A program made the position numbers and the translations under genes. This document shows positions 1 through 64,000 of a stretch of 64,000 bases of DNA, one piece after another; positions within the stretch are counted from its first letter, which is position 1, and the number at the start of each line of letters is the position of its first letter. The stretch comes from SAR202 cluster bacterium (lineage in GTDB: Bacteria; Chloroflexota; Dehalococcoidia; Lucifugimonadales; VGZR01). The notes beneath the pieces were generated by a model, which saw only the letters and a program-made list of their open reading frames with translations, did not search any database and was not told the DNA's origin. The stretch lies in contig VGZR01000001.1 of NCBI GenBank assembly GCA_016872515.1, forward strand, positions 167,322-231,321. Direction: 5' to 3'.

Positions 1-940
1 CCTGTCCCCGCGACTGCATCCAACCCACACGGTACGCCAGCAGCCGCCCCGCCTCGTTCGCCGTCCACAGCGCCGCCAGCTGCTGCCGCACGCGTTCGCC
101 TGCGTGGACGCGCCACCCGCCCAGGTCAGGCTCGTTGCACAGCCGCACCAACTCCTCCAGGCTTCGCCGGTTCGCCCCGAACCGCGCCACTCCGGACCGT
201 TCGAAGTCCAGGCTCGCCGCCCCCACGTACCAGCCCCGGTTGTCCTCGCCCACCAGCTCCTCCCGCAGCACCCGTACGTTATCGAAGAACACTTGGTTGA
301 AGTAGTGGACCCCGAACATGTTCAGGATGGGCCGCACTTCGATGCCTGGAGAGTGCATGTCCACCACGAACATGCTGATGCCTTTGTGCTTCGGCGCCTC
401 CGGGTCGGTCCGCGCCATCAGCCAGCAGTGCGTCGCCTTGTGCGCCCCGCTCGTCCATATCTTCGAGCCGTTGAGCACGTATCCGTCCCCGTCCCGCTTC
501 GCCCGGAGCTGCAGCGACGCCAGGTCCGACCCGGCCCCCGGCTCGCTGAACCCCTGGCAGAAGATGGCGGTGCCATCCGCGATCCGAGGCAGGTACGCCT
601 CCTTCTGCCGCTCTGTTCCGTACAGCATCAGCGTGGGTGCCACCAGGTCGCTGCCGATCATCATGTCCCGCGTCGGCGCCCGCGCGTAAGCCGTCTCCTC
701 ATTGAAGATGAGCTGGTCTATCTTCGAGCGGCCCTGCCCGCCAAACTCGGCCGGCCATGACAGCGTCAGCCAGCCCTTCGCCGCCAGCTTCGCCGTCAGC
801 GCCCGCACCGCCGGCCAGTGCTCCTCACGGAACTCCGCGTCCGGCTCTATCGCCTTCCATGCCTCCGACGCGTGCTCCGCTAGGAACGCCCGCACCTCCC
901 GCCGGAATGCTTCCTGTTCGGGGGTGAACTGGAAACGCAA
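1..940 (-). CDS. acyl-CoA dehydrogenase (5' part; 3' end runs off the window start)
   Basis: Absent from the ORF track because it has no stop in the window. Hand translation of the minus strand from TTG at 938-940 gives MRFQFTPEQEAFRREV...GFSEPGAGSDLASL...GSKIWTSGAHKATH. Plus-strand ORFs 104-947 are its antisense shadows. Confidence 0.8.
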   Translation of the reverse strand, partial: MRFQFTPEQEAFRREVRAFLAEHASEAWKAIEPDAEFREEHWPAVRALTAKLAAKGWLTLSWPAEFGGQGRSKIDQLIFNEETAYARAPTRDMMIGSDLVAPTLMLYGTERQKEAYLPRIADGTAIFCQGFSEPGAGSDLASLQLRAKRDGDGYVLNGSKIWTSGAHKATHCWLMARTDPEAPKHKGISMFVVDMHSPGIEVRPILNMFGVHYFNQVFFDNVRVLREELVGEDNRGWYVGAASLDFERSGVARFGANRRSLEELVRLCNEPDLGGWRVHAGERVRQQLAALWTANEAGRLLAYRVGWMQSRGQ

Positions 941-1049
941 TGTCTAGCTCTCCCACTGGTTTCGTATCCGCGTGAAAACACTAGCCCCGCACATGGACGA
1001 CATGCGCTCCACGTGCGGGGCTAGTGTGCTCATCTTCGGCCGGTCGGTC

Positions 1050-2387
1050 TTACAGCAGCCCCATCTCGCGGACCTCGGTCAGCGCCCTCTCGTAGGCCGT
1101 CACCGTATCCGCTATCTCCTTGTCCGAGTGCGCCGCGCCTACGATGAGGCGCGTGCCGCCGCCCATCGCGTCCACGCCGTGGTTCAGCAGGGCCAACTGG
1201 AGTTGGTGGTTCCGCTTGGCGTCCTGCGTCTTCTTGAACTGGTCTGGCGGCAGGATGCAGACTTCCTTGTTGCATTCGTGGTCGGCGCCGAGCCGTATGA
1301 ACAATAGGCCGCCGATGCCGCTCGCGCATCCGGGGATCTCCATCCGCCCCAGCAACTCGTTCAGCCCCTTTTTGATCTTGTTCGTGGCTGCGTCGCACTT
1401 TTCGTTCACCGGCGTCATCTTCAGCAACTCCAGCGCCTTGGCGCCGGCTGCCGCGGACAACGGGTTCCCGTTGTACGTCCCGGGGTGTGACACCCTGCGG
1501 TTCCGGTCGTAGTCCGGGTCGTTGTGGAACTCGATCTGGTTGATGATGTCCGCGCGTCCGGCCACGGCCCCGCCCGGAAGCCCGCCGCCCAAAATCTTGG
1601 CCAGCGTCGTCAGGTCGGGCGTGACCCCGTAGTACCCCTGCGCCCCGCCTTTGGAGATGCGAAACCCCGTCACCACCTCGTCGAAGATAAGGACGATGCC
1701 GTGTTTCTTCGTCGTCTCCCGCAGCTCGCTCAAGAAAGAGGGCTTGATCGGCTCCATGCCCATATGCGCGCCCGTCGGCTCCAGGATGATGGCCGCAACG
1801 TCCTTGTTCTCCTTCAGCGTCTTCTCGACGACGCCGATGTCGTTCGGCGGAAGGACGATCATCGTCGCCAGACTCTCCTTCGGGATGCCGCCCAGGCCTG
1901 TGCCGCCGGCCAGCGCGTAGTCGCTCCAGCCGTGGAAGTGGCCCGTGAACTTGATGATCTTCGTCTTGCCCGTGAAGGCCCGCACCAGCCGCAGCGCCAT
2001 CATCACCGCCTCGGTGCCCGAGCTGTGGAACCGTACTTTCTCGGCGGACGGGATGAGGTCCACCGCCAGTTTGCCCCACTTGATCTCCGCCTCGGTGGAC
2101 TGCCCAAGGTGTGTCCCCTTCGCGACGGCGTCCTGCACCGCCTTCACGATCTCCGGGTGCGAGTGGCCCAGAATCAGCGAGCCGTGCCCCGTCTTGTAGT
2201 CGATGAGCTTGTGGCCATCCACGTCCCACTTGTGCGGCCCCATCGCGTGGGTCACGTACAGCGGGAACGGCTGGAGGCGGCGCGCATCGTGCGTCACGCC
2301 GTCCGGGAAGATGTTCTTCGCCTGGTTGAACCGCTCCTGCGACTTGGGGTGCAGTTTGATATACCGTTCCTCGATGGGGGTGGGCAT
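1050..2387 (-). CDS. class-III PLP aminotransferase, glutamate-1-semialdehyde aminomutase-like
   Basis: 445 aa ORF with FHSSGTEAVMMALRLVRAFTG, IFDEVVTGFR and GTYNGNPLSAAAG motifs. Confidence 0.85.
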   Translation of the reverse strand: MPTPIEERYIKLHPKSQERFNQAKNIFPDGVTHDARRLQPFPLYVTHAMGPHKWDVDGHKLIDYKTGHGSLILGHSHPEIVKAVQDAVAKGTHLGQSTEAEIKWGKLAVDLIPSAEKVRFHSSGTEAVMMALRLVRAFTGKTKIIKFTGHFHGWSDYALAGGTGLGGIPKESLATMIVLPPNDIGVVEKTLKENKDVAAIILEPTGAHMGMEPIKPSFLSELRETTKKHGIVLIFDEVVTGFRISKGGAQGYYGVTPDLTTLAKILGGGLPGGAVAGRADIINQIEFHNDPDYDRNRRVSHPGTYNGNPLSAAAGAKALELLKMTPVNEKCDAATNKIKKGLNELLGRMEIPGCASGIGGLLFIRLGADHECNKEVCILPPDQFKKTQDAKRNHQLQLALLNHGVDAMGGGTRLIVGAAHSDKEIADTVTAYERALTEVREMGLL

Positions 2388-2645
2388 GACTCCTCCTCTC
2401 GCTCTCGCTTCAACGGAATCCGCCCCTGGCGGTCACCCCGCCGGAGCGCACCGCGCCATTATAGCCGCTGACTTTGCCCCTGCCAACCAGCCAGCCTTGC
2501 TATTGGATGAGCTTGGAGTGTTACCTCTCTCCTTGTGAGCGAGGGCGTTGCCCAGACGCCGTCGGTGCAACGGGTTACGAGGGGAATGTTCTCCTGGTCT
2601 CCGATGCCCGTACAATATGCCCACTGTCATCTAGAGGAGAACGAC

Positions 2646-3045
2646 ATGCAAAAGTCAGAACCCCTTGCAGACATCATCGCCGGCTGGTTCAAAGCCGCCA
2701 GTAGGGGGAGACGCCACCTACGCGGACAAACATCTCTCGAAGCGCTCCACCATGCTGCTCGTCGGCACCGACCCTGAGGAGTGGATTCGGGGCAAGGCCG
2801 CAGCCAAGTTCCTGATGAACGAGGCCAGAGCCTCGGGCGGGAAAGTCAAAGTCAGCGTCGGCAAGGTCGAGGCCTACATGGAAGGCTCCGTTGGATGGGG
2901 CATCGCCAATCCAACCATCACCTTACCCAACGGCAAGAAGTTCCAGCCCCGCTGGAGCGCCGTCTTCCACAAAGAAAGAGGCAAGTGGAAGATTATCCAG
3001 ATCCACGCGTCCGTCGGCGTCCCCAACGAGCAGATCCTGGCCTAA
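2646..3045 (+). pseudogene. SnoaL-like/NTF2-fold protein interrupted by a +1 frameshift
   Basis: ATG 2646 has an AGGAG SD and reads MQKSEPLADIIAGWFKAAS. The family-typical continuation GDATYADKHLSKRSTMLLVGTDPEEWIRGK lies in the +1 frame (ORF 2665-3045). A G5 run at 2704-2708 is the likely indel site. Confidence 0.6.
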
Positions 3046-3072
3046 GATGGCCTTGTGCGACGGCGCCTTGCC

Positions 3073-3888
3073 TTATCCGAAGAGAGGATAGCCGTTAGGT
3101 CCTCCTCCCCCTTGAGGGGGGAGGACCTTTGGGCCGACCAGTCGGCCGAAAGGGGTGGGGGTGAATCCACATCCTGCGGGCAGAGTGTTTTTCTGCCACG
3201 CTAGCCCCACCGCCTTCGTCAGGAACTCCATGAACGGCGATGCCGTCCGGCACGCCGCCGCGTACTGCTCCATGAACTCGTCCGAGCACGCATCACCCAT
3301 GCCGAACTCCACCGTTGTCACGAAGTCCTTCCGCTTGAGGTCCTCGATGAAGGGATGGTTCGGGTCGAACCCCTTGGGTGACCGCGACACCGACTCGCCC
3401 CAGAACGAGTGCGCCGCCTTGAACGCTCGGCCCGAGATGGCCTTCTTCCACACCTCCGGCTTGGCCGCTATGGCCTCGCGGATGCGCAGCAGGGTAGGGC
3501 CGTCCGGCTGCCAGATGCCCGTCCCGCACATCACGTTCATCGGCTCCAGGTGGAGGTAGAATCCAGGCGTGTGCACGTCCCCCGTCGCATCGTGGCGGAA
3601 GTGCGCCGCCGCGTGCGTCTTATAGGGAGTCTTGTCCTTGGCGAACCGCGTGTCGCGGTAGATGCGGAACATCGAGCCGCCCACCGGCCTCGGGTCCGCC
3701 ACGAAGTGAGGGCTGATCTTCCTCAGCGGCCCCTGGAAGTCCTCGATGAACGCCAGCAGCGGCTGCTTCACGTCCCGCTCATACCGTTCCTTATTCGCGT
3801 TGAACCACGTCCGGTCGTTATTCATCGCCAGCTCCGCCAGGAACTGGAACAACTCTTTCCCGAAATACACCCTCTTTGCCATGGTCAT
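3073..3888 (-). CDS. DUF2461 (TIGR02453) family protein with repeat-encoded C-terminal tail
   Basis: MTMAKRVYFGKELFQFL...FRIYRDTRFAKDKTPYKTH. The start ATG at 3886-3888 overlaps the thiolase stop (ATGA). The last 30-35 codons read through repeat 3098-3168. Confidence 0.8.
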   Translation of the reverse strand: MTMAKRVYFGKELFQFLAELAMNNDRTWFNANKERYERDVKQPLLAFIEDFQGPLRKISPHFVADPRPVGGSMFRIYRDTRFAKDKTPYKTHAAAHFRHDATGDVHTPGFYLHLEPMNVMCGTGIWQPDGPTLLRIREAIAAKPEVWKKAISGRAFKAAHSFWGESVSRSPKGFDPNHPFIEDLKRKDFVTTVEFGMGDACSDEFMEQYAAACRTASPFMEFLTKAVGLAWQKNTLPAGCGFTPTPFGRLVGPKVLPPQGGGGPNGYPLFG

Positions 3889-5069
3889 CCTCGCTCGAAG
3901 ATCGTCGCCACGCCTTGGCCGCCGCCCACGCACATCGTGACCAAACCCGTGTTCAGGCCGCGTCGCTCCATCTCCTCCATCAGCTTCACCACCATGATGG
4001 CGCCCGTCGCCCCGACGGGATGGCCCAGACTGATGCCGCTCCCGTTCACGTTCGTCTTCTCCATGTCCAGGTCGAGCTGCCGGATGCACGCCAGCGCCTG
4101 CGCCGCGAACGCCTCGTTCAACTCGATGAGGTCGATGTCCTCGATAGTCATCCCTGCCTTCTGCAGCGCCATCCGCGTCGCCGGCACCGGCCCGATGCCC
4201 ATGTAGGCCGGGTCCACGCCCGCGACGGCCCGGGCCCGCCACCGCAGCCGCGGCCTGATGCCTAACTCCTTCGCCTTCTCCTCCGACATGATGACCACCG
4301 CCGCCGCACCGTCGTTGATGGTCGAGGCGTTGCCCGCCGTCACCGTGCCCCCCTCCTTGAACACCGGCGGCAGCTGCGCCAGCCGCTCCAGCGTCGTGTC
4401 CCCGCGCGGCCCCTCGTCCGCCGACACCGCCACCGGCGGCCCTTTGCGCTGCGCCACCTGCACCGGCACGGTCTGGCCCGCGAACCGGCCCTCCTTCATC
4501 GCCACCGAAGCCCGTTGCTGGCTCAGCAGCGCCAGCTCGTCCTGGTCATGCCTGCTCACCTCATACCGCGCCGCCACGTTCTCCGCCGTCACCCCCATGT
4601 GGTAGCGGTTCACGGGACACCCCAACCCCTGCACCAGCCCGTCCGCCAGCGCCGCATCGCCCAACCGCAGCCCGTCGAACCGCGCCTTGTAGTCGAGCAC
4701 GAACGGCGTCTGGCTCATGTTCTCCGTCCCGCCGGCCACCAAGATGTCCGCCTCACCCGTCTGCACCAGCATCGCCGCGAAGTTGATGGCCTCCAGCCCC
4801 GACGAGCACTGCCGGTTGATAGCCACCGTCGGCACCGACTCCGGGATGCCCGCCCGCAGCGCCGCCCGGCGCGCCGCATACCCCGCCTCCGTCGCCTGGA
4901 GCGCGTTTCCCAGCACCACCTCGCCCACCGCCTCCCCAGTGATCTGCGCCCGCTCCATCGCCGCCCGCAGGGCCACCGCACTCAACTCCGCAGCCGACAC
5001 GTCTTTGAACGCGCCCCCGAACCGGCCCACCGGCGTTCTCGCCCCGCCTACGATCACTGCGTCGCGCAT
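3885..5069 (-). CDS. acetyl-CoA C-acetyltransferase (thiolase)
   Basis: MRDAVIVGGARTPVGRFGG, NRQCSSGLEA, NEAFAAQ, GHPVGATG and CVGGGQG motifs. ATG at 5067-5069 is preceded by AAGGAGGG. Confidence 0.9.
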   Translation of the reverse strand: MRDAVIVGGARTPVGRFGGAFKDVSAAELSAVALRAAMERAQITGEAVGEVVLGNALQATEAGYAARRAALRAGIPESVPTVAINRQCSSGLEAINFAAMLVQTGEADILVAGGTENMSQTPFVLDYKARFDGLRLGDAALADGLVQGLGCPVNRYHMGVTAENVAARYEVSRHDQDELALLSQQRASVAMKEGRFAGQTVPVQVAQRKGPPVAVSADEGPRGDTTLERLAQLPPVFKEGGTVTAGNASTINDGAAAVVIMSEEKAKELGIRPRLRWRARAVAGVDPAYMGIGPVPATRMALQKAGMTIEDIDLIELNEAFAAQALACIRQLDLDMEKTNVNGSGISLGHPVGATGAIMVVKLMEEMERRGLNTGLVTMCVGGGQGVATIFERG

Positions 5070-5221
5070 AGCTCCCTCCTTCGTCAGCCCGCCGTCAGGC
5101 CTCGCGGCCCCACAGACGCGCCGATTGTAACACATGCGCCAACTCCGCACTCCGCCTTCCGCCGCGGCCCATCCGCCTTCCCAGACCTTCAGCCCATCCG
5201 TTGGAATCAGTCCAAAAACCC

Positions 5222-5250
5222 TTGACACCCAAAGGGGGGTGTGATAGTTT
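5222..5250 (+). promoter_or_regulatory. sigma-70-like promoter candidate upstream of the small membrane protein and act genes
   Basis: TTGACA (5222-5227), 17 nt spacer, TAGTTT (5245-5250). Confidence 0.4.
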
Positions 5251-5348
5251 TCGACAGTCCTACTGGCTCGGTGCCCTGGGTATCTGACCATCCTTGCGTG
5301 AGGCCGTCCGTGGATCCGAACGCGCTCACACCTGCTGAATGGAAAGAG

Positions 5349-5600
5349 ATGGGCCACCTACTTTCCACCCTGTGGGGAGTGGTGGCCCTGATAGTGTTCT
5401 TCGCGGCCAACCTCCTCATCGGCCATGTCTGGATACCTTCATTCGTCCAGTCTGGGCACCTGCCTGCGAACCTGAGCAAGGTGCGCCCCATGTTCTACTT
5501 CGCCGCCATCGCCTCCTTCGGCGGGGCGATATTCCTTCTCTCCAAGGTGGCCGACTTCGCGGGTGTTCTGAGGCCCATCTTTGATCGGTTCTGGATATAG
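5349..5600 (+). CDS. small two-TM membrane protein upstream of the ACIII genes
   Basis: Internal ATG 5349 of ORF 5241-5600 with a GGAAAGAG SD. Two hydrophobic segments (LWGVVALIVFFAANLLIG, MFYFAAIASFGGAIFLL). No family recognised. Confidence 0.4.
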   Translation: MGHLLSTLWGVVALIVFFAANLLIGHVWIPSFVQSGHLPANLSKVRPMFYFAAIASFGGAIFLLSKVADFAGVLRPIFDRFWI

Positions 5601-5649
5601 GCGCCGCCGGGGCCGCGAAATAACCAGCGATTAGACAAGGCAAACAGAC

Positions 5650-6258
5650 TTGCTCCAAGGGGACTTTCAACCTAAGAAGCCGACCAGAAAGCAGCTTATC
5701 AAGCTGAGCATCTTCGGCCTCATCGGCCTAGTTCCGCTGACGGCCCTGGTCTTCTTCTTTATGTTCCTGTTCTCCGCCTGGCTCGGAAAGCCCATGGCCG
5801 TCTTCGGCTACGACGAAGGCCCGACGCAGCCTATCGCCTTCCCCCACACCCGCCACGTCCAGGAGCTTGGCCTCGACTGCACCTTCTGCCACCGCAATGT
5901 CACTAAAGGCGCCGCGGCCACTATCCCGCCTGTCGGCCTCTGCATGACCTGCCACAAAGTCGTGGGCGAAGGCCTCCCCGAAGTCGAAAAACTCCAGGCC
6001 ATCTACGACTCTGGCAAGCCGATCGACTGGGTCCGTGTCCACCGCGTCCCCGACCACGTCCACTTCAACCACCAGGCCCACATCTTGTTCTTTAGCCAGC
6101 GCGACGCTATCGCGCCGTCACAGGTCTGTGCCACCTGTCATGGCGATGTTGGTGGCATGGTGAAGGTCAAACAGGCGCGGTACCTCAAGATGGCCGACTG
6201 CGTGAACTGCCACCGCGACAACGGCGCACCCACCGACTGTGTGACGTGCCACTACTAG
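5650..6258 (+). CDS. actA: Alternative Complex III subunit ActA, pentahaem cytochrome c
   Basis: N-terminal TM segment and five CXXCH motifs (CTFCH, CMTCH, CATCH, CVNCH, CVTCH). First gene of the act-like cluster. Confidence 0.8.
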   Translation: MLQGDFQPKKPTRKQLIKLSIFGLIGLVPLTALVFFFMFLFSAWLGKPMAVFGYDEGPTQPIAFPHTRHVQELGLDCTFCHRNVTKGAAATIPPVGLCMTCHKVVGEGLPEVEKLQAIYDSGKPIDWVRVHRVPDHVHFNHQAHILFFSQRDAIAPSQVCATCHGDVGGMVKVKQARYLKMADCVNCHRDNGAPTDCVTCHY

Positions 6259-6262
6259 AAAC

Positions 6263-8533
6263 ATGAAACTTACACGGCGACAATTCCTAGGGTTGGTGGG
6301 CGGAGGCGGCGCCGCGGCCGTCATCTTTCAGGCCTGCGGTGTCCCCGAAGCCGAACTCTTCGTCGAGTCCACCAACCAGATACCTGAAGACCTCGTCTCC
6401 GGCCTCGACAACTGGTACGCCACCTTGTGCCGCCAGTGCCCTTCCACCGAGGGCATCGTCGTCCGCGTCATGGAAGGCCGCGCCAAGAAGGTCGAAGGCA
6501 ATGTTGACTTCCCTGTCAACCAGGGCAAACACAGCGCCCGCTGCGAGGCCGGCCTCCAGGCCCTCTACCATCCCGACCGCATAGCCGGCCCCCTCGTTCG
6601 CACCGGCGAGCGTGGCGGCGGCCAGTGGGAAGAGGTCAGCTGGCCCGACGCCCTCGGCCGCTTGGCTCAGCAGCTGCGCGGCCTCCGCGACCCTGCGGCG
6701 CTCGTCATGGTCACCTCGCCTGAGAACTCCTACTCCGGTCTCGTCGCCGACCGCTTTGTCACCCGCTTCGGAGGACAGCGCCTCCGCTATGAGACCTTGG
6801 AGTCCACCAATGTTCGCCGTGCCGTCAAGCTCGTGTACGGCCAGGACAGGATGCCCGACTTCGACATCGAAAACTCGGCCTACATCCTCTCCTTCGGCGC
6901 CGACTTCCTCAATACCTGGGGTTCGCCCGTCCGCCACGCGCGCGGATACGGCCAGTTCCGTCAGGGCGACCGTGAACGCGGCACCCACGTCCACGTGGAC
7001 AGCCGTTTCTCCATGACCGGCGCAAGCGCCGATGAGATCTTCTTCGTCAAACCAGGCCGCGAGGGCCTCCTTGCCCTCAGCATCGCCTCCGTCATTATCG
7101 AGGATGGCATGGGCAACACGGCCGCGGCTGATGCTCTCACCGACGGCGGCCGCATAGACATGGGCCGGTTCGCCCCAGACCGCGTCGCCGATGCCGTCGG
7201 CGTCAGCGCCGACCGCATCCACTCCCTTGCCCACGAGTTTGCTGAACATCGCCCCGGCATCGCCATCGGTGGCGGCTCCGCTGCGGCCCACACCAACGGC
7301 CTCTTCAATATGATTGCCATTTACTCTCTCAACCACCTCGTCAACGCCGTCGGCGTTCCCGGTGGCGTTATGTTCAACCCACAGCCGCCCATCCGTGACC
7401 TGCCCGCAGTATCCACCGTGAGCAGCTTCGCCGACTGGCAGAAACTTGCGGGTCAGATGCGCAATGGCGGAGTTGGCGTCCTCATGGTCCGCGACGCCGA
7501 CCCGATGTATGGCCTCCCCGGCGCCACCGGCTTCCGCGACGCCAGCTTCAACGTCCCTGTCATCGTCAGTTTCTCCAACCGCATGGACGACACCACTGCC
7601 TTGGCCGATATCGTCCTGCCCGAGCACAGCTACCTTGAGGACTGGGACATCGCGGTCCCCGACCACGGCCCCGGCTACCAGACCGTCGGCTTCCAGCAGC
7701 CCGTCATCCGGCCCTTCTTCGAGTCGCGCGGCGCTCACCTAGGTACCAGAAGCTTCGCCGATGCCATCATGACTCTGGCCGCAGATCTTGGCCTTGACCT
7801 CGGCCTGCCCGCGACATTCGCCGAGATGCTCCAGGACGGCGCAGCCCAACTCCACGGAGAGGGCCGCGGCTCCGTCACCGCCACCGACTTCCGCGCCTTC
7901 TGGAACGGCGCGCTGCAGCGTGGCGGCTGGTGGGACGCCAACGCGCGCTCGGCCGAAGCCGCCGTTAGACCTCCAGCCCTTCCGGCCCAGGAGGAAGCCC
8001 CTCAGTTCGACGGTAGCGGCACCTTCCATCTGATCCCCTTCGCCTCCGCCTCCCTCATGGATGGCCGGGGCGCGTCCCTCCCCTGGCTCCAGGCCACCCC
8101 CGACCCCATCTCCTCTGCCACTTGGCGCACCTGGGTCGAGATCAACGCTAAGGTCGCCGAGGAGATGGACATCCGCGAGGGCGACCTCGTCCGCATCGTC
8201 TCCTCCTTCGGCAACCCGGATGCCTCCAGCGCCGAAGGTATCGAAGCCCTGGCCTACCCTCACCCGGGTGTGCCGCCCGACGTGGTCTGCGTCCCCCTGG
8301 GGCAAGGCCACCGCGGTGGTACCCGTTACGAGAAAGGCCGCGGCTCCAATATCATGTCCATCCTGGCCCCGCGCGCCGACACCCAGACCGGCGCCCTCGC
8401 ATGGGCCGCCACGCGCGTCAGCATCCAGAAGACCGGCGGCTGGGTCCGCCTGCCCAAGTTCGAGAACACCGTTCCCGACTTCCCGCGCGACGAGGAACAG
8501 GAGGTCATCAAGATTACCCCAACCGACACATAG
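6263..8533 (+). CDS. actB1: ACIII subunit ActB1, molybdopterin-oxidoreductase-like domain with Tat signal
   Basis: MKLTRRQFLGLVGGGGAAAV twin-arginine signal on a 756 aa molybdopterin-oxidoreductase-like ORF. It is followed by an FeS subunit and NrfD-like subunits. Confidence 0.8.
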   Translation: MKLTRRQFLGLVGGGGAAAVIFQACGVPEAELFVESTNQIPEDLVSGLDNWYATLCRQCPSTEGIVVRVMEGRAKKVEGNVDFPVNQGKHSARCEAGLQALYHPDRIAGPLVRTGERGGGQWEEVSWPDALGRLAQQLRGLRDPAALVMVTSPENSYSGLVADRFVTRFGGQRLRYETLESTNVRRAVKLVYGQDRMPDFDIENSAYILSFGADFLNTWGSPVRHARGYGQFRQGDRERGTHVHVDSRFSMTGASADEIFFVKPGREGLLALSIASVIIEDGMGNTAAADALTDGGRIDMGRFAPDRVADAVGVSADRIHSLAHEFAEHRPGIAIGGGSAAAHTNGLFNMIAIYSLNHLVNAVGVPGGVMFNPQPPIRDLPAVSTVSSFADWQKLAGQMRNGGVGVLMVRDADPMYGLPGATGFRDASFNVPVIVSFSNRMDDTTALADIVLPEHSYLEDWDIAVPDHGPGYQTVGFQQPVIRPFFESRGAHLGTRSFADAIMTLAADLGLDLGLPATFAEMLQDGAAQLHGEGRGSVTATDFRAFWNGALQRGGWWDANARSAEAAVRPPALPAQEEAPQFDGSGTFHLIPFASASLMDGRGASLPWLQATPDPISSATWRTWVEINAKVAEEMDIREGDLVRIVSSFGNPDASSAEGIEALAYPHPGVPPDVVCVPLGQGHRGGTRYEKGRGSNIMSILAPRADTQTGALAWAATRVSIQKTGGWVRLPKFENTVPDFPRDEEQEVIKITPTDT

Positions 8534-8539
8534 ACAGGG

Positions 8540-8627
8540 CAGGGGTAGGGAAACCTCCTCTCCCCTTGCGGGGGGAGGACCTTCGGGCCGATTTGGTCGG
8601 CCCGAAGTGGTAGGGGTGAGTCTCACC
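8540..8627. repeat. mosaic repeat, A-B-T unit between actB1 and actB2
   Basis: CCTCCTCTCCCC-TTGC-GGGGGGAGGACC, then CTTCGGGCCGA-TTTG-GTCGGCCCGAAG, then GGTAGGGGTGA. Confidence 0.85.
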
Positions 8628-8679
8628 GGGCTGTCCCGATTCACGCGAAACGATGGTTGAGATGACGAGGACATAACAC

Positions 8680-9433
<754 letters not shown>

Positions 9434-9441
<8 letters not shown>

Positions 9442-10834
9442 CAACGGCCACAGCGCCCACGAGGGCCAGGCCGCGCTGGCGACGGCCGCAGCCGTCCAGC
9501 AAAACCTGCAGCAGCGGCATGAGAAGTCCGGGAACATGTTCCGGCTGGCCGTGCTGTTTTCTGCTGGCCTCCTCGTCCTCGGCGTCATCGGCTTCATCCT
9601 CCGGATAGCCGACGGCGTCTCCGACACCGCGATGTGGGGTTACTACGCCGCCGCCTTCGCCTTCGTTCTCAGCACAGCCGTGGCCGCGCCCATGGTCGCC
9701 ATCGCCCCGCGCATCGCCAAGGCCCACTGGCGCCGCCCCATCTCCCGCATCGCCGAACTATTCGGCATCGTCGGCATCTTCAACCTCCTCCTGTTCATCC
9801 CGCTCATCTGGGTGCTGCCGCCGCTGGACAACGGCCGCCGGACCCTGTGGTTCTTCGATATGGTGGGGGAGCCAGTACCGAACTACTCGCCCCATATCTG
9901 GGCCACCCTCGCCATCCTCGCCCTCGCTGCCGTCGGCGTCATGCTCTTGTGGGTCTCGGCGCTGCCCGACTTCGCCGCCCTTCGCGACCGCACCACCGGC
10001 CGCAAGCAGAAGATGTACGCCTGGCTCGCCCGCGGCTGGTACGGCACTACCCAGCAATGGCACATGCAAAAGCACCGGCTGGGCATCCTCGGTGCCTTCT
10101 ATTTCATGATGTTCATCTTCGTCCACTTCCTCATCACTGTGGACTTCCTCATGGCCCTCGTCCCCGGCTGGATAGATGCCCTCTATCCCGTCACCCACGC
10201 CGCCAGCGCCCTCCAGGCCGGCGCAGCCTCCGTCATCATCGTCATGGTCATCCTCCGTCAGTGGGGCGGCTACAAGGAGTACATCGGCCTCGACCAGTTC
10301 TGGGGCCTCGGCAAGCTCCTCTTCGCCCTCTCCCTTCTGTGGATCTGGTTCTGGTTCTCCAGCTTCAACATCTTCTGGTTCGGCAGGAAGCCGAACGAGA
10401 TTTCTGTGCTGGAGCTGTTCATCAAAGGCCCCTACCTACCTCTCTTCTACGCCGTCTTCGTCTTGAGCTTTGCATTCCCGCTCTTCTTCATGATTTGGAA
10501 CCCCATCCGCAAGAGCATCTGGGGGCCGACCGTTCTCGCTGTCGGTGTGCTCATAGGCATCTTCCTTGATCGCATTAGGATGTACGTCGCTGGCTACTCC
10601 GTTGCCGACCAGTCCCCGCTCCACGCGATGGACCACGTTCCGGTAGCCAACAAGCCCGACATCGCCGACATCTTCATCCTTTTCGGCGCCATCGGCGGCT
10701 CCATCTTGATTTACCTGCTGGCCAGCCGCCTTATCCCCATCGTCAGCATCTGGGAGCAGAAAGAACTGCTCCTGTATAAACTCCACAAGCCCTTCCACCG
10801 CACCCACGTCAGGGTGATGGGCAAGCCCGATTAG
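9434..10834 (+). CDS. actC: ACIII subunit ActC, NrfD/PsrC-like polytopic membrane protein
   Basis: 466 aa multi-TM ORF. It overlaps the end of actB2 by 8 nt. Assigned by position in the cluster. Confidence 0.75.
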
Positions 10835-10849
10835 CATGGCAGGGAAGAC

Positions 10850-12226
10850 ATGCAAGAACACATAGACCTAGACCAGAAACAAGTGAATGAGACCCTGCTC
10901 AAGGACGTCGTCGGGACGCCCAGATGGTGGTTGCCTGCCGTGGGTTTCCTCGGTATGGTCTTCCTGGCCGGCGTCGGCGCCTTCGGCTACTTGTTGAACA
11001 AAGGCGTCGGCGTCTGGGGCCAGAACCGGCCCGTTTTCTGGGCCTTCGACATGACCAACTTCGTCTTCTGGATCGGCATCAGCCACGCGGGCATCATGAT
11101 TTCCGCCATCCTCCGCCTCACACAGGCCGAATGGCGCAGGCCTGTCACCCGCGCCGCCGAGGTCCTGACCGTCTTCTCCCTCACGGCCGCTTTGATGGCC
11201 GCGCCCCTCACCCACACCGGCAGGCCCTGGCGCTCTTGGCTCTGGATATTCCCCTACGACTTTGAGCGCGGCGTCTGGCCCAACGTCCGCTCCGCTTTCG
11301 TCTGGGATCCCTCCGCTGTCATGACCTACCTCACGGCCAGCACCCTCTTCGTCATCATCGCCCTCCTGCCCGACCTGGCCGTCATCCGCGACCGCACCAC
11401 CGGCATGCGCCAGAAGATATACGGCTTCCTATGCCTCGGCTGGCGTGGCACACCCCGGCAGTGGAAGCTCCAGGCCGTCGCGGGCATCCTCCTATCCGCC
11501 CTCGTCCTGCCCGTCTTCGTCTCCGTCCACAGCATTGTGTCCTGGGACTTCGCCGTCCAGATCGGCGTCGAAGGCTGGCACTCCACCATCTTCGCCCCCT
11601 ACTTCATCATCGGCGCGATCCACTCCGGCGTCTCCGCCGTCGCCACTGTCATGGTCCTCATGGTCTGGCTCTTCAAGTGGGACAAAGTTCTCCGTCCAGA
11701 CCACTTCGACGCCATCGGCCGCCTCCTCATCATCGTCGCTACCGTATGGTTCTTTGCCTTCTTCTTGGAGTGGGTCTTCGCCCTCTACACCTTGGAGAAG
11801 CCCGAACTCGTCCTCCGTGAGCTCCAGGTCTTCAAGATGCCGTATATGCCGTTGTTCCTCACCTTCCTGGTGACCGCCTTCTTCTTCCCTGTCCCCTTGT
11901 GGCTGTTCAAGAACGTCCGGCGCAGCCTCTTCTGGATGTTCGTCACCACCATCTCCGTGAACATCGGCATGTGGCTCGAACGCTTCCTCATCATCGTCCC
12001 GGGCATCATCCGCAGGCAGCCCACTGAGTTCAACTGGGGCAGCTACCACCCCAGCATCATCGAGATCCTCATCCTCACGGCCACCTTCGCCTGGGTGGCC
12101 ATGGGCATGCTCGTCTTCGCCAAGGTATTCCCGTTGGTGCCCCTCTTTGATATCAAGGAGGGCATGGTCGGCAGGCACGTGATTAAGATCGGGCGTAAGA
12201 TCGTCCCGGCCTCGATTCGAGAGTGA
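10850..12226 (+). CDS. actF: second NrfD-like membrane subunit (ActF-like)
   Basis: 458 aa multi-TM paralogue of the preceding gene (shared RDRTTG, WF..FF patterns). Confidence 0.7.
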   Translation: MQEHIDLDQKQVNETLLKDVVGTPRWWLPAVGFLGMVFLAGVGAFGYLLNKGVGVWGQNRPVFWAFDMTNFVFWIGISHAGIMISAILRLTQAEWRRPVTRAAEVLTVFSLTAALMAAPLTHTGRPWRSWLWIFPYDFERGVWPNVRSAFVWDPSAVMTYLTASTLFVIIALLPDLAVIRDRTTGMRQKIYGFLCLGWRGTPRQWKLQAVAGILLSALVLPVFVSVHSIVSWDFAVQIGVEGWHSTIFAPYFIIGAIHSGVSAVATVMVLMVWLFKWDKVLRPDHFDAIGRLLIIVATVWFFAFFLEWVFALYTLEKPELVLRELQVFKMPYMPLFLTFLVTAFFFPVPLWLFKNVRRSLFWMFVTTISVNIGMWLERFLIIVPGIIRRQPTEFNWGSYHPSIIEILILTATFAWVAMGMLVFAKVFPLVPLFDIKEGMVGRHVIKIGRKIVPASIRE

Positions 12227-12236
12227 GGGAACTCCC

Positions 12237-12776
12237 ATGATGCCTAAGATGCAGTTCAAACGAAGTGTCATAGGGCTTTTCCAGCCCGGCAGCGAGGACA
12301 CCGTTGCCGACTCCATGGACGCCCTGAAAGCCGGCGGCTACACCGAGCACGAATACGAGCTGCTCACCGGCACCCCGTATCCTGAAGGTACCTTCGGCGA
12401 GGCCGAGCCCAAGCACTCCCTCTTCCGCTACCCCCTCATCGGAGCCGCCTGCGGCTTCATCATCGGCCTCATCCTCACCTCCGGCACCCAGCTCGCCTAC
12501 CCCCTCATCACCGGCGGCAAGCCTGTCCTTTCCATCCCGCCCATGGCCATCATCATGTATGAGGGCACGATGCTCGGCGCCATCCTCTTCACCGTACTCG
12601 GCATCATCATCGAGTCGCGCCTTCCGCGCCTCTTCATGGGTGCCTACGACACCCGCATCACCGAGGGCTGGATAGGCGTCACCGTCACCACCACCGAAGA
12701 CCGCATCGGCAAGGCCGAGGAGATCCTCCGCAAGTCCGGCGCCCGCGAGGTCAAGCGCGGCTGGGAGAAGAGCTAG
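12237..12776 (+). CDS. actD: ACIII subunit ActD (DUF3341-like membrane protein)
   Basis: 179 aa. A soluble N-terminal region is followed by two TM helices (LIGAACGFIIGLIL, GTMLGAILFTVLGIII). Assigned by position in the cluster. Confidence 0.7.
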   Translation: MMPKMQFKRSVIGLFQPGSEDTVADSMDALKAGGYTEHEYELLTGTPYPEGTFGEAEPKHSLFRYPLIGAACGFIIGLILTSGTQLAYPLITGGKPVLSIPPMAIIMYEGTMLGAILFTVLGIIIESRLPRLFMGAYDTRITEGWIGVTVTTTEDRIGKAEEILRKSGAREVKRGWEKS

Positions 12777-12780
12777 GCCC

Positions 12781-13434
12781 ATGAAGCCCCTCGCGGCTCT
12801 GCAACCACTCAAACGGTTCGCCGTCGTCCTCGCGGCCCTGTCGCTGTTGGCGGCCGTTTCCTGCTGGAACAACAACACTGGCGAGACCCACATCGGCGGC
12901 CTGGTCGAGTTCACGCTGCCCGCCTTCCCCGAGACCGGCGCCCACGCCGTTCTCCTCTTCACCGAGATGCACTACCAGCCTTCCTACCGCGTCCAGGAGA
13001 TGCCGCGCCTCCAGCCGCCCCAGGGATCCGTCCCCGTCACCGGCAAGTCCATCGCCTACCCCAAGGACGAGTACGCCATCCTGACGGCCCCCGACTCCGT
13101 CCGCGCCGCCTACTCCGAAACCAAGGCCGCCGAGCTCTACCGCGTCAACTGCGCCGTTTGCCACGGCGAGAGCATGACCGGCGACGGCCTCATCCTGAGC
13201 TTCCTCAAGACCGGCGCCAAGCCTCCCAACCTCATTGACGGCGCGGTCAAGACCGGCTCCGAAGGTGACGTCTTCGGTTGGGTCTCGTTCGGCGGCCAAG
13301 CTGGCTTTGCCCTCGCCATGGCGGGCCGCGAAACGTCTGCCGTCATGCCCCAGTTCTACCAACTCCTGACCGAACAAGAGCGCTGGCACCTCGTTCTCTA
13401 CCTCAAACAGCGCTCCGGCTCCTCCAGCCAGTAA
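12781..13434 (+). CDS. actE: ACIII subunit ActE, monohaem cytochrome c (possible lipoprotein)
   Basis: Signal peptide ending LLAAVSC and a single CAVCH haem motif. Confidence 0.7.
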   Translation: MKPLAALQPLKRFAVVLAALSLLAAVSCWNNNTGETHIGGLVEFTLPAFPETGAHAVLLFTEMHYQPSYRVQEMPRLQPPQGSVPVTGKSIAYPKDEYAILTAPDSVRAAYSETKAAELYRVNCAVCHGESMTGDGLILSFLKTGAKPPNLIDGAVKTGSEGDVFGWVSFGGQAGFALAMAGRETSAVMPQFYQLLTEQERWHLVLYLKQRSGSSSQ

Positions 13435-13494
13435 CGCCTACCCCTCCCCACCTACAAGAGGTTCTCCAAAAGCTGACAGCAGCGAGCCGACGCG

Positions 13495-13523
13495 TTGACG
13501 GTCTTCGCGTAGCTGAGTACCAT
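13495..13523 (+). promoter_or_regulatory. promoter candidate for the LLM/HpcH pair
   Basis: TTGACG, 17 nt spacer, TACCAT. Located about 48 nt upstream of ATG 13571. Confidence 0.35.
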
Positions 13524-13570
13524 ACGCCCGGAATCCTGCGAGAGCGCGTAACGAAACGAGGGGGAACTAT

Positions 13571-14680
13571 ATGAAGCTCGGTCTCTTCCTTATGCCCCTG
13601 CACTATCCCCGGCGGCCGCATCATGAGACGTATCAGGAAGACCTGGAACTCGTCGCCTACGCCGATAAGCTCGGTTTCGCCGAAACCTGGGTAGGGGAGC
13701 ACTTCACCCTTCCCTGGGAGAACATGCCCTCCCCCGAGATGTTCATCGCCCGCTGCCTCGGCGTCACGGGCCAGATGTACTTCGGCACAGGCGTCTCCCT
13801 CCTCCACTACCACGACCCCGTCCATGTTGCCCACCGCATCGCCCAGCTCGACCACCTCTCCAAGGGACGCATCTACTTCGGCGTCGGCTCCGCGGCCGGC
13901 CCAACCGACCTCGAGATGTTCCACCTCGACACCTCCAAGGGCACGACCCGCGAGCGCATGGAGGAGTCCCTCGAAATCATCCTCAAGGTCTGGAAAGGCC
14001 AGCCCTTCGACTATCAGGGCAAGTTCTTCCACACCACCCTTCCCAAGCCCCGCCCCGAAGCCAGGCTCGGCTTCCACATGTACCCGTATCAAAAACCCCA
14101 CCCGCCCATCGCCCTCGCTGGCAGCAGCCCCCGCTCCAGCACCCTCAACCTCGTCGGCGAGCGGGGATGGATACCCCTCAGCACCTGCTTCCTCTACGAC
14201 AGCTACCTTCCCTCTCACTGGGATGTCGTCGAGGAGGGCGCCAAGCGCGTTGCCAGGAAGATGGACAGGAGCATCTGGCGCATCTCCCGCGAGATGCACG
14301 TCGCCAAGACCACCAAGCAAGCCCGCGAAGAGGTCCTGAACGGCCCCATCGCCAAGTTCTTCGTGGACTACTGGATACCCCTTCTTGCTAACCTCCCCGG
14401 GGGCATATCCGCCCTCAAGCACGAGCCGAGCGTCCCAGACTCAGCCGTCACTCCCGAGTACATGCTCGAACACTTCTGGATCGTCGGCGACCCCGACTAC
14501 GTCACCCGCCGCGTCATTGACCTCCACAAGAAGGTCGGCGGCTTCGGCACCCTCCTCCCGCTGGCCCACGACTGGGAGAAGGAAAGGAAGAAGTGGCTCG
14601 ATTCGCTGCAGTTGATGGCCAAAGAGGTTCTCCCCGCCGTCAACAAAGCCCTTCCGGCCAAGGTGCAGGAGATGCCATGA
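13571..14680 (+). CDS. LLM-class (luciferase-like) flavin-dependent oxidoreductase
   Basis: MKLGLFLMPLH...FAETWVGEHFT...GRIYFGVGS. 369 aa. Confidence 0.8.
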   Translation: MKLGLFLMPLHYPRRPHHETYQEDLELVAYADKLGFAETWVGEHFTLPWENMPSPEMFIARCLGVTGQMYFGTGVSLLHYHDPVHVAHRIAQLDHLSKGRIYFGVGSAAGPTDLEMFHLDTSKGTTRERMEESLEIILKVWKGQPFDYQGKFFHTTLPKPRPEARLGFHMYPYQKPHPPIALAGSSPRSSTLNLVGERGWIPLSTCFLYDSYLPSHWDVVEEGAKRVARKMDRSIWRISREMHVAKTTKQAREEVLNGPIAKFFVDYWIPLLANLPGGISALKHEPSVPDSAVTPEYMLEHFWIVGDPDYVTRRVIDLHKKVGGFGTLLPLAHDWEKERKKWLDSLQLMAKEVLPAVNKALPAKVQEMP

Positions 14681-15474
14681 CACAGCCACGCCATTCGAGG
14701 GCCTCGCTCCGCGCCCGCCTCGACAAGGGAGGCGTCCTCCTCGGCCTCATGGTCGAGCAGTTCGCCAACCCCATCACCGTCAAGCTCGCCGCCCACGCCG
14801 GCTTCGACTTCGTCTTCATCGAGTATGAGCACACCTTCTTCGACCCCCGCGACATGGCCAACGCCATCCTCGCAGCCCGCGACATCGGCATCCCTGTCAT
14901 CGTCAAGACACCCCAGCTCGAACGCCAGGAGGTCTCCAAGCTCTTGGAGGCCGGCGTCAACGCCATCCAACTCCCGCGCACCGAGACGAAGGAGGAGGTC
15001 GCCGAGCTCGTGAGCTATATGCGCTATCCTCCCGTCGGCACCCGCGCCGTCGCCCCTGGCTGGGGCAGCAGCGACCACGGCCCCGTCCCAGACTGGCGTG
15101 CCTGGATGGACGAGCAGGACCGCGAGACCCTCCTCGTTGCCCATATCGAGACCGCCAAGGGCATCGAGAACGCCGCCGGCATCGTCGCGGCCCCTGGCGT
15201 CGGCATGGTCTTCGTCGGCATGGCCGACCTCTCCGCCGACCTCGGCCACGCTGGCGACTACGACCACCCCGTCGTCCGTGGCGCCGCCGAAAAGGTTCTC
15301 AAGCTCTGCCTCCGCCACAAAGTCCCCTTCGGCACGCTTCCCACCACCCCCAAAGTGGGACTGGAGTGGGCAAAGAAAGGCGCCCGCTTCTTCCTCGCCG
15401 ACAGCGAGATTGGCCTCATGCGCAGCGCAGCAAAGCAACTCATGGCCACCTATCGGCCTCAATCCGCCCGCTAA
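14677..15474 (+). CDS. HpcH/HpaI-family aldolase
   Basis: Internal ATG 14677 overlaps the LLM stop (ATGA). Reads GFDFVFIEYEHTFF...VIVKTPQ...AIQLPRTETKEEV. Confidence 0.8.
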   Translation: MTQPRHSRASLRARLDKGGVLLGLMVEQFANPITVKLAAHAGFDFVFIEYEHTFFDPRDMANAILAARDIGIPVIVKTPQLERQEVSKLLEAGVNAIQLPRTETKEEVAELVSYMRYPPVGTRAVAPGWGSSDHGPVPDWRAWMDEQDRETLLVAHIETAKGIENAAGIVAAPGVGMVFVGMADLSADLGHAGDYDHPVVRGAAEKVLKLCLRHKVPFGTLPTTPKVGLEWAKKGARFFLADSEIGLMRSAAKQLMATYRPQSAR

Positions 15475-15508
15475 CGCCTCACGCTCTCAGCTGCCCTCTC
15501 CAGGAGAT

Positions 15509-15564
15509 GCTTCTTCTTGACGGAAGAAGTCTCTACTGCCCTTCCCAGGACCCTGTGAGAAGAC
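15509..15564. repeat. family-F repeat copy (GAAGAAGTC hairpin plus CCCTT..GAAGAC tail)
   Basis: CTTCTTC-TTGACG-GAAGAAG hairpin followed by TCTCTACTGCCCTTCCCAGGACCCTGTGAGAAGAC. It resembles 44740-44794 and 48480-48535. Confidence 0.45.
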
Positions 15565-15600
15565 AATGGGGGCGGGCCTGAAAAAGGCCCGCCCCCATTG
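15564..15600. terminator. GC-rich hairpin between the convergent HpcH aldolase and dtxR-like genes
   Basis: CAATGGGGGCGGGCC-TGAAAAA-GGCCCGCCCCCATTG (15 bp stem). There is no clear U-tract on either strand. Confidence 0.45.
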
Positions 15601-15692
15601 TCGTACTATGAAGTCTTTCTGGATAGGTATGGAGAACATCTTTCTGCCCAGAAAGATGTTCTCATGGGACGGGTGGTTGGGGGCGTGGGGCG

Positions 15693-16421
15693 TTAGCGCG
15701 CAGGGGTCACCCACAGCCGCTGCGCCACCTCGTAGCCCACCACCACCAGGTTCCCGTCGCAGTCCAGCGTGATGACGCCCCGGTACGGCGCCGCCTCCTT
15801 CACCACCGCTCTGCGTCCCGGCACCACCCCATTCGACACCAGGTAGTGCAGCAACGTCTGGTCATCCTCTGGTACCCGCTCTACCGCCACCGTGTCCCCC
15901 GGCTTCGCCTTGTCCAGCGGCACCGACCCCTTCGGCGAAACATACCCGTTCCCTGGGATTGGAGACCCGAACGGGCACGTTGCCGGGCGTCCTAGCCGCT
16001 CCTGTATCTTCGTCTCGAGCTCCGGCGAGATCGCATGCTCCAGCCGGTGCGCCTCGACATGCGCCTTGTGCAGGTCGAGCCCCAGCAGATCCACCACCAG
16101 CCGCTCCGCCAGCCTGTGCCGCCGCACGATGCTCTCCGCTGACTGCCGCCCCTTCGGCGTCAGCAGCAGGTCCTTGTTCTCCGCCGTCTCCATCAGCCCC
16201 TCGCGGACCATCCGCCGCACCATTCCCCCCACCGACGGCAGCGACGTTCCAAGGCCCTCGCCCGCCGGAAGCCGCCGCAACTGCTCAGCCAGCGTCGTCA
16301 GCGTCACACGCCGCCCGTACTCTTGGAGCTGGAACATGGAGAGCAGGTAATTCTCCGTCCCCTGTGACAAACGGTGAACGCCTGTGCGCGGCCTCTTTGA
16401 CTTGTTGCGTGGCTGTGTCAT
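15693..16421 (-). CDS. DtxR/MntR-family metal-dependent transcriptional regulator with FeoA-like C-terminal domain
   Basis: [11 protein letters not shown]...[37 protein letters not shown]. Confidence 0.85.
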
Positions 16422-16485
16422 GGTAGTCTTGGTGCGTTCGAGGGTAGCACGCCGCCTTCTGCCCGGTCAACGCGCGAGCGACTTC

Positions 16486-16542
16486 ACTCCTCTCCCCTTG
16501 CGGAAGAGGCCCTCGATGAAATCAGGGGCAGGGGGTAGTCCC
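16486..16542. repeat. mosaic repeat, A'-D unit
   Basis: CCTCTCCCCTTGCGGAAGAGG plus CCCTCGATGAAATCAGGGGCAGGGGGTAG. Compare 34306-34358. Confidence 0.7.
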
Positions 16543-16560
16543 AGAACCCTCGTGAAGCTG

Positions 16561-16589
16561 TTGACATACTACTCAACCCCAGGTAAACT
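16561..16589 (+). promoter_or_regulatory. promoter candidate of the ribosomal super-operon
   Basis: TTGACA, 17 nt spacer, TAAACT. Located about 80 nt upstream of the rpsL ATG. Confidence 0.55.
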
Positions 16590-16668
16590 CTTCCTTCGTG
16601 CTGGCCCTCGCGGGAGGGCTGTGCCGCCTCATGACTCAGTCGTAGCGCGCCGGGAAAACGAGGAGAGC

Positions 16669-17145
16669 ATGCCTACCGCCAATCAATTGGTCCGTAGGGG
16701 CCGTGGCTTCAAACGGGGCAAAGACAAGTCCCCGGCGCTGCGCGTCACGTTCAATTCCCTGAAGAACCGCAGTCGCCGCTTCCAGGGCTCGCCCCAGCGC
16801 CGCGGCGTTTGTATCCAGGTCAGGACCCAGACCCCGAAAAAGCCCAACTCGGCGCTCCGCAAGGTCGCCAGGGTGCGCCTCACCAACGGCATGGAGGTCA
16901 CCGCCTACATCCCAGGCGAAGGCCACAACCTTCAGGAGCACTCCGTGGTGCTAATCCGCGGCGGCCGCGTCCCCGACCTCCCCGGCGTCCGCTACCACAT
17001 CATCCGAGGCACCCTCGACACCGCCGGTGTCAACGGCCGCAAACAAGGCCGTTCCAAGTATGGTGCCAAAAAGGGCGCGGCCGGCGCAGCCCCGGCCGCG
17101 GCAGCAGCAGCCGCACCGGCAGCACAACCACAGGCCAAGCCCTAG
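16669..17145 (+). CDS. rpsL: 30S ribosomal protein S12
   Basis: [12 protein letters not shown]...[18 protein letters not shown]...[16 protein letters not shown] 16669 lies within ORF 16384-17145 and is preceded by GAGGAGAG. Confidence 0.95.
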
Positions 17146-17191
17146 AACGTCCTCAGACGTGTAGCAACGACTTTCTGACCAAGGAGTACCC

Positions 17192-17662
17192 ATGTCCCGC
17201 CGCAGACGAGCGGAAATACGAGCGATACTTCCCGACCCACGCTACAACAGCTTGGAGTTGGCGAGGTTCATCAACCGCGTCATGGTCAGCGGCAAGAAGA
17301 CCACTGCACAGGGCATCGTCTATGGCGCCCTCCAGCAGGCCGAGGCTCAGGCGCGCCGCCCCGGCCTCGAAGTATTTGAACAGGCTATGCGCAACGTCAT
17401 GCCCCAGCTCGAGGTTCGCTCCCGCCGCGTCGGTGGCGCCACCTACCAGGTCCCCAGCGAGGTCCGGCCTTCCCGCCGCAACGCCCTCGCCATGCGCTGG
17501 ATCATCCTCGCTGCCCGTGCCCGCTCCGGCAAACCCATGGCCGACCGCCTCGCCGCCGAGATCCTGGAGGCCTCCAGGGGACAGGGCACAGCTGTCAAGA
17601 GAAAGGAGGACCTGCACCGGATGGCGGAGGCCAACCGCGCCTTTGTGCACTACCGATGGTAA
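17192..17662 (+). CDS. rpsG: 30S ribosomal protein S7
   Basis: [20 protein letters not shown]...; follows rpsL. Confidence 0.95.
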
Positions 17663-17694
17663 CCGCCACGCAACGTCCGGGTTCGCAGTCCGCT

Positions 17695-19752
17695 ATGTCC
17701 GATAAGTCCGTCTTGGAAAAGATTCGCAATATCGGCTACATCGCCCACATAGACGCCGGTAAGACGACCGTCACCGAGCGCACCCTCTTTTTCGCCGGCC
17801 GCATCTACAAGATCGGCAACGTGGACGAAGGCACGACCGTTACCGACTATATGGCCCAGGAGCGCGAGCGCGGCATCACCATCAAGGCCGCCGCCACCGC
17901 CGCCGAATGGCGCGGCTATACCATCAACATCATAGACACCCCGGGCCACGTGGACTTCACCGCCGAGGTCGAGCGCAGCCTGCGCGTTCTCGACGGCGGC
18001 GTCGTCGTCTTCGACGCCGAAGCGGGCGTCCAGCCCCAGTCCGAGACCGTCTGGCGCCAGGCCGACCGCTACAACGTCCCGCGCATCTGCTTCGTCAACA
18101 AGATGGACCGCATCGGCGCCAGCCTCCAGCGCACCCTAGACAGCATCGTCCACCGCCTCGGCGCCAACCCCGTCGCCATCCAGATACCCGTCGGACAGGA
18201 AGACAAGTTCCGCGGCATCATTGACCTCATCGATGAGAAAGCCTACATCTACCCCACCAGCACCGCCGAGTCTCCGGTCGAAGGCCCCGTCCCCCCGGAG
18301 TTTCAGGAAGAGTTCAAAAAGTACCGCGCCAAGATGGTGGAGAAGATAGCCGAGACCGACGACCTCCTCATGGTCAAGTACCTGGAAGAGAAAGAGATTG
18401 CCAAAGAAGAGCTCCGCGCCGCCCTGCGCAAGGCCACCATCGGGTACCGCCTCGTCCCCGTCGTCTGCGGCTCGGCCCTGCGCCACCGCGGCGTCCAGCC
18501 CCTCCTTGACGCCATCGTCCACTATCTGCCCTCACCCTTGGACAAGCCGCCCATCAAAGCTAAGGCCCCCGGCACCGGCGCCGAAGTCATCCGCACCGCC
18601 GACGTCGCCTCGCCCTTCGCGGCCCTCGTCTTCAAGGTCATCGGCGACCCCTACATCGGGCGCCTTGCGTTCTTCCGCGTCTACTCCGGAACCGTCAAGA
18701 CCGGCGCAATGGTGCTCAACGCGACAACCGGCAAACGCGAGCGCTTGGGCCGTATCGTCAAGATGCATGCCCAGCACCGCGAAGAGGTCGCCCAGGTCGA
18801 GGCGGGCGACATCGCCGCCGCCGTTGGCCTCAAGAACGCCACCACAGGCGACACCATCTGCGACGAGAACGACCCCGTCGTCCTCGAGTCCATCAAGTTT
18901 CCCGAGCCGGTCGTCTCCCTCGCCGTAGAACCCAAGTCCCGCGCCGACCAGGACAAGCTGGCCGACTCCCTCAACAAGCTCTCCGATGAAGACCCCACCC
19001 TCAAGGTCGCCTTCGACTCCGAGGTCGGCCAGACCATCATCTCCGGCATGGGTGAGCTTCACCTTGAAATCATCATTGACCGCATGAAGCGCGAGCACAA
19101 GGTTGAGGCCAACGTCGGCAGACCCAAGGTCGCCTACCGCGAGGCCATCCGCGCGCCCGCCAAGGGCGAGGGCCGGTTGGTCCGCCAGACCGGCGGCCAC
19201 GGCCAGTATGGTCACGCCGTCATCGAGATCGAGCCGCTGCCTCGCGGCGAAGGTTTCGTCTTCGAGGACAAGGTCAAGGGCGGCGCGATCCCGCGCCAGT
19301 TCATCAACCCCGTCAAGGAAGGCGTCAAGGAGGCCCTTGCCACCGGCCCCGTCGGCGGCTACCCAGTCATGGACGTCAAAGTGACCCTCGTTGACGGTAG
19401 CTACCACGATGTGGACTCCTCGGAGATGGCCTTCAAGGTCGCGGGCTCCATGGCGATGAAAGATGCGATGGCCAGAGCCAAGGGCGTCCTCCTTGAGCCC
19501 ATCATGCAGCTCGAGCTGATCACCCCTGGCGAGTTCCTAGGCGACGTCCTCGGCGACCTCGGTCGCCGCCGCGCCCAGATAAAGAACATCGAAGGCCAGG
19601 GCGAAACCCAGGTCGTCCGCGCCATGGTCCCCCTTGGCGAGAGCTTCGGCTACGCCGGCACCATCCGCTCCCTCAGCCAAGGCCGCGCTGCCTACTCCAT
19701 GGAGTTTGCCCAGTTCGAGGAGGCCCCGGCCTCCGTCCTGGCTCAACGATAG
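17695..19752 (+). CDS. fusA: elongation factor G
   Basis: [17 protein letters not shown] and NKMD G-motifs. ATG 17695 was preferred over the upstream in-frame codon at 17656. Confidence 0.95.
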
Positions 19753-19761
19753 GACGCATGC

Positions 19762-20085
19762 ATGACCACCAAACAGCAACAGCACCAGAAGATTCGCATC
19801 ATCCTCAAGGCCTTCGACCACAGGCTCCTCGACCAGTCCGCCGTCCAGATCGTCGAGGCCGCCGAGCGCACGGGCGCCCAGGTCGCCGGCCCCGTCCCGC
19901 TGCCGACCACCATGAAGCGCTTCTGTGTGCTGCGGTCCCCCCACATAGACAAGGACTCCCGCGAGCACTTCGAGCTGCGCACCCATAACCGCCTCATAGA
20001 CATCCTGGAGCCCACCTCTAAGACCATCGACTCCCTCACCCGGCTCAACGTTCCCGCCGGCGTGGACATCTCCATCAAGCTGTGA
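19762..20085 (+). CDS. rpsJ: 30S ribosomal protein S10
   Basis: [18 protein letters not shown]. It starts 9 nt after the fusA stop. Confidence 0.95.
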
Positions 20086-20102
20086 ACGGCTGAGACATAG
20101 CT

Positions 20103-20795
20103 ATGGCTGACGAAAAGAAGACCGAAACAGAAAAAAACGAAGCTAAGTCCATCGCCCTCAAAGGCATCCTGGGCAAGAAGCTTGGCACCACCGAGATCGT
20201 CCGCGAGAACGGCGAGGTCGTCGGCGTCACTGCCGTCCAGGCCGGGCCGTGCACCGTCACCCAGATCAAGACCAAGGAGAGGGACGGCTATGTCGCCGTC
20301 CAGCTCGGCTTCGGCGAGACCAAGCGTCTCAATGACGCCGAGAAGGGCCACTTCAAGCCAGTCGGCGGCAAGCAGTTCCGCCACCTGAGAGAGTTCCGCA
20401 TGGATGACTCCTCATCCCTCGCCGTCGGCCAGCAGGTCGGCGCCGACCTCTTCAAACCCGGAGACATCGTGGACGCCGTCGGTCTCACCAAGGGCCGCGG
20501 CTTCGCAGGCGTCGTCAAGCGCCACGGCTTCAAGGGCGGCCCCAAGACCCACGGCCAGTCCGACCGCCAGCGCGCCCCCGGTGCCATCGGCGCTGGCACC
20601 AACATCGGCCACGTCATCAAGGGCCTACGCATGGCCGGACACATGGGCAACTCCACCGCCACTGTCCGCAACCTCATGGTGGTCGCCACGGACCCGGCCC
20701 GCAACCTCGTCATGATCAATGGCTCCGTACCCGGCTCCCCCAACGGGATGGTCGTCTTGAAAAAGGCCCATCCAAAAGTAAGGAAAAGCAAGTGA
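20103..20795 (+). CDS. rplC: 50S ribosomal protein L3
   Basis: [24 protein letters not shown]. About 20 aa Lys/Glu-rich N-terminal extension. Confidence 0.95.
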
Positions 20796-21469
20796 AGCTC
20801 AAGATACAGAACCTTCAGGGCAAGGTGGTTGACAGCCTCGACGTCCGGGACGACGTCTTCGGCCTGCCGCCCAACTCCGCCCTCGTCCACCAGGTCGTCG
20901 TCGCCCATTTGGCGAACGGCCGCCAGGGTACCTCCGACACCAAGAAACGCGACGAGGTCTCGGGCGGTGGCATCAAGCCGCGCCCCCAGAAGCACAGCGG
21001 CCGCTCCCGTCAGGGCTCGACCCGCGCCCCACAATGGCGCCACGGCGGCATCGTCTTCGGCCCACACCCGCGCGACTACCGCCAGGACACCCCCAAGCGC
21101 ATGCGCCGCCAGGCGCTCGCCACCTCCCTCTCTGAGAAGGCCCGCGCCGACGCCCTCGTGGTCGTTGACAGCCTGGCCCTCGAAGCCACCAAGACCAAGG
21201 AGATGGCCAAGGCGCTTAGCGCCCTCAAGGCCAGCGCCTCCGTGCTCATCGTCGCCGACGGTGCAGGCTCCGCCGTGCTCCGCACCGTCCGCAACATCCC
21301 CAGCGTGGACACCCTCCCGGCCTACCAACTCAACGCCTACGACGTCATGCGCCACAAGAAGCTCGTCATGACCGTGGACGCCGTCCGCAAGGCCGAAGCC
21401 CTGCTGAGCGCGCCGCCCAATCGCGGTAAGACCCAGACAGCCGCTGCCCCAGAGGCCAAACAAGCATGA
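20792..21469 (+). CDS. rplD: 50S ribosomal protein L4
   Basis: GGGIKPRPQKHSGRSRQGSTRAPQWRHGG. 4-nt overlap with rplC. Confidence 0.95.
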   Translation: MKLKIQNLQGKVVDSLDVRDDVFGLPPNSALVHQVVVAHLANGRQGTSDTKKRDEVSGGGIKPRPQKHSGRSRQGSTRAPQWRHGGIVFGPHPRDYRQDTPKRMRRQALATSLSEKARADALVVVDSLALEATKTKEMAKALSALKASASVLIVADGAGSAVLRTVRNIPSVDTLPAYQLNAYDVMRHKKLVMTVDAVRKAEALLSAPPNRGKTQTAAAPEAKQA

Positions 21470-21750
21470 CCACCACAGTCGTCTTGAAAAGACCCATCGT
21501 GACCGAGAAGAGCACCCGCCTCATGGAACAGGGCCGCTACGTCTTCGAGATAGCCGCAACAGCCACCAAGCTCCAGGTCAAAGAGGCCGTGGAGAGCGCC
21601 TTCGAGGTTAAGGTCGTCGCCGTCAACACACAGCACGTGCGCGGCAAGCGCCGCAGGCTCGGCCCCCGCTTCACCGAGAAACCCTCATGGAAAAAGGCCG
21701 TCGTGACCCTCGCCCCAGGGAACAAGATCACCCTGTTCGAGGGAGTCTAA
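21466..21750 (+). CDS. rplW: 50S ribosomal protein L23
   Basis: LKRPIVTEKSTRLME. 4-nt overlap with rplD. Confidence 0.95.
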   Translation: MTTTVVLKRPIVTEKSTRLMEQGRYVFEIAATATKLQVKEAVESAFEVKVVAVNTQHVRGKRRRLGPRFTEKPSWKKAVVTLAPGNKITLFEGV

Positions 21751-21820
21751 GAAAACCGCATAAGACCACGTAGAGGCGCACGGCGTGCGCCCTAGTGTGA
21801 TGAGAAAGCAGATTACATAG

Positions 21821-22651
21821 ATGGCACTCAAGGTAGTCAAAGCAGTCACCCCAGGGCAGCAAGGGCGAGTCAAGCAAACGTCCGAGGGTATCACACGCTC
21901 CAAGCCCAAGAAGTCGCTGCTCACTGACCAGCGCCAACGCGCGGGCCGCAACTCTGCGGGCCGCGTCACTGTGCGCCATCGCGGCAGCGGCGAGAAGCGG
22001 CAGTACCGCGCTATTGACTTCAAGCGCGACAAGATTGGCGTCGTCGGCCAGGCCGTCAGCGTCGAGTACGACCCCAACCGCTCCTGCCGCATCGCCTTGG
22101 TCAAATACCAAGACGGCGACTGGCGCTACATCCTGGCGCCGGACGGGCTCAAGGTCGGCGACACCATCGAGGCCGGCGAAGGCGCCGAAGTCAAGAACGG
22201 CAACGCCCTCCCCCTTAGAGCCATCCCCACGGGCACGCTGGTCCACAACGTCGAGATGAAGGCCGGCAAGGGCGGGCAGATGGTGCGCAGCGCCGGCGTC
22301 GCCGCCCAGGTGTTGGCAAAGGAAGGCGAGTACACCCTCCTGCGCCTCCCATCGGGCGAGGTCCGCCAGGTGCTCAGCGACTGCATGGCCACCGTCGGTC
22401 AGGTTGGCGCTCTCGACCACAAAAACATCAAGCTCGGCAAGGCTGGCCGCAAACGCCACATGGGCTGGCGGCCAGAGGTCCGGGGCGTCGCCATGTCCCC
22501 GCGAGACCATCCCCACGGCGGCGGCGAGGGCCGCTCCCCCATCGGCATGCCAGGGCCCAAGTCGCCGTGGGGCAAGCCCACGCTGGGCCACCGCACGCGC
22601 CGCAACAAGCGCAGCAGCAAGTACATCGTACGCAGACGGTACGATAAGTAG
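21821..22651 (+). CDS. rplB: 50S ribosomal protein L2
   Basis: [16 protein letters not shown]...[13 protein letters not shown]. Confidence 0.95.
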
Positions 22652-22678
22652 AATCAGACGGAGTGACGGGAACAGCAC

Positions 22679-23047
22679 ATGTCCAGGTCTATCAAAAAGG
22701 GCCCATTCGTAGACAAGAAGCTGGCCAAGAAGGTGGAGGCGGCTCGCCGCTCTAGCAGCAAGGCCATCATCAAGACCTGGTCGCGGGCCTCGATGATCAT
22801 GCCCGACATGCTCGGGCTGACCATCGCTGTCCACGACGGGCGGCGCCACGTCCCCCTGTTCATCACGGAGAACATGGTCGGACACCGCCTTGGCGAGTTC
22901 GCCGCCACCCGCATATTCCGCGCCCACGGCTCCAAGACAGAGAAGACCACCGAGGTCGCCCCCTCCGGCGGTCCAGGCCCAAGTGCTCCTGCGGCGGCCG
23001 GCGGCGGTGCAGGTGCGGGCGGCAGGGCAGCGCCCTCAAGGTCATAG
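22679..23047 (+). CDS. rpsS: 30S ribosomal protein S19 with Gly/Ala/Pro-rich C-terminal tail
   Basis: [15 protein letters not shown]...[11 protein letters not shown], followed by a tail of about 30 aa. Confidence 0.95.
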
Positions 23048-23066
23048 TCTTTCGGAGTGAAGTGTT

Positions 23067-23408
23067 GTGGCCGTAACAGCAGTCAGTAGAAACACCGGCG
23101 TCTCGGCGAAGAAAGTGAAGCCGGTCATAGACCTCGTGCGCGGCAAGCGGGTCGAAGAGGCCCTCCAGGTATTGGAGTTCCTCCCCGGCCTCGCCGCTTC
23201 TCGCGTCGCCAAGGTCGTGAAGTCGGCCTCCGCCAACGCAGAGAACGAGCTCATGGCCCGCCCCGCTGACCTCACCATCGTCAAGATATTCGCCAACGAG
23301 GGGCCGCGTACCAAGCGGTTCCGGCCCCGCGCACGCGGACGCGCCAACAAGGTCATGCGCAGGAACAGCCACATCACCGTTGTTGTAGACCAGCAGGAGG
23401 GGCAATAG
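23067..23408 (+). CDS. rplV: 50S ribosomal protein L22
   Basis: SAKKVKPVIDLVRGKRVEEAL. Confidence 0.95.
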   Translation: MAVTAVSRNTGVSAKKVKPVIDLVRGKRVEEALQVLEFLPGLAASRVAKVVKSASANAENELMARPADLTIVKIFANEGPRTKRFRPRARGRANKVMRRNSHITVVVDQQEGQ

Positions 23409-23409
23409 C

Positions 23410-24162
23410 TTGGGGCATAAGACCCATCCCATAGGTTTCCGCCTCGGCGTCACGAGGGACTGGCAGGCCCACTGGTTCGCGGACAAGCAGAAAGGCTACC
23501 GCGCGCTGGTGAAGGAAGACATCGCCATCCGCAGCAGCATCATCGATAAGTACCCCGAAGCTGGCATCGCGAAGGTGGAGATTGAGCGCGGCTCGAACGA
23601 GGTCATCGTGACCGTTCACACCGCCAGGCCGGGCATCGTCATCGGCCGCGGCGGGCAGCGCGTCGAAGAGCTCCGCAAGATGCTCGAGGGACTGACCGAG
23701 CGCAAGGCGCGCCTCAACGTCCAGGAGATCCGGCAGCCGGAGCTCGACGCCTTCCTCGTCGCTCGCAGTATCGGCGACCAACTCGAACGCCGGATCGCCT
23801 TCCGCCGCGCCATCCGCCAGTCGGTCGGCAGGACCATGCAGGCCGGAGCCAAGGGCATCAAGGTCATCGCGTCGGGCCGCCTCGGCGGCGCCGAAATCGC
23901 CCGTAAAGAGAAGGCGATGGAAGGGCGCATCCCCCTCCACACCCTGCGGGCGGACATTGACTTCGGTATCGCGGAGGCCGCCACCGAGTACGGACGCATA
24001 GGCATCAAAGTCTGGATCTACCACGGGGACCAGGTCCGCGCCGTCAGGCCGCAGGAGGCCGAGGAGATGGCCCCCATCGAAGTAACCGTCAAACCAGAGC
24101 CGGAGCCAGAGGCTACTGCAAATGCTGCAACCGAAACGGGTAAAGTACAGGAATCACCATAG
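23410..24162 (+). CDS. rpsC: 30S ribosomal protein S3
   Basis: TTG start. [13 protein letters not shown]...; the acidic C-terminal tail overlaps rplP by 41 nt. Confidence 0.95.
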
Positions 24163-24535
24163 GGGTAGGCGGAAGGGCGTAGCCGCTGGCGGCAACTCCG
24201 TCCACCTTGGCGAGTTCGGGCTGAAAGCCTTGGAGCCCGCCTGGGTCACCTCGCGCCAGATCGAGGCGGCCCGGCGCGCCCTCACCCGGCACGTCCGCAG
24301 GGGCGGCAAGGTCTGGATCCGCATCTTCCCCGACAAGTCCGTCACATCCCGCCCTGCGGAGACCCGCATGGGCGGCGGCAAGGGCGCCGTTGACCACTGG
24401 GTCGCCGTCGTCAAGCCCGGACGTGTCCTCTTCGAGATGTCGGGCGTGCCGGAAGACGTGGCCAAAGAGGCCCTCAAACTGGCCGCCGACAAGCTGCCCA
24501 TCGCCACCAAGTTCGTCACGAAACACGCGGTTTGA
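24122..24535 (+). CDS. rplP: 50S ribosomal protein L16
   Basis: [19 protein letters not shown]. Confidence 0.95.
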
Positions 24536-24585
24536 GTTCAGGGTGAACGCGTTTCTATCCATACAAACCAGAAGTCTCAACAGAC

Positions 24586-24720
24586 TCCTTTCCCCCTTGA
24601 GGGGGGAGGGCCGGCGTGGGGGTGAGTCCGTCGCCCCTCCTCTGGAGCCTGCCCTGAGCGCAGCCGAACGGGGAGAGGCCTTTGAACTCCACGACGCAGC
24701 CCAAAGGGTGAGGGGTAGGT
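24586..24720. repeat. mosaic repeat, two units filling the rplP-rpmC spacer
   Basis: CTCCTTTCCCCC-TTGA-GGGGGGAGGG..GGGGGTGAGTCC, then CCCCTCCTCTGGAGCCTGCCCTGAGCGCAGCCGAACGGGGAGAGG...CCCAAAGGGTGAGGGGTAGGT. It ends 1 nt before the rpmC ATG. Confidence 0.85.
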
Positions 24721-24721
24721 A

Positions 24722-24925
24722 ATGAACATCGCTGAGATCAGAGCGCTTTCCGATGCCGATCTGGCTACCCAGCTCGGCGAGAGCGAGCGCGCCCTTATGA
24801 ACCTCCGCTTCCGCGTGGCGACCCTCCAGCTCGCCAACGTGAACGAGGTCAGGAAAACGCGCCGTCAGATTGCCAAGATTAAGACGGTCATGCGCGAGAG
24901 GGAGCTGGCCACGGCCGCACAATGA
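24722..24925 (+). CDS. rpmC: 50S ribosomal protein L29
   Basis: 67 aa. EIRALSDADLATQLGESERALMNLRF. Assigned also by operon position. Confidence 0.9.
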   Translation: MNIAEIRALSDADLATQLGESERALMNLRFRVATLQLANVNEVRKTRRQIAKIKTVMRERELATAAQ

Positions 24926-25428
24926 GCTACGAACGACGCAAGATACGCATCGGCAAAGTCGTCAGCAACAAGATGACGAAGACGGTCGTCGTCTCGGTGG
25001 ACTGGCGCGGTCAGCACAAGCTGTACCGCAAATCCATCAGACGCCGCAGCCACTTCATGGCCCACGACCCCGAGGGCAAGTGCCGTCTGGGAGACACCGT
25101 CAAGATTATCGCGACCCGGCCCATCTCCAAACTCAAGCGCTGGCGCGTGACAGAGGTCCTGGCCCACGAGGAGATGGCCACCGAGATCCGGCCCGAGGAG
25201 ATTGCGGTGCCGGAGGAAGTCCAAGCGCCGAAGGCCGTGGCCCCTGTGGCTGCTGAGGCCGCCGCCGAAGCCCCGGCGGAAGCCGAAGAGAAGCCCAAGG
25301 CCAGGCGGACACGGGCCGAGGCCGAGGCCGCCGAACAGCCCGCCGCTGAGGCCAAGCCGAAGGCACCGCGCAAGTCGCGCGCCAAGGCGGAAGGCGACGC
25401 CTCCGGAGAGGGAGAAAACGCACAGTGA
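24922..25428 (+). CDS. rpsQ: 30S ribosomal protein S17 with an Ala/Glu/Lys-rich C-terminal extension of about 85 aa
   Basis: [16 protein letters not shown]...RWRVTEVL, followed by a low-complexity tail. Confidence 0.9.
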
Positions 25429-25793
25429 TCCAGCTGCTTTCTCGTCTGAAAGTCGCCGATAACTCAGGCGCCAGAATCATAAGCTGCGTCGGCATCCCCG
25501 GTGGCAGCGGGCGGCGCTACGCCGCCGTCGGAGATATCATCATGGCCGCCGTCAAAGAGGCCACGCCCGCCGCGGGCATTAAACAGGGCGAGGTGGTCAA
25601 GGCGGTCGTCGTGCGCACCGTGCGCCCGCACCGCCGCGCCGACGGCTCCAACATCCGCTTCGATGACAACGCCGCCGTCATCATCGGCGATGACCTGCTG
25701 CCCCGCGGAACGCGCATCTTTGGCCCCGTCGCCAGAGAGCTGCGCGAGAAGAACTTCATGCGCATCGTTTCGCTCGCGCCGGAGGTGCTCTAG
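25425..25793 (+). CDS. rplN: 50S ribosomal protein L14
   Basis: GTG start overlapping the rpsQ stop (GTGA). [17 protein letters not shown]. Confidence 0.95.
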
Positions 25794-25795
25794 CC

Positions 25796-26107
25796 ATGCA
25801 CGTCCGGACCAACGACACCGTCCTGGTCATCAAGGGCCGGGACAGAGGCAAGCAGGGTAAGGTGCAACGCGTCCTCCCCAGAGAGGGACGGGTCCTAGTC
25901 GAGGGAGTGAACCTCGTCAAGCGGCATACCAAGGCGAGGGCCGGCATCCGTCAGGCGGGCATCATCCAGAAGGAGATGCCCCTCCGCGCGGCCAACGTCC
26001 AGCTCATCTGCGCCAAGTGCACCAAGCCGACCAGGGTCGGCTACAAGCGGCTGGCAGACCACACCGGCCTGCGCGTGTGCCTGCAGTGCAAGGAAACGAT
26101 TGAGTGA
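25796..26107 (+). CDS. rplX: 50S ribosomal protein L24
   Basis: [18 protein letters not shown]. Confidence 0.95.
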
Positions 26108-27087
26108 TGAACGAGCAAGAAGAAAAGCGCCAAAACCAAGCTAAAGCCGAGGGCGAGCCCTCGCAGCCGAAGGCGCCGCGCAAGCGCGCCTCGCCTCTCG
26201 TGAAAGCAGAGGCGCCGGCCGCCGAGGACTCCAAGCCCGAGACGCGGAAGCCCGTAGGGGCCCACGGCCGTGCGCCCAAGGCGCCGAAGCCCAAAGCGGA
26301 AGCAGCGCCGGAGTCGGCGGTCGCGGCGGTCGCGTCTGCGGTTCCAGCCAAGGCACAGGCCCCCAAGGCCGAAGCACCCAAAACCGCCGAGGCTAAGGCA
26401 AAGCCCGAAGCTGCCGCTGGGGCAAGGCCCGCAGGCAAGGGCCCCCAACAGAAGGGCAAAGGTAAGCCCGAGGCCTCCGCGGATGAGCCGCCCGCTCTCA
26501 AGGGCCCCCTGCCTCCGCCGAGACTCCTCGACAAACAACGCAAGACCGTCGGTCCCGCGCTGATGAAAGAGTTCGGCTACAAGTCACCGATGCAGGTCCC
26601 CACGGTCAAGAAGATCGTGGCCAACATCGGCATGGGCGAAGCTCTCACCAACCCCAAGGCCATCGAGAACGCCACCGCCGACCTCTCCGCCATCACCGGG
26701 CAGAAGCCCGTGGCGACCAAGGCCAAGAAGTCCATCGCAGCCTTTAAGGTCCGCCAGGGACAAGTCATCGGCCTGAGCGTCACCCTACGCGGACGCCGCA
26801 TGTGGGAGTTCCTCGACCGGCTCATCAGCTCCGCGCTGCCCAGGATCAGGGACTTCCGCGGCGTGTCCCGCAAGGCCTTCGACGGCCGCGGGAACTACTC
26901 CTTGGGCGTCCATGAGCAGGTCATCTTCCCTGAGATCGACTACAACGCCGTGGACCGGATGCGCGGCTTCCAGATAATCATCGTCACTTCCGCCAACTCG
27001 GACCGCGAGGGCATGCGGCTCCTTGAACTTTTGGGCGTGCCCTTCGAGCGGCCTGAGGCGGGCAGGGCGCAGTCCAGGGTAGCGTAG
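26104..27087 (+). CDS. rplE: 50S ribosomal protein L5 with an Ala/Lys/Pro-rich N-terminal extension of about 140 aa
   Basis: The canonical L5 core begins near [41 protein letters not shown]. There is no ATG/GTG/TTG in frame close to the core start. The ORF opens at GTG 26104/ATG 26107, overlapping the rplX stop. Confidence 0.85.
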
Positions 27088-27133
27088 AGTCACCGTCACA
27101 GCATTGAGCGATTAGACAGGTCGGTGGTAAAAA

Positions 27134-27319
27134 GTGGCAAGCGAACGACAAAAGGCCAAGTGGCGCAGAGAAGCCAAGTTTTCCAGCCGGATCCATAACC
27201 GGTGCAACCGGTGCGGCAGGCCCAGGGCGTACATACGCCAGTTCGGCCTTTGCCGCCTCTGCTTCAGGGAGATGGCCCTGAAGGGCATGCTCCCCGGCGT
27301 CCGGAAGGCGAGTTGGTAG
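27134..27319 (+). CDS. rpsN: 30S ribosomal protein S14 type Z (zinc-binding)
   Basis: 61 aa. [23 protein letters not shown]. Confidence 0.95.
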
Positions 27320-27327
27320 GGAGACAT

Positions 27328-27393
27328 TCCCTCCGCTCCCTCATGGGGAGGGGCCTTTGGCTCCGACCGCGTCGGAGGCAAAGGGTGAGAGGT
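27328..27393. repeat. mosaic repeat, A-B-T unit in the rpsN-rpsH spacer
   Basis: CTCCC-TCAT-GGGGAGGGG, then CCTTTGGCTCCGAC-CGC-GTCGGAGGCAAAGG, then GTGAGAGGTA. Confidence 0.8.
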
Positions 27394-27431
27394 AAAACAA
27401 ACGTGGCAACATACGGTACGAGGGACCATAG

Positions 27432-27833
27432 ATGGCAGTAACAGACCCCATCGCGGATATGTTGACGAGGATTAGGAATGCCTCTTCGGTGCGGCACGAC
27501 TCGGTCTCGATACCCGTGTCGAAGGCGAAGATTGCCCTTGCGAAGCTGCTCAAGGAAGAGGGCTTCATCGAAGCGTACGAGGTTCAGCAGGGCAAAGCCG
27601 CTCCAGCTGCCCTGAAGATCTATCTGCACTACCGCAACCGCACCGACCCGGGCATCAAGGGCCTCAAGCGTGTGAGCAAGCCCGGCCTGCGGGTCTACGT
27701 CGGCAAGGGAGAGATACCCCGGTACTACGGTGGCCTGGGCGTGGCGGTCCTGTCCACCTCCCAAGGCGTGATGACAGGAAAACAAGCGTGGCACAAGGGG
27801 CTCGGCGGCGAGCTGCTCTGCTACGTGTGGTAG
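27432..27833 (+). CDS. rpsH: 30S ribosomal protein S8
   Basis: [17 protein letters not shown]. Confidence 0.95.
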
Positions 27834-27842
27834 GAGTCTGAC

Positions 27843-28388
27843 GTGTCGAGGATCGGCAGAAAACCAGTAGTCTTGGCCAAGGGCGTCGAAGCGGCGGTCA
27901 GCGGCCAAGAGGTCACCATTAAAGGCCCGAAGGGCACCCTCAAGCACGCCGCCCACCCCTTCGTGAAAGTGGCCCTGAAGGACGACGCGCTCGTCGTGGA
28001 GCGCTCCTCGGACGAGCCGTTCCACCGCGCACTCCACGGCCTGACCCGCAGCCTGCTGGCCAACATGGTCACCGGCGTCACCGCAGGCTACACCCGGAGC
28101 CTCGACCTCGTCGGCGTCGGCTACCGTGCCCAGCAGAGTGGCAAGAACGTCTCGTTGAGCGTGATGATGACCCATACCGTGGACGTCGTTCCCCCGCCCG
28201 GCATCACCCTCGAAGTCGAGGGACAGAACCGCGTCCATGTCCGCGGCATTGACAGGCAGCTGGTCGGCAACACCGCCGCGAAGATCCGGGCCGTGCGCCC
28301 CCCCAATGCCTACACCGGCAAAGGCATCCGCTATGCGGACGAGAATGTGAAGCTCAAGCCCGGGAAGAGCGCGAGGAAGGCCCAATAA
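27843..28388 (+). CDS. rplF: 50S ribosomal protein L6
   Basis: [16 protein letters not shown]. Confidence 0.95.
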
Positions 28389-28756
28389 TGGGTTCTGTAA
28401 AGACAGCTAGCCACCGCAGGATCATCAGGCACGAGCGCGTCCGCCGCAAGATCGTCGGCACCGCCGAGCGGCCCCGCCTTGCCGTCTTTCGCAGCCTCAA
28501 CCACATCTATGCGCAGGTGATTGACGACACCAAGCGGGCCACCCTCGCCTCCGCATCCAGCCTCGACCCCAAGCTGCGCGGCGACGCTGCCAAGGCCCGC
28601 AAGAGCGACGTTTCCAAGCTGGTCGGCGCCCTCGTCGCCCAGAGAGCCAAAGAGAAGGGCGTGAAGACTGTCGTCTTCGACCGCGGCGGCACCCAGTTCC
28701 ATGGCCGTGTGAAGGCCCTGGCTGACGCAGCCCGTAAGGGAGGTTTGGAGTTCTGA
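28388..28756 (+). CDS. rplR: 50S ribosomal protein L18
   Basis: [34 protein letters not shown]. Confidence 0.95.
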
Positions 28757-29319
28757 TGACTAGCATGCGGCCCCAACGGGCGCCGGAGACCGTCGTCTTC
28801 GGTGGTGAAGAGTTGACCCTCCAAGAGAGGGTCGTCAAGATTTCCCGAGTCGCCAAGGTCATCAAAGGCGGCCGCCACCTCAGCTTCGCCGCGGTCGTCG
28901 TCGTCGGCGACGGCAACGGCCACGTCGGCATCGGCCACGGCAAGGCCGACGCCGTCCCCGATGCCGTCCGCAAAGGCGCCTACGACGCCAAGAAGCACCT
29001 CGTGACGGTGCCCCTCAAGGACCGCACCATCCCCCACGAGGTCACCGCGCGCTCCGGCGCCTCCGAGGTCAGGCTCCTCCCCGCCGTCCCAGGCACCGGC
29101 GTCATCGCCGGCGGCGCCGTACGCGCCGTCGTCGAACTAGCAGGCATCAAAGACATCCTCACCAAGGCCCACGGCTCGACCAACCCCGTCAACTGCGTGA
29201 AGGCCACCTACTCCGCCATCCAGATGCTCACGAACCCTAAAGAAGAGTTGGACCGCCGCAGGCAGGTGGCCGAGATGGTCGGCGCCAGGCTGCAACGCAA
29301 AGTCCAGCGCAAGGTCTGA
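28756..29319 (+). CDS. rpsE: 30S ribosomal protein S5
   Basis: [39 protein letters not shown]. Confidence 0.95.
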
Positions 29320-29324
29320 TACCC

Positions 29325-29507
29325 ATGGCCAAACTCACCATCACCTGGAAAAAGAGCGCCATAGGCTACACCCAAGACCAGCGGCGCACCATCGCCGGCC
29401 TCGGCCTGCGCAAGCTCCACCAGACTGTCGTGCACGACGACACGCCCTCCATCCGCGGTATGGTCAACCTCGTGCGGCACCTCGTCGAAGTAAAGGAGAC
29501 CGCCTAA
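29325..29507 (+). CDS. rpmD: 50S ribosomal protein L30
   Basis: 60 aa. [29 protein letters not shown]. Confidence 0.9.
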
Positions 29508-29517
29508 AGATATCATC

Positions 29518-29613
29518 GGGTAGGGTGGGGACATCCCCTCCCCCCTTGAGAGGGGAGGACATCTGGGCTGACTAGGTCGGCCCAAAGAGGTAGGGCTGAA
29601 GCCCCCCTCACCC
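29518..29613. repeat. mosaic repeat, T-A-B-T in the rpmD-rplO spacer
   Basis: GGGTAGGGTGGGG, then CCCCTCCCCCC-TTGA-GAGGGGAGG, then CATCTGGGCTGAC-TAG-GTCGGCCCAAAG, then AGGTAGGG...CCCCCCTCACCC. Confidence 0.85.
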
Positions 29614-29640
29614 AGAGTCGAACGAGCGGAAAAAGGAAAC

Positions 29641-30084
29641 ATGGAACTACACCAACTGAGACCACCAAAAGGCGCTAGGCGCGACCGCAAACGCGTCGGC
29701 CGCGGCGACGGCAGTGGCCACGGCAGCTACTCCGGCAAGGGCATGAAGGGCCAGAAGTCCCGCACCGGCGGCGGCGTCCGCCCCGGCTTCGAGGGCGGCC
29801 AGATTCCGCTCATCAAGTCGCTCCCCACCGCCCGTGGCTTCAACAACAAGTTCCGCGTCCCCTACGCGCCCGTCAACCTCGACCGGCTCGCCCGCTTCCC
29901 CGCCAACAGCGAGGTGACCCCCGCGAGCCTTGCCGAAGCTGGCGTCATAGACGCAGGCACCCGTGTGAAGGTCCTCGCCCGCGGCGAGGTCGCCGTTCCC
30001 CTCACCGTGGCGGCCCAAAAGTTCTCCAAGGCAGCCCGCCAGAAGATCGAGGCCGCAGGCGGCACCGTCAAGGAGCTCGCTTAG
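29641..30084 (+). CDS. rplO: 50S ribosomal protein L15
   Basis: RVGRGDGSGHGSYSGKGMKGQKSR. Confidence 0.95.
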   Translation: MELHQLRPPKGARRDRKRVGRGDGSGHGSYSGKGMKGQKSRTGGGVRPGFEGGQIPLIKSLPTARGFNNKFRVPYAPVNLDRLARFPANSEVTPASLAEAGVIDAGTRVKVLARGEVAVPLTVAAQKFSKAARQKIEAAGGTVKELA

Positions 30085-31403
30085 TGGTCCGCCAGACCCA
30101 AGCCTTCAAGCAAGAGTCAAGCCGGCCGCGGCTCATCCAGTCCATGATCGACGCCATGCGGGTCCCCGATCTGCGGACGAAGATCCTTTTCACCCTTGCC
30201 ATGCTCGTCATCTTCCGTTTCGTCGCCCACGTGCCGGTGCCCGGCGTGGACCCCCAGGCCCTCTCCCAGGCCTTCGAACAGAGCGCCATCCTCGGCTTCC
30301 TCAACCTCTTCAGCGGCGGCGCCTTGGCCAATCTCAGCGTCGCGGCCCTAGGCGTCTATCCCTATATCACCGCGTCCATCGTGATGCAGATCCTCACGCC
30401 CGTCATCCCGTCCCTCAAAGCCCTGTCCCAGGAGGGCGAGTTCGGCCGTCAACGAATCAATCAGTACACCCACTACCTCGCCGTCCCCATCGCCGCTCTC
30501 CAGGCCTGGGGCCAGCTCACCCTGCTCCAGCAGTCCGGTGTCCTCCCCGGTGTGGACTTCGGACTAAACCTCGGCACTCTCGCCATGATTTTCTCCATGG
30601 TGGCTGGCACCATGTTCCTCGTCTGGCTCGGCGAGCTCATCACCGAGCGCGGCCTCGGCAACGGCATCTCTCTCATCATCTTCGGCGGCATCGTTGCCAG
30701 CGTCCCCTCCATCATCGGCCAAGGCTTCCTCGAGCGCGACGATGCCGGTGGACTTCTCCTCCTTGCCGCCTTCGGCATCGGCATCATCTACCTCGTCGTC
30801 CTCTTCACCGAGGCACAGCGCCGCGTCCCCGTCCAGTACGGCCGCAGCGTCTTTCGCGGCGGACGCATGCAGCGCCAGAGCGGCTCCACCTTCCTCCCAC
30901 TCCGCGTCAATTCGGCGGGCATGATCCCCCTCATCTTCGCCTTCTCCATCGTCATCCTCCCGGCGACCGTCGCCAGCTACTTCTCCAACACCAACGCCGC
31001 CGCCCGCCTCGTCACCGACCTGCTCAGCCCCAACGGCCTTGTGTACTACATGCTCGTCGTCTTCCTTGTCGTCATCTTCACCTTCTTCTACACCATGGTC
31101 GTCTTCCAACAACAGAACCTGGCCGAAAACCTCCAGCGCAACGGGGGCTTCATCCCAGGCATACGCCCAGGCAAACCCACCAAGGACTACCTCAACCGAG
31201 TCATCATCCGCATCACATGGGGCGGCGCCCTCTTCCTCGGCTTCGTCGCCTTCCTCCCGTGGCTGGTGACCCAGGCAACGGATATCCGCGCGCTCACCAT
31301 CAGCGCCACCGCGCTCCTCATCATGGTGGGCGTCGCGCTGGACACCATGAGGCAGCTGGAGGCGCAGCTCCTCATGCGCAACTACGAAGGCTTTATCAGG
31401 TGA
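30084..31403 (+). CDS. secY: preprotein translocase subunit SecY
   Basis: Polytopic 439 aa ORF. ILFTLAMLVIFRFVAHVPVPGVD. GTG 30084 overlaps the rplO stop; ATG 30144 is an alternative start. Confidence 0.9.
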   Translation: MVRQTQAFKQESSRPRLIQSMIDAMRVPDLRTKILFTLAMLVIFRFVAHVPVPGVDPQALSQAFEQSAILGFLNLFSGGALANLSVAALGVYPYITASIVMQILTPVIPSLKALSQEGEFGRQRINQYTHYLAVPIAALQAWGQLTLLQQSGVLPGVDFGLNLGTLAMIFSMVAGTMFLVWLGELITERGLGNGISLIIFGGIVASVPSIIGQGFLERDDAGGLLLLAAFGIGIIYLVVLFTEAQRRVPVQYGRSVFRGGRMQRQSGSTFLPLRVNSAGMIPLIFAFSIVILPATVASYFSNTNAAARLVTDLLSPNGLVYYMLVVFLVVIFTFFYTMVVFQQQNLAENLQRNGGFIPGIRPGKPTKDYLNRVIIRITWGGALFLGFVAFLPWLVTQATDIRALTISATALLIMVGVALDTMRQLEAQLLMRNYEGFIR

Positions 31404-31415
31404 CATCGCGCTTTT

Positions 31416-31484
31416 TCTCCTCCCCCCCCCTTGAGGGGGAGGACCTTCGGCGCCGTTGCGGCGACGAAGAGGTAGGGGGTGCGA
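31416..31484. repeat. mosaic repeat, A-B-T unit in the secY-adk spacer
   Basis: CTCCTCCCCCCCCC-TTGA-GGGGGAGGACC, then TTCGGCGCCG-TTG-CGGCGACGAA, then GAGGTAGGGGGTG. Confidence 0.85.
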
Positions 31485-31535
31485 TACAAGGCAAGATGCG
31501 GCGGGAATCATTAGGTAAGGTTGTGGCCTAACGCG

Positions 31536-32189
31536 ATGAGAGTCATCCTTCTCGGCCCGCCCGGCGCGGGCAAGGGTACACAGGTAGAGCGGGTTGCCAA
31601 ACACCTCGGCGTGAATAGGGTGTCGTCCGGCGACCTCTTCCGTGACCACGTCCAGAAGAACTCCGAGCTGGGCCGCCTGGCCCGCTCCTACATGGACCGC
31701 GGTGCGCTCGTCCCCGACGACGTCACCATTCGCATGGTCATGGGCTGGATCAACGCTCCGGAGCAGGCCAAGGGGTTCGTCCTCGACGGGTTCCCGCGCA
31801 CCCTCGCCCAGGCCGGCGCCCTCGCCCAGGCGATGAACGGAAAGGGCGGTATCCACAGGGTTCTGTATATCAATGTCCCGGAAGCGGAGCTGGTCTCCAG
31901 GCTCAGCGGCAGGCTCGTCTGCAGGTCCTGCCATACTCCCTACAACAGCAAGATGTCGCCCCCGAAGAAAGAAGGCAAGTGCGACAAGTGCGGCGGCCAA
32001 CTCTACCAGCGCGAAGACGACAAGCCGGAGGCCGTTCGCAAGCGCCTCCAGGTGTATGTGAAAGAGACCGAACCCCTCGTGGAGTACTACCGGAGCAAAG
32101 GCCTGCTCGCCGAAGTCAACGGCGGGCGCTCCATCGAAGAAGTAGGGAAAGCTTTGGTGGAGGCGGTAACTCAACAAGTTCATCGCTAG
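31536..32189 (+). CDS. adk: adenylate kinase (zinc-lid type)
   Basis: MRVILLGPPGAGKGTQ. Lid CRSC...CDKCGG. Confidence 0.95.
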   Translation: MRVILLGPPGAGKGTQVERVAKHLGVNRVSSGDLFRDHVQKNSELGRLARSYMDRGALVPDDVTIRMVMGWINAPEQAKGFVLDGFPRTLAQAGALAQAMNGKGGIHRVLYINVPEAELVSRLSGRLVCRSCHTPYNSKMSPPKKEGKCDKCGGQLYQREDDKPEAVRKRLQVYVKETEPLVEYYRSKGLLAEVNGGRSIEEVGKALVEAVTQQVHR

Positions 32190-32200
32190 GGTGGAGCATC

Positions 32201-32316
32201 GTACCCCTCACCTCTTTAGGAGTGAGGGTCGCGATTCCTCCCCTCCTCTTGAGGGAGAGGCCTATGGCCGCGCTGGGCCCGGCCATAGAGCCTGCCCTGA
32301 GCTTGTCTAGCGGAAC
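32201..32316. repeat. mosaic repeat cluster in the adk-map spacer
   Basis: CCCTCAC..GTGAGGG hairpin, CCTCCCCTCCTC-TTGA-GGGAGAGG, CCTATGGCCG..CGGCCATAG, GAGCCTGCCCTGAGC module. Confidence 0.85.
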
Positions 32317-32453
32317 AGTGAGTTCGAAAGCATATCTAGCTATAATGAAGAGTAGCGAAGACCGGAGAGGATAAGAACATCAAGCGCGGAGTTGCACTGC
32401 CCCCGCTTCAGGCTGCGGGCATAACCATAAAGTCTCCATCGGAGATAGAGCTC

Positions 32454-33173
32454 ATGCGCCAGGCCGGAAGGGTCGTGGCGGCAGCAAAAGCTGCCGTCGC
32501 CCTCGCCGTCCGGCCGGGCATGACGACGGGAGAGTTGGACCGTATCGCTGAGGAGGAGATCAGGCGTCTCGGGGCTACGCCCTCGTTCAAAGGTTATCAC
32601 GGCTTCCCGGCCACGATCTGCGCGTCAATCAACGAGGAAATCGTCCACGGCATCCCTGGCGCCCGCGTAGTGCACGATGGCGACCTTCTCAGCCTGGACT
32701 TCGGCGCCATCGTCGGCGGCTTCCATGCCGACAGCGCCTTCACCATGGGCGTGGGACAGGTCTCCCCGGACGCCCAGGCCCTCGTGGACGCGACTCGCGA
32801 GGCCCTGCGGCGCGGCATCCAGCAGGCCAGGGCCGGCGCCAGGATTGGCGACATATCCGCCGCCGTCCAGGAATACGCGGAGAGCAAGGGCTACCAGGTC
32901 GTCCGCCAGTACGTCGGCCACGGCATAGGCCGGGCGCTGCACGAAGACCCCCAGGTGCCGAACTTCGGACTCCCCGGCAGGGGCCCCGTCCTCCGCGAGG
33001 GGATGGCCATCGCCATCGAACCGATGCTCAACATGGGGGGCTGGCAGACCAGGCAACTCGACGACGGATGGACCGTGGTGACCGCCGACGGCAGCCTGTC
33101 GGCCCATTTCGAGGACACCATCGCCTTCACAGAGCGTGGCACCGAAGTCCTGACCGCCACCATGGCGGCCTAA
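32454..33173 (+). CDS. map: type I methionine aminopeptidase (5' end uncertain)
   Basis: MRQAGRVVAAA...SINEEIVHGIP...DGDLLSLDFG...HGIGRALHE...IEPM. The conserved N-terminal ITIKSPSEIEL is encoded in frame upstream but without ATG/GTG/TTG. Confidence 0.9.
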   Translation: MRQAGRVVAAAKAAVALAVRPGMTTGELDRIAEEEIRRLGATPSFKGYHGFPATICASINEEIVHGIPGARVVHDGDLLSLDFGAIVGGFHADSAFTMGVGQVSPDAQALVDATREALRRGIQQARAGARIGDISAAVQEYAESKGYQVVRQYVGHGIGRALHEDPQVPNFGLPGRGPVLREGMAIAIEPMLNMGGWQTRQLDDGWTVVTADGSLSAHFEDTIAFTERGTEVLTATMAA

Positions 33174-33251
33174 GATGACATTTGGAGATAAAGAGCATCC
33201 GGCCTTGCACAAGAAGTTCTGCATCATGCGGAACGGGACTGCCTTCATGCG

Positions 33252-33274
33252 TTTCTCCCCCTTGAGGGTGAGTT
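33252..33274. repeat. mosaic repeat remnant (A-T)
   Basis: TTTCTCCCCC-TTGA-GGGTGAGTT. Confidence 0.5.
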
Positions 33275-33303
33275 AGAACTGACGTCTGGCTATATGGGTA
33301 AGG

Positions 33304-33522
33304 ATGGCTAAAAAAGAGACGATAGAGGTCGAGGGGACCGTGAAGGAGTCGTTGCCCAACGCCACCTTCAAAGTCGAGTTGGCCAACGGCCACCTCGTCA
33401 CCGCCTATATCTCAGGAAAGATTAGATTGAATTTCATACGGGTCCTGCCCGGAGACAGAGTACTGGTGGAGCTTTCACCCTACGACCTGTCCCGAGGCAG
33501 AATCACCTACCGCTTTAGGTAG
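33304..33522 (+). CDS. infA: translation initiation factor IF-1
   Basis: [41 protein letters not shown]. Confidence 0.95.
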
Positions 33523-33682
33523 TTAGGAGTGATGAAAAGATGGTCATATCGTCTTTAACGAGGCGCCGCCGTTCTATCAGACTGAAAGGCTATGATTATG
33601 CAAGCTCCGGGGCGTACTTCCCGCTGAGATGGAGTCTCGATAATAAAGGAAGTCCAAAGTCCAGAGTTGTGGAGTCGTTGAC

Positions 33683-33796
33683 ATGAAAGTATCCGCGTCG
33701 GTAAAAGTACGGTGCGCCAAGTGTAGAGTCATCCGCCGAGGGGGCGTGGTCAGGGTCATCTGCTCGACCGCCAAGCACAAGCAAAGGCAGGGGTAA
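33683..33796 (+). CDS. rpmJ: 50S ribosomal protein L36
   Basis: Below the ORF-track size cutoff. Hand translation gives [37 protein letters not shown] with stop TAA at 33794-33796. Confidence 0.9.
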
Positions 33797-33798
33797 CG

Positions 33799-34182
33799 AT
33801 GGCAATCATCTCAGGCGTCAACATCCCAGATAACAAGCGCGTGGAGATCTCCCTCACCAAGCTTTACGGCGTCGGCCCGGCTATGGCCAAACAGATACTC
33901 GCCAAGGCCGGCGTGGAGAACAACCCGCGCGTGAAGGACTTGAGCGAGACTGAACTGAACCGCATCCGCGAGCTTGTGGACAAGGAGCACACCGTCGAAG
34001 GCGACCTGCGCCGCGAGACGAACCTCAACATCCGGCGCCTCGTCGAGATCGGAAGCTACCGCGGCATCCGCCACCGCAAAGGCCTCCCCGCGCGCGGCCA
34101 GCGCACCCGCACCAACGCGCGGACCAAGAAGGGCGCCCGCAAGACGGTCGCCGGCCGCAGACACACCGTCGCCAAGAAGTAG
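33799..34182 (+). CDS. rpsM: 30S ribosomal protein S13
   Basis: [20 protein letters not shown]. Confidence 0.95.
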
Positions 34183-34240
34183 GTTGAGGAAAACCTTGAA
34201 CAGAATGGCTTACCTTTTAGAAAAGAGGAGTCCCCCTAGA

Positions 34241-34358
34241 CTCCCTCCCCCCCCTCGAGGGGGGGAGGATGTGGGGTGATTCCCGTGCGGGGTGGGAGTG
34301 CGTATCCTCCTCTCCCCTTGAGGGAGAGGCCCCAATGAAATCGGGGGTGAGGGGTAGC
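34241..34358. repeat. mosaic repeat, A-T plus A'-D units in the rpsM-rpsK spacer
   Basis: CTCCCTCCCCCCCC-TCGA-GGGGGGGAGG..GGGGTGA, then CCTCCTCTCCCC-TTGA-GGGAGAGG plus CCCCAATGAAATCGGGGGTGAGGGGTAG. Confidence 0.85.
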
Positions 34359-34394
34359 AAGAGCGTTCAAGCAAGTAGGGAGCAGGAGTAACGG

Positions 34395-34838
34395 ATGACG
34401 ACGGACAAAGAAAAGGACAAGGGACAAGGACAGGAAAAGGAACGGCAGCCAGCTGCCAGGCGGCCCAGAGCCAGGAAGAAGGACCGCAAATCGGTGCCGG
34501 TTGGACGGGCTTACGTCCAGTCCACCTTCAACAACACCATCGTCACCCTGACCGACACCTCCGGCCGCGTCCTCTGCTGGGGTAGCGCCGGCACGGCTGG
34601 TTTCAAGGGCTCCCGCAAGTCCACCGCCTTCGCCGCCCAGCGCGCCGGTGAGGAAGCTGCACGCAAGGCCATGGAGCAGGGGCTGCGCCAGGTGGACGTC
34701 TTCGTCCGTGGCTCCGGCGCCGGCAGAGAAGCCGCCATCCGTGCGCTTCACGCCGTCGGCCTCCTCGTCACCAGCATCCGCGACGTCACCCCCATCCCGC
34801 ACAACGGCTGCCGCGCCCCCAAGCGCCGCCGCGTCTAG
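34395..34838 (+). CDS. rpsK: 30S ribosomal protein S11 with basic N-terminal extension
   Basis: [14 protein letters not shown]...[11 protein letters not shown]. Confidence 0.95.
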
Positions 34839-34902
34839 GACAGAGGCCGAGCATCTGTGCATAACAAGCTTCGTCTCATGCGGACAGAGAACCCTTCAAA
34901 AC

Positions 34903-35012
34903 TTCCCTCCCCCCACAAGGGGGAGGGTCAGGGTGCGGGTGACGCTTCCTCCTCTCCCCTAGCGGGAGAGGCCTATGACCTGCCAGGGGCGGGTCATAGG
35001 GTGCGGGGTAAG
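34903..35012. repeat. mosaic repeat, A-T plus A'-B-T
   Basis: CCCTCCCCCC-ACAA-GGGGGAGGG, CCTCCTCTCCCC-TAGC-GGGAGAGG, CCTATGACC..GGTCATAGG, GTGCGGGGTAAG. Confidence 0.85.
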
Positions 35013-35060
35013 AGATCTGGAGTCCTGTCTGGTACGAAGGAAGATTGAGGCAAGGTATCG

Positions 35061-35855
35061 TTGGCCCAGGACACCTCTAAGTTCATAGAACGCAACCTCA
35101 CTGAGTTGCTGAACGAGACCTTCGCGGTCTATTGGCGGCACCTCAGAGAGTTCCTGTTGCTCGCCCTCCTCGTCCAACTCCCGCTGGCCGCCATCAGTTG
35201 GGCCGCAGGCGAGGGAGTCGCCGGCTACATCATCGTCCTCGTCTGCGCCATCATCGGCGGTGCCGTCGCCTATGGCGCAGGCATCTACGCGGTGGGCCAG
35301 CAGTACGTCACCGACAAGATAACCATCCGCAACTGCTACCGCAGGGCCCAGTGGCGTCTGCTCTCTCTCCTGGCCATCACCGCTGCCATCACCGTCGTGG
35401 CCATCTTGGGTGTCGGCCTGATTCTGATTGTGGTGCCCTTCCTGGTCGCCATGGTGTACCTGGTGTACTGGTCGGTGGCCGGACAAGCCATCATCATCGA
35501 GGGCCGCAAACCCCTCGACGCCTTGAAGCGCAGCCTCGAGTTGGTGCGGGGCGACTGGTGGCGCGTCTTCGGCATAATCCTCATCTTCCTGCTCGTCGCT
35601 GCGGGCTTTGGCCTCATGGTCAACGCCCCCTTCGTCATCGCCTCGTGGATCGTCGGAACGGAGCCGTCCTCCACCGTGGACGCCGCCCTCCGCTTCTTCG
35701 GCGGCCTGGCCGTCGGCACTGCCGTCGCGCCCATCCTCGCCATCGCTTGGACGCTGCTGTACTACGACCTGAGGCTCAGGAAAGAAGACTACGACCTCGA
35801 GATTCTGTCCCAGGAGTTGGGACTGGTGAGTTCGCAGGCTCAAGGGCCTGCGTGA
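35061..35855 (+). CDS. polytopic membrane protein inserted between rpsK and rpsD (DUF975/GPDPase-membrane-domain-like)
   Basis: 264 aa with about six hydrophobic segments. The overall pattern resembles YciC/DUF975-type proteins; the family call is from memory only. Confidence 0.6.
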   Translation: MAQDTSKFIERNLTELLNETFAVYWRHLREFLLLALLVQLPLAAISWAAGEGVAGYIIVLVCAIIGGAVAYGAGIYAVGQQYVTDKITIRNCYRRAQWRLLSLLAITAAITVVAILGVGLILIVVPFLVAMVYLVYWSVAGQAIIIEGRKPLDALKRSLELVRGDWWRVFGIILIFLLVAAGFGLMVNAPFVIASWIVGTEPSSTVDAALRFFGGLAVGTAVAPILAIAWTLLYYDLRLRKEDYDLEILSQELGLVSSQAQGPA

Positions 35856-35873
35856 AGTAGGTACGGAGAGAGC

Positions 35874-36503
35874 ATGGCCCGCTATACAGATCCGAAATGT
35901 CGAGAGTGCCGTCGCATTGGCGAAAAGCTGTTCCTGAAGGGAGAGCGCTGCTTCACGCCGCGCTGCGCCGTCGAACGCCGCAAGCGCCCCCCCGGTGGCC
36001 CTATCTCCCGCAAGCGCCGCTCCTCCGACTGGAGCATGCGCCTCAAGGAGAAGCAGAAGGCACGCTACACCTACGGCATCCTGGAGCGCCAGTTCCGTAA
36101 GTACTTCGACGCCGCCCGCGAAAAGAAGGGCATCACTGGCGACCTCCTGCTCCAGACCCTGGAGTCCAGGCTCGACAACGTCGTCTACCGCCTCTCCTTC
36201 GCGGACTCGCGCCAGCAGGCGCGCCAGCTCGTCGGCCACGGCCACTTCACCATCAACGGCAAGAGCGTCTCCATCCCGTCCTACCTGGTCAAGAAAGGCG
36301 ACCTCGTCGCCTGGAAGCAGAAGAATGGCAACCTGCCCAAGCTGGCTCTCACCGCCCTCGAAGGCGGCCCCAAGCGCGCCGTTCCCGCGTGGCTCACGGT
36401 TGACGCCGCCAAGGGCAGCGGCCAGGTGATGTCCGAGCCCGACATCTCCTCCACCGACACCGGCATAGACATGCGGCTCATCGTCGAGTTCTACTCCAGG
36501 TAA
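35874..36503 (+). CDS. rpsD: 30S ribosomal protein S4
   Basis: MARYTDPKCRECRRIGEKLFLKGERC. Confidence 0.95.
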   Translation: MARYTDPKCRECRRIGEKLFLKGERCFTPRCAVERRKRPPGGPISRKRRSSDWSMRLKEKQKARYTYGILERQFRKYFDAAREKKGITGDLLLQTLESRLDNVVYRLSFADSRQQARQLVGHGHFTINGKSVSIPSYLVKKGDLVAWKQKNGNLPKLALTALEGGPKRAVPAWLTVDAAKGSGQVMSEPDISSTDTGIDMRLIVEFYSR

Positions 36504-36550
36504 CGATGCAAGAGATGCCTTCCTTGTTCCAGAACGGGAGCCCTCTTATG

Positions 36551-36595
36551 CTCCCCTCCCCCTTGAGGGGAGAGGGCCAGGGTGGGGGTGGATTC
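36551..36595. repeat. mosaic repeat, A-T unit in the rpsD-rpoA spacer
   Basis: CTCCCCTCCCCC-TTGA-GGGGAGAGGG..GGGTGGGGGTGGATTC. Confidence 0.8.
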
Positions 36596-36669
36596 GTAGC
36601 AAGGCCCCTCGCGAGTTCTTGTGCAAACGCTGAGTCGAACTCCTAGCTAAGTCATCGAAGGAGCACTTC

Positions 36670-37719
36670 ATGGTAATAGAGTTTCAGACCCTGGGCGGCA
36701 AGGACACTGCCCCCGAAGAGGAGCAGATGCCGAGCCCGAAACTGACCATCGTCGAGAGCGGCGACCGGTACGGCAAGTTCGCCGTCGAGCCCCTCGAGCG
36801 CGGCTACGGCATGACGTTGGGCAACCCCCTGCGCCGCGTGCTGTACAGCGCCCTGCCCGGCACGGCCGTGACCTGGGTGAAGATAGACGGCGTGCTCCAC
36901 GAGTATGCCACCGTCCCTCACGTCAAGGAAGAGGTCGCCGAGCTCCTCCTCAACGTGAAGGGCATCCGCCTCCGCTCGTCCGTGGACCGGCCGGGCAAGC
37001 TGCGGCTCGAGGTCTCGGGCGCCGGCGAGGTAACCGCGGGGGACATCATGGCCTCCTCCGACTTCGAGGTCGTGAATCCCGAACTGCACCTGGCAACCCT
37101 CGACTCCGCCAAGGCCAAGCTCTCGGTCGAACTCAACGTCGAGCGCGGCACGGGCTACCGCGTCGCCTCCCGCGGCGGCGGCCTGCCCATCGGCGTGCTG
37201 CCGGTGGACGCCGTCTTCTCGCCCATCCGCAAGGTGAACTACCGCGTCGAGCCGACCCGCGTCGGCCAGCGCACGGACTTCGAGCGGCTCACCCTGGAGG
37301 TCTGGACCGACGGCACCATCACCCCGGTGGACGCGGTCAAGCAGTCCGCCAACCTTCTAGTGAAGCACTTCTTCCTCTTCACCAGCGTCCAAGCTCCGGG
37401 CGCCGAGGTCAGCGACACGCCGCCCATCGCTCTGCGCATCTCGCCCGAGCAGTACAACACCCCCGTCGAGAAGCTGGATCTGTCCTCCCGCACCCTCAAT
37501 TGTCTCAAGCGTACCGGCATCGACAAGGTCGGCCAGGTCCTCGAGATGAAGAAAACCGAGCTGCTCCAGATCCGCAACTTCGGCGAGAAGTCCCTCAGCG
37601 AGCTTTACGGCCGACTTGCCTCCATGAACCTGCTGCCCCCCGAGCTGCAGGAGGGCGTCGGCGAGCCGCCGAAGGGCGATGCCGCCGAAGACGACAGCGA
37701 TGACGACGACGAGAAGTAA
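36670..37719 (+). CDS. rpoA: DNA-directed RNA polymerase subunit alpha
   Basis: GKFAVEPLERGYGMTLGNPLRRVLYSALPG. ATG 36670 has a GAAGGAG SD; ATG 36727 is an alternative start. Acidic C-terminal tail. Confidence 0.95.
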   Translation: MVIEFQTLGGKDTAPEEEQMPSPKLTIVESGDRYGKFAVEPLERGYGMTLGNPLRRVLYSALPGTAVTWVKIDGVLHEYATVPHVKEEVAELLLNVKGIRLRSSVDRPGKLRLEVSGAGEVTAGDIMASSDFEVVNPELHLATLDSAKAKLSVELNVERGTGYRVASRGGGLPIGVLPVDAVFSPIRKVNYRVEPTRVGQRTDFERLTLEVWTDGTITPVDAVKQSANLLVKHFFLFTSVQAPGAEVSDTPPIALRISPEQYNTPVEKLDLSSRTLNCLKRTGIDKVGQVLEMKKTELLQIRNFGEKSLSELYGRLASMNLLPPELQEGVGEPPKGDAAEDDSDDDDEK

Positions 37720-37737
37720 CTTCAGAGGAGAACGGTC

Positions 37738-38091
37738 ATGAGGCACGGCGTAGCCGGTTCAAGATTCTCGAGGCCGACGGCCCACCGCAATGCGATGTTT
37801 CGCACGGCGGTGACCGACCTGCTGCGGCACGAGTCGGTCACGACCACGGACGCGAAGGCGCGGGAGGTCCGCAGGCTGGCGGAGAAGCTCATCACGCGCA
37901 GCAGGGCCGGCACGCTGCACCAGCGGCGGCTGGCGGCGGCGTTCCTGACGGACGAGAAGGTGGTCAAGAAGCTGTTCGACGAGCTGGGGCCGCGGTACAA
38001 GTCGCGGCCGGGCGGGTACACGCGCATCGTGAAGATAGGCCCGCGGCACGGCGACGGCGCACCGACCGCCATGGTGGAGCTGGTGCCCTAA
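37738..38091 (+). CDS. rplQ: 50S ribosomal protein L17
   Basis: MRHGVAGSRFSRPTAHRNAMFR. Confidence 0.95.
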   Translation: MRHGVAGSRFSRPTAHRNAMFRTAVTDLLRHESVTTTDAKAREVRRLAEKLITRSRAGTLHQRRLAAAFLTDEKVVKKLFDELGPRYKSRPGGYTRIVKIGPRHGDGAPTAMVELVP

Positions 38092-38116
38092 CTGGCGCCT
38101 GAGGGACCAAGGGACG

Positions 38117-39196
38117 ATGCGGCTGGCATTGGTCATAGAGTACGACGGCACCGGGTACCACGGGTTCCAGTACCAGGAGAACGCGCCGTCGGTGCAGGAG
38201 GAGCTGGAGGCGGCCATCGAGCGGCTCACCGGTGTGCGGCCACGCATCAAGGGCGCAGGCCGGACGGACGCGGGCGTGCACGCGGCGGGGCAGGTGGCGG
38301 CGTTCGACACGGAGTCGGCGTTGCCGCCGGAGACGTTCGTGCGGGGGATGAACCACTACTTGCCGGACGACATCGCGGTGAGGGCCGCGCACAGGGTCGC
38401 GGACGACTTCGACCCGAGGCGGCACGCGTTGGCCCGCGCGTACCGGTACACGGTGCTCAACCTGGCGACGCGGTCGCCGCTGACACGGCGCAGGGCGCTG
38501 CAGGTGGAGGAGCCGCTGGACGTGGCGGCGATGAACGAGGCGGCGCAGGCGTTCGTAGGCGTCCACAACTTCGCGCGGTTCAGCGGGCCGCTGGAGCGGG
38601 AGGAGGCGAGCACGGTGCGGCAGGTCTTCGCGGCGTCGGTGCGGCGGGGGGAATACCCCTCACCCTTTGGTCCTTCCGCGGAAGGACCAAAGGCCTCTCC
38701 CGCAAGGGGAGAGGAGGAAGTGGACACCCCCCTCACCCCTTCGACAAGCTTAGGGCAGGCTCTCGTCCCGACGCCAGTCGGGACAGGCCTCACCCCCTTC
38801 GACCTGGCTCAGGGCAGGCTCGAGGGGAGAGGGAACGATTTCGGGGGAGGCGGCCCTGGCGCGGCGGCGCGAGCAAAGGGTGAGGATGAGGCTCACCCGT
38901 CCGACGGGGCGCCTCAGGATGGGACAATCATCTCTATCGACTTTGAGGGGAACGCGTTTCTGCCGCACCAAGTCCGCCGGATGGCGGGCGCACTGGTGGA
39001 TGTGGGCAAGCGGCGGCTCGCCACAGACGATATCATGGGGATGCTGGAAGGAAGGCCGGACGGGCCGGTGGCAAACACGCTGCCGCCCCAGGGCCTGTGC
39101 CTCATGGAAGTGAGGTACGGGGGCTTCCCTCCTACGAGAAATGAGGAACGGAACGATGCAAGCAAGAAACTACAACCCACGGGCGTCAGAACTTAA
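38117..39196 (+). CDS. truA: tRNA pseudouridine(38-40) synthase TruA carrying an in-frame repeat-derived insertion of about 82 aa
   Basis: MRLALVIEYDGTGYHGFQYQ...GAGRTDAGVHA...YRYTV, then an insertion, then IISIDFEGNAFLPHQVRRMAGALVDVG. 359 aa against about 270 for typical TruA. Confidence 0.85.
   Translation: MRLALVIEYDGTGYHGFQYQENAPSVQEELEAAIERLTGVRPRIKGAGRTDAGVHAAGQVAAFDTESALPPETFVRGMNHYLPDDIAVRAAHRVADDFDPRRHALARAYRYTVLNLATRSPLTRRRALQVEEPLDVAAMNEAAQAFVGVHNFARFSGPLEREEASTVRQVFAASVRRGEYPSPFGPSAEGPKASPARGEEEVDTPLTPSTSLGQALVPTPVGTGLTPFDLAQGRLEGRGNDFGGGGPGAAARAKGEDEAHPSDGAPQDGTIISIDFEGNAFLPHQVRRMAGALVDVGKRRLATDDIMGMLEGRPDGPVANTLPPQGLCLMEVRYGGFPPTRNEERNDASKKLQPTGVRT
38653..38898. repeat. mosaic repeat cluster (three or more units) inside the truA ORF
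   Basis: TACCCCTCACC-CTTTGGTCCTTCCGCGGAAGGACCAAAG-GCCTCTCCCGCAAGGGGAGAGGAGG. Then CCCCCCTCACCCCTTCGACAAGCTTAGGGCAGGCTC-GTCCCGAC..GTCGGGAC. Then CTCACCCCCTTCGACCTGGCTCAGGGCAGGCTCGAGGGGAGAGG. Confidence 0.85.
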
Positions 39197-39872
39197 CCCG
39201 CGCTGGCACGTCATAGACGCGGAGGGCAAGACGCTGGGGCGGCTGTCCACCGAGATTGCCATGAAGCTCATGGGCAAGGACAAGCCGACCTTCGTCAAGC
39301 ACATGAACACCGGCGACTACGTCGTGGTGGTCAACGCGGAGAAGGTGCGCGTCACGGGCAAGAAGCCGGCGCAGAAGATGTACTACCTGCACAGCGGCTA
39401 CCACGGCGGTCTCCGCGAGGAGACGCTGGCGACGGTGCTGGCCAAAAACCCGCGGCGGGTCATCCACGACGCGGTGCGGGGGATGCTGCCGAAGAACACG
39501 CTGGCCATCCACATGCTGACCCGGCTGAAGCTGGTGGTGGGCGGCTCGACGCAGCGCTACCAGTCTCAGATCACCGGCTCGGCCAAGGCCGTCGAGAAGG
39601 CGGCGAAGCAGGCCGCCGAGGCCAAGGTCGCGGAGGCTGCGGCGGCGACCGCGGTTGCGACGGCTGTCGCGGCGCCTGAGCCCGCCAAGACTGCCACGAA
39701 GTCACGCAGGAAGGCGGAGGAGCCAGCCATCACGCTGGCGAAGCCGAGGGCGGCCAAGGCCGCCGAGATGAAGAAGACGGAGCATAAGCCGAAGGCCGAG
39801 ACGAAGTCCGCGGCCACAGAAGCGAAGGCCGATAAGCCCAAGGCCGGCCGCTCGAAGAAGAAGGAGTCGTAG
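39156..39872 (+). CDS. rplM: 50S ribosomal protein L13 with an Ala/Lys-rich C-terminal extension of about 95 aa
   Basis: NPRWHVIDAEGKTLGRLSTEIAMKLMGKDKPTF...GDYVVVVNAEK. ATG 39156 has a GAGGAA SD and overlaps truA by 41 nt. Confidence 0.9.
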   Translation: MQARNYNPRASELNPRWHVIDAEGKTLGRLSTEIAMKLMGKDKPTFVKHMNTGDYVVVVNAEKVRVTGKKPAQKMYYLHSGYHGGLREETLATVLAKNPRRVIHDAVRGMLPKNTLAIHMLTRLKLVVGGSTQRYQSQITGSAKAVEKAAKQAAEAKVAEAAAATAVATAVAAPEPAKTATKSRRKAEEPAITLAKPRAAKAAEMKKTEHKPKAETKSAATEAKADKPKAGRSKKKES

Positions 39873-39900
39873 GGAAAAGAGCGGCCAGGCGGGGCATGGG

Positions 39901-39945
39901 GCCTCCTCCCCCTCGAGGGTGGAGGACTGAGGTGGGAGTGAAGCC
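39901..39945. repeat. mosaic repeat, A-T unit in the rplM-rpsI spacer
   Basis: GCCTCCTCCCCC-TCGA-GGGTGGAGGAC..GAGGTGGGAGTGAAGCC. Confidence 0.8.
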
Positions 39946-40006
39946 TTTTCCTCGATCCATCGGATGGACCAGTACAAAGACATATGGCAAGCATAAGGAG
40001 GCGTAG

Positions 40007-40402
40007 GTGACGCAGCAGAGCTATTTCTACGGGACGGGCCGGCGCAAGTCGGCGGTCGCCAGGGTGCGGCTGTATCGCGAGCGCGGCCCGATCGTCATCA
40101 ACGGCAAGCCGCTGGAGGAGTACCTCGGTTGGGAGTCGTGGCGGCAGGTGGTGAACCAGCCGTTCAAGCTGCTGAACGCGGCCACGCAGTTCCGCGTGGT
40201 GGCGAAGGTGGACGGCGGCGGCCCTGCGAGCCAGGCGGGGGCGCTGCGGCACGGCATCGCCCGTGCCCTCCTCTTGGCCGACCCGGCGAACCGAGCGCCG
40301 CTGAAGAAGGCGGGGTTCCTGACGCGCGACGCGAGGGCGAAGGAGTCAAAGAAGTACGGGCTGCGCCGGGCGCGGAAGGCGAAGCAGTACACGAAGCGGT
40401 AG
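40007..40402 (+). CDS. rpsI: 30S ribosomal protein S9
   Basis: GTG start after AAGGAGG. YGTGRRKSAVARV...RKAKQYTKR. Confidence 0.95.
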   Translation: MTQQSYFYGTGRRKSAVARVRLYRERGPIVINGKPLEEYLGWESWRQVVNQPFKLLNAATQFRVVAKVDGGGPASQAGALRHGIARALLLADPANRAPLKKAGFLTRDARAKESKKYGLRRARKAKQYTKR

Positions 40403-40430
40403 CGGCGCAGGCGCGACGAAGGTTTGGATG

Positions 40431-40466
40431 GTAGGGGCGGGTTTTCAAACCCGCCCCTACGTTTTG
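40431..40466 (+). terminator. intrinsic terminator closing the ribosomal super-operon
   Basis: GTAGGGGCGGGTTT-TC-AAACCCGCCCCTAC followed by GTTTTGG. Confidence 0.7.
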
Positions 40467-40471
40467 GAAGG

Positions 40472-40714
40472 CTACGCTGCTCCCAGTACCGCTCGTTCCA
40501 CGGCCTCTGGGAGTTTGACGGGAACGAAGTAGTCGGCAGGATACGGGTAGTCGTCGCCGGACTCGTCCACAACGCGCAGTTGCTGATGCTTGGCCGCCTC
40601 GCGGTCGGCAATGACCCGGTATAGCTTCCGCCGCTCCAGCGATGCCTCGCACCCCTCGTTGCGGACGCACACGGCTAGCGCCGTAGACGTTCGATGTCCT
40701 TGAGCCATGTTCAA
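40472..40714 (-). CDS. small conserved hypothetical protein (RVVDESGDDYPYP motif)
   Basis: 80 aa ORF. LERRKLYRVIADREAAKHQQLRVVDESGDDYPYPADYFVPVKLP resembles a widespread unnamed small-protein family (from memory). Confidence 0.5.
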   Translation of the reverse strand: MNMAQGHRTSTALAVCVRNEGCEASLERRKLYRVIADREAAKHQQLRVVDESGDDYPYPADYFVPVKLPEAVERAVLGAA

Positions 40715-40821
40715 TCGAATCAGGACGAAGCCAGGATAGACAACCTAGCTAGTTTTCCGGCGGTAATTGACAGAGTCTGCCCAAGTCCTCAAGGGTGATA
40801 CTGGCTCTAGCCGCGAGTCTA

Positions 40822-41280
40822 CTAAAAGCAATCTCTGTACTGCCCCAGTTGAAAACTGGACAGGTACCTTGTATGCCAGGAACCGCGATATGATCGACCG
40901 CAGAGATTTGGCTTGCATCTAGTGATTAGCTCAGCCTGCGTCAGCTTGGGTGGCCTTGAAGTCAGCCGGACAGGCCAGGAATGCCTTGCTGAAGGCTTAC
41001 TGCCCTGCTGTCCAAATCTAGGTGGGGCAGGGCAGCCGGGCGTGGCGAGGTCTTCGAGCGGGACGGCGGCAGGCGTGCGCCAGCGCACGGTGAGGATGGT
41101 GATGTAGGGGAGGAGGCGGTCTTCCTCGCGGGCGGCGAGGCCCTTGAGGAGTTCGCGGCAGGCGGGGTCGGCGGAGAGGACGTTGAGCAACAGGCGGAGC
41201 TCGCCCTTGAGCTGCGCCGGGTGCGCCGAGGGGATGCGCTCGGCGACGGCACGGGCGAGGGTGAGGGCAGGGTTGGGCAT
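40822..41280 (-). CDS. hypothetical protein, probably a truncated gene fragment
   Basis: Only the first 80 or so codons from ATG 41280 (MPNPALTLARAVAERIPSAHPAQLKGEL...) have the local high-G+C coding look. The rest runs into a lower-G+C patch. Confidence 0.3.
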   Translation of the reverse strand: MPNPALTLARAVAERIPSAHPAQLKGELRLLLNVLSADPACRELLKGLAAREEDRLLPYITILTVRWRTPAAVPLEDLATPGCPAPPRFGQQGSKPSARHSWPVRLTSRPPKLTQAELITRCKPNLCGRSYRGSWHTRYLSSFQLGQYRDCF

Positions 41281-41330
41281 GGCGGGTGTAGAGAACATAT
41301 GTGCTTTTGTATTGTGGCACATGAGAAACG

Positions 41331-41466
41331 ACCCTCTCCCCCTTGACGGGGGAGGGCCGAGGTAGGGGTGAAGTCGGTTTTCGCGGACGTTTCACCCCCC
41401 ATCCCTACGCGCCCCGACGCATTTGGGCGCGTAGGCCTCCCCCCTCCCTCGAAGGGGGAAGGAAAG
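41331..41466. repeat. mosaic repeat, A-T unit and an inverted T-B-A unit (tail to tail)
   Basis: CCCTCTCCCCC-TTGAC-GGGGGAGGG..GGTAGGGGTGAAGTC. After a 15 nt gap comes TTCACCCCCCATCC-CTACGCGCCC..GGGCGCGTAG-GCCTCCCCCCTCCC-TCGA-AGGGGGAAGG. Confidence 0.85.
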
Positions 41467-41565
41467 AAACAGCCTCCCCGCGAGTTGACCCACCCCGCGA
41501 TGTGGACGGCGGCCGCCCGTGTGCTACACTTTCGGCGCCTTGAAGGGGTGTAGGAGAGCGGTCGC

Positions 41566-42720
41566 GTGCGCGTGACGGATGTGAAGTCGTTCCTGGTGCA
41601 TCCCGGCACCGCGAAGAGCCTGTGCTTCGTGAAGGTGGAGACGGACTGGGGTGTGCATGGCTGGGGGGAGTGCTACACGCAGTCGGACCGGGACGTGCAG
41701 ATTGCGGCGCACGTGGGGCAGCTGCGGCGGTACTTGGTGGGGCGCGACCCGGTGCACATCAAGAGTTTCGTGCAGGTGGTGCACGATGACGTGATGCACC
41801 GGCGGGGCTCGATGGACCTGTACAGCGCGCTGAGCGGCATCGAGCAGGCGCTGTGGGACATCGCGGGGAAGCGGCTGGGGGCGCCGGTGCACGCGCTGCT
41901 GGGCGGGGCGTGCCGGAGCAGGGTGCGGGTCTATGCGAACGGCTGGGGCGACGGGAACCTCGCGCCGGAGGAGTTGGCGGCGAAGGCGAAGGCGGTGTTA
42001 GGGCGGGGGTTCGGGGCGGTGAAGTTCGACCCGGTGCCTGGTCCGTGGCGCAGCTACGTGGACGCGAAGACGGAGCGGCGGGCCGTGGAGAACGTGGCGG
42101 CGGTGCGCGAGGCGGTGGGGCCGGACGTGGACATCCTGGTAGAGATCCATCGAAGACTCGCACCAGCGCATGCGGTGTCCATCGCGCGGGCCGTCGAGGA
42201 GTTCAAGCCTTTCTGGTTCGAGGAGCCGGTGTGGGCGGAGAACGTGGACGCGCTGGCGGCGGCGAAGCGGGAGATACGCATCCCGGTGGTGACGGGCGAG
42301 GAGCTGTACACGAAGTTCGAGTTCCGCGAGGTGTTCGAGAAGCGGGCGGCGGACATCATCAATCCGGACGTGTGCAACGTCGGCGGCATCCTGGAACTGC
42401 GGGAGGTGGCGGCGATGGCGGAGGCGTACTTCGTGGCGGTGTCGCCGCATAACTACAACTCGACCACGGTCGGGCTGGCGGCGACGGTGCAGGTGTCGGC
42501 GTGCATGCCGAACTTCCTCATCACGGAGTACTTTGTGAACTTGGAGCCCATCGGGAACAAGATTGCGCGGAAGCCCATCAGGGTCGCGGACGGGCACATC
42601 GCGGTGCCGGAGGAGCCAGGGCTGGGTATCGAGCTGGACGAGGCGGCGATGGCGAAGCACCCGTACGCGGAGTTTCCGGTGCGGCGGATGAGACGGTTGC
42701 ATGGGGAGGAGGGAGGGTAG
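41566..42720 (+). CDS. enolase-superfamily enzyme (mandelate racemase/muconate lactonizing, sugar-acid dehydratase-like)
   Basis: GTG start after AGGAGA. VKVETDWGVHGWGEC...FWFEEPV...PVVTGEE...NPDVCNVGG. Confidence 0.85.
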   Translation: MRVTDVKSFLVHPGTAKSLCFVKVETDWGVHGWGECYTQSDRDVQIAAHVGQLRRYLVGRDPVHIKSFVQVVHDDVMHRRGSMDLYSALSGIEQALWDIAGKRLGAPVHALLGGACRSRVRVYANGWGDGNLAPEELAAKAKAVLGRGFGAVKFDPVPGPWRSYVDAKTERRAVENVAAVREAVGPDVDILVEIHRRLAPAHAVSIARAVEEFKPFWFEEPVWAENVDALAAAKREIRIPVVTGEELYTKFEFREVFEKRAADIINPDVCNVGGILELREVAAMAEAYFVAVSPHNYNSTTVGLAATVQVSACMPNFLITEYFVNLEPIGNKIARKPIRVADGHIAVPEEPGLGIELDEAAMAKHPYAEFPVRRMRRLHGEEGG

Positions 42721-42728
42721 GGGACGAG

Positions 42729-42774
42729 TTCACCCCCACCTCAATCCTCCCCTCTCGAGGGGGAGGAAGATTGC
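42729..42774. repeat. mosaic repeat, T-A unit
   Basis: TTCACCCCCACCTCAATCCTCCCCTC-TCGA-GGGGGAGGAAG. Confidence 0.8.
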
Positions 42775-42828
42775 AGCACCCTTCGCCGGCGTTTTCGTGT
42801 AGAGGGGAGAATGGATCCAGGAGGGAAG

Positions 42829-43032
42829 ATGGCGGAGAAGCCTAGCGTGCCGATGGAGGAGTTCCGGATGCTGATGGAGCGGGCGGGGTTCCGGCTGACG
42901 CAGGGGGAGCTGGAGCACTTGAAGCCGTTCTACGAGACAGCGCTTGCGTTGGTCGCGCCGCTGCATGCGAAGGACTTCACGACGGGCGAGATGGCGGTGA
43001 ACTTCGATGCGGCGGAGCCGACGACAGGGTGA
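42829..43032 (+). CDS. small GatC/AtzG-like protein, candidate accessory subunit of the downstream amidase
   Basis: 67 aa from ATG 42829 (AGGAGGG SD). MAEKPSVPMEEFRMLMERAGFRLTQGELEHLKPFYETALALVAPLH. The family call is tentative. Confidence 0.5.
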   Translation: MAEKPSVPMEEFRMLMERAGFRLTQGELEHLKPFYETALALVAPLHAKDFTTGEMAVNFDAAEPTTG

Positions 43033-43079
43033 GGGGGAATCTATGTTCTGCGAAAGGGTTACGCTCTTTTGAGGACACG

Positions 43080-43268
43080 TTTCACCCTCACCCCTTCGAC
43101 AGGCTCAGGGCAAACTCTTTGGTCCGCCTGCAGCGGACCAAAGGCCTCTCCCTTCAAGGGAGAGGAGGTTGAACGTCACCCCCATCCTTCGGCTGCGCTC
43201 AGTACAGGCTCTTAGTTCTCCCCTCCTTCGACAGGCTCAGGACAAGCTCTCGAGGGGGAGGAGAGTTT
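43080..43268. repeat. mosaic repeat cluster between the small protein and the amidase
   Basis: TTTCACCCTCACC-CCTTCGACAGGCTCAGGGCAAACTC-TTTGGTCCGC..GCGGACCAAAG-GCCTCTCCC-TTCA-AGGGAGAGGAGG. Then TCACCCCCATCC..., then CCTTCGACAGGCTCAGGACAAGCTC-TCGA-GGGGGAGGAG. Confidence 0.85.
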
Positions 43269-43321
43269 CTAGGGTCTCGTGTTTTGCGAGCGGGTGAACT
43301 TCTCATACAGGGCTAGGTGAT

Positions 43322-44728
43322 GTGATGACGATGCGGAGTGAGTTGCACTATTTGACGATTGGGCAGGCGGGGAGGCTGATCAAGGAGCGGAAGCTGTCGC
43401 CGGTGGAATTGACGCGGGTGATGCTGGAGCGCGTCGAGAAGATGGGCGGGACGCTGCAGACGTACATCACGCTGCTGCGGGATGAGGCGATGGCACAAGC
43501 GAAGGCGGCGGAGGCGGAGATACGGCGGGGGAACTATAGGGGGCCGCTGCACGGGATACCCATCGCGCTGAAGGACAACTACGACACCAAAGACGTGCGA
43601 ACCACCGCCGGGTCTCAGTTATTGAGGGATCATGTACCCATGGAGGATTCGGCGGTGGCGGCGCGGCTCAAGGCTGCGGGGGCGGTGCTGCTGGGGAAGC
43701 TGACGCTGACGGAGTTCGCGTGCGGCGGGCCGGACCAGACTTGCGGCTATCCGATCCCGCGCAACCCGTGGAACCTGGAGCATGGCGCGGGCGGGTCGAG
43801 CAACGGGTCGGCGGTGGCGGTGTCGGCGGGGCTGTGCATGGGGACGATGGCGACGTGCACGCGGGGGTCGATCCGGGCGCCGGCGATGTTCTGCAACGTC
43901 GTGGGGTTCAAGCCGACGTACGGGCGGGTGAGCCGCCATGGGGTCATCCCGCTGAGCTGGACGCTGGACCACTGCGGGCCGATCACAGCGACGGTGGAGG
44001 ACGCGGCGATCATGCTGCGTGCGGTGGCGGGCTGGGACCCGGCTGACCCGACGAGCAGCCACGCGCCGGCGCCGGACTACGCAGGGGAGCTGCGGACGGA
44101 CATCAAGGGTCTGAAGATCGGGGTGCCGAGGCACTTCTTCTTCCCGGCCCGGCCGGATGTGCAGCGGGAGCCGCTGGCAATCGCAGAGGCGGCGCTGCGG
44201 AAGCTGGAAGAGCTGGGCGCGCACGTGGAGGAGACGCGGATCCCCGAGCTGGAGTACTCGGACGCGGCGGCGCTGGTGATCCTGTTAGGGGAGGGGTACG
44301 CGTACCACCAGTGGAACCTGAAGGCGAAGCCGGAGGGGTACGGTGTGGTGAACCGGGCGGAGTTCCGGCTGGCGAGCCTGTTCACGATGAGCGACTACGT
44401 GCAAGCGCAGCGGGCGCGGAACGCGCTGAAGCGGGGGTATGCTAAGGCGCTGCAGCGGTACGACCTGATCGTGTCGCCGACGTTCGCCATCGTGGCGCCG
44501 CGGTACGATGCGCCGCCGGGGATGGCGACGACGAAAATGCCGAGCTTCACGGGGCCGTATAACCTGGCGGGGCTGCCTGCGATCTCGGTGCCTGCCGGGT
44601 TCACGGCGAAGGGGCTGCCGTCGGGGATCCAGCTGGCGGGCAGGCCGTTCGACGAGACGACGGTGCTGCGGGCGGCGTACACGTACGAGCAGGCGACGGA
44701 GTGGCACAAACGGCGGCCGCCGCTGTAG
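43322..44728 (+). CDS. amidase-signature enzyme (GatA-like amidase)
   Basis: GPLHGIPIALKDNYDT...GGSSNGSAVAVSAG. 468 aa. Confidence 0.9.
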   Translation: MMTMRSELHYLTIGQAGRLIKERKLSPVELTRVMLERVEKMGGTLQTYITLLRDEAMAQAKAAEAEIRRGNYRGPLHGIPIALKDNYDTKDVRTTAGSQLLRDHVPMEDSAVAARLKAAGAVLLGKLTLTEFACGGPDQTCGYPIPRNPWNLEHGAGGSSNGSAVAVSAGLCMGTMATCTRGSIRAPAMFCNVVGFKPTYGRVSRHGVIPLSWTLDHCGPITATVEDAAIMLRAVAGWDPADPTSSHAPAPDYAGELRTDIKGLKIGVPRHFFFPARPDVQREPLAIAEAALRKLEELGAHVEETRIPELEYSDAAALVILLGEGYAYHQWNLKAKPEGYGVVNRAEFRLASLFTMSDYVQAQRARNALKRGYAKALQRYDLIVSPTFAIVAPRYDAPPGMATTKMPSFTGPYNLAGLPAISVPAGFTAKGLPSGIQLAGRPFDETTVLRAAYTYEQATEWHKRRPPL

Positions 44729-44739
44729 GCCGACGTGAC

Positions 44740-44794
44740 GGGGAACTCCTTTTGTCAAAAAGAAGTCCCGCAGACCCCTCAAGAAAACTTGGAG
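44740..44794. repeat. family-F repeat copy
   Basis: GGGGAACTCCTTTT-GTCA-AAAAGAAGTCCC plus GCAGACCCCTCAAGAAAACTTGGAG. Compare 48480-48535. Confidence 0.6.
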
Positions 44795-44795
44795 C

Positions 44796-44840
44796 ATGAG
44801 CAGCGGGGTGGGCCGCTCGACGGCCCACCCCGCTGCTCAT
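44796..44840. terminator. long perfect hairpin between the convergent amidase and VOC genes
   Basis: ATGAGCAGCGGGGTGGGCCG-CTCGA-CGGCCCACCCCGCTGCTCAT (20 bp stem), followed by ATTTCG. Confidence 0.5.
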
Positions 44841-44906
44841 ATTTCGAGTCTTCTTAGGGAGCTATGAGAGTTGCTGTCGCCGGGAAGGAGTCCTCTACTC
44901 AGCGAT

Positions 44907-45266
44907 CTAGGGGGTGAGTTGCATGAGCTGGAGGAGGTTGCCGTCGGGGTCGGAGAAGGTGGCGATCCAGCCGCCCCACTTTTCCTGGCCAGGCTTGCGG
45001 ATGAAGGGGATACCCTTGGCGACGAGCGCCGCGTGGGCGGCATGGATGTCGGCGACGCCGAGGTTGACCATGATGCGGTGTGGGTCTGCGCTCTGACCTT
45101 TGACTTCGGAGTGGGGGACGATGCTGAGGCGCATGCTTTCCCAGGCGAAGGAGACGATATGGGGTTTGACGGAGTGGGGCGTCAGGCCGAGGGTGTCGCG
45201 GTAGAAGGCGGAGAGCCTTTGGAGGTTATCGGTGCCGATGAGGATGCCGACGACGCCGGTTATCAT
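44907..45266 (-). CDS. VOC/glyoxalase-family protein
   Basis: 119 aa. FYRDTLGL...FSDPDGNLLQLMQ. Confidence 0.8.
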   Translation of the reverse strand: MITGVVGILIGTDNLQRLSAFYRDTLGLTPHSVKPHIVSFAWESMRLSIVPHSEVKGQSADPHRIMVNLGVADIHAAHAALVAKGIPFIRKPGQEKWGGWIATFSDPDGNLLQLMQLTP

Positions 45267-45343
45267 GAATACACCTCACGGTTGGGAACTGGGAGTTGGA
45301 TTTTACAGGGTACTTCCCTCATTGTCTCGACCCCAAAGGCAGG

Positions 45344-45410
45344 TCTCACCCCTACCTCTTCGGCCCGCAGCGTGCCGAAGGTCTTCCCTCCTCAAGGGGG
45401 AGGAGGAAGA
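45344..45410. repeat. mosaic repeat, T-B-A unit
   Basis: TCTCACCCCTACC-TCTTCGGC..GCCGAAGG-TCTTCCCTCC-TCAA-GGGGGAGGAGGAAG. Confidence 0.85.
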
Positions 45411-45488
45411 TTACCTCCCTGGTCCCTCTGCATCGGGTAGCGTGTTCCCAACAGGAGGATTCTGGGGAAATCGTGGACGGGGGTGGGT

Positions 45489-45516
45489 TTGCAAGGGGGC
45501 AGGCGGTAGGTATAAT
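45489..45516 (+). promoter_or_regulatory. near-consensus sigma-70 promoter with no downstream protein gene
   Basis: TTGCAA (45489-45494), 16 nt spacer, TATAAT (45511-45516). Confidence 0.55.
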
Positions 45517-45522
45517 GGCGGC

Positions 45523-45678
45523 AGAGACAAGGTGGTGGTGGATGACAGCTTACGGGGCGTCTCTAGAAAGGAGGGTTTCAGAATTGGATAGTACGCGTAG
45601 GGGGTGTCTCAGGTAGGTGTTCCTTGAGGCACCTTCCCTGTCATGGGCCCCGCCGAAAGGCGGGGCCCATTTGTTTTG
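45523..45678 (+). ncRNA. candidate small RNA (unclassified), bounded by a promoter and an intrinsic terminator
   Basis: About 155 nt between the TATAAT box and the terminator at 45643-45678. The only ATG-initiated reading frame is 24 codons. The 5' GACAAGGUG can pair with the 3' CACCUUCCCUGUC. No SRP, tRNA or tmRNA motifs seen. Confidence 0.45.
45643..45678 (+). terminator. intrinsic terminator
   Basis: ATGGGCCCCGCC-GAAA-GGCGGGGCCCAT followed by TTGTTTTG. Confidence 0.7.
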
Positions 45679-45715
45679 TGGGGAATGTTCGGCAGTTCGC
45701 GCCAGGCCGCTTCAG

Positions 45716-45849
45716 TTCTCCGTGTTGCTCAGGACAAGTTTCACCCCCACCTCTTTGGGCCGACTAGGTCGGCCCAAAGTTTCCTTCGCTTCGCTCAAGG
45801 ACAGGCTCTCCCCCCTCGAGGGGGAGGAGGAAGAACGCCCTCACCCCCT
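45716..45849. repeat. mosaic repeat cluster (E, T-B, E, A, T)
   Basis: TTCACCCCCACC-TCTTTGGGCCGAC-TAG-GTCGGCCCAAAG...CTCAAGGACAGGCTCTCCCCCC-TCGA-GGGGGAGGAGG...CCCTCACCCCC. Confidence 0.85.
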
Positions 45850-45857
45850 TCCCCAAG

Positions 45858-47216
45858 CTAGAGGAGGCCTTCTTTGCGGACTTCTAGGAAGGAGTGTTTC
45901 ATGGCTTCGATGACGAAGTCTATGTCCTTGGGGGTGTGGGCGGTGGAGATGTGGAACTGGTGGATGCCGGGGATGACGACGCCGTTGTTTAGGAGGTGCA
46001 TGAAGAAGGCATCGTCGGCTGCCTTGAGAGAGGGGTCTATGTCGCGGGCGCTCTGGATGGGGCCGCCGCGCTGGATGCGCATGAAGAACATGGAGAGGGC
46101 GCTCATGAGCTGGGCGGGGATCTCCTCGGACTGGCAGAATCGGTTGACCTCGTTGGCGAGCCTCATGCTCTGCTCGGCGAGGTACTTGTAGGACTCGGGA
46201 TGGTCGCGGAGGTAGGTGAGGGCGGCGGTTCCGGCGACCATGGAGATGGGGTTGCCGCCGAAGGTGCCTGCGGCGAAGACGCCGGGGAGGCGCGGGCCGC
46301 CGCGGGTGAAGGTCTCGGGGCTGGCGGCGCCGCGGGAGAAGACGTCCATGATGTCTGCGCGGCCGGCGATGGCGCCGATGGGCAGGCCGCCGCCCATGAC
46401 CTTGCCGTAGGTGGCGAGGTCGGGGGTGATGTCGAAGAGTTCCTGGGCACCGCCGTAGGCGAGGCGGAAGCCGGTGATGATCTCGTCCATGAGGAAGAGG
46501 ACGCCGGACTCGCGGCAGACCTCGCGCAGTTCTCGCAACCATTCGACGTGGTCGAGGCGGGGGTTGGAGCTCTGGACGGGCTCGATGAGGACGAGGGCGA
46601 GTTCGTCCTTGTGCGTGCGGATGAGGTCGAAGGCTTTCCTGCTGCGGTAGGGGAGCATGATGGTGTTCTGGAGGGTGGCCTTGGGGATGCCGTCGCCGAC
46701 GGTGTTGAAGGTGGGGGCGTCGTGGGGGCTGCCGGCGGCGGCGCGGACCATGACGTAGTCGTGGGCGCCGTGGTAGCCGCCGTCGAACATGGCGATCTTG
46801 TCGCGGCGTGTGTAGGCGCGCGCGGCGCGGATGGCGAACATGGTGGCCTCGGTGCCGGTGTTGCAGAACTCGACCTTGTCGGCGCAGGGGACGGCCTCGA
46901 CGATGAGGCGGGCGAGATGCTCTTGGTAGGGGTTGTGGAGCGCCCACTGGAAGCCGCGCTCGGCGGCGTCTTTGACGGCGTCCACGACGACGCCGGGGGC
47001 ATGGCCGAGGATGTGTGGGCCGAAGCCGAGGGCGAGGTCTATGTACTCATTGCCGTCCACGTCGGTGACGCGGGAGCCCCTTGACTCGCGGATGTAGATG
47101 GGGTAGGGCATGGCGAGGGTGCCGACCGCGAGCTGGCCGAGCACTTCGAGGCTGCGTTCGTGAGCGCGTTTGGAGCCTGGGGTCTTTCGTTCGATCTCGG
47201 CGCGGACGTTGCTCAT
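45858..47216 (-). CDS. class-III PLP aminotransferase, GSA-aminomutase-like (paralogue of 1050-2387)
   Basis: ATG 47216 after AGGAGG. CNTGTEATMFAIRAARAYT...LMDEIITGFR...GTFGGNPISMVAG. Confidence 0.85.
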   Translation of the reverse strand: MSNVRAEIERKTPGSKRAHERSLEVLGQLAVGTLAMPYPIYIRESRGSRVTDVDGNEYIDLALGFGPHILGHAPGVVVDAVKDAAERGFQWALHNPYQEHLARLIVEAVPCADKVEFCNTGTEATMFAIRAARAYTRRDKIAMFDGGYHGAHDYVMVRAAAGSPHDAPTFNTVGDGIPKATLQNTIMLPYRSRKAFDLIRTHKDELALVLIEPVQSSNPRLDHVEWLRELREVCRESGVLFLMDEIITGFRLAYGGAQELFDITPDLATYGKVMGGGLPIGAIAGRADIMDVFSRGAASPETFTRGGPRLPGVFAAGTFGGNPISMVAGTAALTYLRDHPESYKYLAEQSMRLANEVNRFCQSEEIPAQLMSALSMFFMRIQRGGPIQSARDIDPSLKAADDAFFMHLLNNGVVIPGIHQFHISTAHTPKDIDFVIEAMKHSFLEVRKEGLL

Positions 47217-47324
47217 GGTGCTCCTCCTCGTCAGCAGGGTGGCGGAATCCGATGCCGACACGTCGTGCATCTTCTGCTGACGAGGCAATGGTAGCAGCGA
47301 GAGGCGGAGGAGGGCAACCGTTGG

Positions 47325-47463
47325 ATCCCCTCACCCTATGAGCCGCTAGAGGCGGCTCATAGGCCTCTCCCACAAGGGGCGAGGGGATTCGACGCCCTCA
47401 CCCCTACGGTCCTTCCGCGGAAGGGCCGTAGGCCCTCCCCCGTGGACGGGGGAGGGGTGGTGC
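47325..47463. repeat. mosaic repeat, two tandem T-B-A units
   Basis: CCCCTCACC-CTATGAGCCGC-TAGA-GGCGGCTCATAG-GCCTCTCCC-ACAA-GGGGCGAGGGG. Then CCCTCACCC-CTACGGTCCTTCCGCGGAAGGGCCGTAG-GCCCTCCCCCGT-GGAC-GGGGGAGGGG. Confidence 0.9.
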
Positions 47464-47475
47464 GACCCCTTATTC

Positions 47476-48428
47476 CTATGGCTTGTTTTCGAAGAAGCGG
47501 CGGGGGTTGTCCACGGTAATCTGGGTGATGGTCTTGTCCGGAACGCCCAACCCCTTGAGGCGGGGCAGACCTTTGCGAGTGATGAAGAGGAAGCTGTCGG
47601 GGTTGTGAGTCATGAAAGCTTTTTGCTGCTTGGGGCCGATGATGCCTGGATAGACGCACCAGTCGTGGCCGAGGAGGATGCGGTGCGCCCAGCCTGCGTC
47701 TATGAGGCGCTTGATGGTGCCGGCGCGCTGGGTCCATGAGCGCGTGCCTGGGGTGACGTCGCCGAGGAAGGTCCTGTCGAGGCCGACCCAGGCGCTCTTC
47801 TTCATGAGACCGGCGACGTCGGCGGTATCGTTGCTGTGGCCGATGTACACCTGGTTGAGGTTGAGCTTCTCGCTCTGGAAGATGCGGAGCTGCTGGTCGC
47901 CGACGCGCTCGGGCGCCCAGGTGTGGCAGGAGATGGGGACGCCGGTCTTCTTGGCAGCGCGGGCGGCAGCGCGGAGGATGATTTCGCCCTCGGGGGTGAC
48001 GCCGCCCCTGTCGGTGGCGACCTTGATGATGCCGGCCTTGATGCCGGTGCCCTCGATGCCCTCCTTGATCTCGCGGGTGAAGAGGGCGGCGATGTCGTCA
48101 ACGTTGGCCTGCCAGAAGGCGCGGGGGATGTCGAGCAACATGCCTGTGCAGGCGATGATGTTCATGCCGCTGCGGCGGGAGACTTCGCGGACGAGGCGGA
48201 CGTCGCGTCCGAGGTCAAGGGTGGTGAGTCCACGATGGTGTCCACGCCCCCGGCCTTGGCCTCGCGGAGGATGCGGACGGCGTTGGCGACGATGGTGTTT
48301 CGGGGGCCGATGAAATCGTGATAGACGTGGCGGATGCCTGCGGAGGAGACGGCGACATGCTCGTAGGAGAGGGTGAAGCCGAGGGCCTTGGTGTCGAGGG
48401 GGCCGAGGACGGAGTTGATGCGGGCCAC
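47476..48428 (-). pseudogene. phosphotriesterase-family hydrolase interrupted by a -1 frameshift
   Basis: ORF 48162-48428 (..GVDTIVDS) and ORF 47476-48165 are consecutive parts. The downstream frame read upstream gives TTLDLGRDVRLVREVSRRSGMNIIACTG, the family-typical continuation. The lesion lies near 48225-48232. Confidence 0.7.
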
Positions 48429-48479
48429 GGTGGGCCTCCTTCAGGCAGAGTTACGGCAATAACGTGAGGGAAGCACCCT

Positions 48480-48535
48480 GGGGGACTTCTTCTAGGCAGA
48501 AGAAGTCCCCCAGACCCTTCAAGAAGACTTCAGAG
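48480..48535. repeat. family-F repeat copy with perfect 14 bp hairpin
   Basis: GGGGGACTTCTTCT-AGGC-AGAAGAAGTCCCCC plus AGACCCTTCAAGAAGACTTCAGAG. Confidence 0.6.
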
Positions 48536-48575
48536 TTTTTTGGGTTCTACCGGATTCAATTCTCCCACGATTACA

Positions 48576-48762
48576 ACCCCTCACGCTTTGGCCCCGCTTG
48601 TATCGGGCCAAAGGCCTCTCCCGCAAGGGGAGAGGAGGTGAATCCACCCCTACCCCTTTGGGCCGACCAAGTCGGCCCAAAGTTTCCTTCCCCTTCGCCC
48701 TGCTCAGGGTCAAGGACAGGCTCCCCCCCCTCAAGGGGGAGGAGGAAATCACACCTACCCCC
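48576..48762. repeat. mosaic repeat cluster (T-B-A', T-B, E, A, T)
   Basis: CCCCTCACG-CTTTGGCCCCG..CGGGCCAAAG-GCCTCTCCC-GCAA-GGGGAGAGGAGG. Then CCACCCCTACC-CCTTTGGGCCGAC-CAA-GTCGGCCCAAAG. Then ...GGACAGGCTCCCCCCCC-TCAA-GGGGGAGGAGG. Confidence 0.9.
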
Positions 48763-48792
48763 TGTTGAAGAGACTCGCGATGTTGAACAGCG

Positions 48793-50040
48793 TCAGAAGC
48801 CTTCGATGAGGGCGACGCGGAGGAGTTCGAGGGCGTCGAGGCTGATGCGTGTGCGGTCGGGCCTGCCGCGGCCCGCGGAGTTGTAGGAGCGGCGGTGGAA
48901 CTTGTGGCCGTCGGTGACGGAAATGTAGGTCTCGCCGCGGGCTAGGTTCTCGGAGGTGTCGGCGGGGTCGGCGAGGGCGTGGACGGCGAGGCCGAGGTTG
49001 GCGCCGGCCTGCTGGCGAACGGCGTAGGCGAGTTCGTCGGCGAGCTCGGCGTGGCGGTGCATCAGTTCCTCGGAGCGGTGGGGATGGCGTCCGTGGCCGA
49101 GGAGGCGCTTCGCGGTCGTGAGGCCGTTGCCGACGAGGCCCTCGACGAAGTGGGCCGGGCCGGCCTGCTCCAGGCGCTCGGCCAACATGCCGTAGGTGAG
49201 GTCTTCGTAGGAGGCGACTGTGAGGTCCTTCTGCCGGAGGAGCTTGCCGACGGCATCCTCCATGGTCTCGCTGTCGGCGGCGAAGACGTGGCGGCCCAGG
49301 AGGCGGCGAATCTCCAATTCGAGGGGTTCGATGAGGGTGTGGGCCTCGGCGGCGGTGGCGGCCTTGGCGGCGATGCGGACGTCCACCTGGCCGGGGGAGG
49401 CGAGGACGCCGACGGTGGGGTTCTTTGAAGAGGCGATGAGGTGGCCGATGCGGTGGTCAACGTTGCTCTCGCCAATCTCGGCGACCTTGAGGACGCGGTA
49501 GGTGATGACGTCGGAGATGCCGAAGCGCTTGCGGATGTAGGGGACCAGCTCGTTGTCGAAGAGCCACTTGAGCTCGAAGGGGACGCCTGGAAGGGCGAAG
49601 ACGGCGGACTTGTCGGTCTCGACGATGAAGGAGGGTGCGGTGCCGTTGGGGTTGGAGACGGGGATGGCGCCCTCGGGGATGTCGGCCTGGCGCTCGTTAT
49701 TGGGGGTCATGACGAAGCCGCGGCTGCGGAAGCGCTGGTCGAGCTCGGCGAGGAGTCGCGGGTCGCGGATGAGCTTGCGGCCGACGACCTGGGCGATGAT
49801 TTCGCGGGTGATGTCGGCCTGGGTGGGGCCGAGGCCGCCGCTGGTGATGACGAGGTCGGAGCGGGACATGGCGCGGGACAGCACCTCTTTCATGCGGATG
49901 GGGTTGTCGCCGACGATGGTCTTGAAGTAGAGGTTGACGCCGAGTTGGGCGAGGCGCTGGGACATCCAGGGGGAGTTGGTGTCCACAATCTGGCCCAGGA
50001 GGAGCTCGGAGCCGATGGCGACGATCTCGGCGTTAGGCAT
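48793..50040 (-). CDS. cinA: CinA-family competence/damage-inducible protein (MoCF-binding plus PncC-like domains)
   Basis: MPNAEIVAIGSELLLGQIVDTNS...VITSGGLGPTQADIT. ATG 50040 lies within ORF 48793-50121. Confidence 0.85.
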   Translation of the reverse strand: MPNAEIVAIGSELLLGQIVDTNSPWMSQRLAQLGVNLYFKTIVGDNPIRMKEVLSRAMSRSDLVITSGGLGPTQADITREIIAQVVGRKLIRDPRLLAELDQRFRSRGFVMTPNNERQADIPEGAIPVSNPNGTAPSFIVETDKSAVFALPGVPFELKWLFDNELVPYIRKRFGISDVITYRVLKVAEIGESNVDHRIGHLIASSKNPTVGVLASPGQVDVRIAAKAATAAEAHTLIEPLELEIRRLLGRHVFAADSETMEDAVGKLLRQKDLTVASYEDLTYGMLAERLEQAGPAHFVEGLVGNGLTTAKRLLGHGRHPHRSEELMHRHAELADELAYAVRQQAGANLGLAVHALADPADTSENLARGETYISVTDGHKFHRRSYNSAGRGRPDRTRISLDALELLRVALIEGF

Positions 50041-50083
50041 AGGGAAACCCCGGAGAGAAAGCCATCCAATGCTCTGGGGTGAT

Positions 50084-50152
50084 GTACCCCCTACCTCTAT
50101 GGGCCGACCTAGTCGGCCCATAGGTCCTCCCCCTCAGGGGGGGAGGAGGAAA
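50084..50152. repeat. mosaic repeat, T-B-A unit
   Basis: TACCCCCTACC-TCTATGGGCCGAC-CTA-GTCGGCCCATAG-GTCCTCCCCC-TCA-GGGGGGGAGGAGG. Confidence 0.9.
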
Positions 50153-50180
50153 GCCACTCCTTCCCCAGTAACTCTGTAGC

Positions 50181-51275
50181 TTAGCCATATTTCTCGCGGA
50201 GGAGTTTAGCACCTTGGCACATGGCTTTGAGTTTGAGGTAGGCCTCATCGAGGTCCATGGGGTTGATGCTGGATGGGGAGAAGCCGCAGTCGGGGTTGAG
50301 GGTGATGCGGGTCTTGGGGAGCATGTCGAGGACGGCTTCGACGCGGGCGACGACCTTTTCGGGGGTCTCGACGTTTTTGTCGGTGTGGTCTATGACGCCG
50401 AGGCCGAGGGTCTTGTTCTTGGGGAAGCGTGTGAGGACGCCGATGCCGCCGGCGTCGGGAGTGGCGAACTCCATGGCGAAGCGGTGGACCTTCATGGGGG
50501 CGAGGGCGTCCATGATGAGGTCGTAGGAACCTTTGGTGCCGTGCTTGCGGTTGAAGTGAGCGTGGCAGAGGTGGACGCTGAAGTTGACGCCCTCGATGCC
50601 CTGGGTGACGCCGTTGACGCACTTGACGGACATCTCCTTCTCGTGGTCCACGTCGGCGATGTTCTCGCGCTTTCGGTAGTCGGGGTCAACGAGGAGGGCG
50701 AGCCAGGGGTCGTCGAGCTGGATGGCCTCGACGCCGAGGCGGACGAGGCGCTGTACTTCGCTACGGACGATGGGGATGCAGGCCTCCATGAAGTCTTCGC
50801 GGGTGGGGTAGGCCTTGGTGGAGTGCTGTGCGGTCCACATGCGGCGGCCGATGGTGTAGGGGGAGGGGATGGCGACGATGGCCTTGGCGGTGGTGTGTTT
50901 CTTGAGGAAGCGGGCTTCGTCCGCGGCGATTGGGCGGCGGGAAGCCATCTTGGAGACGACGGCGGGATAGGGGATGCTGGAGGCGGCCTGGGTGCCGGGC
51001 TCGATGTGGGTGTCGTAGGCGAAGCCTTCGACGGCGTCGGCGAAGACCTTGACGTAGCTTTCGCGGCGCCATTCGCCGTCGGAGACGTAGTCGAGGCCCG
51101 CGCGCTCCTGGAGGGAGATTGCGGACGGGACGGCGGCGTCGAGGAGGCTGTCGGCGTGGTGCCAGGAGAGGCGGCCTTGCTTGCGATCCTCGATGAGGTC
51201 GCGGACCCACTGGGGGCGCGGCAGGCTGCCGACGACGAAGGTGGAGAAGAGTTGGTTGCGCGATGACTTGGTCAT
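50181..51275 (-). CDS. cobalamin-independent methionine synthase (MetE C-terminal domain)-like protein
   Basis: FVVGSLPRPQW...DYVSDGEWRRESY...IQLDDPWL...HLCHAHF. 364 aa. Confidence 0.75.
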   Translation of the reverse strand: MTKSSRNQLFSTFVVGSLPRPQWVRDLIEDRKQGRLSWHHADSLLDAAVPSAISLQERAGLDYVSDGEWRRESYVKVFADAVEGFAYDTHIEPGTQAASSIPYPAVVSKMASRRPIAADEARFLKKHTTAKAIVAIPSPYTIGRRMWTAQHSTKAYPTREDFMEACIPIVRSEVQRLVRLGVEAIQLDDPWLALLVDPDYRKRENIADVDHEKEMSVKCVNGVTQGIEGVNFSVHLCHAHFNRKHGTKGSYDLIMDALAPMKVHRFAMEFATPDAGGIGVLTRFPKNKTLGLGVIDHTDKNVETPEKVVARVEAVLDMLPKTRITLNPDCGFSPSSINPMDLDEAYLKLKAMCQGAKLLREKYG

Positions 51276-51290
51276 TGCTCCTTCCTTTCT

Positions 51291-51446
51291 TTACCCCTCA
51301 CCCGCTGACCCTTCCTCGAGGAAGGGTCAGCGACCTCTCCCACAAGGGGAAGGGGACGGTTTTACCCCATCCTTCATACCTCTCACCCTTTGGCCCCGAC
51401 CCGGTCGGGGCCAAAGGCCTCTCCCGCAAGGGAAGAGGAGGATACC
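51291..51446. repeat. mosaic repeat, two tandem T-B-A' units
   Basis: TTACCCCTCACCC-GCTGACCCTTCC-TCGA-GGAAGGGTCAGC-GACCTCTCCC-ACAA-GGGGAAGGGG. Then CTCTCACC-CTTTGGCCCCGAC-CC-GGTCGGGGCCAAAG-GCCTCTCCC-GCAA-GGGAAGAGGAGG. Confidence 0.9.
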
Positions 51447-51465
51447 GTGCCCCTCCCTCAAGTGG

Positions 51466-53163
51466 CTACAGCGGTTGGGCGGCGGAGCCTTTCCAGCGTG
51501 CGATGGCGGCCTCGGCACGGGGGCTGCGTGCCCGCTGCACTTCGACGTTGACGACCGCAGGACGGTTGAGATGGAAGGCGCGTTCGAGGGCGCCGGGGAG
51601 GTCTTCGGGGGACTGGATGTTCTCGCCGTGGGCGCCGAGGCCCTTTGCGACGATGTCGTAGCGGCTGGGGAGGAGGTCGGAGGCGGTGGTGCGGCCGTAG
51701 ATGCCAAGCTGGATCTGGCGGTCTATGCCCCAGGCGGAGTCGTTGCCGACGAGGGCGACGATGGGGAGGCTGTGACGGACGGCGGTGTCCATCTCCATAG
51801 CATGGAAGCCGAAGGCGCCGTCGCCGGTGACGAGGACGGTGCGGTGTTCGGGCCGGGCGAGCTTTGCGGCGAGGGCGGTGCCCATGGACTGGCCGAGCAT
51901 GCCGAAGGGGGAGAAGTACCACCAGCGGCGGGGGCCGCGTGCGGGGAGGGCGGCGCGGCCGAAGTGGCAGAAGTCGCCGCCGTCGAAGACGAGGGTGTCT
52001 TCGGGCGAGAGCATGGGAGCGAGGGTCTTGAAGACCCAGGCGGCATGCATGGGGGTCTCGGGCTTTGCGAGAGCATCGAACCACTCGGCTTGGGCCTGGC
52101 GCTCGGCCTTGAGGCGCTGGAGCCAGGGCTTGCGGGCGGGCCATGCGCGTTCGGCGGCCTCAGCCTGGAGCTGGTCGAGGGCGGCGGCGATGTCGGCGGC
52201 CATGCCGACGGCGACAGCGCGGTTGCGGCCTATCTCGGCAGGCGAGGGGTCAACCTGGATGAGCTTGGCGTCGCTGTGGATGGCGGGGTGCGCGGCGTAG
52301 CCGAGGATGAGGTCGTGCTTGCGGCCGAGGAGGAGGACGGTGTCGGCCTCTTTGAGCAGGCGGGCGGCGCGGTTGAGGCCGGCGTCGTAGAAGCCCATGC
52401 AGAGGGGGTGATCGTCGGCGACGAGGCCGCGGGCGTCGGCCTCGGTGAGGAGCGGGGTCTGGGTGGTCTCGATGAAGCGCTGGAGGGAGGCGCCGCCGTC
52501 GAAGTAGGCGGCGGGGCTGCCCGCGATAATGAGTGGGCGCTCGGCCTTGTGAAGCAGTTCGACGGCTTGCCGCACCCGCTCGACGGGCGCGGGGGTGGGC
52601 AGGAGGCTGGCGTGGACACTGCCATCGAGGAAGGCGACCTCGTCTTCGGCGATAACCTGCTCCTGGATGTCCACGGGGACGGTGAGGTGGACGGGGCCGC
52701 GACGGCCCGTGTAGGCGGTGCGAAGGGCGAGGGCGACGGCGTCGGGGATGTGGCGGGCGTCGGTGACCATCCAGGCGCCCTTGGTGACGGGCTTGGCCAT
52801 GCCGACCTGGTCAATCTCCTGCATGGCGCCCCGGCCCAGCTCGGAGAGGGGGGCGCAGCCGCTGATGGAGAGGACGGGGCTTTCGGAGTGGAGCGCGGTG
52901 GCGAGGCCGGGGATGGCGTTGGCGAAGCCGGGGGTGGTGTAGCTAGCGACGCCGGGCTGTCCGGTGATGCGGCCCCAGACGTCGGCCATGTGGACGGCGG
53001 TGGCCTCTTGGCGGACGTCAATCAGGCGGATATCGAGGCCGTTGAGGGCGTCGAGGAGGGGCAGGTTGTGGTCGCCGACGAGGGTGAAGAGGTAGCGCAC
53101 GCCTTCCTGCAACAGCACCCTGGCGAGGATGTGGCTTCCGGTGGTCTTGGCGGTCTTGGGCAT
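51466..53163 (-). CDS. thiamine-diphosphate-dependent enzyme (acetolactate-synthase large-subunit-like)
   Basis: ATG 53163. GSHILARVLLQEGVRYLFTLVGDHNLPLLDAL. ThDP motif GDGAFGFHAMEMDTAVRHSLPIVALVGNDSAWG. Confidence 0.85.
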   Translation of the reverse strand: MPKTAKTTGSHILARVLLQEGVRYLFTLVGDHNLPLLDALNGLDIRLIDVRQEATAVHMADVWGRITGQPGVASYTTPGFANAIPGLATALHSESPVLSISGCAPLSELGRGAMQEIDQVGMAKPVTKGAWMVTDARHIPDAVALALRTAYTGRRGPVHLTVPVDIQEQVIAEDEVAFLDGSVHASLLPTPAPVERVRQAVELLHKAERPLIIAGSPAAYFDGGASLQRFIETTQTPLLTEADARGLVADDHPLCMGFYDAGLNRAARLLKEADTVLLLGRKHDLILGYAAHPAIHSDAKLIQVDPSPAEIGRNRAVAVGMAADIAAALDQLQAEAAERAWPARKPWLQRLKAERQAQAEWFDALAKPETPMHAAWVFKTLAPMLSPEDTLVFDGGDFCHFGRAALPARGPRRWWYFSPFGMLGQSMGTALAAKLARPEHRTVLVTGDGAFGFHAMEMDTAVRHSLPIVALVGNDSAWGIDRQIQLGIYGRTTASDLLPSRYDIVAKGLGAHGENIQSPEDLPGALERAFHLNRPAVVNVEVQRARSPRAEAAIARWKGSAAQPL

Positions 53164-53177
53164 GGGCCTTCTGGCGT

Positions 53178-53297
53178 TCCTCACCCTTTGACGTTCGGCG
53201 AGGCTATGCTCCACCCCCACCTCTTCAGCCCCGCTGCCAGCAGGGCTGAAGGTCCCCCCCCGCCTCAAGGGGGAGGAGGGGGAAACGCCCCACCCCC
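53178..53297. repeat. mosaic repeat cluster in the 5' leader of the ThDP-enzyme gene
   Basis: TTCCTCACCC..., then CTCCACCCCCACC-TCTTCAGCCC..GGGCTGAAGG-TCCCCCCCCGCC-TCAA-GGGGGAGGAGGGGG...CCCCACCCCC. Confidence 0.85.
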
Positions 53298-53357
53298 AAT
53301 CGCATAGGAACTTCTGCCGCGACGAGAGAGGGAACACATCAACTCCGACGCGTCCCA

Positions 53358-53385
53358 ATTGTAGGGGTGGACGGGAAGGTGTCAA
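53358..53385 (-). promoter_or_regulatory. consensus-like promoter cassette, copy 1 (drives the ThDP-enzyme gene)
   Basis: Minus strand reads TTGACA (53385-53380), 16 nt spacer, TACAAT (53363-53358). About 45 nt are shared with copy 2 at 55241-55290. Confidence 0.6.
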
Positions 53386-53435
53386 GGATGGGATGGCTGG
53401 TGGGCGATTCGCTGGCAGGCCGGAGTTTGATGATA

Positions 53436-55227
53436 CTACCTAAGGCGGTGTTTCGGTCGAGACACGCGGTAAGCGATGAACGCGGCGAAAGCCAAGCTGG
53501 GTCCGAGGAGCGCCCATGCACCCGACGTGGGAACCGGTGGTGGAGCAGGGCCCGAAGTCACAAGGAAAGAGTAGCTGTAAGTCGTCTGGTTACCAGCCTC
53601 ATCCTGTGCCATGAAGCTGAGGGTATGGCTTCCCGGTGAAAGACCGGATAAGGTGTGCCTATAGATGACGCCGTCTGTTGAGGTCAAGGCGCCTGTTATG
53701 TCGTTTCCGTCCAGGGTGACCGAGAGCGCGGTAACCGTTCCATGGGTATCGTAGTCGGTCACGACATTGCCAGGAACAGTAGTATGCACGCCAGAACTAT
53801 CTAACCCATACTCAAGCCCTTCATTGGAGAAATCCACGGTGGTGGTTGCCATACCAGCGGTAGTGGTGACCGTGAATGTTGGGGCTGGTAGGCCCGTGTC
53901 AACCTCGAAGAGGACGGCCTAGGTCAGGTCGAGCGCAGTGCTGGTGGAGATTGCGAGCCCGGCCTTGCCGATGTTGATAGCGCTATTGAGGTCAGTTGCC
54001 TGAGCATTGACGTTGTACAAGCCAGAAGCCGTTGGAGTGCTTGTGGCGAGGAAGACTTTCGGGCCCCCGGTCAGGGACAGGAACGTTGTGGACGTGGAGA
54101 AATTACGGGTGTTGTCCAAGACCTGTACTACCCCAAGAGAGACCGTACCGGAGGCAACATTCTCGTCGGCCTTCAGCCTGATGGGCACCGAGCCGTTCGT
54201 TACAGGTGCGGATGCTGGAACCTACGGCACGGGTCAGCCCTGGCGCGATGCCGTCGGTGGACGGGTCTTTCGCGTGTGGGGTGAACAACTCGTTGCCGAT
54301 GAGGTCTTTGACGATGGCGAGCGCGCCGATGCCTACCACTTCAACCTTTGGTCTTGCATCTGGGACCAGCGCTGCTACGGTGAGGAACACGGACTGGGGT
54401 CTGCCTGGAAAGTGTTCAGCCGCCGAGGGGACGACGCCCGCGACGCGGAAGTCTGTGGGGGCGACTGTAGTGCCATCTATCGCTTCGTTGAAATCAACGC
54501 GGATGCTTGTGCCCTTCGCTTTAGCGGGGTCAAACTCGGTCTTGTCATCAGTTGTCTTGGAGGTGTCCCACCACGTGCCGGTCGTCGCGGCCGCGAGAAA
54601 GGGCCCTGAACGGTCAATGACGATGGCGTGAGGTTGGCAGCCGAGCACGCTGGCGGAGTTGGACGGGACCATGCCTATGAGTGAAGTGGCCACGAACGAG
54701 ACTGCGTCGCAAGGGTTGGCAGCACCGGAGATGGTTGGCTCCCGGTCGGCGACGCCGATGTTCCCCGCGAGGTCGGTGGCCTTGAACCACCAGTACACGA
54801 TCTGGTCAGTAGTCAAAGTGGGGCCGAACCGTTGGCGGATGTTGTAGCCGTTGGTGATAGCAGTGATATCGGCGGCAGCTACATTCTCAATGGTTACCTG
54901 GTCGATGTCGCCGTCAAAATCTACATCTCGGCCCCACAGCACCGTGATGTTGGAGCTGTAAATGCCGGAGTCGATGTCTGTCATGTCGGCCTGCACCGTG
55001 GGTTGAAGTACAGTGGAGCGGGTGTTGTGGGCCGGGCTGAAGTTGGAGATAGTTGGCGCCAACGTCTCAGCAGCGAAGACCTCGTGGGAGATTAATGGTG
55101 CGGTGGCAACAATGAGAACACCAACAAGAGATCCAAGAAGTCCCAGGCGCTCGCTTCTATGCGACGGGCCATGCGCGCGAGGGGCGCGGATGCGCCATCC
55201 ACCTTTGGAGGCGGTTAACCTTGGCAT
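53436..55227 (-). pseudogene. cell-surface protein S2 (SbsA-type Ig-like domains, C-terminal PAPPPVP..GAWAL-TM-basic tail), disrupted by one frameshift and one in-frame TAG
   Basis: ATG 55227 with signal peptide (LGLLGSLVGVLIVATAPLISHEVFA). ORFs 54103-55350, 53919-54188 and 53436-53852 are collinear pieces. ORFs 53919-54188 and 53436-53852 share one frame separated only by TAG 53919-53921. The frame changes between 54106 and 54221. ATDLAGN and AQDEAGN motifs. Confidence 0.55.
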
Positions 55228-55250
55228 GGGACTCCCCAACCGACGCCCCA

Positions 55251-55278
55251 ATTGTAGGGATGGGCAGGGAGGTGTCAA
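55251..55278 (-). promoter_or_regulatory. consensus-like promoter cassette, copy 2 (drives surface protein S2)
   Basis: Minus strand reads TTGACA (55278-55273), 16 nt spacer, TACAAT (55256-55251). The GGGGAG SD and ATG 55227 follow about 24 nt downstream. Confidence 0.6.
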
Positions 55279-56645
55279 GGACGGGGTATACGTGTCATCC
55301 GCCGGAGGGCGAGCGTGGAAAAGAGGATGCCCAGGACAGCTAACGCCCAACTGCCGAGGAATGGCACAGGAGGGGGAGCAGGGGCAGGTAGTCCCTGCTT
55401 GTAGGTGAGGGTGAAGTGAGTGCCGTCGTTGCCGCCGAGGACGCCGTCGCCATGGTCGGTGAGGCAGCGGATGGTGATGATGCCGTTGGCGCCATCAACA
55501 CTTTCGACCTGCAAAGTAGAGGAACTGGAAATCACATCTTGGTAACTGACTACTCCATCGCTGTTTCTGTCCAGGATTGGGGGTGTGACTGGCGTGGATG
55601 AGGTGACGACCGCGCCGGTGGATGGGGTGTATCGGTCTATCCTTATACTGGAATTGGTAGAGCATTCAGCGTAGGCGTTGAGGACGATTTCTATGCTGGG
55701 AACGGGTGTGATGTTGGTGTGGGTGTTGGCGTTGCTGTTGGGCTAGCGGAAGGATTAACGAGGATAGTCGCGGTTCGAGTGATGGGAGCGGCTGAAGAGC
55801 CGTCTACGTAGGAAAGTGTCACGGCATCGACAGAGTTGACCCTGAGGTCGCCTGCTGACCAAGTGCCGTTCGCAGTTAGGGTAATGTCCGGCGGGGTCGT
55901 CGTCGTTTCGCTGATGCTGCAGAAGAACGAGGAGACGAGGCAGCGAAAGGTGCTGGTAGTGGACGCGCTTGAGTTGAGGAACACAGCGCCTCGAAACACG
56001 CCACTGTTCGCCGTCGTTTTTTCGTGACGGACAAGGACACCCGTTGGGTCTGCGTCGCTGACGACTTTGACTGAACCCAGCCCTGTGACCGCGGCTGAGG
56101 TGTCCACTACACCTTTCCGATAGCTCAAATGGATGGTGTCACCATCTGCCGTTAGGTGGTTCTTGTCGTCGGTGCCATGGGTACCGAGGCAACGGATCGT
56201 CATAACTCCATTCGTGCCATCGACCGAGAGGATGGCTAGCCCCAGGGCGGCCAAGTCCTCGGTGGCGACTACGTCGTTATGGCTAGTAATCCCATCCTCA
56301 TTTCGGTCCACGATTGGTGGGCTGACGGGGGCGCTGGAAGTTGCGAAGGACACACCGCTGGCGGTACTGGTGATGCCGGTAAACCTATCCACGGTGACGT
56401 TTTCGTTGGAGCCGCATTCGAGGTAAACGAGTATCGAGGTGTCCTCCGCTACATTCAAATCAGCGTCGGTCGCTTCGAGCACGAGTCGGCCCCCCTGCAC
56501 AGCCGCAGAAAGGGTCTGCGATGGGTCATCGGGGTTTGGGGAAGCGCAACACTGCATTGGCGCTGAACGCCGTGCGAACTGCGAAAAGCCCTAGGGCAAA
56601 GCAAGCGCTGAGCACTATGGCCAGGAGGACCGTCCGTCTGCTCAT
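55275..56645 (-). pseudogene. cell-surface protein S1 (two copies of an about 105 aa domain, same C-terminal tail as S2), disrupted by two frameshifts
   Basis: ATG 56645 with signal peptide MSRRTVLLAIVLSACFALGLFAVRTAFSANA. The frame changes within 56529-56590 and again within 55694-55742. The tail is PAPAPPPVPFLGSWALAVLGILFSTLALRRMTR. Confidence 0.5.
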
Positions 56646-56673
56646 GGTGGCCTCTCTTGGAGATGCCTGTCGG

Positions 56674-56702
56674 AGAGTACAAGGCTCAGAGGGGTACGTC
56701 AA
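56674..56702 (-). promoter_or_regulatory. promoter candidate for surface protein S1
   Basis: Minus strand reads TTGACG, 17 nt spacer, TACTCT. The -10 box ends 29 nt upstream of ATG 56645. Confidence 0.4.
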
Positions 56703-56812
56703 CTTAGACCGCAAGTCGCAATCTAGGGAGTGCCTGGGAGGCATGGATTGTGGTCGCACGGACGTGTTGGTATACTCGGCCAGCGGCGGCTGTATGGCCG
56801 TGAGGAGGGTGT

Positions 56813-58105
56813 ATGCAGAATCCTTCGATCCTTCGACAAGCTCAGGACAGGCCAAGCTCAGAACAGGCTCCAAAGGGGCCGCTTGAGGGGGTCCGGGTCG
56901 TTGACTGGACGATTTGGCAGTTCGGGCCGATCGCGGCGACGATGCTGGGCGACCTCGGGGCCGATGTCATCAAGGTGGAGGCGCTGGACGGGGATCCGGG
57001 GCGCGCGGTGTTCTCGGCAGGAGGTGTGGATAGGAGCCTGCCGGAGGGGCGGAACTCGTACTTCGAGGCGAACCACCGCAACAAGCGGTGCATCGCGCTG
57101 AACCTGAAGCACCCGGATGGCCGCGAGGTCGTCCACAAGCTGGCGAAGAACGCGGACGTGTTCATCCAGAACTTCCGGCAGGGCGTAGCGGAGCGGCTGG
57201 GGCTGGACTACGAGACGCTGCGGAAGCTGAACCCGAAGGTCATCTACGGGTCGGGGTCAGGCTACGGGCCGAAGGGGCCCGACTCGGCGTTGCCTGCGCT
57301 GGACAGCGCGGCGCAGGCGCGGAGCGGGCTGATGTATGCGACGGGGCCGGAGGGCGCGGACCCGTTCCCCATTCATGGGGCTGTGGGCGACCAGATGGGC
57401 GGCATCATCCTTTCTTGGGGCATCCTGGCGGCGCTGGCGGGGCGCTCGCTCCACGGCATCGGGCAGAAGGTGGAGGTGTCGCACCTGAGCAGCAGCATGT
57501 GGCTGCAGGGGCTGTCCATCAGCATGAGCCTGCTGACGCAGCACAAGCCGCCGTCCGAGGTGAACTTTAGCGTGAGGCAGGCGCGGCAGAAGGCGTTCAA
57601 CCCCATCTCGAACTACTACAGGTGTAGGGACGGGCGCTGGATGATGCTGGCGAACTTCGAGGCGGACCGGTACTGGGCGTCGTTCGCGCGGGCGGTGGGC
57701 ATCGGGCGTCTGGCGGACGACCCACGGTTCAAGGACACGCATGCGCGGACGGCGAACCGGGTGGAGCTCATCAGGGTGCTGGACGAGGTGTTCGCGACGA
57801 AGACGTACGCGGAGTGGGACGAAATCATGCGGACGAAGGGGGACTTCATCTTCGCGCCGGTGCAGCACATCTCGGAGCTCCCGCGCGATCCGCAGGTGTT
57901 GGCGAATGGATACATCGCGGAGGTGGAGCACCCCGTGCTGGGGAAGGCGAGGCTGACGGACCACCCGGTGCGGTACAGCGAGACGCCGCACAGCATACGC
58001 CGCGTGGCACCGGAGCTTGGGGAACACACGGAGGAGATCCTGCAGGAGCTGGGGTACGGTTGGGAGGACATCGCGTGGCTGCAGGAGGCGGGGGTGATTC
58101 TGTAG
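56813..58105 (+). CDS. family III CoA-transferase (CaiB/BaiF-like)
   Basis: GVRVVDWTIWQFGPIAATMLGDLGADVIKVE. 430 aa. GAGGAGGG SD. The first 20 or so codons lie in repeat modules. Confidence 0.85.
   Translation: MQNPSILRQAQDRPSSEQAPKGPLEGVRVVDWTIWQFGPIAATMLGDLGADVIKVEALDGDPGRAVFSAGGVDRSLPEGRNSYFEANHRNKRCIALNLKHPDGREVVHKLAKNADVFIQNFRQGVAERLGLDYETLRKLNPKVIYGSGSGYGPKGPDSALPALDSAAQARSGLMYATGPEGADPFPIHGAVGDQMGGIILSWGILAALAGRSLHGIGQKVEVSHLSSSMWLQGLSISMSLLTQHKPPSEVNFSVRQARQKAFNPISNYYRCRDGRWMMLANFEADRYWASFARAVGIGRLADDPRFKDTHARTANRVELIRVLDEVFATKTYAEWDEIMRTKGDFIFAPVQHISELPRDPQVLANGYIAEVEHPVLGKARLTDHPVRYSETPHSIRRVAPELGEHTEEILQELGYGWEDIAWLQEAGVIL
56821..56870. repeat. two E-type repeat modules inside the 5' end of the CoA-transferase ORF
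   Basis: TCCTTCGATCCTTCGACAAGCTCAGGACAGGCCAAGCTCAGAACAGGCTC. Confidence 0.7.
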
Positions 58106-58115
58106 GGCAGTGCGC

Positions 58116-58258
58116 GGGACCCCTTCGGTCCCCTCACCCTTTGGCCCCGAGCATTCGGGGCCAAAGGCCTCTCCCGCAAGGGGAGAGGAGGAAAGTCGCC
58201 CCCTCACCCTACACGCCGACCAGGTCGGTGTGTAGGCCTTCTCCCGTGATGGGGGGGC
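58116..58258. repeat. mosaic repeat, two tandem T-B-A units
   Basis: CCCCTCACC-CTTTGGCCCCGA-GCA-TTCGGGGCCAAAG-GCCTCTCCC-GCAA-GGGGAGAGGAGG. Then CCCCCTCACC-CTACACGCCGAC-CA-GGTCGGTGTGTAG-GCCTTCTCCC-GTGAT-GGGGGGG. Confidence 0.9.
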
Positions 58259-58262
58259 AACG

Positions 58263-59054
58263 TTACTGGGCAAGGAGGCCGCCGTCAATGACGAGTTCGG
58301 CGCCGGTGACGTAGGAGGACTCGTCGGAGGCGAGGAAGAGGATGCCGTTGGCGATCTCCTCGACGGTGCCGAGCCTGCCCATGGGGACCTTGGCTATAAA
58401 GGTTGCGCGGCGCTCGGGAGTGAGGGACTTTTCAGTCATAGGGGTCCAGGCGCCGCCGGGGTGGATGGAGTTGACGCGGATGTTGTCCTTGGCGTACTGA
58501 ATGGCGGCGGCTTTGGAGAATATGCGGACAGCGCCTTTGGCGGCGTGGTAGGCGGGGCCGCCCTCGCTGCCGACGATGCCCCAGATGGAGGAGACGTTGA
58601 CGATGGAGCCGCCGCCGGCCTTGCGCATCTCGGGGATGGCGTGCTTGGTGCCGAGGAACGCGCCTTTGACGTGGACGTCCATCTCGTGGTCCCACTGCTG
58701 GACGGTCATGTTCTCGATCTTTTCGACGTAGCCCATGCCGGCGTTGTTGACGAGGACGTTGAGTTTGCCGTAGGTCTTGACCGTCTGGGCGATGACGCGC
58801 TTCCACTGCTCCTCGTCGCGGACGTCGAGGGGGATGAACAGGGCGTCGTAGCCGTGTTCGCGGAGCTGGGTCTCGCTCCGGCGGCCGATGTCCTCCTTGA
58901 TGTCGCAGAGGACGACCTTGGCGCCTTCGCGGGCGAATATCCAGGCTGCGGCGCCGCCGAAGCCCATGAGCTCGCTTTGGACGGCGGAGGCCCCGCCGGT
59001 GATGAGGGCCACCTTGTTCTTGAGGCGCATCTCCGTCTCGTGAGATTGTTTCAT
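58263..59054 (-). CDS. SDR-family oxidoreductase (copy 1 of 3)
   Basis: KVALITGGAS...NNAG...YHAAKGAV. Shares the VQSELMGFGGAAAW-type insert after the Gly-rich motif. Confidence 0.85.
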   Translation of the reverse strand: MKQSHETEMRLKNKVALITGGASAVQSELMGFGGAAAWIFAREGAKVVLCDIKEDIGRRSETQLREHGYDALFIPLDVRDEEQWKRVIAQTVKTYGKLNVLVNNAGMGYVEKIENMTVQQWDHEMDVHVKGAFLGTKHAIPEMRKAGGGSIVNVSSIWGIVGSEGGPAYHAAKGAVRIFSKAAAIQYAKDNIRVNSIHPGGAWTPMTEKSLTPERRATFIAKVPMGRLGTVEEIANGILFLASDESSYVTGAELVIDGGLLAQ

Positions 59055-59062
59055 GACTTAAC

Positions 59063-59120
59063 TTTCACCCCCCCCCCGATCCACATCGGGGCCCCTCCCT
59101 CACGGGATGGAAGCGGGGGA
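59063..59120. repeat. degenerate mosaic repeat
   Basis: TTTCACCCCCCCC-CCGAT-CCAC-ATCGGGG-CCCCTCCCTCACGGGATGGAAGCGGGGG. Confidence 0.5.
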
Positions 59121-59128
59121 CAGCTGGG

Positions 59129-59899
59129 CTACTGGGCGGTCATGCCGCCGTCGATGACGAGCTCGGACCCGGTGATGTAGGAGGACTCGTCGGAAGCGAG
59201 GAAGAGGATGCCGTCGGCGACCTCCTCAGGCTTTCCCCATCTTGCCATGGGGACCTTGGCAGTGTAGAGAGCGAGTTTATCGGGGTCTTCTTGGAGGCGA
59301 TGGGTCATGGGGGTGATGCAGAAGCCTGGGTGGATGGAGTTGGCGCGGATGTTGTCCTTGGCGTACTGGATGGCCGTGGCCTTGGTGAAGATGCGGATGG
59401 CGCCCTTGGCGGCATGGTAGGCTGCGGAGGTCTGGCTGCCGACGAGTCCGTAGATAGAGGAGATGTTGACGATGGAGCCGCCGCCGACCTTGCGCATCTC
59501 GGGGATGGCGTGCTTGGTGCCAAGGAAGGTGCCTTTGGCGTGGACGTCCATCTCGTGGTTCCAGATGTCCAGGGTAGCCTGTTCGACGGTGTTCATGTAG
59601 CCCTGGCCGGCGTTGTTGACGAGGACGTTGAGTTTGCCGTAGGTCTTGACGGTCTGGGCGATGGCGCGCTTCCACTGCTCCTCGTCGCGCACGTCGAGGG
59701 GGATGAACAGGGCGTCGTAGCCGTGTTCGCGGAGCTGGGTCTCGCTCCGGCGGGCTAGGTCCTCCTTGATGTCGCACAGGACGACCTTGGCGCCTTCGCG
59801 GGCGAACATCCAGGCGGAGGCGCCGCCGAAGCCCATGACCTCTCCTTTGATGCCTGCTGCTGCGCCGGTGATGAGGGCGACCTTTCCTTTGAGACGCAT
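59129..59899 (-). CDS. SDR-family oxidoreductase (copy 2 of 3)
   Basis: ATG 59899 after GAGGAGG. MRLKGKVALITGAAAGIKGEVMGFGGASAW...YHAAKGAI. Confidence 0.85.
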   Translation of the reverse strand: MRLKGKVALITGAAAGIKGEVMGFGGASAWMFAREGAKVVLCDIKEDLARRSETQLREHGYDALFIPLDVRDEEQWKRAIAQTVKTYGKLNVLVNNAGQGYMNTVEQATLDIWNHEMDVHAKGTFLGTKHAIPEMRKVGGGSIVNISSIYGLVGSQTSAAYHAAKGAIRIFTKATAIQYAKDNIRANSIHPGFCITPMTHRLQEDPDKLALYTAKVPMARWGKPEEVADGILFLASDESSYITGSELVIDGGMTAQ

Positions 59900-59921
59900 G
59901 GCTTGCCTCCTCATGTTGGGA

Positions 59922-60725
59922 CTACTGTGCGATAACGCCGCCGTCGATGACGAGCTCGGCGCCGGTGACGTACGAGGACTCGTCGGAGGCGAGGAAGAGG
60001 ATGCCGAAGGCGATCTCCTCGGCCTTGGCGAGTCGGCCCAGGGGTACCTTGGGCAGGCGCGGGTCGGGTATGCCGGCTGCGGCGAGTTTGGCGATGCCCT
60101 GGCGTGCGAGAGGAGTATCGGTGTAGCCGGGGTGGACGGAGTTGACACGAATGTTCTCTTTGGCGTACTGGATGGCGGCGGCCTTGGAGAAGATACGGCT
60201 GGCGCCTTTGCCGGTTGAGTAGGCGATGCCGAGGGGGTTGCCGTTGATGCCGTCTATAGAGGAGATGTTGACGATGGAGCCGCCGCGGTTCTTGCGCATG
60301 GCGGGGATGGCGTGTTTAGTGCCGAGGAAGACGGCCTTGGCGTGGACGTCCATCTGGGCGTCCCACTTGTCCACGGGGGTATCTTCGGCGCCTCCGATGA
60401 AGGTGGTGCCGGCGGCGTTGACCAGGATGTCTAGGCGGCCGAACTTGGAGGTCGCGAAGCTTACGGCGCCTATCCAGTCGGCCTCGTTGGTGGCATCCAA
60501 ACGCACGAACTCGGCCCGGCCTCCGGCGTTCCGAAGCTGCTGGGCGGCTTTCTTTCCTTTGTCTTCGTCGAGGTCTCCCAGGACGACGGCAGCGCCTTCG
60601 CGGACGAAGAGCCAAGCAGCAGCGCCGCCGATGCCCAACACCCAGTCTTTGCCTTCGGAGCGGGGGTCTCCTTTGAAGGCGGTGGCTCCACCGGAGATGA
60701 GGGAGACTTTTCCTTTCAGGCGCAT
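59922..60725 (-). CDS. SDR-family oxidoreductase (copy 3 of 3)
   Basis: MRLKGKVSLISGGATAFKGDPRSEGKDWVLGIGGAAAW...YSTGKGAS. Confidence 0.85.
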   Translation of the reverse strand: MRLKGKVSLISGGATAFKGDPRSEGKDWVLGIGGAAAWLFVREGAAVVLGDLDEDKGKKAAQQLRNAGGRAEFVRLDATNEADWIGAVSFATSKFGRLDILVNAAGTTFIGGAEDTPVDKWDAQMDVHAKAVFLGTKHAIPAMRKNRGGSIVNISSIDGINGNPLGIAYSTGKGASRIFSKAAAIQYAKENIRVNSVHPGYTDTPLARQGIAKLAAAGIPDPRLPKVPLGRLAKAEEIAFGILFLASDESSYVTGAELVIDGGVIAQ

Positions 60726-60771
60726 GGCATACCTCTTATTAAGAGCAAGGCTGTTTCAGGACCCACTTTGC

Positions 60772-60840
60772 TCTTCACCCCTACCTCTTTGAGCCGACCT
60801 AGTCGGCTCAAAGGTCATCCCCCTCAAGGGGGAGGAGCAA
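60772..60840. repeat. mosaic repeat, T-B-A unit
   Basis: CTTCACCCCTACC-TCTTTGAGCCGAC-CTA-GTCGGCTCAAAG-GTCATCCCCC-TCAA-GGGGGAGGAG. Confidence 0.9.
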
Positions 60841-61190
60841 CGACGTTGCTTCCGCAGCGTTCGGCTGGCATATGATACGCCAGGCTTTTGCGCATAGCCA
60901 GGTGAGGCGCGGAAGGGGGCTGGACTTGACCAGTGGTCTTTTTCACAAACCCACGGTATAATTCGGCCAACTTTTCGGGGATGGTCTGGGAACCAAACGC
61001 AGTGCGCAGGCCCTTGCCAAGTGGGTTGAGTTTTGGTGGGGCGTTCCATTACAATACTGGCCCGACTCGAAGAAGGGTGTCCGGAGAACCTACAACTCTC
61101 CATGCACATTCCCGTTCGCTGCAATAAGAGCGGCAGCGGCGGGCGTGATTTTTTCTGAATAGAGGACATCAGTCCTGTAAGGGGGATCCA

Positions 61191-62189
61191 ATGGCGAAAG
61201 TGCTCGAGGTGAAGGACCTAGCCACCTACTTCTTCACCGCGGACGGTGTCGTGAAGGCGGTGGATGGGATCAGCTACCACGTGGACGAGGGTGAGTCCAT
61301 CGCCATCGTGGGGGAGAGTGGCTGCGGCAAGAGCGTCAGCGCGCTGTCGGTGATGCGGCTGGTGGCCAGCCCGCCCGGCAGGACGGTGCATGGCGAGGTG
61401 GTGTTCGAAGGGCAGGACATCCTGAAGCTGTCCGAGTCCGAGATGCGGCATGTCCGCGGCAACCGTATCGGGATGGTATTCCAGGAGCCGATGACCTCGC
61501 TCAACCCGGTGCTGAGCATCGGCTATCAGTTGACGGAGTCTCTGATGCTGCACTTGGGGATGACCCGGGTGGATGCCAGAGAGCGGGCCGGCGAGCTCCT
61601 GAATCTGGTGGGCATCCCGGACGCCGAGCGGCGCCTGAAGGACTATCCGCACCAGTTCAGCGGCGGCATGAGGCAGAGGGTGATGATTGCCTTGGCCTTG
61701 AGCTGCAACCCGAAAATCATCATCGCCGACGAGCCGACGACAGCTCTGGACGTGACGATCCAAGCGCAGGTGCTGGAGGTGATGAAGAGCCTGGCCGACG
61801 AGTTCGGGACGGCGCTCATCATGATCACCCATAACCTGGGCGTAGTAGCCCGCTATGCCCAACGGGTCATCGTCATGTACGCGGGCAAGATCATCGAGAG
61901 CGGCTCGGCCAAGCAGATCTATGGCGACCCGAGGCACCCGTACACGCTTGGGTTGCTCAAGTCGGTGCCGCGCCTGGATGAAAGCAGGAAGGAGAAACTC
62001 GACCCGATCGAAGGGTTGCCGCCTCTTCTCATAAATCTTCCGGCGGCGTGCAGTTTCGCGCCCCGGTGCAAGTATGCGATAGACAAGTGCCGAAGCGAAG
62101 TACCTCAACTCGAGATGGCTACGGACGGCCATGTGTCGGCGTGCTTCAGGTCCAAAGAGTTGGCCCAGCTCGCCAAAGCTCACGCTTAG
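61191..62189 (+). CDS. oligopeptide/dipeptide ABC transporter ATP-binding protein (OppD/DppD-like)
   Basis: Walker A GESGCGKS, signature FSGGMRQR, Walker [13 protein letters not shown]-terminal HPYTLGLL...CSFAPRC. Confidence 0.9.
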
Positions 62190-62199
62190 GGGGAAGGCG

Positions 62200-63348
62200 A
62201 TGGTTTTAGGAAAAAAGAAGGACAAGCAGGCCAAGGCGGCTCAGGCTGGCGCGACCAACGGCCAGTCACAGCCTTCAAAGGCCATGGACCCGAGCCACCC
62301 GGACTGGCACAAAGGGGAGGATATCCTCCTGGATGTCCGGAACCTGAAGATGTACTTCCCGGTGAACTCCGGCTTGCTCGTCCAGCGCAAGATTGCCGAC
62401 GTAAAGGCGGTGGACGACGTCTCCTTTTTCATCAGGAAGGGCGAGACGCTGGGCCTGGTGGGGGAGAGCGGCTGCGGCAAGACCACGGTAGGCAGGGCTG
62501 TCCTACAGCTCTACAAGCCCACCGCGGGAGAGGTGTACTTCCAAGGCCAGAACATCGCGGGCTGGAGCACGCCGCAGATGCGGCCGCTGCGCAGGCAGAT
62601 GCAGTTGATCTTCCAGGACCCGTACAGCTCACTGAATCCGCGCATGACCTGTGGCAGCATCATCGGTGAGCCGCTCGTCATCCACGGGCTGTCGAAGACG
62701 AAGGCCGAGCGGCGCGAGCGGGTGGCCCATCTACTGGAGGTCGTGGGACTCAACCCGTTCATGGCCGACCGGTACCCGCACGAGTTCAGCGGCGGTCAAC
62801 GCCAGCGCATCGGTATCGCCCGCGCCCTAGCGGTCAACCCGAGCTTCATCGTTTGCGACGAGCCGGTGTCCGCTCTGGACGTGTCCATCCAGGCGCAGGT
62901 CATCAACCTGCTCGAGGAGCTCCAAGCGGAGTTCCACTTGACGTACCTGTTCATCGCCCACGACCTTTCGGTGGTGCGGCACATCAGCGACCGGATCGCC
63001 GTCATGTACTTGGGGCACATCGCGGAAGTGGCGAACCGCCAGGAGCTCTACGATAATCCGCTGCACCCGTACACGCAGGCGCTGCTCTCTGCTATCCCAA
63101 TCCCCGACCCGGTGATTGAGGAGAAGCGGGAGCGCATCATCCTGTACGGCGACGTGCCCAGCCCGCTGCGGCCGCCGCCGGGCTGTGTGTTCCACACACG
63201 CTGCCCCATCGCCATCGGGGCGTGCCGGACGGCTGTGCCGGAGCTTCAGGAGGTCTCGAAGGACCACTGGGTGGCCTGCATCCGAGCGGAAGGCTACCGA
63301 ACCTCTGCGACTGCCCTCGCGCCTGCCAGCGAGGCGAAGCCGAAGTAA
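62200..63348 (+). CDS. oligopeptide/dipeptide ABC transporter ATP-binding protein (OppF/DppF-like)
   Basis: ATG 62200. [37 protein letters not shown]...CVFHTRC. Confidence 0.9.
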
Positions 63349-63385
63349 CGTATACCCCGGGTTACGGGGTAATCGAGTATGTCCG

Positions 63386-63420
63386 CATAAGGGTGGGTCG
63401 TCAGACCCACCCTTATGTTT
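63386..63420 (+). terminator. intrinsic terminator candidate after the ABC ATPase pair
   Basis: CATAAGGGTGGGTC-GTCA-GACCCACCCTTATG followed by TTT. Confidence 0.6.
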
Positions 63421-63438
63421 CGGATGAGGTGAGGCAAG

Positions 63439-64000
63439 ATGCGCATCGTCTCTATTCAGGCCGACCAGTTCCGCATACCGCTGCCGACGGTGCTGTCCGA
63501 CTCGACGCACGGGCAGATATCGCACTTCGAGCTGGTGACGGTACGGGTGCGCGCCGACGAGGGCGTGGAGGGGCTCGGCTACACCTACACTGTGGGTGCA
63601 GGCGGCGCCTCCATCCGAGCGCTCATCGAGCGGGAGCTGGCGCCGGTGATGGTGGGCGCCGACCCGCGCCGGACCGAGCAGCTCTGGGAGAAGATGTGGT
63701 GGCACATCCACTGGGTCGGCCGCGGCGGGCTGGCCGTCCACGCGATGTCGGCGATGGACATCGCGCTCTGGGACGTGAAGGGACGCGCGGCAATAGAGCC
63801 GTTGTGGCGGCTCTTGGGCGGGCACAGCCCGAAAGTGAAGGCGTATGCGGGCGGGGTTGACCTTTACTACACACTGGACGAGTTGCGCCGCCAGACACAT
63901 GGGTTCCTAGAGCGGGGCCTGCACGCCATCAAGATGAAAGTTGGGAGGGAGAAGCTATCGGAGGACGTCGAGCGGGTGGAGGCCGTGCGGAAGATCGTCG
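63439..64000 (+). CDS. enolase-superfamily enzyme (mandelate racemase/muconate lactonizing family), 5' part
   Basis: Not in the ORF track because it runs off the window end. Hand translation gives MRIVSIQADQFRIPLPTVLSD...VEGLGYTYTVGAGGASI...AMSAMDIALWDVKGRAA..PLWRLLGG. Confidence 0.8.
   Translation, partial: MRIVSIQADQFRIPLPTVLSDSTHGQISHFELVTVRVRADEGVEGLGYTYTVGAGGASIRALIERELAPVMVGADPRRTEQLWEKMWWHIHWVGRGGLAVHAMSAMDIALWDVKGRAAIEPLWRLLGGHSPKVKAYAGGVDLYYTLDELRRQTHGFLERGLHAIKMKVGREKLSEDVERVEAVRKIV

Follow-up and report, generated by a model that had tools for sequence, protein, structure and literature searches.

The stretch of DNA analysed here (the window) covers 64,000 nucleotides of contig VGZR01000001.1, and around position 45,500 it holds a unit with the anatomy of a small RNA (sRNA) gene. 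A sequence-only reading had proposed that an orphan promoter and an intrinsic terminator bracket an sRNA candidate of about 155 nt at this place, that no protein gene follows on the + strand, and that the unit is flanked by repeats without being one. All three proposals held. A consensus scan recovered both signals, and the unit is conserved. The -35/-10 pair TTGCAA-16-TATAAT at 45489-45516 matches the consensus at 10 of 12 positions, and the region contains three promoter-like sites compared to the 0.4 expected from shuffles. The terminator stem (45643-45670) consists of 12 pairs, 10 of them G-C, with a GAAA loop and is followed by TTGTTTTG. The transcript ends were placed ~7 nt past the -10 hexamer and within the U-tract. 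The 154-nt stretch folded as RNA has an energy of -66 kcal/mol (z = -3.4 versus shuffles). The features of the locus are as follows.

44907..45266, - strand: VOC/glyoxalase-family gene, 119 aa (Pfam PF00903), divergent from the sRNA
45489..45494, + strand: -35 hexamer TTGCAA (consensus scan)
45511..45516, + strand: -10 hexamer TATAAT (consensus scan)
45523..45678, + strand: predicted transcript of ~156 nt, from promoter/terminator geometry and homologue boundaries
45523..45564, + strand: 5' hairpin with helix P1, AGAGAC (45523-45528) paired with GUCUCU (45559-45564), from RNAalifold
45563..45574, + strand: extended Shine-Dalgarno (SD) sequence CUAGAAAGGAGG, complementary to the 16S rRNA 3' tail CCUCCUUUCUAG
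45584..45616, + strand: mini-ORF, UUG, 9 sense codons and UAG, reading LDSTRRGCLR* with the initiator UUG read as Met
45600..45636, + strand: 3' hairpin (helix A), 45600-45613 paired with 45623-45636, loop UAGGUGUUC at 45614-45622
45615..45634, + strand: alternative helix B, AGGUGUU (45615-45621) paired with GGCACCU (45628-45634)
45643..45678, + strand: intrinsic terminator, 12-bp stem, GAAA loop and UUGUUUUG tail
45858..47216, - strand: class-III aminotransferase gene (HemL-like; Pfam PF00202), a lineage-specific insertion outside the unit
47476..48165, - strand: phosphotriesterase-family (PTE) gene (Pfam PF02126), convergent with the sRNA

BLAST finds the sRNA unit once in its own 2.28-Mb genome, whereas the repeat modules on its two sides give 28 and 4 hits. 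The single copy rules out a genomic repeat of the kind represented by the BoxC/PIT-like mosaic elements of the flanks. The nearest downstream gene (45858-47216) lies on the minus strand and encodes the class-III aminotransferase.

The sequence-only reading could not match the unit by eye to SRP RNA, 6S RNA, tmRNA, RNase P RNA or a tRNA and suggested an Rfam search, which bore it out. Rfam 15 (4227 models, including 6S, SRP, RNase P, tmRNA and the Chloroflexi motifs) returned no family at the gathering score in the 64-kb window or in 11 homologous loci. Matches in E-value mode were confined to sub-threshold terminator hairpins, the best being BjrC68 with 29 bits against a gathering score of 39. 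ARAGORN found no tRNA or tmRNA in 44500-46500. 6S RNA is a ~180-nt rod that has a closing stem and imitates an open promoter by means of its large central bubble. It was rejected on two grounds: RF00013 gave no match at E <= 10, and the consensus of the RNA described here has two separate hairpins with ~35 unpaired nt between them and no conserved closing stem. An Hfq class-II sRNA was considered in view of an ARN-like run (AGU-AGU-AGU-AGG-AGG) and a U-tail and was set aside because Hfq is absent; a search for PF17209 detected it in one of 41 relatives and not in the genome itself, with control genomes positive. A CsrB/RsmZ-type sponge, which would call for CsrA in the host along with several GGA motifs in hairpin loops, fails for want of its partner, since CsrA (PF02599) was found in none of 41 genomes, with the control genomes positive. 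The ARN-like and GGA-like motifs cannot act through Hfq or CsrA because both proteins are absent.

Neighbouring genes were counted by tblastn of defined proteins at 127 distinct loci. The VOC gene is divergent and immediately upstream in 92 of these, divergent lineages included. PTE is convergent in 66, where it mostly lies ~50-250 nt downstream of the hairpin loop, and a CinA-like gene is convergent downstream in 29. The conserved order is rplM-rpsI, (amidase), VOC (-), sRNA, PTE (-) and CinA-like (-); compact genomes have the sRNA right after rplM-rpsI and VOC, a few kb from the ribosomal-protein cluster. The aminotransferase gene stands beside the sRNA at its own locus only (1/127), where it displaces PTE and repeat modules have been inserted as well. 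Other surroundings occur in the f27 lineage (L233, L235 and L237), which has the 3' end of a tRNA gene upstream and CinA downstream, and in L218, which shows no VOC match beside the sRNA. VOC orthologs persist in 13 sRNA-negative relatives; no divergent sRNA was found beside VOC in these genomes, and the single hairpin-like match lies in a coding region. Judged by gene order, the link to VOC is not obligatory. No co-directional downstream gene is consistent, an ABC-transporter gene appearing there in only a few AT-rich lineages, and this makes a classical leader function unlikely.

Distribution and covarying structure of the RNA family

Homologues of the unit were found by BLASTN against relatives, a comparison that the sequence-only reading had suggested. 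Copies with 69-78% identity are present in 13 of 41 relatives, each genome from a different family of the same order. The covariance model built from these first 13 homologous copies matches 179 of 401 genomes sampled from the order, with scores of 80-125 bits and nearly always one match per genome. Searches of broader samples delimit the family. A phylum-wide sample returned the genome itself and two false positives (L015 and L016), which are the 3' end of metK and a coding sequence. A class-wide sample gave only weak matches outside the order, of which L276 and L281 were discarded as coding sequence. One divergent copy, L274, has AUG, 10 codons, UAA and a different 3' hairpin; its order is represented by 7 genomes, and L274 is the only copy among them. 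An exact-pattern scan of 185,579 species genomes yielded at least 119 loci, and the titles of all those listed name a Dehalococcoidia, Chloroflexota or SAR202-cluster metagenome-assembled genome (MAG). A further 35 copies lie on metagenome contigs, several from records named marine metagenome.

All 13 copies share one layout: TATAAT, ~7 nt, a GAGAC...GUCUC hairpin, YRGAAAGGAGG, a short spacer and UUGGAUAGUAGUA, followed by the hairpin GGAGGUG-NN-CCAGG-UAGGUGUUC-CCUGG-NN-CACCUCC and then a terminator of their own. Of 134 distinct homologues, 130 carry TATAAT, and its spacing is fixed, mostly 53-54 nt 5' of AAGGAG; the best -35 element among the 134 usually matches at 3-4 of 6 positions. Beyond the 3' hairpin, 119 of 135 distinct homologues have a terminator-like hairpin and U-tail, whose sequences vary freely and are not conserved. 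That the two signals belong to a genuine, conserved sRNA gene, and are not paired by chance, is almost certain. Comparative sequence analysis characterizes the locus as a free-standing + strand sRNA gene with its own near-invariant TATAAT promoter and intrinsic terminator, and as a member of a previously undescribed sRNA family that is widespread in one order-level clade of uncultured Dehalococcoidia, including lineages labelled SAR202. These lineages are known almost solely from metagenomes, and full-text literature searches found no paper on their small RNAs. An order-wide regulatory RNA family with a covarying structure is now represented by a covariance model that makes its annotation possible in hundreds of MAGs.

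The conserved structure consists of the two hairpins. In the 68 distinct sequences, 95.1% of the cells of the two-hairpin structure are paired compared to 37-59% in slid controls, and both sides have changed in 14 of 18 pairs, values that none of 500 shuffles attained. P1 of the 5' hairpin has both-side changes in all 6 pairs with 94.7% of cells paired. The interior of this hairpin is purine-rich (GGUGGUGGUGGAUGACAG); it is kept in most lineages and lost in L218 and L233. Helix A of the 3' hairpin has the conserved form GGAGGUG..CCAGG / CCUGG..CACCUCC, with an arm, CACCUCC, that resembles an anti-SD sequence. The corresponding arms at the locus are GGGGGUG, which sits within the mini-ORF, and the anti-SD-like CACCUUC. 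Helix A is paired in 95.3% of cells with compensatory changes in 7 of 12 pairs, and slid controls on the gapless alignment reach 40-58%. The helices contain many G-U and few A-C pairs, and L233 has three G-U pairs in a row. This bias assigns the RNA to the + strand, in agreement with the orientation of promoter and terminator, and eliminates a minus-strand function as a PTE-VOC intergenic element.

Helices A and B are mutually exclusive because the loop sequence AGGUGUU is complementary to AACACCU of the 3' arm. Helix B is compatible with 447 of 448 cells (64 sequences), and slid controls give 42-66%. Its shuffle control also comes out 99.2% paired, the loop being nearly invariant, and so does not discriminate. 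The only lineages with a changed loop (G to A) carry the matching C to U change in the 3' arm, which amounts to three compensatory cells. This modest support suggests that the 3' hairpin may be bistable, alternating between helix A and helix B.

Two different helices had been drawn in the sequence-only reading, a closing stem between the predicted 5' end and CACCUU..CUGUC and an internal CUUACG/CGUAGG helix. Both exist as complementarity in the genome's own sequence alone; across the homologues, 59% and 65% of their cells are paired, no better than in shuffled or slid controls. Covariation analysis, as that reading had suggested, did reveal a conserved structure, but it resides in the 5' and 3' hairpins and lends no support to these two helices.

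Extended Shine-Dalgarno sequence and mini-ORF

The segment between the hairpins, (C)UAGAAAGGAGG, is a 10-12 nt complement of the 16S rRNA 3' tail. Its invariant part, AGAAAGGAGG (in some copies GGAAAGGAGG), is complementary to the 10-nt tail CCUCCUUUCU over its whole length, and the complementarity reaches 12 nt in the genome under study (45563-45574). GAAAGGAGG is invariant in the first 13 homologues, and the 16S rRNA 3' end is likewise invariant, reading ...GGAUCACCUCCUUUCUAGGGAG in this genome and 24 relatives. Such a sequence is rare; the 2.28-Mb genome contains 31 GAAAGGAGG sites, 14 of which lie within one repeated element, mostly near contig ends. The extended SD lies 9 nt 5' of the UUG at this locus, and the spacer ranges from 6 to 11 nt among homologues, changing by 1-nt steps. 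Single-sequence folding predicts only moderate accessibility of the SD (median unpaired probability 0.47), short of a strongly exposed site.

The mini-ORF that follows this SD ends in the first three bases of the 3' hairpin loop, which form its stop codon. Only three lengths occur between UUG and the stop (27, 30 and 33 nt), and none of the 137 distinct copies interrupts frame 0. All 13 divergent members, most of them AT-rich, keep frame 0 open; five do so for frame +1 and none for frame +2. A single search pattern applied to metagenomes matched 35 copies with UUG and 0 with AUG or GUG. L221 has lost the GGAUAGUAGUA block and keeps UUG, 10 codons and UAG, and L233 has an altered loop with a stop (UAA) still at the equivalent place. 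The frame uses codons that are rare for a 64% G+C genome (AGU, 6% of Ser; AGG, 9% of Arg). The C-terminal half of the peptide varies where the stem covaries, so that it tracks RNA pairing and not amino-acid conservation. This pattern suggests that, if the frame is read at all, the act of reading is conserved rather than the peptide.

Selection for coding and selection on the RNA are not cleanly separable because RNA constraint also bears on the positions of the start, the stop and most codons. In the core clade UUG is never replaced by AUG or GUG. Such rigidity is odd in an ordinary start codon, and a constraint at the RNA level could lie behind it. The 3-nt insertions and deletions all fall in or beside the (AGU)n repeat and could have arisen by replication slippage, which needs no reading frame.

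The longest ATG-initiated frame in the sequence-only reading had 24 codons. It reads as described in this genome only: its ATG lies in the variable interior of the 5' hairpin, where relatives have GAUGA, GAAGA, GCCGA or GUUGA. The final 10 codons of the frame are the conserved mini-ORF. The most conserved feature of the RNA went unmentioned in that reading, namely the perfect extended SD with the invariant UUG and the 10-codon frame.

Proposed ribosome loading and rival explanations

The anatomy of the RNA is unusual: a maximal SD, an invariant UUG and a frame of fixed length whose stop falls in the loop of a possibly bistable hairpin, with no downstream gene. The reading we put forward is that this is a ribosome-loaded mini-ORF RNA in which translation remodels the hairpin and loading, not the peptide, is the selected activity; we regard it as evenly poised between right and wrong. 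In the proposed sequence of events, a 30S subunit would dock on the maximal SD and initiate at UUG, and translation of the mini-ORF would follow. The ten-codon run would unwind the 5' arm of the 3' hairpin, the freed 3' arm would re-pair with the loop as helix B, and translation would terminate at the loop UAG. Ribosome loading would in this way set the conformation of the RNA and probably also its stability. A more specific form, a stand-alone ribosome-loading RNA that captures 30S subunits through an SD of maximal strength and a UUG start kept deliberately weak, is offered tentatively and we consider it rather unlikely. In this more specific form, a 10-codon run through a bistable hairpin would convert ribosome availability into a conformational or stability signal, and the RNA would sense or buffer the free translational capacity of abundant, slow-growing, uncultured Dehalococcoidia that have neither Hfq nor CsrA. 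Some bacteria may then keep stand-alone RNAs whose job is ribosome loading, a hypothesis that is simple and testable in vitro. Should it fail, what remains is an ordinary new sRNA family.

A non-coding, trans-acting base-pairing sRNA is unlikely. Its seed would be the purine strand AGAAAGGAGG...UUGGAUAGUAGUA or the loop GGUAGGUGUUC, directed at C/U-rich targets; in a variant, the CACCUCC arm would cover ribosome-binding sites in mRNAs. Under either version the open frame would be a by-product of composition. Conservation of the loop and the UUGGAUAGUAGUA block exceeds the needs of a 10-residue peptide, the UUG is not interchangeable with AUG or GUG, the pairs are conserved and the C-terminal half of the peptide is not, and slippage in the (AGU)n repeat can account for the 3-nt indels. 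All of this fits base pairing in trans, but a search of the genome for complements of the loop and of UUGGAUAGUAGUA yielded no conserved site that stood out, Hfq is missing from these genomes, and L221 lacks the would-be seed block yet retains the UUG, frame length and stop. Base pairing also leaves unexplained why every lineage has a perfect 10-nt SD with canonical spacing to a start codon and why frame 0 alone is always open in the AT-rich members. The purine tracts could instead make the RNA a decoy for the ribosome, with the maximal SD and further GGAGG-like motifs binding the 3' tail of mature or precursor 16S rRNA without productive translation, and so holding idle 30S subunits or shielding or timing 16S 3'-end maturation. 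We consider this quite improbable. The complementarity of 10-12 nt, or up to 15 nt with the first bases of the 16S trailer, is far greater than in normal mRNAs; each molecule carries several SD-like purine tracts (in the 5' hairpin interior, the SD, the 5' arm and the loop); UUG is a weak start codon; and the gene of compact genomes sits close to the ribosomal-protein cluster. Beyond the 10-nt core, however, the complementarity is not conserved (UCUCGAG and UCUUCAG variants occur), and the invariance of the 16S tail leaves no covariation to exploit. A fixed-length open frame with a stop would be superfluous for a pure decoy, and stoichiometric titration of ribosomes would demand a very abundant RNA.

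The remaining explanations place the activity in the neighbouring genes or in a bound protein. A cis-regulator, either a leader or attenuator reading antisense into PTE or an antisense or promoter-interference partner of VOC, would account for the strong synteny with both genes, which extends to divergent lineages, and for the ~46 nt that separate the VOC start codon from the covariance-model match in compact genomes, where the promoters must overlap. A short frame, alternative helices and a terminator are also the anatomy of an attenuator. We nevertheless judge a cis role very unlikely: the downstream gene is not consistently co-directional, an unrelated aminotransferase gene intervenes between the sRNA and PTE in the genome under study, the f27 lineage and L218 have other neighbours, VOC does without the sRNA in 13 relatives, and antiterminator pairing with the non-conserved terminator stems is not evident. 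Least probable of all is an RNA that sequesters a protein, in the manner of CsrB or 6S RNA, or that belongs to a ribonucleoprotein. The invariant loop and the repeated GGA and ARN-like motifs (AGU-AGU-AGU-AGG-AGG) invite it. Against it, CsrA was detected in none and Hfq in one of the 41 relatives (controls positive), no 6S model match appeared even at E <= 10, and two separate hairpins take the place of a rod with a central bubble.

Comparison with known systems

The closest parallel to the ribosome-loading reading is the mccA transcript of the Escherichia coli microcin C operon. The report on this operon describes how ribosome binding to a mini-ORF controls RNA folding and termination and renders the RNA very stable (PMC4231749), and it is this control of termination and stabilization by ribosome binding that the present proposal resembles. 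The mccA ORF has 7 codons and sits on a short, abundant transcript with an intrinsic terminator just downstream. Unlike the sRNA, mccA heads an operon, with mccB-E on the same strand, whereas the sRNA has no co-directional gene, and it encodes a peptide that is the substrate of MccB, whereas the frame of the sRNA has 9-11 codons and an unconserved C-terminal half. The locus was rejected as an mccA-type precursor gene, which would be recognized by a heptapeptide ending in Asn and an MccB-type adenylyltransferase gene downstream. The listed peptides have 9-11 residues and end in R, G, S, K, E, W or Q (F or L in divergent members), none in Asn, and no mccB-like gene was found downstream of the sRNA loci.

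Leader-peptide attenuators share with the RNA an SD, a short frame valued for its position, helices that a ribosome can interconvert and a terminator. Attenuators of transcription (trp/his type) and of translation (erm/cat type) regulate a downstream gene on the same strand. The SD-preceded short frame and the mutually exclusive helices are both found here, the latter with the modest support for helix B, but the sRNA is free-standing, its downstream genes are convergent or unrelated, and neither alternative helix uses the terminator stem. Assignment to this class was rejected because a same-strand downstream gene is lacking; PTE (66/127) and CinA (29/127) are convergent, and at this locus the aminotransferase gene takes that place.

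Dual-function sRNAs such as SgrS/SgrT, RNAIII/hld and SR1/SR1P resemble the unit in having their own promoter, terminator, ribosome-binding site and small ORF. The peptides that those sRNAs encode are 26-43 residues long and conserved in both sequence and function; the frame predicted here has 9-11 codons and tracks RNA pairing. Minigenes such as bar of phage lambda likewise place a tiny frame behind a strong SD in a small RNA, and ribosome capture has been proposed as their activity; they differ from the RNA described here in sequence, frame length (2-6 codons versus 10), structure and host clade.

Gene order and repeats around the sRNA

The gene order rplM-rpsI, (amidase), VOC(-), sRNA(+), PTE(-), CinA(-), in which VOC is the glyoxalase-family gene divergent from the sRNA and PTE the convergent phosphotriesterase-family gene, is a conserved macro-synteny that was found at L217, L221 and L229, at 16 of the 127 loci compared, and at ~40-45.5 kb in the window. 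The conservation of this order places the sRNA just past the ribosomal-protein cluster in many lineages. The VOC ortholog adjoining the sRNA in one relative (locus L269, G021:C3:173143-173412) matches only over residues 1-90 and has an in-frame TGA. This ortholog is possibly a pseudogene.

The VOC-sRNA spacer is 222 nt in the window compared to ~50-150 nt in relatives. It is widened by repeat modules, and the modules on the two sides leave the sRNA unit itself intact.

Window 45290-45480: repeat modules on the VOC side of the sRNA
Window 45690-45857: repeat modules on the other side of the sRNA

Divergent copies and a small unit in other genomes

Three genomes of genus g72, which belongs to a different order of the same class, share a common variant (L275, L277 and L279). 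The 5' hairpin is retained and is accompanied by a degenerate SD (AGAAAGACGG), UUG and a frame of 11 codons that ends in UAG. An obvious terminator was not found at these three loci. This g72 variant could be a relative that is decaying or has been re-purposed.

Two further loci carry the following units.

L274:1501-1680 (G897:C235): divergent sRNA copy
L278:1-130 (G1022:C210): small unit

The L274 copy starts with AUG rather than UUG, encodes ten codons (MSRSRQRCSL) before a UAA stop, and has a small hairpin of a different kind coupled with a 21-bp terminator. None of the other genomes in the 7-genome order to which G897 belongs has a copy, so the contig may be mis-binned. The L278 unit contains CUGGAAAGGAGG followed by an AUG 5 nt downstream, with a strong terminator within the frame. 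The unit shows no clear homology and could be a mini-gene or sRNA in its own right.

16S rRNA 3' ends and a repeated element at contig ends

Comparison of the 16S rRNA 3' ends (C4:43816 in the own genome and loci L167-L194 in relatives) showed that the 8 nt following CCUCCUUUCU (AGGGAG...) are invariant in all 25 genomes compared, which come from 14 genera. The conserved block thus reaches into the trailer, which is normally removed.

An identical sequence, CCCAACGAAAGGAGGCCCACTGTCACTGATCTACT, occurs in 14 copies in the own genome, most of them no more than ~90 nt from a contig end, and many contigs have one near their end. The sequence probably marks the terminus of a multi-copy insertion element that breaks the assembly. 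Example copies are at:

C8:87
C12:85
C13:64
C14:87
C17:43
C20:5201 and C20:5553 (further copies)

Follow-up and report, generated by a model that had tools for sequence, protein, structure and literature searches.

The S1 and S2 genes and their C-terminal tails

The analyzed window, a stretch of 64,000 nt, contains two open reading frames on the minus strand, 53436-53852 (S2) and 55275-55535 (S1), with the extreme C-termini GPAPPPVPTSGAWALLGPSLAFAAFIAYRVSRPKHRLR and LPAPAPPPVPFLGSWALAVLGILFSTLALRRMTRIPRP, respectively. Including the stop codon, the S2 tail occupies 53436..53552 and the S1 tail 55275..55391 (both minus strand, read from the sequence). In both ORFs PAPPPVPxxGxWAL is followed by a hydrophobic helix and a basic tail, exactly as the original prediction had described. 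The motif reads PVPTSGAWAL in S2 (53508-53537, minus strand) and PVPFLGSWAL in S1 (55341-55370, minus strand). The helix WALLGPSLAFAAFIAY of S2 is followed by the basic cluster RVSRPKHRLR, and the helix WALAVLGILFSTLAL of S1 by RRMTRIPRP. The two tails had been called near-identical. This is true for the common part PAPPPVPxxGxWAL, but the overall identity is only 42%, and the helices and basic ends are dissimilar.

Both genes are broken, and together they are collinear with one intact paralogue of 1006 aa (C12:32061-35081), as revealed by tblastn. The S1 gene (55275..56646, minus strand) consists of three pieces with two frameshifts, i.e., a signal-peptide ORF (56526-56646), an ORF of 288 aa (55691-56557), and a last frame that is open from 55742 to 55275, all on the minus strand. 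A domain of roughly 105 aa occurs twice in S1, once in the first part and again in the last piece. Accordingly, query residues 37-313 of the paralogue matched 56539-55745, and residues 68-186 matched 55694-55392. The S2 gene (53436..55227, minus strand) starts with an ATG at 55227 and has a signal peptide of its own. A frameshift is located near 54190-54210 and an in-frame TAG at 53919-53921, and the last ORF is the tail-bearing one at 53436-53852 (all minus strand). Here, residues 309-598 of the paralogue matched 55071-54208 (frame -3), and residues 596-837 matched 54215-53505 (frame -1, across the TAG).

Altogether, S1 and S2 carry three frameshifts and one in-frame TAG. The signal peptides are found only upstream of frameshifts, and neither tail is joined to one as the sequence stands. 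The S1/S2 region is 100% identical over 3601 nt in five independent assemblies. As all five share the disruptions, S1 and S2 are probably relics, and at the sequence level they look like pseudogenes. Alternatively, frameshifting and stop codon read-through might bypass the disruptions, and both proteins might still be made with their tails. The agreement of the five assemblies and the paralogue homology, which runs on across every break, would fit this explanation, but one clonal population would also give identical assemblies. In addition, a stretch of 3.2 kb contains four separate disruptions, no recoding signal was seen, and the genes neighbouring S1 and S2 are intact, which makes such a bypass very unlikely. 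S1 and S2 very probably represent the split and decayed copy of a gene for an S-layer-like protein of about 1000 aa, each half of which acquired its own signal peptide and tail.

A promoter-like element, TTGACA-16-TACAAT, precedes S2 (55251..55278, minus strand, read from the sequence), and its -35 hexamer contains the TGA stop codon of S1. A second copy of the promoter-like cassette is found downstream of S2 (53358..53385, minus strand, also read from the sequence), before a TPP-enzyme gene (51466-53385). A recent DNA duplication of tail and promoter cassette was considered as the source of the similarity and rejected, because the DNA aligned poorly outside the motif and the cassettes had different offsets.

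Further carriers of the tail and the IPTL-CTERM models

The C-termini of 31,338 stop-to-stop ORFs of the genome were searched with an HMM of the genome's own tails, a search that the original prediction had suggested. Five matches had scores of 57–70 bits (67 bits for the S2 tail), and the next best had 12 bits. The similarity is thus not due to chance. Two more copies were found beyond the five HMM matches, resulting in seven copies in the genome, five of them outside the window. The carriers are S1, S2, one S8 subtilase-PPC-fn3-FG-GAP protein of about 1115 aa (contig C2), and four FG-GAP proteins or fragments thereof. The carriers with an N-terminus on the contig, namely the C2 subtilase protein and a protein on contig C9, have signal peptides.

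The cut-offs of the two IPTL-CTERM models are 20.8 bits (PF18203) and 20.5 bits (TIGR04174). The S1 tail remained below both of them, with 20.0–20.4 bits and 14.0 bits, respectively. The S2 tail had no match to PF18203 and matched the XrtH-signal region of NF033207 with 18.5 bits. Of the four distinct tails of the genome, three had their best Pfam score among sorting-tail families with PF18203 (20.0, 15.2, and 19.5 bits), and all four matched positions 27-67 of NF033207 ('midcut-by-XrtH') with E values of 2e-5 to 2e-3. When tails from this genome and from relatives were placed in the same alignment, nine of ten matched PF18203, the best E value being 1.9e-9.

The motif in the window keeps the Pro-x4-Trp spacing of IPTLxxWG. 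In the tails of this genome Pro and Trp are invariant, Ile is replaced by Val, Thr-Leu is not kept, and Gly is replaced by Ala in three of seven cases. The P-x4-W register was found in 26 of 35 tails from the whole order, which read I/V-P-S/G-L/V-S/T-x-W-G/A-L. The order-wide consensus [IV]P[SG][LV][ST]xWGL hardly differs from IPTLxxWG, and through it the window tails can be connected to the canonical motif. The tails contain no PEP motif (9 bits at best with PF07589), no LPXTG or LAXTG, and, by eye, no Gly-Gly motif. Two generic rhomboid genes are present in the genome, and likewise rhomboid genes occur in all 14 control genomes.

An exosortase H-like gene and its co-occurrence with the tails

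It had been noted that the window encodes no sorting enzyme, and this is true. An exosortase H-like gene, detected by its match to TIGR04177, is present on another contig of the same genome (G000:C6:32020-32592), and it is the only exosortase-family locus found there. It encodes a short form of the enzyme with 176 aa. The score with the exo/archaeosortase signature TIGR04178 was 49.1 bits (cut-off 23), and that with PF09721 was 24.7 bits, below the cut-off. Cys87, Asn125/Arg128, and His147 were invariant in 10 as well as in 34 aligned homologues. We know of no experimental work on XrtH.

The gene directly downstream of xrtH overlaps with it by 17 nt and encodes a conserved, uncatalogued membrane protein of about 185–186 aa. 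Of the 151 genomes of the order, 28 contain this partner, 27 of them next to an xrtH gene. It did not match any Pfam or NCBIfam family, and none of its 50 relatives in the database has a name other than 'hypothetical protein'. For NF041730, the XrtH-associated protein, no match was obtained at E <= 10 in the genome or in nine partner orthologues. The idea that the partner is a degenerate copy of XrtH is not supported, as hhalign probabilities were 0.7–0.8% with shallow and deeper alignments.

The distribution of tails and enzyme was profiled across the 151 genomes, an approach that the original prediction had also suggested. An XrtH-like gene was present in 33 genomes, tails in 25, and both in 21 (Fisher p = 1.2e-13), i.e., the enzyme occurred in 21 of 25 tail-positive versus 12 of 126 tail-negative genomes. 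Twelve genomes with an XrtH-like gene had no tail by the tail profile used, and four tail-positive genomes had no enzyme. The presence and absence of tail and enzyme also covaried within families (f1, f6, f16, f23, f30, and f32). The link of XrtH to IPTLxxWG is based on the TIGRFAM definition together with the co-occurrence measured here. In four genomes (G018, G072, G061, and G129) a tail-bearing gene is located directly upstream of xrtH, followed by the partner gene. A single nearby tail, which lacked the W, was found around 19 public Dehalococcoidia xrtH loci of about 12 kb each, indicating that the cargo is mostly dispersed.

The genome also encodes a sortase (C1:60112-60543, 75.5 bits with the Pfam model), and LPXTG signals have a tripartite layout, too, so the tails might be non-canonical substrates of this enzyme. 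However, neither LPXTG nor LAXTG is present in them, the genome has its own candidate LAATG substrate (C5:68011-68769), and G061 contains seven tails and an XrtH-like gene while a sortase is absent. The distribution of the sortase is uninformative because 126 of 151 genomes have one, with or without tails (23 of 25 tail-positive, 103 of 126 tail-negative), and the tails track the exosortase H-like gene and not the sortase. An involvement of the sortase is extremely unlikely. The original prediction had itself considered that the motif might be confined to two paralogues, with neither other carriers nor a partner enzyme; both were found. Nevertheless, the tails could be plain, unprocessed C-terminal membrane anchors, with the similarity of S1 and S2 inherited from a common ancestor gene, as S1 and S2 belong to one paralogous gene family and processing of the tail is predicted only. 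This is improbable in view of the identical arrangement of motif, helix, and basic end on unrelated proteins (the S8 subtilase and FG-GAP repeat proteins) and in many genomes. Moreover, the tail is missing from the intact paralogue of 1006 aa. Furthermore, conserved residues lie outside of the helix, the P-x4-W spacing is fixed, and the tail tracks the exosortase gene (p = 1e-13). The further carriers on unrelated proteins and the partner enzyme in the genome thus support the predicted exosortase-type, tripartite architecture of a sorting signal.

A less clear-cut question is the subfamily to which the enzyme belongs. The enzymes of this clade might form a separate Dehalococcoidia exosortase subfamily that is not orthologous to the proteobacterial XrtH and is perhaps more closely related to archaeosortase B. 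The tail would then belong to a sister class of IPTL-CTERM and not to IPTL-CTERM itself, with the same mechanism and another family label. The score of 88.3 bits with the XrtH model TIGR04177 exceeds the cut-off of 86 by only 2 bits, most relatives have 60–85 bits, and only four of the 151 genomes exceed the cut-off. The scores for ArtB (TIGR04144, 72.7 bits) and XrtX (70.2 bits) are not far behind, and the partner has no match to NF041730. Public names for the clade are 'exosortase/archaeosortase family protein', 'archaeosortase B', and 'hypothetical protein', some relatives have the JGI label 'archaeosortase B (VPXXXP-CTERM-specific)', and a few tails of relatives read IPGVTPWG, which is compatible with VPxxxP as well. 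In contrast, the highest score was obtained with XrtH, and no other subfamily exceeded its cut-off, ArtB and XrtX remaining far below theirs (150 and 170 bits, respectively). The window tails lack a Pro at +4, the VPXXXP-CTERM model was not among the NCBIfam matches to the tails at E <= 10, and VPDSG-CTERM yielded one weak match of 11.7 bits (cut-off 22). Together with the order-wide consensus and the E value obtained with PF18203, this makes a separate subfamily rather unlikely. The S1 and S2 tails are very probably a local variant of the IPTL-CTERM sorting signal, with the exosortase H encoded elsewhere in the genome. The proposed novelty of the signal is not supported, since the motif is a diverged version of the IPTL-CTERM signal already catalogued as PF18203/TIGR04174.

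Proposed pathway and comparison with known systems

The cargo would be exported through Sec via its N-terminal signal peptide, and the tail helix would then hold it in the membrane, the basic end facing the cytoplasm. This would place the motif [IV]Pxxxx-W-[GA]-L at the outer face of the membrane, where the exosortase H-like enzyme, a small membrane cysteine protease/transpeptidase, could recognize it. The enzyme is expected to remove the helix and to transfer the cargo to an acceptor at the cell surface. By analogy with the exosortase/archaeosortase family, cleavage would include an acyl-enzyme step prior to transfer to the acceptor.

Tails and enzyme are a further case of the known IPTL-CTERM/exosortase H system (PF18203, TIGR04174, TIGR04177, NF041730, NF033207), and the claim of a new signal does not hold. 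Common features are the tripartite tail with Pro and Trp at the spacing of IPTLxxWG, a small exosortase of about 175 aa with Cys/Arg/His, and, immediately following it, a gene for a membrane protein of about 185 aa. Furthermore, modules of cargo, xrtH, and partner exist in some genomes and dispersed cargo in others. In contrast to the known system, the window motif is VPxx[GS]xWAL, with loss of Thr-Leu and exchange of Gly for Ala, the window tails do not reach the curated cut-offs, no relationship of the partner to NF041730 is detectable, and the host belongs to a Dehalococcoidia (Chloroflexota) lineage. PEP-CTERM/exosortase A (XrtA, EpsH) shares the enzyme superfamily and the tail architecture, but here the PEP motif is lacking, the enzyme is a short form, and there was no sign of a link to an EPS locus.

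The PGF-CTERM/archaeosortase A system of Haloferax volcanii belongs to the same superfamily and acts on S-layer-type cargo in a cell without peptidoglycan. Attachment to lipid has been shown for archaeosortase A, whereas it is a guess for the XrtH-like system described here. The likely outcome is similar, i.e., removal of the C-terminal helix and membrane attachment, while the PGF motif, the larger enzyme, and the archaeal host are different (24 bits with the archaeosortase A model TIGR04125). Cultured SAR202 relatives of the lineage are monoderm and have no genes for peptidoglycan synthesis (PMC10444878). By analogy, it is conceivable, albeit doubtful, that the XrtH-like enzyme and its partner do the job of the haloarchaeal archaeosortase A, removing the IPTL-like tail and covalently anchoring the proteins to a membrane lipid. 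The cargo would then comprise S-layer-type proteins, proteases, and FG-GAP adhesins, and the partner might supply or present the acceptor. If true, bacteria would have a counterpart to the surface-layer anchoring of archaea. Where peptidoglycan is absent and the outer layer consists solely of protein, an exosortase system lends itself to the question of which acceptor receives the cargo of exosortases, and SAR202 strains are now in culture.

The Dehalococcoidia tails of this genome escape the curated IPTL-CTERM models, and the public names of the enzyme clade are only generic. If the seed alignment were extended by these tails, many surface proteins would be labelled in a group that is globally abundant and hardly cultured. 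Exosortases together with SAR202 were not mentioned in the top-ranked literature on exosortase/archaeosortase and Chloroflexi/SAR202. An S-layer protein with a predicted IPTL-CTERM domain has been described in Methylomirabilis lanthanidiphila (mela_00855; PMC8671808). The host is a diderm and the protein is unrelated, but it is also a surface-layer protein that combines an N-terminal signal peptide with an IPTL-CTERM tail (PMC8671808).

Tail motif and its carriers

The last ORFs of the two disrupted surface-protein genes of the window, S1 and S2, each encode a motif rich in Pro, followed by a hydrophobic segment (about 17–18 residues) and a basic end (S1: 55275–55535, minus strand, 86 aa, ending LPAPAPPPVPFLGSWALAVLGILFSTLALRRMTRIPRP; S2: 53436–53852, minus strand, 138 aa, ending GPAPPPVPTSGAWALLGPSLAFAAFIAYRVSRPKHRLR). 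The two tails are 42% identical, and the common part is PAPPPVPxxGxWAL. A recent duplication as their source was ruled out at the DNA level. An HMM of the tail was run on the last 60 residues of 31,338 stop-to-stop ORFs from the whole 2.28-Mb genome and yielded five matches at 57–70 bits, with the next best at 12 bits. The tail pattern is real and specific.

The genome contains seven tail copies, S1 and S2 included. One intact carrier (C2:4738–8160, about 1115 aa) combines a signal peptide, Peptidase_S8, PPC and fn3 domains, and seven FG-GAP repeats with a C-terminal PVPSGSTWALVGLG... Further FG-GAP carriers are found at C9:29–526, at C82:2–853 and as a fragment at the start of contig C38, all ending with PVPSASFWGLAGLAG..., and at C15:48224–49660 (minus strand). 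Because the carriers comprise S1/S2, a subtilase (Peptidase_S8) and FG-GAP proteins, the tail is a module on unrelated proteins and not a trait of one paralogous pair. The alternative raised with the original prediction, a motif confined to two paralogues with no partner enzyme, does not agree with seven copies in a genome that also encodes an exosortase H-like enzyme.

The contig ends of C9 and C38 fall in or just beside near-identical FG-GAP tail copies, and a third copy lies on the short contig C82 (C82:737–850). A repeated FG-GAP gene family has probably been collapsed in the assembly, and the number of carriers is therefore a lower bound. In the C15 carrier, the stop codon comes only about 70 residues after the IPTL-like tail (PVPGASAWGLAALG...RRRK); this 3′ extension could be due to a lost stop codon or to an insertion at the 3′-end.

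Family of the sorting signal

In Pfam, IPTL-CTERM (PF18203) outranked the other sorting-tail families for three of the genome's four distinct tails (20.0, 15.2, and 19.5 bits), all below the cut-off of 20.8 bits, and the S2 tail had no PF18203 match. In NCBIfam, all four matched NF033207 "midcut-by-XrtH" at positions 27–67, and the matches to TIGR04174 were weak. Relatives of the same order have tails such as IPSLSRWGIL, VPSLSHWGLI, and IPGVTQWGLI, and PF18203 was matched by 9 of 10 aligned tails (best E 1.9e-9). The order-wide set comprised 35 non-redundant tails, 26 of which kept P-x4-W; these have the consensus I/V, P, S/G, L/V, S/T, x, W, G (19), A (5) or S (2), L. This is essentially the IPTLxxWG signature, and the window tails, VP[TF][SL]G[AS]WAL, appear to be its divergent edge. 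The PF18203 matches and the order-wide consensus thus contradict the proposal that the signal is new.

Exosortase H-like enzyme, partner protein and co-occurrence with the tails

As originally noted, no sorting enzyme is encoded within the window; it is encoded elsewhere, by an exosortase H-like gene, xrtH (C6:32020–32592, minus strand), the sole exosortase-family locus found in the genome. The predicted 176-aa polytopic protein passed the cut-offs of TIGR04177 "exosortase H" (88.3 versus 86 bits) and of TIGR04178, the exo/archaeosortase signature (49.1 versus 23), and it stayed well under the cut-offs of archaeosortase B (72.7 versus 150) and XrtX (70.2 versus 170). Cys87, Arg128, and His147 are invariant across the homologues. 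Following the TIGRFAM definition, we take XrtH to be the IPTLxxWG-specific exosortase. The literature searched contained next to nothing on the XrtH/IPTL-CTERM system, and the nearest xrtH loci in public genomes were all labeled as Dehalococcoidia, SAR202 cluster or Chloroflexi MAGs.

Next to xrtH, and likewise outside the window, lies the gene for a 186-aa multi-pass membrane protein (C6:31476–32048, minus strand), which has a 17-nt overlap with the 3′-end of xrtH. This partner directly followed xrtH in 9 of the 12 loci first examined. It was found in 28 of 151 genomes, 27 of which also had xrtH, adjoining the partner gene in each case. Neither Pfam nor NCBIfam has a family for it, every relative in the databases is either unnamed or a "hypothetical protein", and it has no profile similarity to XrtH. 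Gene position and size are the same as those of the catalogued XrtH-associated protein (NF041730 "XrtH_assoc"), but no homology to the latter was detectable.

The co-occurrence of tails (E ≤ 1e-3) and XrtH-like genes (E ≤ 1e-5) was surveyed with profiles in 151 genomes of the same order, with sortase as a control. An XrtH-like gene was present in 33 genomes, tails in 25, and both in 21 (2 × 2 table 21/12/4/114, Fisher p = 1.2e-13). Presence and absence of the two change together within six families (f1, f6, f16, f23, f30, and f32), and in four genomes from three families (G018, G072, G061, and G129), xrtH is immediately preceded by a gene with a tail. Sortase, present in 126 of the 151 genomes, did not track the tails, and G061 has seven tails and an XrtH-like gene without a sortase. 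The specific HMM matches, the unrelated carriers, the enzyme and this co-occurrence together support the tails as a genuine sorting signal, as had been proposed. The signal is very probably a lineage-specific IPTL-CTERM variant, predicted to be served by an exosortase H-like enzyme with a conserved partner. The additions are modest, namely the host lineage, tails missed by curated cut-offs, the uncatalogued partner, and the split and decayed S1/S2.

Families f40 (G040, G087, G117, and G143) and f7 (G065, G102, and G130) have XrtH-like genes with 62–80 bits. The tail profile found no tails in these genomes, the partner is also absent from f40, and a different signal may be used there. The own genome has a sortase gene outside the window (C1:60112–60543, plus strand) and a candidate LAATG sortase substrate (C5:68011–68769); the cultured relatives of this largely sortase-positive order reportedly lack peptidoglycan synthesis.

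Origin and decay of S1 and S2

By its N-terminal domain, S2 falls into a protein family (about 850–1200 aa) that is present in 59 of the 151 genomes, often in several copies, and is almost without Pfam annotation. An intact secreted paralogue of 1006 aa without a membrane tail is encoded outside the window (C12:32061–35081, minus strand) and is collinear with S1 plus S2. In tblastn, its residues 37–313 mapped to 56539–55745 and residues 68–186 to 55694–55392 (a second domain copy), both in S1, whereas residues 309–598 mapped to 55071–54208 and residues 596–837 to 54215–53505 (the next frame, across a TAG), both in S2. S1 and S2 are therefore a single gene copy that has been split. S1 has acquired the repeated domain and a tail; S2 has acquired a promoter-like element together with a signal peptide, and it carries a tail instead of the last approximately 170 residues of the paralogue.

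S1 contains two frameshifts, and S2 one frameshift and an in-frame TAG (53919–53921). Because homology runs on across every break, the breaks are lesions in once-continuous frames. Five contigs (Logan, JGI, ENA), which come from different samples and assemblers, share the region 53300–56900 (3601 nt) with all four lesions at 100% identity, and thus, the lesions are not errors of this assembly. The neighboring genes are intact. The simplest reading is that S1 and S2 are both pseudogenes, in which case the intact carriers encoded outside the window would be the working cargo.

SAR202 cells in culture are monoderm, lack peptidoglycan synthesis genes and have an S-layer-like outer layer (PMC10444878), and the sole experimental mention of an IPTL-CTERM protein found was the S-layer protein of Methylomirabilis lanthanidiphila (PMC8671808). 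A role like that of archaeosortases, the anchoring of surface-layer proteins, is therefore plausible. The C12 paralogue is a candidate S-layer protein of the host cells.

The G+C content is 0.59 at 54001–56000, compared with about 0.65 around it. A near-consensus TTGACA-16-TACAAT cassette is present in two copies (55251–55278 and 53358–53385, both minus strand). The −35 hexamer of the former copy contains the TGA stop codon of S1, and therefore, the cassette supplies the last codons of S1.
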